Part shown: in pieces, positions 1 through 64,000 of the stretch
How the letters are laid out: every line of letters starts with the position of its first letter
Numbering within the stretch: position 1 is the stretch's first letter
Assembly (NCBI RefSeq): GCF_000143415.4
Contig: NW_003314291.1
Coordinates: 699,270-763,269 of the forward strand
Reading direction: 5' to 3'
DNA length: 64,000 nt
Source: Selaginella moellendorffii
Taxonomy: Eukaryota; Plantae; Lycopodiophyta
Position numbers and translations under genes: made by a program
Notes under the pieces: model-generated
What the model was told of the DNA's origin: nothing
Databases searched by the model: none
What the model saw: only the letters and a program-made list of their open reading frames with translations

Positions 1-800
1 CCAATAGATTTTAATGACTTGAAAAAAGCTATGATTGCTTACAAAATCTCATAAAATAAATAACATGGTAAATATGGTAAAGTCAAACAAAAGTACAACT
101 CCTATAGATAAGGAAACTAACAATGAAGAATGCAAATTCCAATTGATCAAGTGTTAATTCTATGAGAAAAAAAGGCATTCAGCTAAGGAGTATAAAACTT
201 TATTTAAGCAACCAAGACGCTAACAAGTAGCCCATGTTGATAAAACAACATGTAGGCAAAATTATCCACTTGACGATAGAAATTATTGTAGAAGGAATAA
301 TTACAATGATAATTAAAGTGCCAAATACCTATACACTAAAAGGCAAGATGACTGTCGGGATTATCTGCCTAGAGGTAATTTTCAAGATTATCCACCTAGC
401 CATGAGGAAAATAAACTTAAAGATTATAATTAGTCTAGAGATAATATGCCTAGAGATTATGAAAGGCTAAAAGAGTATGATCAAACTAAAACTTCTACTC
501 GTTATTTTAGGCCATATAATTAAATTGAATCATCAAGAAAAAATAATAGGCTTGCTAAGAATATGCAACCTATAGCTAGATAAGTTGAGGTAAAATAGTC
601 AGATATAAAAGAGCCACTTAAACTCTCTTTATCATATGTTCATAATAAAATTTCTTGAAGCCTTATATGTATAGGTGTAGGTGATTTTTGTCTGACACTA
701 AGTCTTTATAATGTTTATAATGCTTGTTAAATCGAGTTATATATTCCTTGATTGTTTCAGATTTTCCTTGATAAAACTTTTTTGCAACTCATCATAATTT
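1..800 (+). mobile_element. Heavily decayed retrotransposon gag-like remnant (tentative)
   Basis: AT-rich and stop-riddled. About 143-197 reads atc aag tgt taa ttc tat gag aaa ... cat tca gct aag gag tat aaa, which resembles a CX2CX4HX4C knuckle with TGT>TAT decay. Short degenerate repeats at 350-465. Confidence 0.3.
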
Positions 801-3800
801 TCTCCTAAGTTTGTTTTTAGGGAGAAAGTTTTAAAAAAAACTACTACTTGCTAAAGTACAAGCTCATTTTTGCATGCATTTGACAATCCTAGAGTGACAA
901 GTACATAATTGCTATGATTATATAAGATTGCATATATAAACTTTTTATATGCAAGGAAGAGCCCATTGTGGAGGTTTCACGCCCTATATGGATTCAAGCC
1001 TCACAAAGATATGATTGAGGATGAGCTTTATCTCTTTGCATTGGCCTTCAACAAGGATTACATTGATCTAATTTTCAACAATAGGAACCTCTACCAAGAT
1101 GTCAAGGCTGCAACCAAGTATATCTTGAAGTGGCCTGTTCTTTCTAGTAGCAACCATAGGAACAAATGCTTGTCTTTTAAACATGGAGTATATAAAGGCT
1201 GTGCATTGGCAGCAACAGGGTGGGTAGCAACTGTTCCAGGCAGTTTTTAGAAGTTTGAGAGCTCGCGATCTAGATCGCAGATGTTGTTTTCATCATCTCA
1301 AGGGCTGGCTGGGACATGTGGCTAGTCGAGGCAATGAAGCAGCTGTGCTTAGCATGGGGAAGTTTCTAGTTGGCATCCTAGAACATGGACCACTGGAGGT
1401 CTACTCAGCACGAGATCAAGTGGGACAAGCAGGTTTTCTCTAAATACCAGCACAACGAGGTGACATTCAGCCATTACTACTTAAAGAAGCTAGCAGCAAC
1501 GATTATGTTACAAAAAATTGTGGATGCAGATCAACTTTTGCCACGCAAATGACAACATCATCGACTCTAAGCTTCAATACATGGGAGCTCCCTCCGAGAT
1601 GGATATAAATGGTGGCTGGTTGAAAGTTCAATTTAAGAAAGTTGCTCAAGGTTTGTGGAAGTTGAAGCATGTTTCGGATGAGCGACACAAGAGCCTTCTT
1701 AGGAAAGGATTATCATCTCAAAGGGCTTAGAGATCCACGAGCAAATTCCAGATGATATTGCTGGTGAGTTTTTCAATTGTTAGAAGTGTTGGAGATTTCA
1801 CCGTATGACATTCTAGGTGAGCTTGGATGCTCTGAAGTTTCAGAGTTTTCGAGTAAGATTAAGAGGTGTTTCCATGCCAACTTTATAAAGTTTCCTGACT
1901 TGCCTCGCCGCGATCATCTGGGGGGCCGCGATGCTCCGAGCTCGAGGCGCCGTGAATCTCTGCCCCCACGCTGTGCTCTTGCAGGTTCCTCCGGGAACCA
2001 GAGGCGACGCGCTCACTCCTCCGGCGGGCTCCCTCGACACTCCGGGCCGGATCTTCCTGATCATGAGCTGGTGGACAGATCCTAGAAGCGTAGTTCCCAA
2101 GTAATTGTATGAAATCCTCATCGACAAGGCCTCGAGTGCGCGAGGAAGGCTCGGCACGAGAGGATGTAGACCTAGATTTCGGCGTCCACTCCGGATCCTC
2201 AACCTTTGGCGGTGCCATCGCGAAAGAAACACAGGAGCTAGAAGAAGAGAAATTTTCATACGCTTTATAGCCCAGAGCCGTTGGTTATCAACGGCGTAGA
2301 TGGTTTCGAGATGAATATTTTTATTCTCTCTCAAGCGAGGACCGCCTTATTTGCCACTCCTCTAGAAAATGCCCAGGAGTCACATATGAAGCTGCGGCAC
2401 AAGTCGAGAGACACGAAAACTCTCATGAACTCGAGCTCCGGTTCACGCTTCCCAAGTTTGCAGCTAAATTCTCAAGAGATCGTGTCTGAACTTAGCGGGA
2501 CTGGCCTCGGCTACTTTGAGTTCCTCCAAGTAAGTCTAGATTTTAGCGTGGCGTTTGTTTTTCTTCCAGTAGACTTGCAGAAGACTTGGACGCTTTGCCA
2601 ATATGGTTTCAACAATGGTGCGCAGAGAAAGAACTCTCGACAAACTTCCAGCGAACTAGATAACTTTGCGCAACTTTGAATCTCCATCTTTGTCCAGGTA
2701 CTTCGTCGTGAGATATGCTTTAAGCTTTAGAAACTTTTGCTCTCATTGTCTCCAGCTCTAGCAAATATATACTTTGAGAACAAACGAGGACTGTGGCAGT
2801 AATCTCTTCAATAACCAGTTCGTAGAAACGATGGACCAAAGGTATAGTTCTAATCCACTTCTTCCTTTTTTTTCCTTGTTTTTCCAGGCCTTTGTAAGTG
2901 AGTACGCGATTACTGGCAATGATGCTGGCCGCGGGAGTCTTGGCTGTGCTCACAGAAGCAGCATTCTTGATTGGCATAGAGCGAAGTAACTTCCATTAGA
3001 AAAATAGTAGAAAGTTTTCTCTACCACAGTGATGTTGTAAGATACGCTATATGTATTGTGTTACAAGTTACGATTCTCTCTTGGTGAATACTAGCGATCA
3101 CAGGTATGATAGAAAATTTCAAGATCTCCAGTGTTTTTTATATGAGAACTGTGCACTGACTTTGCCACTTGATTATAAATGGAATCTAACGCCATACTGG
3201 GTCAAAAGTTCTTCAAGCTCTTGAGTGGAGTTACTCAAACGTTACCAGCGTGGTACTTCGGCAATTCGTTCAAACAATCCATCTCGTAGGTGAGCAAAAC
3301 AAGAGGTATAATGGATGGATTTTTTGCTCTAAGGCTGGAAGCAAAAGCGTGGGATTCTAAGCTCACCATTGATGGATCATTGTGGAACTAGGCAAACTCC
3401 ATGTCGCAGCAGCCAGAATCGATTCTGACGTCGAGCAATGCGATTCTTGATACATGACATTGCTCGCGTCAGAATCACAGCCATGAGAATCGATTCTGAC
3501 GTCGAGCAAAGTCATGTATGAGAATTCTTTCACAAAGATCAGCTATACAGATATAAAAAGAAACAAAGTTCTTAGTAAAATTTGTTTTGATCTTGACCGT
3601 GACAATGTCTTGGTGGTGAAATGTTTTGTAGTTTAAACTAAAATTGTCAATCTATATGTATGGTCAAAACATTGACGTTCTCTTGATCGATCTGAGTGAA
3701 GTTCACGAAGAACATGATCAAATGCGGTTTTAAAGCACTGTCCAATCGTTTGATCCATTCTAACCTCTTTACCAGCCACAGTTACAAGCAATCCACTTGG

Positions 3801-3897
3801 CGCGTTTATATTGCGCCAGCTCAAAAAGGCTCTCTTTTCCTTGCTTTTCGGCTTTTTAGGGTTCCAGCGAGCGGCCGCTTCCATCGATCGAGCTCTC

Positions 3898-5664
3898 ATG
3901 GCCCCCGCATTGCCGGTCCGAGGCAAGAATCCCGCCGCCAAGCCCAGGAGCAATCCAGCGCCGGATGAGCCTGACAGCCCGATCAAGATGAGGAGGAAGA
4001 AGAAGAAGCTGCCCCACGAGGTCGAGAATCCCCAAGGTGAGATCTCTCCTTGCAAGCCCGCGGCGTTCCTGGGCTTCTTCAAGCCTGCATTGGCAAAGAG
4101 GGCCGGCGAGGAGCCAAATCCCCATGGTGAGATCACTATGACGAATCCAGAGGCCTTTCTTGGGTTCTTCAAGCCTCCCCGGTGGATTAGAAAGTGTCCG
4201 GCGACGCGGGATGAGGTCTACTCGCCATTGCCGCCGCCCGATCCAGACAAAGTTCCTCGTCTCAAGAAGAAAAAGGTATGGTTTCTTTGCTCTTAGAAAG
4301 AACTAGACTTGTTTAGTTTTTTTTCTTGCAAATCTAAACTCTGTTAGTTTTCTTTCTTTCTTGCAGTGGAAGAGGAGACCTCGCGGCTATAGAGTGAGAC
4401 GAGGATGGTTTTGTGAGCACGCAGGATTGTCTCCTAGGAAAGGCCGCGGCGACAACTTCATGAACTTCACTCCGCAAGAACAGGAGGTTTCTCTCTCCAC
4501 CACCAACGTTTTTCTTTCACTATCAGCTCGCGAATGGTATACTTTCAGAACGAGTTCTTCTTTGTATGAGTTTTCTAATGCTTTGGCTTTGTTGCTATGT
4601 AGATGCTGAAAGAGGCCGCGGAACGCAGGCGGAGGAGAGCCGAGGCCAAGTACAACAAGATGTACCGGTCTTATATCAGCGGCTTGGAGAATCGGCAAGG
4701 CCACATAATGCGATTGATGAGTGACTTGGTGAATCTCGCGGATCGAAAACACCATGAGAAGCATTCGTTGCTCTACGAGCAATGGCGAGTACAAGTGTAC
4801 GAGTATATTCAGCGGCAGATCGAGGACTCTCTCGAAGAAATATCCCCTGACTATATCAAGGACAAGCTAAGTACGTTCTTCAGGAGATTTGTTTTGTTGT
4901 TACATGTCACCTCATCTTCTGTTTGTCCAGGGTGGTTCCACTATCAATATATGGCGATTGCGAACAAGCAGATGGTGATGCGGGACTATCCAAGACCGGA
5001 CTACGATCCGTTTGAACCGCTCAAGCATACCATTAAATTTTCGGTGAAGGAGTTATGCGACCCTGTGAAGCACGACTTGACAAAGGTCAGTCAGTCACAT
5101 TGATTTGCACGTAAGATACTAACTTACAAGGTGACAGGAAAACACAGAGAAGCGTTTCATGGGTGATCCTGTTGCAGACCAGGCAGTGACTAAAGAAACG
5201 CTCGATCTGAAGTACTGGCCAGCATACCAGTTTCGCGCATCAAAGTGGGGACATATTCAGGCAGATGAGGAGGATGGTTCCGAGATTGTCATTTCGCAGC
5301 CTGAGTGAGCCGTCCTTCTCTCGGCACCAAGTACGAGATAACGGAATTGTTTGTTTGTGATGTTTGCAGCACATTGTATTCTCACGATGTCCTGTACAAC
5401 CAAGTATTCGTCGGCGATGAATATGTCAAAGCTGAGCTTCCAAGAGGAAAATATGTAAGTGTAACTAGTTTGACGTCAATTTCCTCTTGGCACATTCTCT
5501 CATCATACTTCACTGATCCTGGTTGTTTTTTTTTTTCTTTTTCACAGATGGTTCCTAACAAAGGAATGTTACCTGAAAATCACGTGGAGAAACCACATGG
5601 GAAATGCCAGGTTTGGGATGCGGAGTTTCGAAAGCAGCCCAAGCTCAGGCTATGGTATAACTGA
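3898..5664 (+). CDS. Multi-exon gene, FAM228-like (probable cilium/sperm-flagellum-associated) protein
   Basis: Approximate exons 3898-4275, 4367-4486, 4603-4870, 4931-5084, 5138-5303, 5371-5453, 5549-5664 with GT-AG boundaries. The core LLYEQWRVQVYEYIQRQI...DYDPFEP...DPVKHDL resembles the FAM228 pattern from memory. Confidence 0.5.
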
Positions 5665-5878
5665 AGTCAACAGTGGTTTCGGGCGTCAGCATGCATGGGT
5701 TTGCGAGACAAGTTTTATATCTAGCATATGTTTTAGCATATCTGCCTAATATTTTGATGTTACAGGAAAGCATGTTGTACATTACGAGCATTCGTTTGCG
5801 TGCTCTCTCAACGAGAGCCATTAAAAAACGTTCTCCAGCATGCTAAAAAAAATTCTATCCTTATTATTCTTACTTGAC

Positions 5879-7000
5879 TTAGAGCAACGGGTAAAGCTGT
5901 TGCTGTTGTTGCCGCCTGCAGGAAGGAAGAGGTGATCTGCAGGTGCTCTGGACGTCGTCGTCCTCAAGGTTTACCTTTATCCTCTTTCTAGCTTGCATGT
6001 GTTCCAAGATGTCGCTGATCGTACTTGGTGCTCTTTTCAGTGTTGGAGACTGCTCCCAGCCTCCAAAGAGATTGCCTTGCGGATAGAGGGACCAGTACGT
6101 ACTCAGCTCCGAGTTGTTGCCGAAACACGGCTCCGAACTGGAACTCTTTGGATAGTCGTCGTGGTACTGACTTTGCTGGGGCACTCCACTTCGGTTGGAT
6201 AGATCTTCAGGCATATCGTCGGGCAAGCAGCTGGCAGTCATCAGGTTCTCATGAGCACAGAACTGGGGAAGCGCTAGCTTGGAGTTATCTATGTCCGGCA
6301 AGGCTGCCAGCATTTCGTCCAACCCGGACTCGGACTCCTCGGCCTCGGCCTCCTGCTCGGGCTCCATCTCGGCTTCCGGCTCGGGCTCAGTGTGACGCGA
6401 CGACACCATGACTTTGAAGGCCCCGCTGGTTTTTTCGTATATCCGACACAGCACCCAGTCATCCAGCTGAAAAAAAGACGAGACACAGTGAGCCCCCAAT
6501 TCGGATAAGAGCAAGCAGGTGGAACTTACTCGGAGAGATTTGTGATCCTTGGCCGGCTTGTGGCTGCTCGACTCGACCAGCCGGTACTCGTGCATTATCC
6601 AGTTGGTCTTGACGCCCTTTGGAGCTTTTCCATCGTAGAAGACGAGGGCCTTCTTGACGCCAACTTTGCGGTTGCCTCGGGTGTGAATCGGTTTGTCAGT
6701 GCCGGTGGCCTTCCAGTAGCCGGACCCGGCTGCTCGGTTGGGGCGAGCACCGTTTGGATACTTTCGGTCTCTGGGAGTGAAGAAGTACCACTCTCGCTCG
6801 CCGAAGTAGGCCTTGCTCGGGAGATCCCAGGGGCTGAACTTGTAGAGGTCTACTTCGGCTATCACAGGAACAGGGAATGGTTTGGACTCGGCCTTCTTGC
6901 ACAAGTAGTGGACGACGAGCTCCTCGTCTGTCGGATGGAACCTGAAGCCAGCAGGCAAATGCAGCTGTGACGAGGAGGTGGAGAACTTCGCTGGAGCCAT
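5879..7000 (-). CDS. NAC-domain transcription factor, ATAF/stress subgroup
   Basis: Motifs [56 protein letters not shown] and [10 protein letters not shown]. One 63-nt intron at 6467-6529. Confidence 0.95.
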
Positions 7001-7592
7001 CTCCGACTATGAGGTACTTTACTGTTGCTTGGCTAAAATCTTTTCTTCTGTGAATCCCGAGTCTATACACTCTCTATGCTAAGATCCTGGTCGCCCTTTC
7101 CAGGTGCGCAGCTCGTTCTGCTCGATTAAGTCGCGAGAAATCGCGAAAAAACGAAGGGGGTGCTGCTACTCTGAGCTGCGCTTCCACGCTTCCACCACGA
7201 AGTCTCGCTGGACGATTCTATCTTAATTGTGCGCCAAGTGAGTGAAGAGCTCTCCTCTCATGTTCTTCCCCTTCTCTTCACAGGGTGCTTGTTTCAATTG
7301 CAGCTTATAGTAGGGCCTTAAAAGCTTAAGTGCCTTGGACAGACTTTCTAGAACGACGACTTACTGGAAGGCCCACCGGTTTTAACTAGATATTTTTTGA
7401 CTTGTACAGCATGTGAGACGTGGTAAATTATCCTCGAGAGCGAGCAAAACTGGGCTATCTGCGGGGTAAGTTTACCGAAAAGCTACGTAGCGCCTAACAG
7501 GGATATCCCTGGTGACGAGTACAAAAGGAAGCTTCCTAGAGTGCTTCCCTGGACTTTATGGAGATGTTGCATGTATTGATTTATTTTGACAG

Positions 7593-7894
7593 GGTCAATA
7601 TCAAAAGATCAAAGTTTTTAAAAACATTTAAGTTCTCTTTAGTTTGACCATTGACCATTGACCGAGCGATCGTGGTGGCCGAATCCGGTGAATGCTGCGA
7701 TCGGCAAGGGTTCAAACGGCCTGACCATTGACCATAAACCGCTGGCCGGCCATACAGGGGATCGTTGACCGCAATGACCGGGCGGGTTTGAATGCGTTTG
7801 ACTGGCGGCTGTTGCGCAGCTGCTTGGTGGCCTTCTCGGAACTCAAGCGTGGTGATCTTGGAATTTGTTGACCAAACCGGGTTGTCAGGGTCAA
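7593..7894. promoter_or_regulatory. Dense W-box (TTGACY, WRKY-binding) cluster in the divergent NAC/NAD-synthetase intergenic region
   Basis: TTGACY or its reverse complement at 7593, 7644, 7651, 7658, 7728, 7765, 7798, 7868 and 7889. Confidence 0.6.
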
Positions 7895-8372
7895 CCATCT
7901 TCAACGTGACCGTTTCCAATTTCTTTTGTTGCTGGAGTGCGTTGCCCATTGAGGAATACTTTCTTTAGACGTGAGAGAAGCATCGCGAGAAGGAACACCC
8001 AAAATTTCGCGGGAAAGTTCCTCTTCTTTTTTTAAGGGGATCGAACTCCCGTCATTTTCAATTTTGCCCTAGAAGGACAAAACCCTAAAGTGATTGTCAA
8101 CAGGATCACGTGCATTCTTGTTTTTACGGCGAGGTGGCGGCGTGCATGCGTGACAATGGGGAAAGTTCAGGGGAGCTTTCCATGCTATGGAACCAAAAGT
8201 TGATGCTTCTAGCAATTTAGGTGTTTAATTGACATCTTTAGATGTCCTAAAATAATGCAGCTTTCATGTGGCCTTATCTTTTCGGTTGGAAATGGACGGC
8301 CACGATCAGGAGCATACGATGTGTACACGTGGCGGCAATGTGAGGTTTTAGGGTTCCAGAGCGAGCAAGAGA

Positions 8373-11251
8373 ATGAGGTTAGTGAAGGTCTCTACGTGTA
8401 GCTTGAATCAATGGGCTATGGATTTCGAGGGCAACCTCGGCCGGATCAACGAGTCCATCCGCCAGGCGCGAGCTGCTGGATCGATGCTCCGCGTCGGCCC
8501 CGAGCTGGAAATCACTGGCTATGGCTGCGACGATCACTTCCTGGAGAACGACACCAGCGCTCACGCGTAATCTTAGAATTTCTAGGTTTATGGGAGTGAT
8601 TGATGTGCATTCTTCTTTCTAGATGGGAGTGTCTCGCGGAAATTTTGTCCTCGGATTTAACCTATGGGATCGTGTGTGATATCGGGATGCCTGTTGTGTC
8701 CGATGGCGTTCGCTACAATTGCCGGGTTTTTTGCCTCGATGGAAAGATCCTTCTCATTCGTCCCAAGAAGTTCCTGGCCAACGATGGGAATTACCGCGAG
8801 CTGAGATGGTTCGCGGCTTGGCAGCATCACAACTCGGTGATCGAGTACAAGCTCCCGGAGATCATCTGGTCCAAAACTTCGCAGAAGACGGTCACGTTTG
8901 GTGATGCCTACGTTTCGTTCTTGGATACGTAAGTGATTGTCTTGCTCGTTTTCAATCTTGGTTTTTTTGTTCCTCTCTTTCTTTCAGAGCCGTTGCTGTA
9001 GAGACTTGCGAAGAACTCTTCACTCCATCGTCGCCACACATTGGCCTGGCACTAAATGGAGTGGAGATCATTGTAAATGGGAGTGGAAGCCATCATCAGC
9101 TTAGAAAACTCAACACAAGGATTGAGTTGATGCAAGGAGCTACGCATAAGGCTGGTGGAGTTTATCTATACGCTAACCAGCAAGGCTGTGATGGTGCCCG
9201 TCTCTATTATGGTAAGCTTTGCTTCTCCAGTGACTTAATAAGGTTTTTTACGTCATGAAATGCTAGACGGATGTGCGACCGTTTTCGTGAATGGCGATAT
9301 GGTGGTCCAGGGCTCTCAGTTTTCATTAGCCGATGTGGAAGTCTTGACTGCTTGTGTTGATTTGGACGCGGTAAGATCGGAAAAAAATATTTGTTTTGGT
9401 TCTGTTGACACGAATTTGCAGGTTTCGACTTTCAGAGGATCTATTAGCAGTTTAAGAGAACAGGCCAGCCAGCATAAGTTTATGCCCTACGTTTCTGTTG
9501 ATTTTCGGCTTTCTAGGCCGGACGATAGCCTTCTTTTATTTCCTACGCTACCGATACTGGTGGGATCCTTACTTTATGATAAAGTCGTTGATCTAATTGT
9601 TTGTTACGTGTACGCAGCCTAGATACTACTTACCGGAGGAGGAGATAGCTCTTGGTCCTGCTTGCTGGTTGTGGGATTATTTGCGACGTTGTGGTGCGAC
9701 AGGATATCTCCTCCCGCTATCTGGAGGAGCAGATAGCTCCGCTGTGGCTGCTATTGTGGGATCGATGTGCCAACTTGTAATAAGAGGTATGCTCTTCGCT
9801 TGAAGTTTCATGGAAAGTTTTATTTTGATCTTTTTGGTGTGTAGCTATTGAAGAAGGTGATGAGCAAGTTTTAAACGATGCCATCAGGATAGGAAACTAC
9901 GAGAACGGGAAGGTGCCAAAAAGCGCCGAGGAGTTTGCAAACCGGATTGTCTTCACGGTTTATATGGGATCTGAGAACAGGTAGAAAAGTATCGGCTTTG
10001 TTGATTGACTAAGTTTTTTCTTGTTTTCAGCTCAGCGCAAACTCTCAATCGTGCAGCTCAACTCGCCTCGCAAATTGGAGCTTCTCATATGGATCTCAAA
10101 ATCGATAAAATAGTATCAGCGTTGGTGTCGCTGTTTACAAGCTTGACTGGAAAAGTTCCTCGTTACAAGGTAAGCCTCATTTTATATGTTCAGCTCTTGA
10201 CAGCAGGGCTTTTTCAGGTGGATGGAGGTTCTACTGCTGAGAATCTCGCTCTACAGAATTTACAAGCTAGAATCAGGATGGTGATTGCCTATATGCTTGC
10301 ATCACTACTCCCTTGGGTGAAAGGGAAGAGGGGATTCTTTCTTGTTCTAGGAAGCGCGAACGTAGACGAAGGTCTACGAGGATATCTTACAAAAGTAAGT
10401 GCATGTGTTTAAGTCTGTTCATAGTCCTAATATATGCTGTTCAGTATGACTGTAGCTCGGCAGATTTAAATCCAATTGGTGGCATAAGCAAGCAGGATTT
10501 GCGATCATTTCTTCGCTGGTGTGCAAATAATCTCCACTATCCCATTCTTGCGGAGGTTGTATCAGCTCCACCGACGGCAGAGCTTGAGCCAATCAGAGAA
10601 AACTATTCACAGGTAGTTTAAACACTCCTTTCAGTTCTTTTTTCCTGGAGACGAATTACTACATTGTCGTTTTCGCAGACTGACGAAGAGGACATGGGGA
10701 TGACATATGAGGAGCTTTCAATGTATGGCCGTCTCCGCAAGATCTTTCATTGTGGCCCCGTGTCTATGTTTAAGGTGTGTTTCGTGGCATCTTTCCTCCA
10801 CGACACTGATGTGATTCTCTGCAGAACTTATGCCACCGATGGCATGGCAAGCTTGATCCGGGCCAGGTAGCCATAAAAGTCAAAGACTTCTTCCGGTTCT
10901 ACTCGATCAATCGCCACAAAATGACCACCATAACTCCTGCGTATCATGCTGAGGTATGGTGTAAGAAAAACAGTCCAGCCGATTCCATTTTTTCTGTTTT
11001 TTCTTTGACTTCTTTTTCTGTTTGACTTCTTGCAGAATTACTCGCCAGATGACAACCGATTCGATCAGAGGCAATTCCTCTACAACACTAGGTGGCCCTG
11101 GCAATTCAAGAAAATCGATGAGATCGTGGAGCGCGCTGCGAAGAGGCCAGTAGTGACTGAGGAGCCAACTAAAGCTGAAGAAGCGAGCAAACTGGCAAGT
11201 GGGATGGGAGTTCCCGCGGCTGCCTCTGGCAATCCTTTGGTTGGAATGTGA
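8373..11251 (+). CDS. QNS1: Glutamine-dependent NAD(+) synthetase (nitrilase-like glutaminase domain plus synthetase domain), many exons
   Basis: Motifs [111 protein letters not shown] and [15 protein letters not shown]. Confidence 0.96.
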
Positions 11252-11595
11252 TAGCACGAAATCACAACCATACACTACCGTCGGATTGTAGCATCTCACG
11301 GTCTAGATTCGTAGTTAGAGATTACATTGGTTAGGGGCTAATGCTCTCCATTCTTTTAATGCGTGGTTCTAAGCATGGCAGCTCTTCCACCTTTTGATCA
11401 GCTCCAGCATCTCATTCTTGCTCTAAGTTTGGATCAGGTAAGAGCTTTTCCTTCCTCTTTGTTTTCATCTAGAACACATTGTCGACAATGGTGGTGTGGA
11501 AGCATTGCTCACACTCTCGTTCGAGTTAGAATCAACAAGTACAGAAATAGACGCATTTCTTCCAGTTTCTCTAAGCTGTCAAGCTGGGACAAGTT

Positions 11596-11798
11596 TCGTG
11601 GATTTCGAGTTCCAGGAAGGAAGTAAGTTCAAAATTCTGCTACTAGCAAGGGTGATACTGTTTGCAGGGTAAAACTGGAAAGCTAACGCATGCTTTGCAC
11701 TCGGTTCGTGGATTTCGAGTTCCAGGAAGGAAGTAAGTTTCAAATTCTGTTACTAGCAAGGGTGATACTGTTTGCAGGTTAAAACTGGAAAGCTAACT
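11596..11798 (+). repeat. Tandem duplication of a ~95-bp unit containing a GT...AG mini-intron
   Basis: ttcgtggatttcgagttccaggaaggaagtaagtt...ctgtttgcagg.taaaactggaaagctaac occurs at about 11596-11687 and 11706-11798. Confidence 0.85.
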
Positions 11799-12691
11799 TC
11801 GTAAGAACTAAGTTCGCGGTTTATGGCACAATTATGCATGCGTTGCACTCGGACTTGCAGAAGGGGGATTATCAAACATCCAACAGGTGATTGATTGAAG
11901 CTGGATTCACAGTTTCAAATAAACTTTCCTGCAACTGGACGAGCGTTCTCAAAGAGCTCAGCCTCACGCAACTCAGAGGCCGTTTCCTAGGCCGTTCTCA
12001 ACACTGTCAGCATCCTCTGGAGGCACCTGACACTTCACAGCAAGCTTGCCGAGGCCATGGACACTGGTAAAAGTGTAGGCCAATTGAAACTGAGCTTGCG
12101 GGATGCACGAACCTCTAAGCTTTACACAGATCACAAACAATATCCAGTTAAGTGTCTCTCGTTCTCTCTCAGCTTAAGGAATGATTTACTTGAACGAGAT
12201 CACATTAATAGCCCAAAATCCAACTCTTGAAAGCTCTACAGTTGTGTTAACTTGTGGAAGTTACAGAAGTGGGCGTGTACTTGTTGCATCTATGAATTTC
12301 TCTAGGTCATTGACTCCCAGATGCCACACTTCTTCATACACTTGCAAGCTTGAACACGTCCTTGACAAATCCTTTCGAGCGCCTGGTGCAATTTCATGCG
12401 ACCCACCACCATGACCTACAGAGAAAAAGAATTCAAATATTCAATCCAAAGTTCACGAATTCAAAAGTAGCTTACCTCCAGAATTACGAGATGATCACCA
12501 CTGAGCTGTGAGCGATCTAGAATTAAAAAAACACGATCAAAGTATGAGTGCGAGTGAAAGAATAGTTCTCTCTTTTTGATATACATGAATCCCAGAAACG
12601 CTGTTACCTCTTCCAGCCTTCCCGTGGATCTTAAAAGTGACGTCGAGTCTAGTGCTCCTTCCCCGCTAGTTCATTTCCAGTTGTGTTCTCT

Positions 12692-36752: not shown

Positions 36753-37997
36753 TCAAAACCGCGGATAGATCGGAACCACGGCCGCTGGCAGTGCCTGATC
36801 CGGCGCCGCGATGATGCACGGCTCCTCGCTATACGCCTGGCGCAAGAATTTCAGGAGCTCATACACCTGCTGCTTAGTCGCGGCGCTGCAATCTACGTGA
36901 AGCAGCAGCAGCAATCGCTCGAACGTATTCGCATCCACCGCCCTCTTGCGCATCAATCCCTCGCTGCTGGAGAACTTACACAAGCTCCAGATGATCGAGA
37001 CTGCGAGCTCGGTGGCGAGGGTCGAGACCCGGAACATCTTCTTGGCCACCGCGAACATCCCCAGCTCGTGGCCCGCGAAGGAATCCCTCCCCTCGGCGCT
37101 CCGGCACAGGAGCTCAAGCACAGACAGTCCGAGTTCCGTACATGACCGGCTGCCCAGCTCGGGTAAGAGCTCAATGACCCGGTGTACGGCACCCAGCGCG
37201 ACGAGCCGGGCCCTGTTCCTCCGGAGCTCCAGGAGCGATCGCATCGCCTCGAGCCCCGCGCGGGGCATCGAATTCCTCCTCCCCTTGCCCGTGGTGGATG
37301 ATTCGCTCGCGAGCATCCCGACGAGCGCGACGAGAAGGGGCTGGCTAGAGCCCAGTTGGAGCTTGAGATCGCAGTCGGCGCTGGCGAGTTTCTCGACGAT
37401 CGAAGCGGCGTTTATCCGGGCCTCCGTGCTGGAGCTGCGAGACAAGAGAATTGCAGTGGATGATCGCGCCAGCCGGGTCAGTGTGTCGTGATCGTCGGCG
37501 TTCTTGGAGGAGGTGGTGGGCATCAAGAACAAGATAGTGCCCAGTGCCTCCTCGACAATCTCGCTGCTGCTGGATGGCGATTCCAGCACCGCCATGACCG
37601 CTGCCATCAAATCCTCTCGCAATTGAGGGCTCATCTTCTGCTGCTGCTTGATCAAGCTCTTCCTCACGCTCCGGAGCTCCTGCGCTAGTCCAATTGACGA
37701 GCTACACAGTCTCCGGATCGTCACTGCTCCTAGAATTTCACAGCCCTCCTCCTCTTGCCGGCCGTCCTTGGTCAGCGAGCTGCGAAACGAGTGGATCAAG
37801 CTCCGGAGTGTGAGATTGGGCACAAGGTCCGTGCTGGGCATACTCTGCATTGTCGCCGGGCACGTCGAATTCCCATCGGCGATCCACTTCTCGATGCTCT
37901 TGCGCTCGTATGTGATCCCCGTGCACAGCGTCACAGGATCTCGCATGAGCTCCAGCGAGATTGGGCACCTAAACAGGGGGGGAATGGTGGTCGCCAT
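36753..37997 (-). CDS. U-box/ARM E3 ubiquitin ligase (CMPG1/PUB20-26-like)
   Basis: IPPLFRCPISLELMRDPVTLCTGITYERKSIEKW...TCPATMQ...LVPNLTLRSLI, followed by an ARM-like region. Intronless. Confidence 0.93.
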   Translation of the reverse strand: MATTIPPLFRCPISLELMRDPVTLCTGITYERKSIEKWIADGNSTCPATMQSMPSTDLVPNLTLRSLIHSFRSSLTKDGRQEEEGCEILGAVTIRRLCSSSIGLAQELRSVRKSLIKQQQKMSPQLREDLMAAVMAVLESPSSSSEIVEEALGTILFLMPTTSSKNADDHDTLTRLARSSTAILLSRSSSTEARINAASIVEKLASADCDLKLQLGSSQPLLVALVGMLASESSTTGKGRRNSMPRAGLEAMRSLLELRRNRARLVALGAVHRVIELLPELGSRSCTELGLSVLELLCRSAEGRDSFAGHELGMFAVAKKMFRVSTLATELAVSIIWSLCKFSSSEGLMRKRAVDANTFERLLLLLHVDCSAATKQQVYELLKFLRQAYSEEPCIIAAPDQALPAAVVPIYPRF

Positions 37998-38754
37998 GCA
38001 AATCGAACTGCTGGGCGGCCCCAAGATCAATCAACTCTTGCAGATCCTGCGACCCAATCCGGCCCCCCAGTCGACTCTAACCTCCGATCGTCCGTTCCAA
38101 TTCCCCTTCCACCGCCCTCTTCGCCTTCCAGTTCTCCACTTCGTGTTCTTGGAGAGTGGACTGTTTGTCCTGCTAGTTGTTGTAACCTACTGTTAAGTAT
38201 TTATACGTGGATGGATGGGCTACACACGTTGCCACACGCAATTGCCCCCTGTGATTTTGCGCTTCGTCAAATCCGCGTCCAAAGTCTCCTTTAGAGGAAC
38301 TTCCGCGGCGTAAACTTAAACACACCGCCATTCCATTCTTCCATTCCATTCCAAACGGGCAAAAGTACCTCCGGGGAGGAAGAAGAGGAATTTGGGGGAA
38401 ACTTTCTTTTCTCGGGATTGTTTGAACGTTTCAATTCTAAACGAACTCGCTGCTGATCACGCATTTAGTACTTGCTCTTGGGGGCTGTTTGCTGTTTTTA
38501 AGTCAAGATTCCTTGGATTTGCAGTGTTTAATGTACACGGCGGTCCCAATCAAAACCCCCCATTGACCCCGCGCTAAGTGGCCGCTGATGCAACACGACG
38601 ACGACCAAAACTCGTCTTTAAAGCAAGCAATAGAGCGGAAAGAAAGAGTAAACTTTGCGGCTGATTGACTGACTTTGCTGGCCAGCAGCAGAAAAAACGG
38701 CCATCTCCCCCACGTTCAAAGCTGAAACATCCTGAACTTCAACGATCACACAGC

Positions 38755-39012
38755 CCATTGTCAACACTGTGAGAAGAGTATTCTAAACCTACTTTTCAAT
38801 AGTAATCCCCTCTCCATTGTCAACACTGTGATCACATCGGTTTTAAAAGTTCTTGTCAACACTGTGATAACATGATTCTAAAACATCTTGTCAACACTGT
38901 GATAAGTTTATATCATCGACTCTAACACTTCTGGTAAGATCATACTAAATCTTAAGAAACTCTGCACTGTGTGACCACATACTAAAACGTCTTGCCATCA
39001 CTCTGGGAGATC
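38755..39012. repeat. Degenerate ~35-bp repeat array (ttgtcaacactgtga core)
   Basis: Core at about 38758, 38817, 38853 and 38888, with degenerate copies out to about 39010. Confidence 0.75.
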
Positions 39013-41249
39013 ATTCAATCAAACTTATTGCCTGGTAAAAGCATCTCTCTCTCTCTCTCTCTGTGTGTGTCTCTCTCTCTGTGCGTGCGATGGTGGAAAA
39101 CTTCACGATCCAGTAACAGTGATAGCTTGAGGTTCAAACTCAGGTGTTCATGCATGGGCCATGACCTCTTTGTTCCAACCTGAAGATGGTGACTAAAGCT
39201 CCGAAGCTCCGCTACATGTAAAAGAGGCTCTATACTATAGCTATATGAGAGCTAAGCTAAGCTTTCCAGCACTGTGTGCGTGTGGGCTCGTTGCCTCTTT
39301 ACATATGGTTTTGCTTTGTACCCGGTCCACTACCGCGGAGGAAAAGGACTGATGGGAAACTTTCCGGAAAGTCAAGCAAGCATAATGTGTGTTGAGTGAT
39401 CGCCGAGGGTTTCCTGTGTCAATCCATGCTACACAAATCAATGCTTGGATTTCTAAATCTTTGTTCTTCCCAGAGGGTTAAGAGTTGTCTCCCTCTCTTT
39501 TGAGCGGATTAAGATGCAACACCCACCGAGGTTCTGTCCTTCGGCCCATTGCTTTCATGTTGGTCCAGCACAAAAACGCCCGTTTCCGCCAATTTCTCCA
39601 GATTTTTCTATCAGCCAATTGTACTCAATCGATTCATGACTCACAAAGTTTCGGTGTTTATGCATGACTTTGTCTCTTTTCTCTTTTGCTGCTCCAGGGT
39701 CTCCATTCAATGCGCGAGATCTCAACAGCGCTGCTGCTTTTCCCTGTTTGCCGCCATATTTGTAGGTAAATCAGTACAAAATCCAGGGACGAAATTGGAA
39801 ATGTTCGATTCATCATCCCACTAAATCTGGTGGTATTGCTTGTGTTGATTTCAGCAGCAGCACGATCGAGCACGAGTTGACCGGCGCGAGTACGAATATC
39901 CTTTTTGACATGATGTATCATTGTACAAGAGAACACTACTCATCATGCTTAGATTAGTGCTTTCTCCTAAGTTTTGTAGGCATGTCCTCCTCATTCATGA
40001 ATTATCCACTGAGAGGGTGATGCTGATCAGTGATGATCATCCATTCCACAAAAGCAAAGAACAGGTACTTAATCCCAAAACAAAGCAACTTGCAATGATA
40101 ATCAAAGAAGTTCAGTCCCACTCATACACACATAGCTGATTTGTCCAGCCACCAGGCATATCCTGTCACCAATTTCTTCCAGCTTTCAACTAGTGAATTG
40201 CTCCAATTCAAGCTCTCTCTGCACACTTTGAAATTGACACATCTATTCCAAGCTGAGTTGGCCACTCCCAAAAGTCTCCCCCACTTCTTTTTACAACACT
40301 ATAAGACCAGCACAAAAACCTGCTTGTGCTGCCTTTTGCCCTCCTGAAACATTTCAAACTAGAGGGAATATGCCAGGTCTAGAATGAATGTGGTTGGGTG
40401 GCTGGCTGGCCAACTTAGCAGAGAGCAAAAACTCAATGAATGCCTCCAACAGGAATAGAATAATCATAATGCTCATGGGTGGTTGGTCAGTCAGCCCTAA
40501 CTATTTTGCCTCCCCTTTCTTTATTTTCCTTTTTCTTTTCTTGGAAAAAGGTGGTATATGACAGGCATGAAAGGCACCACCAGTCAGACAGCAGCACTGC
40601 AGGCCAGCACCTCACATTTTCTTGGACCAGTACAAAATGGGGGTTGTCAAATGGACATCATCAATTCTTATTCTACATAAAGTCAACACCACCTCCCAAC
40701 ACACCATTCTCAACATGTATATTTTTTTTTCCTGTGTTGTATGTATACTGTACCACTTCTCCATGATGTTATTCAATCCCCCACCAGCTGCCTGGCTGGA
40801 AATTTCCTGTACTGTACAGCCCCCACAAGAACACAATTGACTTGGGGCAGGGAAGTTGACAAAAAGCCAAGAACCCTAAAAATCCCCACCACAACCAAAC
40901 AAAACACACTTGCTTGCTTGTGAATGATTGATTGATTGATTCATACGTTCTCAAAGGGCACCGCCAGCCCACTGAAAAATCTTGTTCACCATCCTCTTTT
41001 TATACAAAGGAGAAAAAGAAAGCACAGGAATCCCATCCAGAAAACCTGCTCCATCACCAAAATTTTTTGAAGCTCCTTGCAATCACAAACAATGTGATCC
41101 CCCCACCTATGTACACAGCTCCAGCCACAATCGACCTTCCTCTTGTGTTCTTCGAGCCCATGAAGATCAAAAGTAAAAAACCACGGCCCCCCAAAACTTT
41201 GATCTTCGCAAACTCCTGCAATCGAATCGAGCAAAAGAGAGGAAGAAGA

Positions 41250-42554
41250 TCACGCGGCAGCTGTGAGGAGGCAAGTGTTGTCTTCCTTGTTCCTGTTCTT
41301 GCCGCTATCACCGCCAGCGCCATCGTTGTTGCTGCCACTCCCATCGATGCATTCCCTGTAAGCCCTGTGAAGAAGCTTGAGCAGATCCCCGGCCTTGTGC
41401 TTGGTCCTTGGATTACACCCTATCTGGAGGAAGAAGAAGAGCTTGGGGAACAAACCCACCTCCACCATCCTCCTCTTGACGATCTCATCCGGGCAATACT
41501 TGCAAACCGCCCACAGCACATCGATCGCGTACTCGGTCGCCATATCCGACACCTTGAACAGCTTCCGCGCCACCGCCGGGACCGCCAGCGCGTGCCGCGC
41601 CACCGCCGCACGCCCCTCGGCGCAGCCACACAGGCATTCCAGCGCCGCCAGGATCGCCTCGGTGGTCACCTTGTCCGCCTCCACGAGAAGCTCCGCCAGC
41701 GGCGCCACCACGCCCGTCTCCACCAGCCGGACCCTGTTCTTGAGCGGCGGGCACACCGCCAGCACCGCGCGGAGGCTCCCCCGGATCGCTGGGCGGTGGC
41801 GCCGCTGGGAGTGATCTTCACCCACCAGGCGCACCAATCCCTCGAAGATCCCCGCGGTGGCGCCGACCGCGCCGCGCGCCTCCTTGTCCGCGCAGCACAG
41901 CTCCTCGATCAGCGCCGCCGCCGAGACCCGCGTGTGGAGATCGCCCCTCTGGAGGAGCCGGGCGATGGCGGCGAGATTGCGCGGGGAGAGTAGCTCCTTG
42001 CGAGAGGGCTCGTCGAGATTCGCGATGAGCGGCGGGAGGAGGGAGAGGATCTGGGCTTGCGAGTCTTCCTCGTCTTGCTCTTGGCCTTGATCCTCCGAGA
42101 AGGACGATACCAGCACTGGCGCTAGCCCCGCCCGGATCAAGAGCTTCTTGCTCCTCTCCTCCTGGCTCCTCGCGATCAATCGCTTCACCGCCTCGGGGCG
42201 CGAGCGGGGGATTCGCAGCTGGGCGACGAGCACTTGCGCCTCGCGGAGATCCATGGGCTGCTCGCGATCGCCCCGTGCGCCACTCTGGAATCGATTCGCG
42301 GCGCACCAGCCGTGGATGATCCTCTGGAGCGTGTGATTGGGGATGAGCTCGTGGGAGTGGAGCTCCTGCATCGTCACGGGGCACGTCCGGCGGCCCTCCT
42401 GGAACCACTTCTCGATGCTGGAGCGATCGTAGGTGATGCCCGTGCACACGCTCACGGGATCGGCCATGAGGCACAGCGAGATCGGGCACTTGAAGTGCGA
42501 TGGAACCTCGGGGTGATGCTTGCGCAGCGTTTCCTCCTGCTCGTCGAGACCCAT
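41250..42554 (-). CDS. U-box/ARM E3 ubiquitin ligase (CMPG1/PUB20-26-like), paralog of 36753-37997
   Basis: VPSHFKCPISLCLMADPVSVCTGITYDRSSIEKW...TCPVTMQ...LIPNHTLQRII. Intronless. Likely start MGLDEQ at 42554. Confidence 0.93.
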   Translation of the reverse strand: MGLDEQEETLRKHHPEVPSHFKCPISLCLMADPVSVCTGITYDRSSIEKWFQEGRRTCPVTMQELHSHELIPNHTLQRIIHGWCAANRFQSGARGDREQPMDLREAQVLVAQLRIPRSRPEAVKRLIARSQEERSKKLLIRAGLAPVLVSSFSEDQGQEQDEEDSQAQILSLLPPLIANLDEPSRKELLSPRNLAAIARLLQRGDLHTRVSAAALIEELCCADKEARGAVGATAGIFEGLVRLVGEDHSQRRHRPAIRGSLRAVLAVCPPLKNRVRLVETGVVAPLAELLVEADKVTTEAILAALECLCGCAEGRAAVARHALAVPAVARKLFKVSDMATEYAIDVLWAVCKYCPDEIVKRRMVEVGLFPKLFFFLQIGCNPRTKHKAGDLLKLLHRAYRECIDGSGSNNDGAGGDSGKNRNKEDNTCLLTAAA

Positions 42555-44007
42555 TTCGCGGACGGTGATTTGGGGGCGACCCACTTTCCGATCATCAAGA
42601 ACGAGCACCGCCCACGCCCGCGATCGATCCAAATCCCCCCTTTTGCCGAGCGTGGCGATGGTCGATGGCCCCAAATCCAAACCCGAGTCGCAAACGCTCG
42701 GAGATCTTTGCCTGCATTTAACGATCCTGGGCTGGGCTTCTTGCCAGGAATCCCCAAGATCACACACACGCGGTAGGAGTGGAGTAGCGCAAAAGATCGC
42801 TGCTCGCGCTCGTGGAAGGAAGGAGAAGAGTGGAAGAACCCTAAGGGAAAAGCCTGTGGAAAAAAGGGGTGGAAATAAAAACGAGCTTTTTTACCGAGGG
42901 TGGTAAATTTTGGTGCGGTGCCGGTGGTGCCTGCCACCGCACAGCACTGACTTTTGCCATGAATGCCTCCTCCCCGCTTTTAGCGGGTCAATGCCGCGTT
43001 TAATCGCGGGTTTTTCCCCCGGGTTTAAAGCGAAGTCAACTATGCTTAAACCGGGTCGAGATTTGACCTGGTACCAAAGTCTCCGCGAATGGATCGATTC
43101 CATTCCATCCATGGCCATCGATTGATCCAAATCTTTTTAGGGCGCTCTTTGTTTGGTTCTTTGCTCGCCTCGTGTCGTTAGATTTTTCCACTATTTTGGA
43201 GAGTGGAGCGGTGGTCAGTCAATTGGATTGTATGAAAATGAAACCTTGGAACGATTCACGAGACTTTGAACCAAAGAAAGAATGGAATATGAAAGTATAG
43301 AGTATCGTTTATCTATACTACCTACATGATGGATTTGTTTAGAATTAAAACCATGGGGGAGGGGTGCTTTACGACGACTTTGCTCCCAAGCAAATGCCGG
43401 AAAGCCTGTTGTTGTGCGATTTGTTTGATGGTTTCCACAGCTTGGGTTCGAAGCACCTTGCTCGAGACACAGCAAACAGACAGACAGACAAAAACAATGG
43501 CAGGGCCAAGAGCTCGTCGAGCAAGCAAGCAAAATGCCCGCAAACCATATTATCCTCGTGAGTGGAAATTCTAAAGCCAAAAAATCAATCCATTCCAGGA
43601 GAGCTTTGTCCCTTGGTGATCAGATGGTTGTCCAGGAAACAGTAAGATTTTAAGATATCAAAGGTCGGTTTTTCCCTTGCTTTTGCGTACGGACTTTTCC
43701 GATTTCTTCTATTCCCCCCGGGCCGTACGGGCCAAAGCTGTGCACTCATTCACGGAATCAATGAAAGCTAAACAATGCCAAACCAAGGACGGGGACTTGA
43801 TCTTGCGCATTGTTTGCTTGCTTCCCAAAGACATGTTGACATTGTCATCCTTCTCACGGACAGACAAAACCATAGAAAAATCATTCTTTTCAATAGGTGG
43901 TACCTCAAGCAAAGTATAGAGTGACTGATTAGAGAAAAACCAAGCTTCCAGAATCTGTGCTAATTTACAAAGGTGATTCACAAGAATTATTGTGGCTGCT
44001 CCAAGAA

Positions 44008-45315
44008 TCAAAGGGTGAATGGCATGTTGATATCGAAGAGATTCGCGGATGTAAGTTGTGGCTCCTGTATCCAGAGTTATAGATCGTAGGCTATACGAGT
44101 TTCTAGAAAAGAGATACGAACCTGCGTTAATCCACCAGCGACGCTTCCACCGGTTAAAAGCATTCCTATAAGAGTTGTCACACCGCCCCCGCCGATCCCT
44201 CCCGAGGAGGTATTCGCGTTCCGGATAGCCTGACGCATCCCATTCAAGACACTTCCATAAGTTTTATGCCCGTGCTCAATGGCCTGGATAAAGCAATAAG
44301 TCATAGCTCCAGTCGAAGTAACTTTCGACAAAGCCTGCAAGTAGAACAAGATTTAGCTGCGAGCCTACGAAACTTTGCGACAGAACATACAGAAGTATCG
44401 GCCGAAGTTTGCCCGTCGTCACAGCCACTGAATGAGTACGCGTCGCCGCCGCTGGTACCTTTCCAAGCCCCGGATCGAGGCCGATGATCTTCCCAAGCAA
44501 ACTGGCCATAGCTGCAAGAAACGAGAAGAAAAAAGAGGCCTTTTGAGAGACTTTTGCGTAAATCCCAAGTGAGGCATACCTGTTAAACTTGCAGAGGAAG
44601 GGAAGATCCAGCGCAGTCCCGCTGTGGCAAGCATCGATAATGCAGTGGAGCTTCACTCCACGAGGCAAAGGCCTGACCAAAGTCGCGTTGAGCTCGTTGT
44701 CCACGAGCATTCCTTGCGTCTCAAAGTCCACGGGACAAAGCGTCTCGTCATATCCGTCAACCTCTTCGCCCGTGTAGTCCCGCTGCTGCGATCCATGGCC
44801 CGAGTAGTGAAAGACGAGAGAATCTCCCGACTTGCATCCCTGGACGAGCCAAAACATCGCCATCCTCATGTTTTGCTTCGTGGGAAGTCGTAGAGGGTCT
44901 CTCTCTTCCTCTGGATCATCACGAAAAAACCAGCTTTCAGAAAATACAAAAGAGTCGAATCAAAGTTACCTGTGAGCATAAGGATCGAAGACTCCGGGAA
45001 CTGGAACTTGTTCATGAGCAAGAACTTCATACACTTGGCGTCATTGATGCAACCTTTGAGCTGGTAACGCGAGTACTTGTAGCTGATCCCGACGATGAGC
45101 GCTCGCTTGGATCCATGAGCGCTGGGAACACTCGGGGAGTACTGGAGGGGATTGGCAGGAGGAGCTCCATTCGAGTATGGCGATGGTGGGACGTTGCGAG
45201 GCTCGGCGATGTGAGTGACGGCATGGCAAAGCGCACAGCGAATGGCCTTCGCTCCAGCCGGGAGTTGCAAAGGCGTGCGGCAATTGCTACAATTGACGAG
45301 CATGTAGGACGCCAT
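44008..45315 (-). CDS. Type I metacaspase (AtMC1-like, LSD1-type zinc-finger prodomain)
   Basis: Prodomain CSNCRTPLQLPAGAKAIRCALC with a Pro-rich linker; LKGCINDAKCM; catalytic HYSGHG and DACHSG; last exon EPQLTSANLFDINMPFTL then stop. Confidence 0.95.
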
Positions 45316-45702
45316 CCAGCAAAAAATTCCTCCAAAAACACGATCGAGGAGCTAGAATAGAACCAAAGAAAAATCCTCGAAGAGCTAGAACCAAGACCCA
45401 AATTCACTGCTGCCCTGGAAGCGTTTCTCAACGATCTAAGTGACCCCTAAAGAACCCCAAATTCTCTCTGCCGCGATCGCACTGCCTCTAGGCTTACCTC
45501 GCCTTGATCCATCGCATCGCTCCCCACAACGAGCGCCACATAGGAGGACCTCTAAAGATCGCCTAGGGGTATCTCCCGACGCGCACAAATGGAAGGATCC
45601 ACGAATCTAAGCGCCTAGCTACACGAGAAACACCGTCCGATCTGACGCCCCGAATATTCCCAAAATATGAGAATCACCCAGATCCATGACCTAGATTCCC
45701 AC

Positions 45703-45985
45703 AGAAAGGTATATTATCAGGAATAATCTCTTCTGTACAAAAGGTATATTATTAGGAATAATCACGGTATGTTCATTTTTAGGGCTTTTCTTTTATTAGC
45801 GAAAAGTTACTATTGGTAACGTTTGACTGTGCGGCACATGTTTCCCAGGGAGTGGCCACAAACAGTCACGAGACCGGTCAAAGATTTTGGCCGGTCAATC
45901 CGGGCCGCGTCAAATCAAAACACTTAAAGCACGCGCCTGTAAGCTTCTCTCCATGCTTGCTCTGCGGCGGCGACGCTATAAAAAC
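45703..45985. promoter_or_regulatory. Divergent metacaspase/peptide promoter with a 24-bp direct repeat, W-boxes, a CGCG box and TATA
   Basis: aaaggtatattatYaggaataatc twice (about 45704 and 45739). TTGACT about 45823; GGTCAA about 45876 and 45893; acgcgc about 45931; ctataaaaa about 45977. Confidence 0.5.
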
Positions 45986-46110
45986 GAAAAATCTCAACGA
46001 TGCTGGAGCACTGCGAGACCCAATCAGTTAGAAGAGCGCCCGAGAAAGAGAATTCTATCCATTCCTTGATTCGATCGATCGATTTGGTGGTCAGAAGATA
46101 GAAGCTTTGG

Positions 46111-46689
46111 ATGAAAATGGCGCCAGGATCGATTGCCGGCTTGCTGCTCTTGATGGCGCTGGCTCTGCCCATGCCTGGGATGGAATGCTCGCGGTTGGAG
46201 CCTCGGAAGAACATCGAGGAGCGATCGCCATCGGGTCTTGAGCTCCGGAGCAAATTCGTAGCGCCCTCCGGCCCCAATCCGGGGGGGAATGCCGCGATCC
46301 TGGGAGGCAAGAAGGAGGTCTCTCGATCGACGCTCATTGGGGCCAAATTCGATGCTCCATCAGGCCCCAATCCAGGGGGGAATCGCTTCGTTCAAGGCGC
46401 CAAGCTCGAGATCGAGCTGGGCAGCAAGATGCCCAAGGGAAACTTCACCCCCAATCCAGGACCCAGCAAGGATCACAATGCGCAGACGATGGGCTCGTCG
46501 TCCAGAGTGGCGATTAGCAGCAAATTGCCCAAAGGCAGCACGCCGGGCTCGAGCCCCAGCCCGGGACACAACTCGGTGTCTAGAATGCTCAAAGTTCCAT
46601 CGCCGCCATCCTCCAAGATCGCCTGCACCGACGGCCTAGATTCCAGCTCCAGCTTGCTTGCAACGGCCCAGATCTTCTCCCATAATTAA
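46111..46689 (+). CDS. Multi-motif secreted peptide precursor (2 CLE-like plus 2 IDA-like motifs)
   Basis: Signal peptide, then SKFVAPSGPNPGGN (aa47-60), AKFDAPSGPNPGGN (aa78-91), SKMPKGNFTPNPGPSKDHN (aa105-123) and SKLPKGSTPGSSPSPGHN (aa137-154). Confidence 0.82.
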   Translation: MKMAPGSIAGLLLLMALALPMPGMECSRLEPRKNIEERSPSGLELRSKFVAPSGPNPGGNAAILGGKKEVSRSTLIGAKFDAPSGPNPGGNRFVQGAKLEIELGSKMPKGNFTPNPGPSKDHNAQTMGSSSRVAISSKLPKGSTPGSSPSPGHNSVSRMLKVPSPPSSKIACTDGLDSSSSLLATAQIFSHN

Positions 46690-47754
46690 AGGGGAAAAGG
46701 AGATCCAAAACAACATTTTTTGTAGGAGTATGATGATCTTGAAAACGTATGTACATTTCAGTAAATACGAAAAAGTGCATATATGTATAATTCTCAGAGT
46801 TAATTTCGAGATCTAGCTGGTAGAGCTGAGTTCTTGAGATTGTTCTTACTTCTCTGGCTCTAGATTCATCGAAGCTTTAGAAATCTCTCCACAAAGACGT
46901 GATGAAATCAACGCTCTTGGGAAAATTTGCAAGAACATTGTGAATGGATTTTCAACGAGAAGCAGACTCTCGCAAAAACTGTAGTTTGTTCATTGCGAGT
47001 TTCGTTTTGTCTGAGAGATTCTAATGTCAAGAGCTTGCAGTAGAAACCAAGGACAAGGATCATGCTCCTGCAAAAATGGTTCTTTATCAGTGATGCGCAG
47101 GCAAAACGCAAGATCATATAACTTTTTCGCTAACCAAAGGAAGAACAAAGTAATAGCGAAGGATCCAGTCGCGGGGACTACGAGAATACAAAGTCTATAC
47201 GTTTTTGCGGTTTTAAACGCTTACGAAAGCGAAGTTTCCACCACAGGGACACGACACCAAGATCGTGTCAAGGAATCGATGGAAAACTGGGAAGAAAGTG
47301 AACTTCCTAGAACTGATCGATTGTTTAGTTTCTTGTCTACACCCAGATTGGAACGACTGATAACTGGAAGTCATGGAGTGGCTCCACGAGAGAAAAGTAT
47401 AAAGAAGAAAGAACGCGCCAATTTCTCGTTGCTTGATTCAAGTACTACGGTAGGTTTGTGTAGTTTTTCTTCGTTTCACGATTAGTATATTGGGAGATCG
47501 AGGCGCAGACAAACTTGAAGTTGTAGATTGATTCGAAAGACACAGGAAATCCCGAGCAGGACGTAGAAAAGATGGAAGCATCGAAGAAGAGCTCGAGTGG
47601 GATGAGAAATACGAACGCAAGAACAAAGGGGGAACATGGTTGAAAGCATTTGGACAAACTTCGAGGAAATCAAACCGAAGGTTTTATTTCTTCGCCGAGG
47701 ATATGATACAATCTTAATAAAATGAATCAATATATGTATAAGAAATGATATTGA

Positions 47755-49214
47755 TCACATCTCGTTGATCGCCTGGGGGTGGTAGTAGCACATCTCCCTC
47801 CACACATACTCCCGCAAGTTACTGCTCGTGTCGACCATTTGATCCTCCATGACATCCGGAGGGATGATATTGTCCGGACGAAACTGGTAGACATCTCCAG
47901 CGTGATTGTCGTGAACCAGATTGAAGTACGGATGATCCAGCGCCTCCGACACGGTGATCCGCTCCTTTGGATCGAAGGCAAGCATCCTCTCGATGAGCTG
48001 CAACGCCTGCGGATTCGCGTGTGGATAGAGGCGAGACAATGGAACTCTCGGCGTTGGCGGCAAGGAGCGGATGTAACTTCGAGCTTTGTGATTGCTGATG
48101 AACCCGAGCTGGCTCTCCTTGGGCGATCCGATCACGTCGATGATGAGCTTGAGCTGGTTGATGTAGTTCTTGCCTGGGAAGATCGGCTTTCTCCCCAGGA
48201 GCTCGGCGAAGATGCATCCCACGGACCAGATGTCAATGGCGCTGGTGTAGTCCTCGCACGAGAGGAGGAGTTCCGGAGCGCGGTACCAGCGAGTGACGAC
48301 GTACTCGGTCATGAACTGGCCTTTCTCTCGCCCGGTTCTCGCCAGGCCGAAGTCGGCGATCTTGAGATCGCAGTTTGCGTTGAGGAGTAAGTTGCCGGGC
48401 TTTAAGTCGCGGTGGAGAACGTTGGCCGAGTGGATGTACTTGAGACCACGAAGCAGCTGGAAGACGAAGAACACACACGTCAATGAAGAAAAAACAAATT
48501 TTTGCGACGGTAGAAACTAGACGGACTGGGAACAGAGGATTTTCATGAGAAAAAAGCATGATTTTGATGGCTGAAAATCGAAGGACAGCATAGAACTAAG
48601 TAGACGAGATCGCGGAGGAGCTGGGACACCGACTAAAACTTAAGAAAAACTGATTTTCCGACGTATGGCAGAACCAAAGGAGCCATGGATCAAACAACTT
48701 AGAGAACAAAACAAGACGTAGGAAATAGAACAAGAAAAAAACCGAGTTGAAAACGAAGGACTATAACCAGGCACAGCTAAACGAGGAGTACCTGATAGAT
48801 AAAGAACTGGTAGTGCTCGTCCGTGAGGGGCTGCGAGGAGCGGATGATCTGGTGCAAATCCGTGTCCATGAGCTCGTAAACCAGGTAGACATCGTTGAAA
48901 GTGTATCTCCCGACGGGTTTCATGATATCCAGCAGCCCCACCACGTTTTCGTGCTGCAAGTACCGCAGCAGTCGCATCTCCCGCAAAGTTCTCAGCGCGT
49001 CGATGGAGTTCTCGAACGCATTCCCAATCTTCTTTATGGCAACCTTGTCCCCGGTCTCCAGATTATCGGCCGAGCACACCACTCCATACGCTCCCTTCCC
49101 CAGCGGACGAATTGGAACATACTTGGTGTCGATCTCAAACAAGCTGTGCCACAGCATGTAGTAGTGCTTGTCTGGAGGGCAGTAGCCATTTGGAGGATCC
49201 ATCTTGGTTGCCAT
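47755..49214 (-). CDS. Mitogen-activated protein kinase, TEY type, group C (MPK1/2/7/14-like)
   Basis: Group C-type N-terminus [29 protein letters not shown]; [10 protein letters not shown]; [17 protein letters not shown]. Single intron at 48457-48791. Confidence 0.95.
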
Positions 49215-50113
49215 AGCTGTGAGAGTGAGAGACCTCTACCTCTCGTTCGTCCGTTCTCTCGAACAGAGAGAAAGAGAGCGAGAGATCTAGCTGAAGCTAC
49301 TGCTGCTGCTGCTACAATTTCCCCCAAGTTTCTTTCCTCTCCCAATTCGAGCTCTGGCTGAGATCTGATACTACTCGGTTTACCTCTAGTTTGCTCGCCC
49401 ACGGCACTCCTGGAAACAAAAAAGGATAAATAGAGATGGAAAGAAAACGTAGTGACCGTGTCAAGAATACTGCGCAGCTAAACACGAACGCTGGAAAGGA
49501 CTGTGGGCGAGGGGATTAGTTTTCACACTTTTCTATCGATTTTAATTGCGTTTGTTGGAAAGACTTACTCGCACTCGTCGTCTGGAGACGCACGAGCATT
49601 TTGTACAGGGGCGCCGAGGGCCACAAACAAAAACACGCTAATAGAGAGAGAGAGAGAGAGAGAGTCGTGGCTATGGCGATGGCGATGAAATGGGGCCGCC
49701 AGGGATGGCGAAGTTGGAACCAGTAAGCGCAACACAACAACAACGAAGAAAAACCATCTCCATCGCGTTCTTGGGTTTACCTCTCAGGTCAGAGGAGGAA
49801 ACCAACAAGGAAAGTGGAACGAAGAAAAAAAATAACTTGGCCAAAGTCAAAAAAGCAGTATCACAATCTTACTCTTGGAGCGAGCATCTTGAGGTCGCGA
49901 CTAGAGAAAACGAAAGAACGAAAACTTTGAACAAGAAAAAGAGAATGTTTGAGAAAAAGAGTTGATCTTTCAGTGTATACTTAGCTAGCTAGTGGATCTG
50001 ATCGAAGCCCACAACGAAAGCGCTACAGAAAAAATTAGTAAAAAGAGAAGACCATTGAAATTTCAAGAGGAGAATGCGTCGTGAACAAACACGGAGGTCA
50101 CACACAAGATCCA

Positions 50114-50187
50114 TTCCGTTGCCGGGATTTGAACCCGGGTCGCCTGGGTGAGAGCCAGGTATCCTGACCGGACTAGACGACAACGGA
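50114..50187 (-). tRNA. tRNA-Glu(CTC)
   Basis: Reverse complement TCCGTTGTCGTCTAGTCCGGTCAGGATACCTGGCTCTCACCCAGGCGACCCGGGTTCAAATCCCGGCAACGGAA; anticodon arm CCTGG-CTCTCAC-CCAGG. Confidence 0.92.
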
Positions 50188-52849
50188 TTTATTAGTCGGG
50201 CTGGCTAAGCTGCCAGATAATTAATACCCGTACCTCTTTTCTCGCTGGAAAGATACCGTACGATTCAAACCAGAAGAATCAGTGGAATACACAGATCTCG
50301 TGTTGTGTTATGGAAGAACGAAAGAGAACGAGGACGAAGGAAAGAACATTTATTTTCTACCAACGTTTCGATTTAAGTCGAGTGACGATCACTTGACTTG
50401 GATTCCAAACTTTGGGACGACGGCCGATCGCTCACTACTCTCCGAGGCTGAAAGGATTTGGGTAGCTGAATGGAAGCGAGGAAGCCCACTGCGAGTAGAA
50501 GAAGTGCTGGAGCATGAGCGGCGGCGGCGTAGCACTGATCCCCATCTGGAAGCAGTAGTACTGCGCCGCGGTGACGGGAATCGCCGAGGCCCAGACGAGG
50601 AAGCAGAGTGGCGGCGGTAGCAGCCATGGAATAGGTGTCCAGCTCGAGGCGATGAGCAAGTTCATCAGAAACGGTGGGAAAAACATGGTGATCGACGGGT
50701 GGAATCGAGTGCCAAAGTTGGAGAAGAGTTTAGGCGATGGATCTCACTCGAAGAGAAAGAAGAAAACTCCTTTTTCTTCTCGATCGTTCTCCTGGTCCTC
50801 TTGAGAAGGCTCTACACTCACACTTGGAAGAACTTTTTCCTCTGATTGGGAGAGAGCAATAGTTCCAAGTAGAAAGAAAAACACTATGCTCACTTATAGC
50901 AAGCTAGAAAACGCACAATCCACTTTTACCCGGAGAAGGCCACGCATGCGCGAATTGGAGGAATCAAAGACTCACATTCCTAGCCTTCGTTCTTCCTCTC
51001 CTCCTCTTCTCTCTCTCTCGCTCGCACCAATTCCTTGCTTTGTTCGCTCGCTATAAACAAAGCGCCTTAAATGATGCGCAACGGACGATCAAACAAGAGA
51101 GAAGAAAGGATCGAAACAAAAGCAGCGAAAAAACTCGCGAGAGAAAGAGAGAAAGCGCTGCGCTGCGCAGCGCCCCCTCCACAGCAAAGCAGCGAATTAG
51201 GGCAGAAAAGCTGGAAGAAGAACAAAGTGTTAAACGAGAGCTCCTAAATGGGAAAGGAGGGTTAAAATTTAACACACATTTGCATGCCAGGTACACGTGT
51301 CGCGCAAGCGAGAACAAGGAATCTTCTTCTTTTTCTTCGTTTCTCTACAGAGATGGAGATGGCGGCTCGCAGAAAATAATAGAAAGCCATGCTTGAGAAG
51401 AACCTGACGCTGGATCTGGCGAGAAATCAGTGTCTCTCTCGCGGGAGCTCCTGGAATCGATGCTGCTTCTCTCCTCCAGGCGAGAAAATTTAATGCCAGT
51501 GCGAGAAGATTCTTGCCTGTGTTGTTCCTCCTGCGCTCGTCCATAAACTTTCGACGCTTGTTTCGTTCTTTGGAAGTTGAAACGATTGGGAGTGAGAAAA
51601 ATGGAAGGTATCTGGAAGATAGAAACAAACAGAGACCTTAATGGAGCTACTGTCCGAGGTGCTGACACCATCGCTTTCTTCCTCTCTAGGAAAATATAAA
51701 GCTTTCGATTTTATTTTTTTGTCTCCACACTGTGATTAAGCTGAGAGCTCGGTGATTCATGCACTGCGCCTGTCACCACAGAGAGATCCATTAAACACAA
51801 AAGGCAAAGAGACACATTGATTTTGTTTGTCAAACGTATTCTTTTGAATTCCAGAGGTTTTTTTTCTTCCTTGGCTGGATTGTTTCAGCCAAGGCATTAA
51901 AAGAACTACTAGTAAATAGATGGACCACAGGGAATATTTGCAAGACAGATTGCCTTGCATAAGCTTTTTTGTCTTGCACATTCTTTGAGTATCTTTCATT
52001 TGAAAGTTCAAGCTTTTGTTCATGAAATGCAAAAACTAATTTCCTGTGCTGTTTGGCTTGCTTGTGTATTTTAAATAATATATATTAAAATATATCCTCT
52101 ATATATTAATTAATTTGGTATTAGTAAAATTCCAAATTGATAACACAACAAAAAACAGTTATGAGAAAATGATTTGTTTTTTTGCACTATTTAATTTAAA
52201 ACACTTACAACTTAATAAATGAAACATTATATAAGCAACTTTAACTTTTTCTTGGACACTTGTTATTGATGATAGCACCTCCTTTTTTAATCAAAGAAAA
52301 TAAAATACTCTAAGATATTTGATTTGCACTTTTATCATTGACAATTAAGAAAGAAGAAAAAGAATTTTATACTCAACACAAGAATATTTTTAGTAAAAAA
52401 CCTAGAGTTTTCCCACTTCCCAAATTCAAACCCTTCTGTCTTGATTATAATTCACAAAAGAGTAACACAAAACAATCCATGAAATCTAAACACAAGATTG
52501 GTCTAAATGAATATCAAGCCTTTAAATAGTAAAATATGTTCCACATATGTTTGCTAAAGCAAATTAAAGTTTTTAGTGACTAACAAAAACAGGGTTTATT
52601 GTGCATTGTCAATATATTAGTGCTATTCCTACTTTTGTATATTTATAAATTTTATCTATATGTGATTTGTTAGTTTCTTAAAATGTGTATTGTCTTTTAT
52701 TATTTTATTCATATCTTTCCTTGTCCATTATTGTTTGAAGTGGTTTTACTTATTGATTTTGATAGTTAATATTGAAATGTCTTGTAATTACTATTAGTTT
52801 TTAAATATATTTTTATATAGTTTTGTATAAATATTTATATATTTAGTTC

Positions 52850-53023
52850 TATGAGTGCATGGAATATGGAAAGGGAATACAGAAATGTGCATATCAATTA
52901 GCCCAAAAACCCTAGCTTATATACAGGAGCGAGTGGTCTGGATTGAAACTAATCCGACGGCTACCAAAATCCACTACGCTAATATTAGTATACGGCATCG
53001 TAGCCGTACACTTGGCCCTCACA
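52850..53023 (-). repeat. 3' LTR
   Basis: Matches 57683-57856; the terminal TG reads TA on the + strand. Confidence 0.95.
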
Positions 53024-53055
53024 TCATCCCCTCCTCTCGGAATAATGGAAGGCCG

Positions 53056-56000
53056 TCAGGGTTCTCTTGTAGATGGGCCGGGATCTGGAGGAACGTCAGG
53101 AGGAGGCATCGGCGGATTTGTAGACGGTATTAACTGCTCCTGATCCCTTTGTATGAAGCGTTTTAACCGCTGCACATGCATAATCTCCGGAGGATCGGCC
53201 TGCTGAACGTCATGCCGAACCTCATAAACTTGCGGTCCAACTTGCTGCAACACCCGATACGGTCCTTTCCACTGCGCAAGGAGCCCCTTAGATAAACCAC
53301 GTACCGTAAGATGGGGAAAACGGACTAACACCAAATCATCCACTTTGTACTCCGCAGGTGGACGATGATGGGAGTTGTAGCGCCGTTGTTGTCCCACTTG
53401 TACGCGGCCTAAGTGTTCGGCAGACTCTGCTCGGACAAGTGGAAGAATGTTTGTCAAATACAGATCCCATGACCTAGCATCAGGAGCTCGTGGCAATTGC
53501 GAAGGTAAACCCAACTCTGTTGGTAATATTGGATCATGACCATATAGAAGTTTATATGGTGAAGCACCAACAGAACTCTACACCCCTGTGACATAGGCAT
53601 ACCGAAGAGACGGCAAATAACCATCCCAATCCGAATGCTGAAAGTTCACATACTTCGAAATCATCCCTTTGAATGTCCGAACGAGCCGTTCCACCAAACC
53701 GTCTGATTGTGGATGATAAGAACTCGTAAAAGTGTGGCGTATCCCCAACCGAGATGTCAAAACATGAAATACCTCAGCCATAAATGCAAGACCATTATCC
53801 GAAAGAATCCGCTCTGGACAAGAATGCTGAAACACCACTCGATTGAGGAGGAAGTATCCAACAGCAGTTGCAGAGGCACTAGCAAGAGCACCAACTTCCA
53901 CCCAACGAGTCAAGTAGTCAGAAGCAATAATAACATACTCATTGCCAGCAGTTGATCGTGGAAAAGGTCCCATAAGATCAAACGCCACCAACTCAAACGG
54001 ACGGGAAACTGCAATTGACTCCAACCGTCCTTCTGCAGCATAAGGGGGAGTATTACGAGCTTGGCACCAAACGCAGCTACGCACATACCGGATAATATCA
54101 CGTCGCATTTCCGGCCAATAGAAAGACCTGCGCAGCTTCTCGGTGACACGACGGTGTCCCATATGCCCACCTAGAACAGGAGAATCATGGTAGGCATGGA
54201 GAAACCGCGGAATAAACACTGAAGGTACCACCAGTCGTAAATGATCATCAGGATCCGTCCCCACAAAATAAAGAAGGCCATCTTCAAGGCGATATTGAGA
54301 ATGTAAATGCCGGAAAGGCAAGTCATCAGCAAGTGATGCAGGATTCTCAAACCCATCTCGAAGCCTTCGAATCCACGGCTCAATCTTCTGAGCCTCGCGA
54401 ACCTCCTCAAGAGAAGGCAGATCTTGCTCTGCACCCTGTGGACACTGAACGTCAAGGACAGCAACTGCCGATGGCATAGAATCCTCATCTAGAAAATCCA
54501 CAGATGCTGGAACAACAGGTTCGTCAGAATGATGAGAAGTGAGTGGAGAAGGAAGAGGAGCTCGAGAAAGGGCATTAGCATCAGCCATAGAACTCCCTGG
54601 GCGATGAACAACATCGAAATCATATATCTGAAGCTTCAAGGCCCATCGAGCCGTACGACCAACCAGGTTCTTCTGCTTCAATAATGAAGTAACAGCAGCA
54701 TGGTCACCTTCAAGTAACGTCCGAGAACCATGTAGATATGCATGAAGTTTCTCGAAACCCCAGACTGCTGCTAAACACTCCTTCTCCGTTGTGGAGTAGT
54801 TCATCTCCGCTGGTTGTAATGTACGGCTTATGTATGCAATGGGATGGCGCTGACCAGGCACACTCGAGCTCTCTTGCATCAACACACCTCCAAGACCAAT
54901 GTCAGAAGCATCCACGCGCAAAATAAAAGGTCGATTGTAGTCAGGATATGCCAAAACCGGAGGAGTTGTCAATAGCTCTTTGAGATCCACGAATGCCCGC
55001 TCACAATCCGGAGACCAGATGAAAGATGACATTGATGACTTCAGCAACGCTCGCAATGGTGTAGTGCGATTGAAAAGATGATCCACAAAACGACCAAGAT
55101 ACTGCACCTTACCCAAAAAGCGCTGCACATCATTCACACACTTCGGAGTAGGGAACTTTAGAACAGCCACAAGTTTGTCAGGATCAACTTGCAAACCCTC
55201 ACGAGAAATACGGTACCCAAGATAAGTTGTGTCCTTGGACCCAAACACGCACTTCGACCGCTTCAGCTTTAAACCAACGTCGCGTAGCCGATCCAACACT
55301 TTACAAACATCACGAACATGCTCCTCCCACGTCCCCTCCGAGTGGATCAAGACATCATCAATGAAGTCAGCAGTCACCTCCGGCATATCGCAAAGAACCT
55401 CGTCCATCATCCGCTGGAAAGTTGCTGGAGCATTGTTCAAACCAAACGGCATCACCAAGAACTCGTACAAACCAAATGGTGTACGAAAAGCAGTCTGAGG
55501 AATATCTTCTTCGGCCATTGGTACTTGCCAATACCCAGAAGCAAGATCTAGCTTGGTGAACCAACGACTGCGCCCCAGACGATCCAAGAGATCAACAGTG
55601 TGAGGAAGAGGATACACATCTAGGATCGTCACTTCGTTTAACGGACGATAGTCGATGCAGAAACAAATACTCCCATCAGGCTTCGTCACAAGATGAGGTT
55701 CACATGCCCAAGGACTCCGCGACTTCCAAATAACACCCTTTTCCAGCATTTCCTTGACGTTTGCTCGTAAAATTTTGATCTCCTTAGGTGACCGACGACG
55801 AACAGGAACCTTGATTGGACGAGCATCCCCGGTGGGAATTGGATGACGTGTGGCAATCTTGGCCCCAGACGATAGGTCAAATTCAAAGAGATCAGAATAC
55901 TCCTTCATGAGTCGGTCAACTGCTGCAACACAAAGATCGTCGGAGGGATCGGAAAAGAGAAAAGCAGAACAAGATGGAAACACAGAAGGAAAGAGTGGGG

Positions 56001-56145
56001 AAACAAAAGTAATGGAAGCAGAGGTAGAAGTAGAGGGACGAAGAGGTATGGAAGTGAGAGGAATGGATGAAACATAAGGAAGTATGAGACAAGGGGGAGA
56101 AGCCTCAAAGTCACACTTGACATGATTGCGCTGCAACCAATCCAT
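53056..56145 (-). pseudogene. pol: RT, RNase H and integrase, with a nonsense codon at 53578
   Basis: RT motifs CIDYRPLN, LDLASGYWQ, MPFGLNNAPATFQ and FIDDVLI. RNase H DASDIGLGGVL. Integrase HMGH..C..C, DLMGP, SDNG, VER and WKGPY. No chromodomain seen. Confidence 0.93.
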
Positions 56146-56149
56146 ACCA

Positions 56150-57448
56150 GAATGAAGTCAAAAGCTTCACTCGGCACCACCCGTAACGACTGCAACTCAA
56201 GCTCGAGATCGCCCACACGCACAACCAGGTCCACCTCATCCCGTCCACATGCATGTGTACGGCCGTTGCCATAAAGAATGAAAACTGGTTCTGCCGCATG
56301 ACGCAAGTGTAGATGACAACGTGTGGCAACAGGTCGAGCAATAGAAGATAAACTCGAACCTGTATCAACCAACACGGAGAGAATAATAGGAGACTTCTTG
56401 TTATAAAAACGAGCTTGGAAAGTAAACACTGGATGAACTGGTGCCGAGTGAACCCCTTGATGATACTCCCAAAAGAAAGATGGAGGGGTCACTGATTTAT
56501 TCGCGCAAGGTCCCTCCGTTACTCGCACGACTCCTCGTTTCCCGGATGTATCTCGGTATCCAGACCTTCCACTGCAGCAGCACCCAGGGGATGTTGCTAA
56601 CGCCAAGGTCTCCACCCAGGAAATGGAGGTCGCCAATCCGGAAAACGACGGCAACGCCGATAAGTATGACCAACTTCATCACACACCCAGCAGCGAACAT
56701 CATAGCCACGACCATGTCCTCGCGCTTGTCCTTGGACTCGAGCAGCAGCAGCATCAACCTCCATTGGAACAGGACCATCACCCATAGGAAGTGGAGCGGA
56801 AGGACGTGCAGCGAGAAGTGGAAGAGGCGATGTCTCATAACGTTGTGCCAAACGAAGAGCATCGTCAAGGGTGGCAGGAGCAAGTGCATGCACAAGTCCA
56901 AGATCTTGACGAAGTGCTGGCCACAACATTCCTAGCTTAATCCGCTCCGACATATTTGGCTCCGCACGAAGCAAAAGACTTCGGAAACGAACGCCAAATT
57001 GCATCACCGACTCCGATGGCCCTTGGCGAAGACGATGCAATTGTTGGAAAGCATCATCACAATCATCGGCATGTCCGAAGGCGCGTTTGAAGACGTCCGG
57101 GAGAACACTCCAATCCCCACGAGTAGCTGCGCTCAAACCATTGTACCACTGCAACGCCGTCCCTTGGAAACACGTGGGAAACTCACGCAACCGTCGAGCA
57201 TCATCCCAAGAATGATATGTGGCAATCACCGTAAAGTGATCGAATCAATGGTACACATCATCCCCAGGATTCCCGCGAAAGAACTCCGGCCGAACGCGAG
57301 GATTGGCACCAAAAGCAGGAGGAGTTGTACCACGTGCCGTGAACGCCGCCATCAACTGAGTTTGGTTGTTCAATTGCAAGCGCATAGCATCAAGCAATTG
57401 AACCAACTGCTACTCTAGAGTCAAAGGAGGAGATTGCGGATTGGCCAT
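56150..57448 (-). pseudogene. gag and aspartic protease of the Gypsy element (stops and frameshifts)
   Basis: Capsid-like FQGTALQWY and LRQGPSESV; zinc knuckle CWVCDEVGHTYRRC; protease VLVDTGSS. Frameshift near 56150 and an early TAG near 57410. Confidence 0.88.
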
Positions 57449-57682
57449 GAAGATGAACGAAAAAGAAAGAGCAAAAGAAGAGAAATGACAAAAAAGCTGG
57501 AAAGAAATGGTAGATCTAGACAATGCAAAAAGCTAGATCGAAACCAAAATCCTGAAAGGAAAGAACAAAAGAAAGGAAATGGAAAAAGTTAGATCTAGAC
57601 GATGCAAAAGCTAGATCTAAACCGAAATCCCAAATCCAAGCACTCCCCAGGGACAATCAAAGGTGCCCCTCATCTCCACCAA

Positions 57683-57856
57683 TGTGAGTGCATGGAATAT
57701 GGAAAGGGAATACAGAAATGTGCATATCAATTAGCCCAAAAACCCTAGCTTATATACAGGAGCGAGTGGTCTGGATTGAAACCAATCCGACGGCTACCAA
57801 AATCCACTACGCTAATATTAGTATACGGCATCGTAGCCGTACACTTGGCCCTCACA
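57683..57856 (-). repeat. 5' LTR
   Basis: TG...CA termini, followed on the minus strand by PBS TGGTGGAGATGAGGGGCA. Confidence 0.95.
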
Positions 57857-57860
57857 GTTC

Positions 57861-57995
57861 AGATTTATATAAATTTAGTATTGTGGGATTTTGATAGCCC
57901 TCAGATTAATTTCAATCCAAACCATTCACTTCTATATATAAGCTTAATCAAAATATATATTTCTGTATTCCATTTCTATATTATATACACTTACA
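57861..57995 (+). mobile_element. Decayed partial LTR of the same family
   Basis: ggattttgatagcc...tttcaatccaaaccattcacttctatatataagct...tttctgtattccatttctatatt aligns by eye to the reverse complement of the 174-bp LTR. Confidence 0.6.
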
Positions 57996-58088
57996 AAATT
58001 TATAATTTTTTAATAATGTTTTCTATATATATTATATTGCCATTAATTTTGTTTTTAAAAGTTTTAATTTTTTAGATTTATATTCATT

Positions 58089-61000
58089 TGTGATGTCCAA
58101 ATATATAGCTATAATGCTGTAAATTAATATTAACGTAATAGGATTTTAATAACCATTGAATTGATTTCAATCCACTCTTATATATAAACTAGGGTTTATA
58201 GGTTGATTGATATACACACATTTATATATTCCATTTCTTTATTCAATATACTCACATTAGTGGAGATGAAGGGCAATTTTGATTATCCCTAAGGAATGTT
58301 TGGAATTAGGATTTAAATTTAGATCTAGCTTTTACATAATTTAAATCTCCTTTCTTTATAGCTTTTTCAAAAAAAAATCTTTTGCTTTTTCCTTCATCTT
58401 CATGGTAGAGCAGTAGCCTCCCCTTCCTTTGACTCTAGAGTAACAATTAATGTAATTGCTCCATGCGATGTAGTTGTAGTTGAACAATCAAACTTAATTA
58501 ATGGTGATATTCACAATACATGGTACAACTCTTTTTACTTTTGTTGCCAATCTTTATGTCTGGTCCGAGTTCTTTTATAGAAAACCTGGGGATAATGTTT
58601 ACTATTAGTTTGATCACTTTATGGTAATTGCCATATATCATTCTTAGGATTATGCTTAACATCTGCATGAGTTTCCCACATGTTTCCAAGGGACAACATT
58701 GTAATGGTACAATGGTTTGAGTGCAACTATTTATGCAAATTGAAACATTCTTTTAAACATCTTCAAATGTGTATTTAGACATGATGACGATTGTGATAAT
58801 GCATTCCAATAATTGCATTATCTTCGTAAAGGCCATCTAAATCAATGATGCAATTTAATATTCATTTTTGAAACTTCTTACCTCTTGTGGAGCGAAATAT
58901 ATCAGAGTGGATTAAGTTGGGAATGTTGTGGTTAGCACTTTATTAAGATCTTGTAAGATTTGTGCATGCACTTGCTCTAGCCACCCTTGACAATACTCTT
59001 CCCTTGATATAATATTATGAGATGTTGTTTTTTCCACTTTTTGTTACACATCTTTCAACTCCACTTCCTATGGGAGATGAATTTATTCTAATAGACTACT
59101 ATTGTCCAAGTTCAAGGATAAGAGCAATGACGTGGTTGAGACCATGATGTTTGTTATTAGGTATGTGATGAAATTAATTACACTTATCAACATTGTTAGT
59201 GTTTTTTGGATTGACAAACTCCATTTCTTAGGTAGAGACTTTGGCATCAACAATGTCTTGTTAGTGCTCTTGCAATGGAAGGTCTGGATACTAAGATGCT
59301 TCTAGGAAATAAAGGGTCACATGATAGTAAAGGTTTTTGCGCAAATAAATTAGTGACCTTTCCATCTTTCTTTTTAAATTATTATCAAGAGGTTCATTTG
59401 GCATCTGTTCATTTAGTGTTTACTTTCGAAATTTATTTTTTATTACAAAAGGTTTCTTATTATTCTCTCCATGTTGATTGATATAAACTCAAGTTAATTT
59501 TCCATTGCTTGTTGCCACATATTGCCATTTATATTTGCATTGTGTGGTAGAGCCAATTTTTAGTCTTTCTGGCAATAGCCGTACACACTCATATGCTTGG
59601 GATGAAGCAAACCTAGTTGTGCATATGGGCAATCTCAAGTTTAAATTATAGTCATTATAGGTAGTGCTAAGTCAAACTTTTGACCTCATATTTAGTATAG
59701 ATTAGTTGCAGCACAAGCTAAATATGACATTAAGGCTTCTCCCCTTTTAAAAGTATCATCAAGGGGTTCACTTAGCATTTATTCATTTAGTGTTTACTTT
59801 CCAAGTTTGTTTTTATTACGAAAGGTCTCATATTATTCTCTCTATGTTGATTGATACATACTCAAGTTTATTTTTTATTGCTTAGCTTGTTGCCACATAT
59901 TGCTGTCTATATTTACGTCAGATGGCAAAGCTAGTTTTCATTTTATATGGCAATAGTAGTACCCATGTATGTGCACAGGATGGGCAGACGTAGTTGTGCA
60001 TTTGGGCGATCTTAAGCTTAAGCTGCAGAAATTGCAAGTGGTGCTAAGTTAAACTTTTGACCTCATCCTTGGTATAGACTGATTGTAGTGCAATCATGCC
60101 AAATGTGATTTTGAGGCTTTTCTCCCTTGTTTAATACTTTTTTATATTTCTTCTATTCCTCTTACTTTTGTTCCTCTTTATTTTTTTATTTTACCTTTGC
60201 TTCCATCAGTTTTGTCTCCCTATTACTTTCTCATATGTTTCCATCTTATTCCTTTATTCCTTCTTTATATCCCTTCAACAATCTTTGTATTGTAGTAGTT
60301 GACTAGCTCATAGAAGTGTATTCTTTAAATTTGATTTATTGTCTAGGGCCAAGATAACAATATATTATCTTATTCCAACTAAGGATGCTTGTCCAATCAA
60401 GGTTCCTATTCGTCGTTGGTCATTAAAAGAGATTAAGATTTTACTTGCAAATATCAAGAAAAATGGGTGTTATTCAAAAGTTGTAGAGTCTTTGGGCATA
60501 TAAACCTCATCTTATGATGAAGTCTAATTAAGGTATTTGTTTTTGCATTAATTATTGTCTATTAAACAAAATGACAATCCCAGATATATACCCTCTTCCT
60601 CACTACTAATATCCTAGATCGTATGGGGAGAAGTTGTTAATTCACCAAGTTAGATTTTCCTTTTGGATACTAGTAAGTGCCAATGGCTAAGGAAAATATT
60701 CCTAACACTAATTTTTATACACTATTTAGTTTATATGAGTTCTTGGTGATGTTATTTGGTTTGAATAATGCTATAGTGACTTTTCATCAGATGATGGACG
60801 AAATTATTTGCAATATGCTAGAGGTGATTATTGACTTCATCGATGATGTCTTAATCCATTTGGAGGGGATGTGAGAAAAACACATTTATGATATTCATAA
60901 GGTATTTGATGGGTGAGAAGTTGTTTTAAAAATAAAGTGATCAAAGTGTGTTTTGGGTCCAAGTCCATTTGGAGGAGATCACTACCATATGAAGGATTTG

Positions 61001-61155
61001 AGTGTCTTGTAGTTTATCCCGGAGACAATGTTCTATGTATTAAGTTCCCTACTCCAAAGTGTGTAAATGATATGTAATGCTTTTTAGGCAAGATGCAATA
61101 TCTTGACCATTTCGTTAAGCATTTTTTTTATTGTATTGCACCATTGAAAGCATTG
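58089..61155 (+). mobile_element. Old decayed, 3'-truncated copy of the same Gypsy family (LTR-PBS-gag-PR-RT), inverted relative to the young copy
   Basis: LTR remnant 58089-58256; PBS remnant ttagtggagatgaagggca; RT remnant LYEFLVMLFGLNNAIVTFHQMMDE..FIDDVLIH (60677-60874). Collinear with the reverse complement of about 57856-55040. Confidence 0.9.
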
Positions 61156-61159
61156 TGTA

Positions 61160-64000
61160 AATGATTAAATTTTCCATTCTATTTTAATCACTTAATCACA
61201 CCTTTAACCATTTAGAAGAGTTTTATTCACAACCTTTATAAGTTTTATTTTGAATTTGGGGACTTGCTAACCTCAAAAATAGCATCCATGCCATTCAACC
61301 TTTGCACTTGGTATAAGTTGCTCCACATGTCCAATCCCATGATCGACACCCAAAGGTACTATTGACATATCAACCCATTACATTAAGGCCATACTCATTC
61401 AACTTTATTACACTGGTGATTCAACACCACCTACATCACAGTCCCATCTCTCAAAGACTGAGCTATCCATCCATAAGTGATCATTCTAGATTCATTCCTT
61501 AGCATTCTTAGGATGGCTGTAGATATGGGGAACAACCTTTCCTAATATCCTTATTTCAGTCCCTACTAAGTCCTTTTTCATCCATGGCCGTATTTGCCTG
61601 GGTTAAGGCCCACAGACTTGACTATTATATTCCATTGACCTCTAGGATTTCCTTACCATGTGATTATATCTTTAGTCTCTACACTAGAGAACTGTTCTTT
61701 TTCTTTTCCACAGTCTGGGACTTTGGAACAATATTTTAGAACACTGTGGCCATATGCGAGTTTCGTGGGTACTCCTCCCACCTTACACCTTTGGGTGACC
61801 TAACCATGTAGCTAAAATGAAGTTCTGATGAGCCATGCTAGATATCCAAGTAGGTAGTGCCACCCACATTTGGATTGGAAGCATCAACCATTTGATCTCC
61901 CGGGGGAGTTATAACTAACTTTTAAACACTTCACTAAGCTACTCTACTTGTTTATCCATATTCACTCTAGCCTTGGATTCTTCAATAGTTGTATCATCAT
62001 TCAACACGTGGGTATAGCCTTCTTTGGTCACCATTGGCCTTTCTAGACTAAATTGGCTCCACTGAAGTCCTCCCCTTACTATACTTTTGGAGGTCACTAA
62101 ACCCACTAGGGTCTGGAAGATGAATGCTTTAGGCTTTCACCTTCAGACTCAGACTTAAATTCAGACTTGGTTTCGGTATTTGCTTTGGTCTCATTCTCAA
62201 CCTCATACTTCATCTCAGGTCCATCTTGGATTTGACATCAGACTCCATCTCAAATCCATCTCAGACTCCTTCTTGAACTCCATCTTGGATTCCTTTTCAG
62301 ACTTATTTTCGGACTCGTTCCTAACACTTCTATATGTCATGACACTTGCTATGTGTTAGTTCTTTTTGTATCCCTTTTTAAAGACTCATTCACTAATTAT
62401 TTCATGCTCATCCCTCAAACATTTCATTCGGAATTCCACTCCCACTTTTGACTTTCCAAGTTGGAGCCTTTAATCTAAATATGTTATGATTATTGGACTT
62501 CTGCTTTGATCATTACCATATAACACCTTTTTGGCTCCACTTTGGAGATTAAGGATTTATGTTTCACAACTCCACCACCCATAGACAAAGTTTTATGTTT
62601 TTATCGAACAATAAACCATTTTATAAAGTAAGTCTATCATGGATTACCATTTTTCATCTTTGGCACCAAGCCATTAGATCACTTGTGGTGGTTTTCTCTC
62701 TTTATTTAGTTTATTTTTTGTTAAACCTATTAGAGACACCTTTTCTATTTTAATCCAACTATTCATTCTCGAGTAGTCTCAACTTCTATCAACATAACCA
62801 TCACACTTTATAATTTTTTATTTTGACTTCTCAAAGTCAATTTCTTGGGTGTCTCTAACATCTTGCATTACACATATTGTGCAAATTCTAGTTTCCCATC
62901 CTAGAAATTTTTTTACTTGAGGGCACTATTATGTTCTCTTTTATTTTATGCCACTTTAGGAATTAAGTTTCATTTATCCATAATATGTGCTAGAGTTGTC
63001 CACAACCCTATCATTTGGCTTTCTTGCTACTCCCTTTTTTAGAGTTTTTACCCCTTGCCAAATTGAAGCATTTGGGAATCCATCCTTAAAAACATATTTC
63101 CTTTTCTATACTCTATTAACATCTAACACATAAGTGTTCCTTGTTTAACTTTGTTGTTTGGATTCCTTCCAACGATTTCCATAACCTATCTTTAGCCATT
63201 AATCTTTTGCTCCTATCCTTTGATTGTTGTATATAGCAATATAAAATCACTACCTTCATTTTCGATATATCCTTTTAATTCTATAACAAATGCGCTATTT
63301 TGCTAAGTTTATAGGGTGTTCACCCTAGTAAGTCTCTTTACCAAGTCCTTTCATTTGACAAATTTGTGATTATGCATGGACTCCTCCTTGCTTGGCTTAT
63401 GGGGCACCCCTTTTAACGTTAACACATTCAACTCGGGTTTTTATTCTTTGTGACTTGCTAATCTCGCTTAGTAAGTCACCCGACTAGCATAACATGGATT
63501 CAAGCATAAGCGTGAAAGTCCTTAACCATCAACTTTTGTTTAAACTTATTTCTTTGAACACTCGAAAATTATTTCCCCAACCTTGATAGCCTCACTTCAT
63601 GACAAGTTTCAAGACCATGCTTATGCTGTGGCACTTTGATTTCATGCGTTCTATAAATCATTTACATTTGTTTTTCTAGGTATTAACTTACCTAGAATTG
63701 TCTTTGGGAACCTTGAAAAGACTTTTTCTCTTAGTTTGCTAAGGCCTCTCTTTTTGCAAGCCTTTTAATTGGTATATGGTCTAATATGAACAATTCCATA
63801 CTTTAGACTCTCCATAGCATCTATAAAGTACTAAATTTTCCATTTTATTTTAGTCATTTAACCACACCTTCAACCATTTTAGAAGAGTTTCATTCATAAC
63901 CTCCATATGTTCTATTCCAAACTTGAGGACTTACTAATCCCGAAAAATGGTAAATATGCCACTTAACCTATGCACTTAGTTTAAGTGTTCCATATGTACA
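61160..64000 (-). mobile_element. Decayed retroelement sequence of another family; the same segment recurs at both ends
   Basis: About 61167-61332 closely resembles about 63832-64000. Stop-riddled and AT-rich. Family and orientation are tentative. Confidence 0.5.

Follow-up and report, generated by a model that had tools for sequence, protein, structure and literature searches.

Several kinds of peptide precursor resemble the gene described here. IDA/IDL precursors (AtIDA, and the SmIDA1-3 and MpIDA1-2 described by Furumizu et al. 2021, PMC8462819) share a signal peptide with it. Known IDA precursors are, however, about 70 to 100 amino acids (aa) long with a single C-terminal motif, whereas the present protein has 192 aa, with two internal IDA-like modules following two non-IDA modules and a tail following all four. 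H-type (TDIF-like) CLE precursors (CLE41, AtCLE46, MpCLE1 and Sm412987) and multi-CLE precursors have in common with it a PSGPNP core and a terminal xGN and, in the multi-CLE case, the repetition of a 12-residue unit in one secreted precursor (secretion being predicted for our protein). The modules ending in GGN in the family treated here differ from CLEs in having F/D rather than H/R at position 1, Ala rather than Val at position 3 and GG at positions 10-11, and in being encoded together with IDA-like or PIP-like modules. The canonical H-type CLE of Selaginella, Sm412987 (HSVPSGPNPVGN), is a separate gene in the genome. PIP/PIPL precursors (with an SGPS core, a GxGH end and, in some, two motifs) are matched by gymnosperm homologues but not by the Selaginella protein, which has no GxGH.

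The same genome also contains a second mixed precursor, Sm416983/Sm420331 (Zhang et al. 2020, supplement), in which PPTGPNPGGN and PPTGPSPGGN precede a repeated, IDA-like PPAGPSPVHN, in the same order as here. Unlike the present gene, it ends with bona fide CLE modules (HLVPAGPNPLHN, HSVPEGPDPVGN) and lacks LPKG contexts. The original prediction held that multi-peptide precursors normally repeat one family. The mixed layout is borne out in our case, but Arabidopsis CLE18 is a published precedent for mixing, its precursor having a CLE motif and, at the C-terminus, one of the CLEL/RGF family (Vie et al. 2015, who cite Meng et al. 2012). It is unlike the Selaginella precursor in its families, CLE and CLEL, and in having one copy of each. 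We know of no report of a conserved multi-module order across plant divisions for CLE18. Finally, the Meloidogyne 16D10 effector (GKKPSGPNPGGNN) is the product of a nematode gene encoding a signal peptide and 13 residues. Its PSGPNPGGN is identical (9/9) to that of two modules and of one single-module gene described below. Binding of the effector to SCARECROW-like transcription factors has been reported, and no known receptor is listed for it.

We analysed a window of 64 kb (64,000 nucleotides) of Selaginella moellendorffii DNA. Positions 46111-46689 are probably an expressed intronless gene for a secreted, unstructured and conserved mixed multi-peptide precursor, belonging to an unnamed family present in lycophytes, ferns and gymnosperms.

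The gene, its transcript and the ends of the precursor

The gene is an intronless ORF of 192 aa with an ATG start. The prepropeptide CDS, stop codon included, occupies 46111-46689 (+) and is defined by the ORF and by membership of a protein cluster. This cluster (at least 90% identity) includes XP_002987163.2/LOC9657438, encoded on the scaffold of the other haplotype. The allele there differs from our CDS by three bases, none of them within the motifs, the flanks of the two alleles are 97.6% identical and the gene is intact in both haplotypes. The only public record is 'uncharacterized' (LOC9657438/SELMODRAFT_426056, NCBI). In the literature we found no paper naming the gene by its identifiers or the motif PSGPSKDHN, and no description of a mixed CLE-like/IDA-like architecture. 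The original prediction had allowed that the precursor might already be annotated as one peptide family; no such annotation was found for it.

A transcribed region, 45964-46796 (+), corresponds to an unspliced mRNA of about 0.8 kb and is defined by RNA-assembly contigs colinear with the genome. The contigs come from four studies (X1, 45964-46779; X2, 45972-46728; X3, 46023-46637 and 46635-46796; X7, 46019-46744). At the polyprotein gene they cover only about this interval, and none of those from the examined runs falls in 46839-47673. We took the runs (X1-X7) to be RNA because contigs of the neighbouring genes appear spliced, which is the case for both genes adjoining the polyprotein gene in the same runs. 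The gene is transcribed, and its transcript is intronless as had been proposed.

The protein is rich in Ser (30 residues), Pro (22) and Gly (22). A Pfam scan gave no match with the library used, which evidently lacks PF27884 (see below). The AlphaFold model has a mean pLDDT of 43.7 and three short helices, the first at residues 8-16, the remainder being disordered. On this model the precursor has no folded domain, as is expected for a propeptide.

The signal-peptide-like N-terminus covers about residues 1-26 (46111-46188, +), with a hydrophobic core at residues 7-21 behind a short Lys-containing N-end. It is supported by hydropathy (Kyte-Doolittle 9-residue means of up to 2.7) and by the first model helix, and fits the N-terminal secretion signal expected of a CLE precursor. 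Secretion is predicted from this profile and from the SignalP and 'Extracellular' values tabulated for a Picea homologue (Zhang et al. 2020). The C-terminal tail (46573-46686, +) has 38 residues, includes a degenerate KVPSPPSS stretch and ends in SHN. It contains a single Cys (46624-46626, +) that is common to the Diphasiastrum, Adiantum, Pteridium and Ginkgo homologues. The surrounding motif is hydrophobic-hydrophobic-[G/A]-C, usually with an acidic residue or Gln within the next two residues.

Four modules of two types

The four motifs that had been noticed behind the signal-peptide-like N-terminus are present, at a spacing of 27-32 residues. Modules 1 (SKFVAPSGPNPGGN, 46249-46290, +) and 2 (AKFDAPSGPNPGGN, 46342-46383, +) are of the GGN type, with the pattern (S/A)KFxAPSGPNPGGN. 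All four modules were located by motif and scored against reference peptides by 12-mer identity counts. The first two come closest to H-type CLEs and 16D10; for module 1 the identities are 9/12 with 16D10, 8/12 with H-type CLEs and 4/12 with AtIDA. Their 12-mer, F(V/D)APSGPNPGGN, has the P-S/T-G-P-N/D-P core and terminal Asn of a CLE. It does not have the Arg/His of CLEs at position 1 or their Val/Ile at position 3, both modules having Phe and Ala there; the Phe is as originally described. Among the three Picea GGN copies, His occupies position 1 in only one. The ending GGN had been contrasted with the xHN of CLEs. It is present, but it is not foreign to CLEs: position 11, which is His in R-type and Ser or Gly in H-type CLEs, is Gly, as in the xGN endings of AtCLE46, MpCLE1 and Sm412987. 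Outside this gene, the pair GG at positions 10-11 was seen only in other members of the mixed-precursor family and in 16D10.

At the nucleotide level, modules 1 and 2 share a direct repeat of 40 nt (85% identical, 93-nt spacing). Within the ten-codon core APSGPNPGGN four codons differ between them, all synonymously. A third copy of the core, at 30832-30858 (-), shows seven synonymous codon differences and one non-synonymous. Since the core codon differences between modules 1 and 2 are synonymous and the motifs recur in five other genera, the four motifs are not due to chance. Both module types are under purifying selection, because the core codon changes between modules 1 and 2 are synonymous only and the second-haplotype allele is unchanged in every module.

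Modules 3 (SKMPKGNFTPNPGPSKDHN, 46423-46479, +) and 4 (SKLPKGSTPGSSPSPGHN, 46519-46572, +), with the pattern SK(M/L)PKG..PS..HN, score best against IDA-type peptides. Module 3 is identical to GmIDA1a at 7/12 positions, to AtIDA at 6/12 and to CLEs at 3-4/12; for module 4 the counts are 7/12 with IDA-like PVPP-type and Sphagnum motifs and 6/12 with AtIDA. Their 12-mers (FTPNPGPSKDHN and STPGSSPSPGHN, respectively) are of the PIPPSAPSKRHN type, with a central Pro, P-S at positions 7-8 and a terminal HN, and match IDA references at 6-7/12 compared with 3-5/12 for CLE references. The (L/M)PKG cleavage context lies as far from the C-terminal ..P.PS..HN 12-mer as in known IDA precursors: counted from the residue preceding PKG through the last N, there are 17 residues in module 3, 16 in module 4 and 17 in AtIDA (LPKGVPIPPSAPSKRHN). 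The upstream (L/F)PKG subtilase site of IDA is thus represented in the sequence by MPK↓G and LPK↓G. Module 4 is followed by Ser, like the C-terminal cleavage site HN↓S of AtIDA, and both the PK↓G and the HN↓S contexts agree with the mapped AtIDA subtilase sites. At the predicted cleavage site P4 is Lys, where AtIDA has a Tyr that is important for SBT4.13 cleavage.

PF27884 (IDL5, a name obtained via Protein Atlas) is precomputed on four homologues (P0005, P0036, P0037 and P0039) and not on the Selaginella protein; our own scan gave no IDL5 match even on those four, the library evidently being without this entry. Protein Atlas itself gave only leads scoring below 0.9. The GxGH motif of PIP/PIPL peptides is absent from the entire window. 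The protein also lacks a 15-mer of the CEP type (FRPTxPGxSPGxGH), the C-terminal 12-mer of CEP1 matching at 1-3/12. The resemblance of FTPNPGPS to FRPTNPGNS might suggest that modules 3 and 4 are CEP-like; this was rejected, as the alignment requires a gap and the modules have no GxGH.

Homologues and single-module paralogues

Homologues were found in Diphasiastrum (KAJ7538441.1), Adiantum (MCO5612106.1 and a paralogue), Pteridium (a transcript), Ginkgo (Gb_15970, Gb_15969, Gb_15962 and Gb_21003) and Picea (MA_10356943g0010-like proteins). In all of them the module order is constant, the GGN type being N-terminal to IDA-like modules (lycophytes and ferns) and/or PIP-like modules (gymnosperms). 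The tail with the conserved Cys follows the modules except in the Picea-like proteins. The Selaginella protein shows this complete layout of signal peptide, GGN modules, IDA-like modules and Cys tail. In the gymnosperm homologues the GGN modules are followed by two to four modules of the KLPSGPSxGVGH type; those homologues of Ginkgo combine an IDA-like with PIP-like modules, while those of Picea have PIP-like modules. The motifs are conserved in homologues, the mixed layout being kept from lycophytes to gymnosperms, where the PIP-like GxGH modules join it. The vascular-plant divergence spanned by this order exceeds 400 million years.

A profile search gave E-values of 1e-12 to 1e-62 for family members. 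A phmmer search of a representative library gave five matches, two of which (P0008 and P0009) were discarded as unrelated repeat proteins, and Pfam matches on homologues (Swm2, TX13_rpt) are spurious low-complexity matches. The homologue searches brought up no angiosperm member of the plant family. The Picea homologue has been machine-listed as a Group 4 CLE candidate, in a list from which the Selaginella gene is absent (Zhang et al. 2020).

Three single-module genes lying 14-16 kb upstream of the polyprotein gene mirror its modules. The first (30829-31086, -), identified by ORF, motif and alignment, is of the GGN type and ends in SKFFDDPPPSGPNPGGN followed directly by the stop codon. It aligns to polyprotein residues 2-91, signal peptide included, with a score of 80 (shuffles, 28 +/- 5). 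Its protein, used as a query, matches nothing in the protein collection, itself included, so the gene is probably unannotated. The second (32164-32403, +), identified in the same way, is IDA-like, ends in KLPKNTPTAPSGPSKDHN before its stop codon and aligns to residues 86-123 with a score of 64 (shuffles, 30 +/- 5.5); it matches GmIDA1a at 9/12. The third (29823-30041, -), identified by ORF and motif, is IDA-like with RLPKNIQVPPSSPSPRGN and matches AtIDA at 7/12, its similarity to the polyprotein being within the shuffle range. In single-module paralogues the stop codon comes directly behind GGN or DHN, which marks this Asn as the predicted mature C-terminus. SmIDA1-3 may in part correspond to modules or genes found in the window.

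Processing, alternative readings and origin

In the reading that we favour, the precursor would enter the secretory pathway and its prolines would be hydroxylated. Subtilase-type proteases would cut after the Lys of the common [S/A]-K-hydrophobic or PK↓G start and again behind the Asn that ends each module, so that at least four peptides of 12-14 residues, each with a free C-terminal Asn, would be set free. These would be ligands of subfamily-XI LRR receptor kinases, the IDA-like peptides acting on the HAE/HSL clade and the GGN peptides on an HSL- or TDR-like receptor. The idea of a mixed polyprotein is supported in part: all tests at the sequence level agree with it, but the two 'classes' are perhaps blurred in lycophytes.

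This blurring is the basis of the alternative that survives best, to which we give a real though minor chance: every lycophyte module would be a form of one ligand type intermediate between IDA and CLE, recognized by the same HSL-type receptor or receptors, the gene would encode a multi-copy precursor of the ordinary kind, and the 'two classes' would be angiosperm-centred labels. All modules and the three single-module genes fit one frame, [S/A]K-hydrophobic-(PKGxx)-xPPSGP[S/N]P[G/K][G/H]N. In Diphasiastrum, modules join an LPKG prefix to a PSGPNPGHN core, one residue away from GGN, while the 29823-30041 gene ends in PRGN and is IDA-like without the His. Modules 2 and 3 share an identical stretch of 12 nt coding for PNPG, and a common ancestry of CLE and IDA has already been proposed in the literature. 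On the other hand, the two types are kept distinct in at least six genera. Mean identity between species is 8.5/12 for GGN modules and 6.8/12 for IDA-like modules, compared with 4.25/12 when a GGN and an IDA-like module of the same protein are set side by side. Such a pattern speaks for separate constraints and, in consequence, for separate binding requirements. A canonical H-type CLE also exists separately in the genome (Sm412987).

It is improbable that one module type alone is bioactive and that the other serves as a spacer or pro-domain (in folding, sorting or protease recruitment). No observation points to it directly. Purifying selection acts on both types, and the window also has each type in a gene of its own that stops at the terminal Asn. 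We consider a structural role for the product, as an extensin- or AGP-like hydroxyproline-rich glycoprotein of the cell wall from which no peptides are cut, very improbable. Its Ser/Pro/Gly-rich composition and disorder would suit such a protein. However, there is no SPPPP and there are no repeated AP/SP/TP glycomodules (KVPSPPSS being the only SPP stretch), conservation is limited to Asn-ended units of 12 residues with PKG-type cleavage contexts, and the single-module paralogues end exactly at that Asn. An annotation artefact or a decaying, functionless gene, suggested only by the missing functional annotation, is scarcely credible for a sequence transcribed in runs of four studies, intact in both haplotypes and conserved in lycophytes, ferns and gymnosperms.

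A wider and clearly speculative proposal can be made. The GGN peptide (xxAPSGPNPGGN) might be a distinct, undescribed ligand class of non-flowering vascular plants, encoded together with IDA-like modules, and in gymnosperms with PIP-like ones, since before the split of lycophytes and euphyllophytes. The CLE-like, IDA and PIP types might have diverged by duplication of modules within such a precursor and later have separated into single-motif genes, a course that the three mirror genes suggest, and the GGN peptide might be the long-missing plant counterpart of the root-knot nematode effector 16D10. A shared origin of CLE, IDA, PIP and CEP has so far been argued only from isolated 12-mer resemblance; here an expressed family physically joins CLE-like to IDA-like modules in lycophytes and ferns, and PIP-like motifs are moved back to gymnosperms. 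The single-module copies near the polyprotein gene provide material for module trees, for binding tests on the few subfamily-XI receptors of Selaginella and for a model in which peptide families arise through duplication within a gene followed by fission.

The precursor family provides the only plant sequences found with the exact core of 16D10, an effector for which the plant target is to date given as unknown. We have no evidence of common descent of 16D10 and the plant GGN modules. Contamination or a nematode origin of the motif was considered and rejected: the gene lies on a plant contig of 1.9 Mb, its plant neighbours are spliced and it is present in both haplotypes. In practical terms, two peptide genes of the reference genome are now flagged, one uncharacterized and the other, at 30829-31086, probably unannotated.

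Structure and transcription of the polyprotein gene

The polyprotein gene is an ORF of 192 codons on the forward strand (46111-46689, ATG to TAA). Its product begins with a short lysine-containing end, followed by a hydrophobic stretch (residues 7-21, from hydropathy), and is then rich in Ser, Pro and Gly. This putative signal peptide is followed by two modules of the GGN type, (S/A)KFxAPSGPNPGGN (module 1, 46249-46290 (+), SKFVAPSGPNPGGN; module 2, 46342-46383 (+), AKFDAPSGPNPGGN), and two IDA-like modules, SK(M/L)PKG..PS..HN (module 3, 46423-46479 (+), SKMPKGNFTPNPGPSKDHN; module 4, 46519-46572 (+), SKLPKGSTPGSSPSPGHN). All four lie exactly where the original prediction had placed them, and the observation of a mixed-motif precursor is confirmed. 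Module starts are spaced by 27-32 codons. The tail of 38 residues includes a degenerate KVPSPPSS stretch, one Cys and a terminal SHN. A Pfam scan of the 192-aa polyprotein gave no domain match, and a single-sequence AlphaFold model (mean pLDDT 43.7) contains three short helices, the first on residues 8-16.

The cluster of the polyprotein includes XP_002987163.2 (uncharacterized LOC9657438) and EFJ11739.1 (SELMODRAFT_426056), both from S. moellendorffii and both encoded by the other-haplotype scaffold GL377644.1. The public record is that of an uncharacterized protein only; the precursor is not already annotated as belonging to a peptide family. A literature search found no publication naming LOC9657438 or SELMODRAFT_426056, and the gene is not in the CLE catalogue of Zhang et al. 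2020, though other Selaginella genes are.

Four RNA-assembly runs from four studies (X1, X2, X3 and X7) are taken as transcript assemblies because neighbouring genes appear spliced in them. Contigs of all four span the upstream neighbour (44121-45443) with four gaps of 56-68 nt that have GT..AG ends on the minus strand, and contigs of two (X3 and X7) skip 48456-48792 in the downstream gene. The polyprotein gene is covered by a single colinear unspliced contig in X1 (45964-46779), X2 (45972-46728) and X7 (46019-46744), and by a colinear unspliced cover in X3 (46023-46637 and 46635-46796); these contig ends only approximate the transcript ends. No contig from the four runs falls in 46839-47673. 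The gene is expressed, and the expected intronless transcript is found in every run. A TATA-like CTATAAAAAC (45976-45985) is present approximately 35-45 nt upstream of the X3 and X7 contig starts (46019-46023); the X1 and X2 contigs begin upstream of it (45964 and 45972).

The upstream neighbour (44121-45443 (-), L001:7895-9203) encodes a type-I metacaspase (zf-LSD1 and Peptidase_C14). Some plant peptide precursors are processed by metacaspases; the adjacency of the two genes may be a coincidence. The downstream neighbour (47746-49240 (-)) encodes a 374-aa protein kinase. Its stretch of 335 nt spliced out in X3 and X7 contains separate X1 and X2 contigs (48575-48777), a sign that the intron is retained or that an alternative form exists.

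Module types and neighbouring single-module genes

Modules were compared, as 12-mers anchored at the C-terminus, with peptides quoted in published papers. [quoted passage not shown] Module 3 resembles GmIDA1a (7/12) and AtIDA (6/12) against 3-4/12 for CLEs, and module 4 resembles IDA-like PVPP-type and Sphagnum motifs (7/12) and AtIDA (6/12) against 3-5/12. PIP and CEP references score 0-3/12 with all four. Counted from the residue that precedes PKG through to the last Asn, the span in module 3 is 17 residues, equal to that in the AtIDA EPIP peptide. AtIDA is cleaved by SBT4.12/4.13/5.2 at LPK↓G and HN↓S; the polyprotein offers MPK↓G in module 3 and both LPK↓G and HN↓S in module 4. These contexts and 6-7/12 identity to IDA-type references mark modules 3 and 4 as IDA-like. 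The proposed departure of the GGN modules from CLEs holds in part: Phe at position 1 and Ala at position 3 break the CLE rule, but the GGN end need not, xSN and xGN being the endings of H-type CLEs.

Three single-module genes sit 14-16 kb upstream of the polyprotein gene in the same window. That at 30829-31086 (-), of the GGN type, ends in SKFFDDPPPSGPNPGGN and a stop codon and aligns with polyprotein residues 2-91, including the signal peptide (score 80 against 28+-5 for shuffles). This small signal-peptide gene (ending PPPSGPNPGGN-stop) has no self-match in a collection of 5.8 billion proteins and so appears unannotated. An IDA-like gene (32164-32403 (+)) ends in KLPKNTPTAPSGPSKDHN, then stop, and aligns with residues 86-123 (64 against 30+-5.5). 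The other IDA-like gene (29823-30041 (-)) carries RLPKNIQVPPSSPSPRGN; its similarity to the polyprotein is no higher than that of shuffles. Stop codons come directly after the Asn, which would thus end the mature peptide, as it does in ligands of the CLE and IDA families. An intronless 429-aa ORF (28386-29675 (+)) with LRRNT_2 and many LRR repeats, without a kinase domain, ends approximately 150 bp from the first single-module peptide gene; its product is predicted to be secreted and is a candidate ligand-binding partner.

All seven modules align in one frame, [S/A/Q/N][K/R]-hydrophobic-(PKxxx)-xPPSGP[S/N]P..N. An identical 12-nt CCCCAATCCAGG, coding PNPG, occurs in module 2 (46365-46376) and module 3 (46449-46460), in differing register to the terminal Asn. 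This common stretch hints at a composite module 3, its core of the GGN type and its end of the IDA type. Frame and stretch together fit a history in which modules duplicated within a precursor and single- and multi-module genes arose from one another by fusion or fission.

The GGN cores of modules 1 and 2 differ in 4/10 codons, every change being synonymous, and the third GGN core in the window (30832-30861 (-)) differs from either by seven synonymous codons and one non-synonymous codon. The second-haplotype allele carries three base changes, one synonymous and two that replace residues in the signal peptide (P20S) and a linker (V94A), with none inside any module; haplotype identity over the surrounding 13 kb is 97.6%. 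Both module types are conserved and under purifying selection.

Homologues with a fixed module order

Homologues were recovered by searching proteins both exhaustively and with a word index, and then with a profile, and were named from cluster members and the Zhang et al. 2020 supplement. In Diphasiastrum complanatum, KAJ7538441.1 (834 aa; homologue P0006) has one GSGPSPGGN, then at least 12 LP(K/x)G-prefixed ...GPNP(G/V)HN modules, which alternate between SLPKGPTTPPGPNPVHN and LLPxGVNPPSGPNPGHN and join an IDA-type prefix to a CLE-type core. Two Adiantum nelumboides proteins (473 and 503 aa) carry at least 10-11 VSGPNPGGN-type modules, followed in the 473-aa protein by ELPRASHVPLSGPSTTHS. A Pteridium aquilinum transcript (313 aa) has several GGN modules, then ELPRAPVPPSGPSPSHN, and an unplaced Logan contig (230 aa) has two, then MLPRATPVPPSGPSKDHN. 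Ginkgo Gb_15970 (316 aa) has three GGN modules, FPKGSVPPSGPSHKGY and three SGPSxG(V/A)G(H/N) modules; its paralogues Gb_15969, Gb_15962 and Gb_21003 (250-252 aa) have FPKGSVPPSGPSHKGY followed by between one and three PIP-like modules, and those examined (Gb_15969 and Gb_21003) lack an intact GGN module. Picea-like proteins (284 aa; P0002), near-identical to P. abies MA_10356943g0010, have three VAPSGPNPGGN, then three KLPS..PGVGH-type modules. Four homologues have a precomputed match to Pfam PF27884 (named IDL5 in Atlas output).

In every member carrying both, GGN-type modules are N-terminal to IDA-like or PIP-like ones. Across the family the modules keep one order, and the mixed arrangement is kept in lycophytes, ferns and gymnosperms. 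A hydrophobic-hydrophobic-[G/A]-Cys motif, in most cases with an acidic residue or Gln within two residues after the Cys, is also common to the tails of the Selaginella, Diphasiastrum, Adiantum, Pteridium and Ginkgo proteins and argues for whole-precursor homology rather than motif convergence. These protein and profile searches, limited in extent, found no bryophyte or angiosperm homologue.

It is conceivable, if rather doubtful, that there is one family and not two, all modules being variants of a single ligand type. The common frame, the Diphasiastrum hybrids (LPKG prefix with PSGPNPGHN core) and the PRGN ending in one neighbouring single-module gene all point this way.

Mean identity between species is 8.5/12 for GGN modules and 6.8/12 for IDA-like ones, against 4.25/12 for GGN versus IDA-like modules within one protein. 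Both types therefore arose before lycophytes and euphyllophytes diverged, and they have remained separate ever since. Sequence and transcript evidence alike support the reading as a mixed CLE-like and IDA-like polyprotein.

Proposed maturation and published systems

Judged from its sequence, the polyprotein probably belongs among the small post-translationally modified peptide precursors. By analogy with established CLE and IDA maturation, it would enter the ER via its signal peptide and have its prolines hydroxylated; subtilases would cut after the module-start Lys and the terminal Asn, releasing at least four peptides of 12-14 residues with a free C-terminal Asn. These would dock on subfamily-XI LRR receptor kinases, of which Selaginella has 14 (three in the HSL clade).

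Isolated transitional motifs have already been used to argue for a common CLE/IDA ancestor (Zhang et al. 2020; Furumizu et al. 2021, PMC8462819, Figure 8 legend). The polyprotein family is of real value for the question of CLE, IDA and PIP origins. The literature search found no paper on a conserved precursor family ordered GGN-type, IDA-like, PIP-like. In Zhang et al. 2020 the Picea homologue stands among the Group 4 CLE candidates by virtue of its first module, with no comment on the PIP-like modules, and the Selaginella polyprotein Sm416983/Sm420331, in which GGN-type and then IDA-like modules precede true CLE modules, is listed as a CLE. A precedent for a mixed-family precursor is Arabidopsis CLE18, with CLE and CLEL motifs (Vie et al. 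2015). Selaginella was initially reported to lack IDA (Vie et al. 2015), and SmIDA1-3 were later found by tBLASTn (Furumizu et al. 2021, PMC8462819); some of these may lie in this window.

PNPGGN was not found in the searchable text of plant papers, and the sole published PSGPNPGGN peptide found is 16D10 (GKKPSGPNPGGNN), whose core is identical to the GGN modules at 9/9 positions. Usual root-knot nematode hosts are angiosperms, the group in which these searches found no homologue of the precursor family. Reviews describe 16D10 as only 'somewhat similar' to CLEs and give its receptor as unknown. The 9/9 identity is a lead, not evidence of mimicry.

The gymnosperm homologues P0002, P0003, P0035 and P0036 (Picea-like and Ginkgo) contain clear PIP-like modules, KLPSGPSxGVGH; emergence of PIP/PIPL has been placed in angiosperms (Furumizu et al. 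2021, PMC8462819) or seed plants (Vie et al. 2015). From their numbering, Ginkgo Gb_15962, Gb_15969 and Gb_15970 resemble a tandem array.
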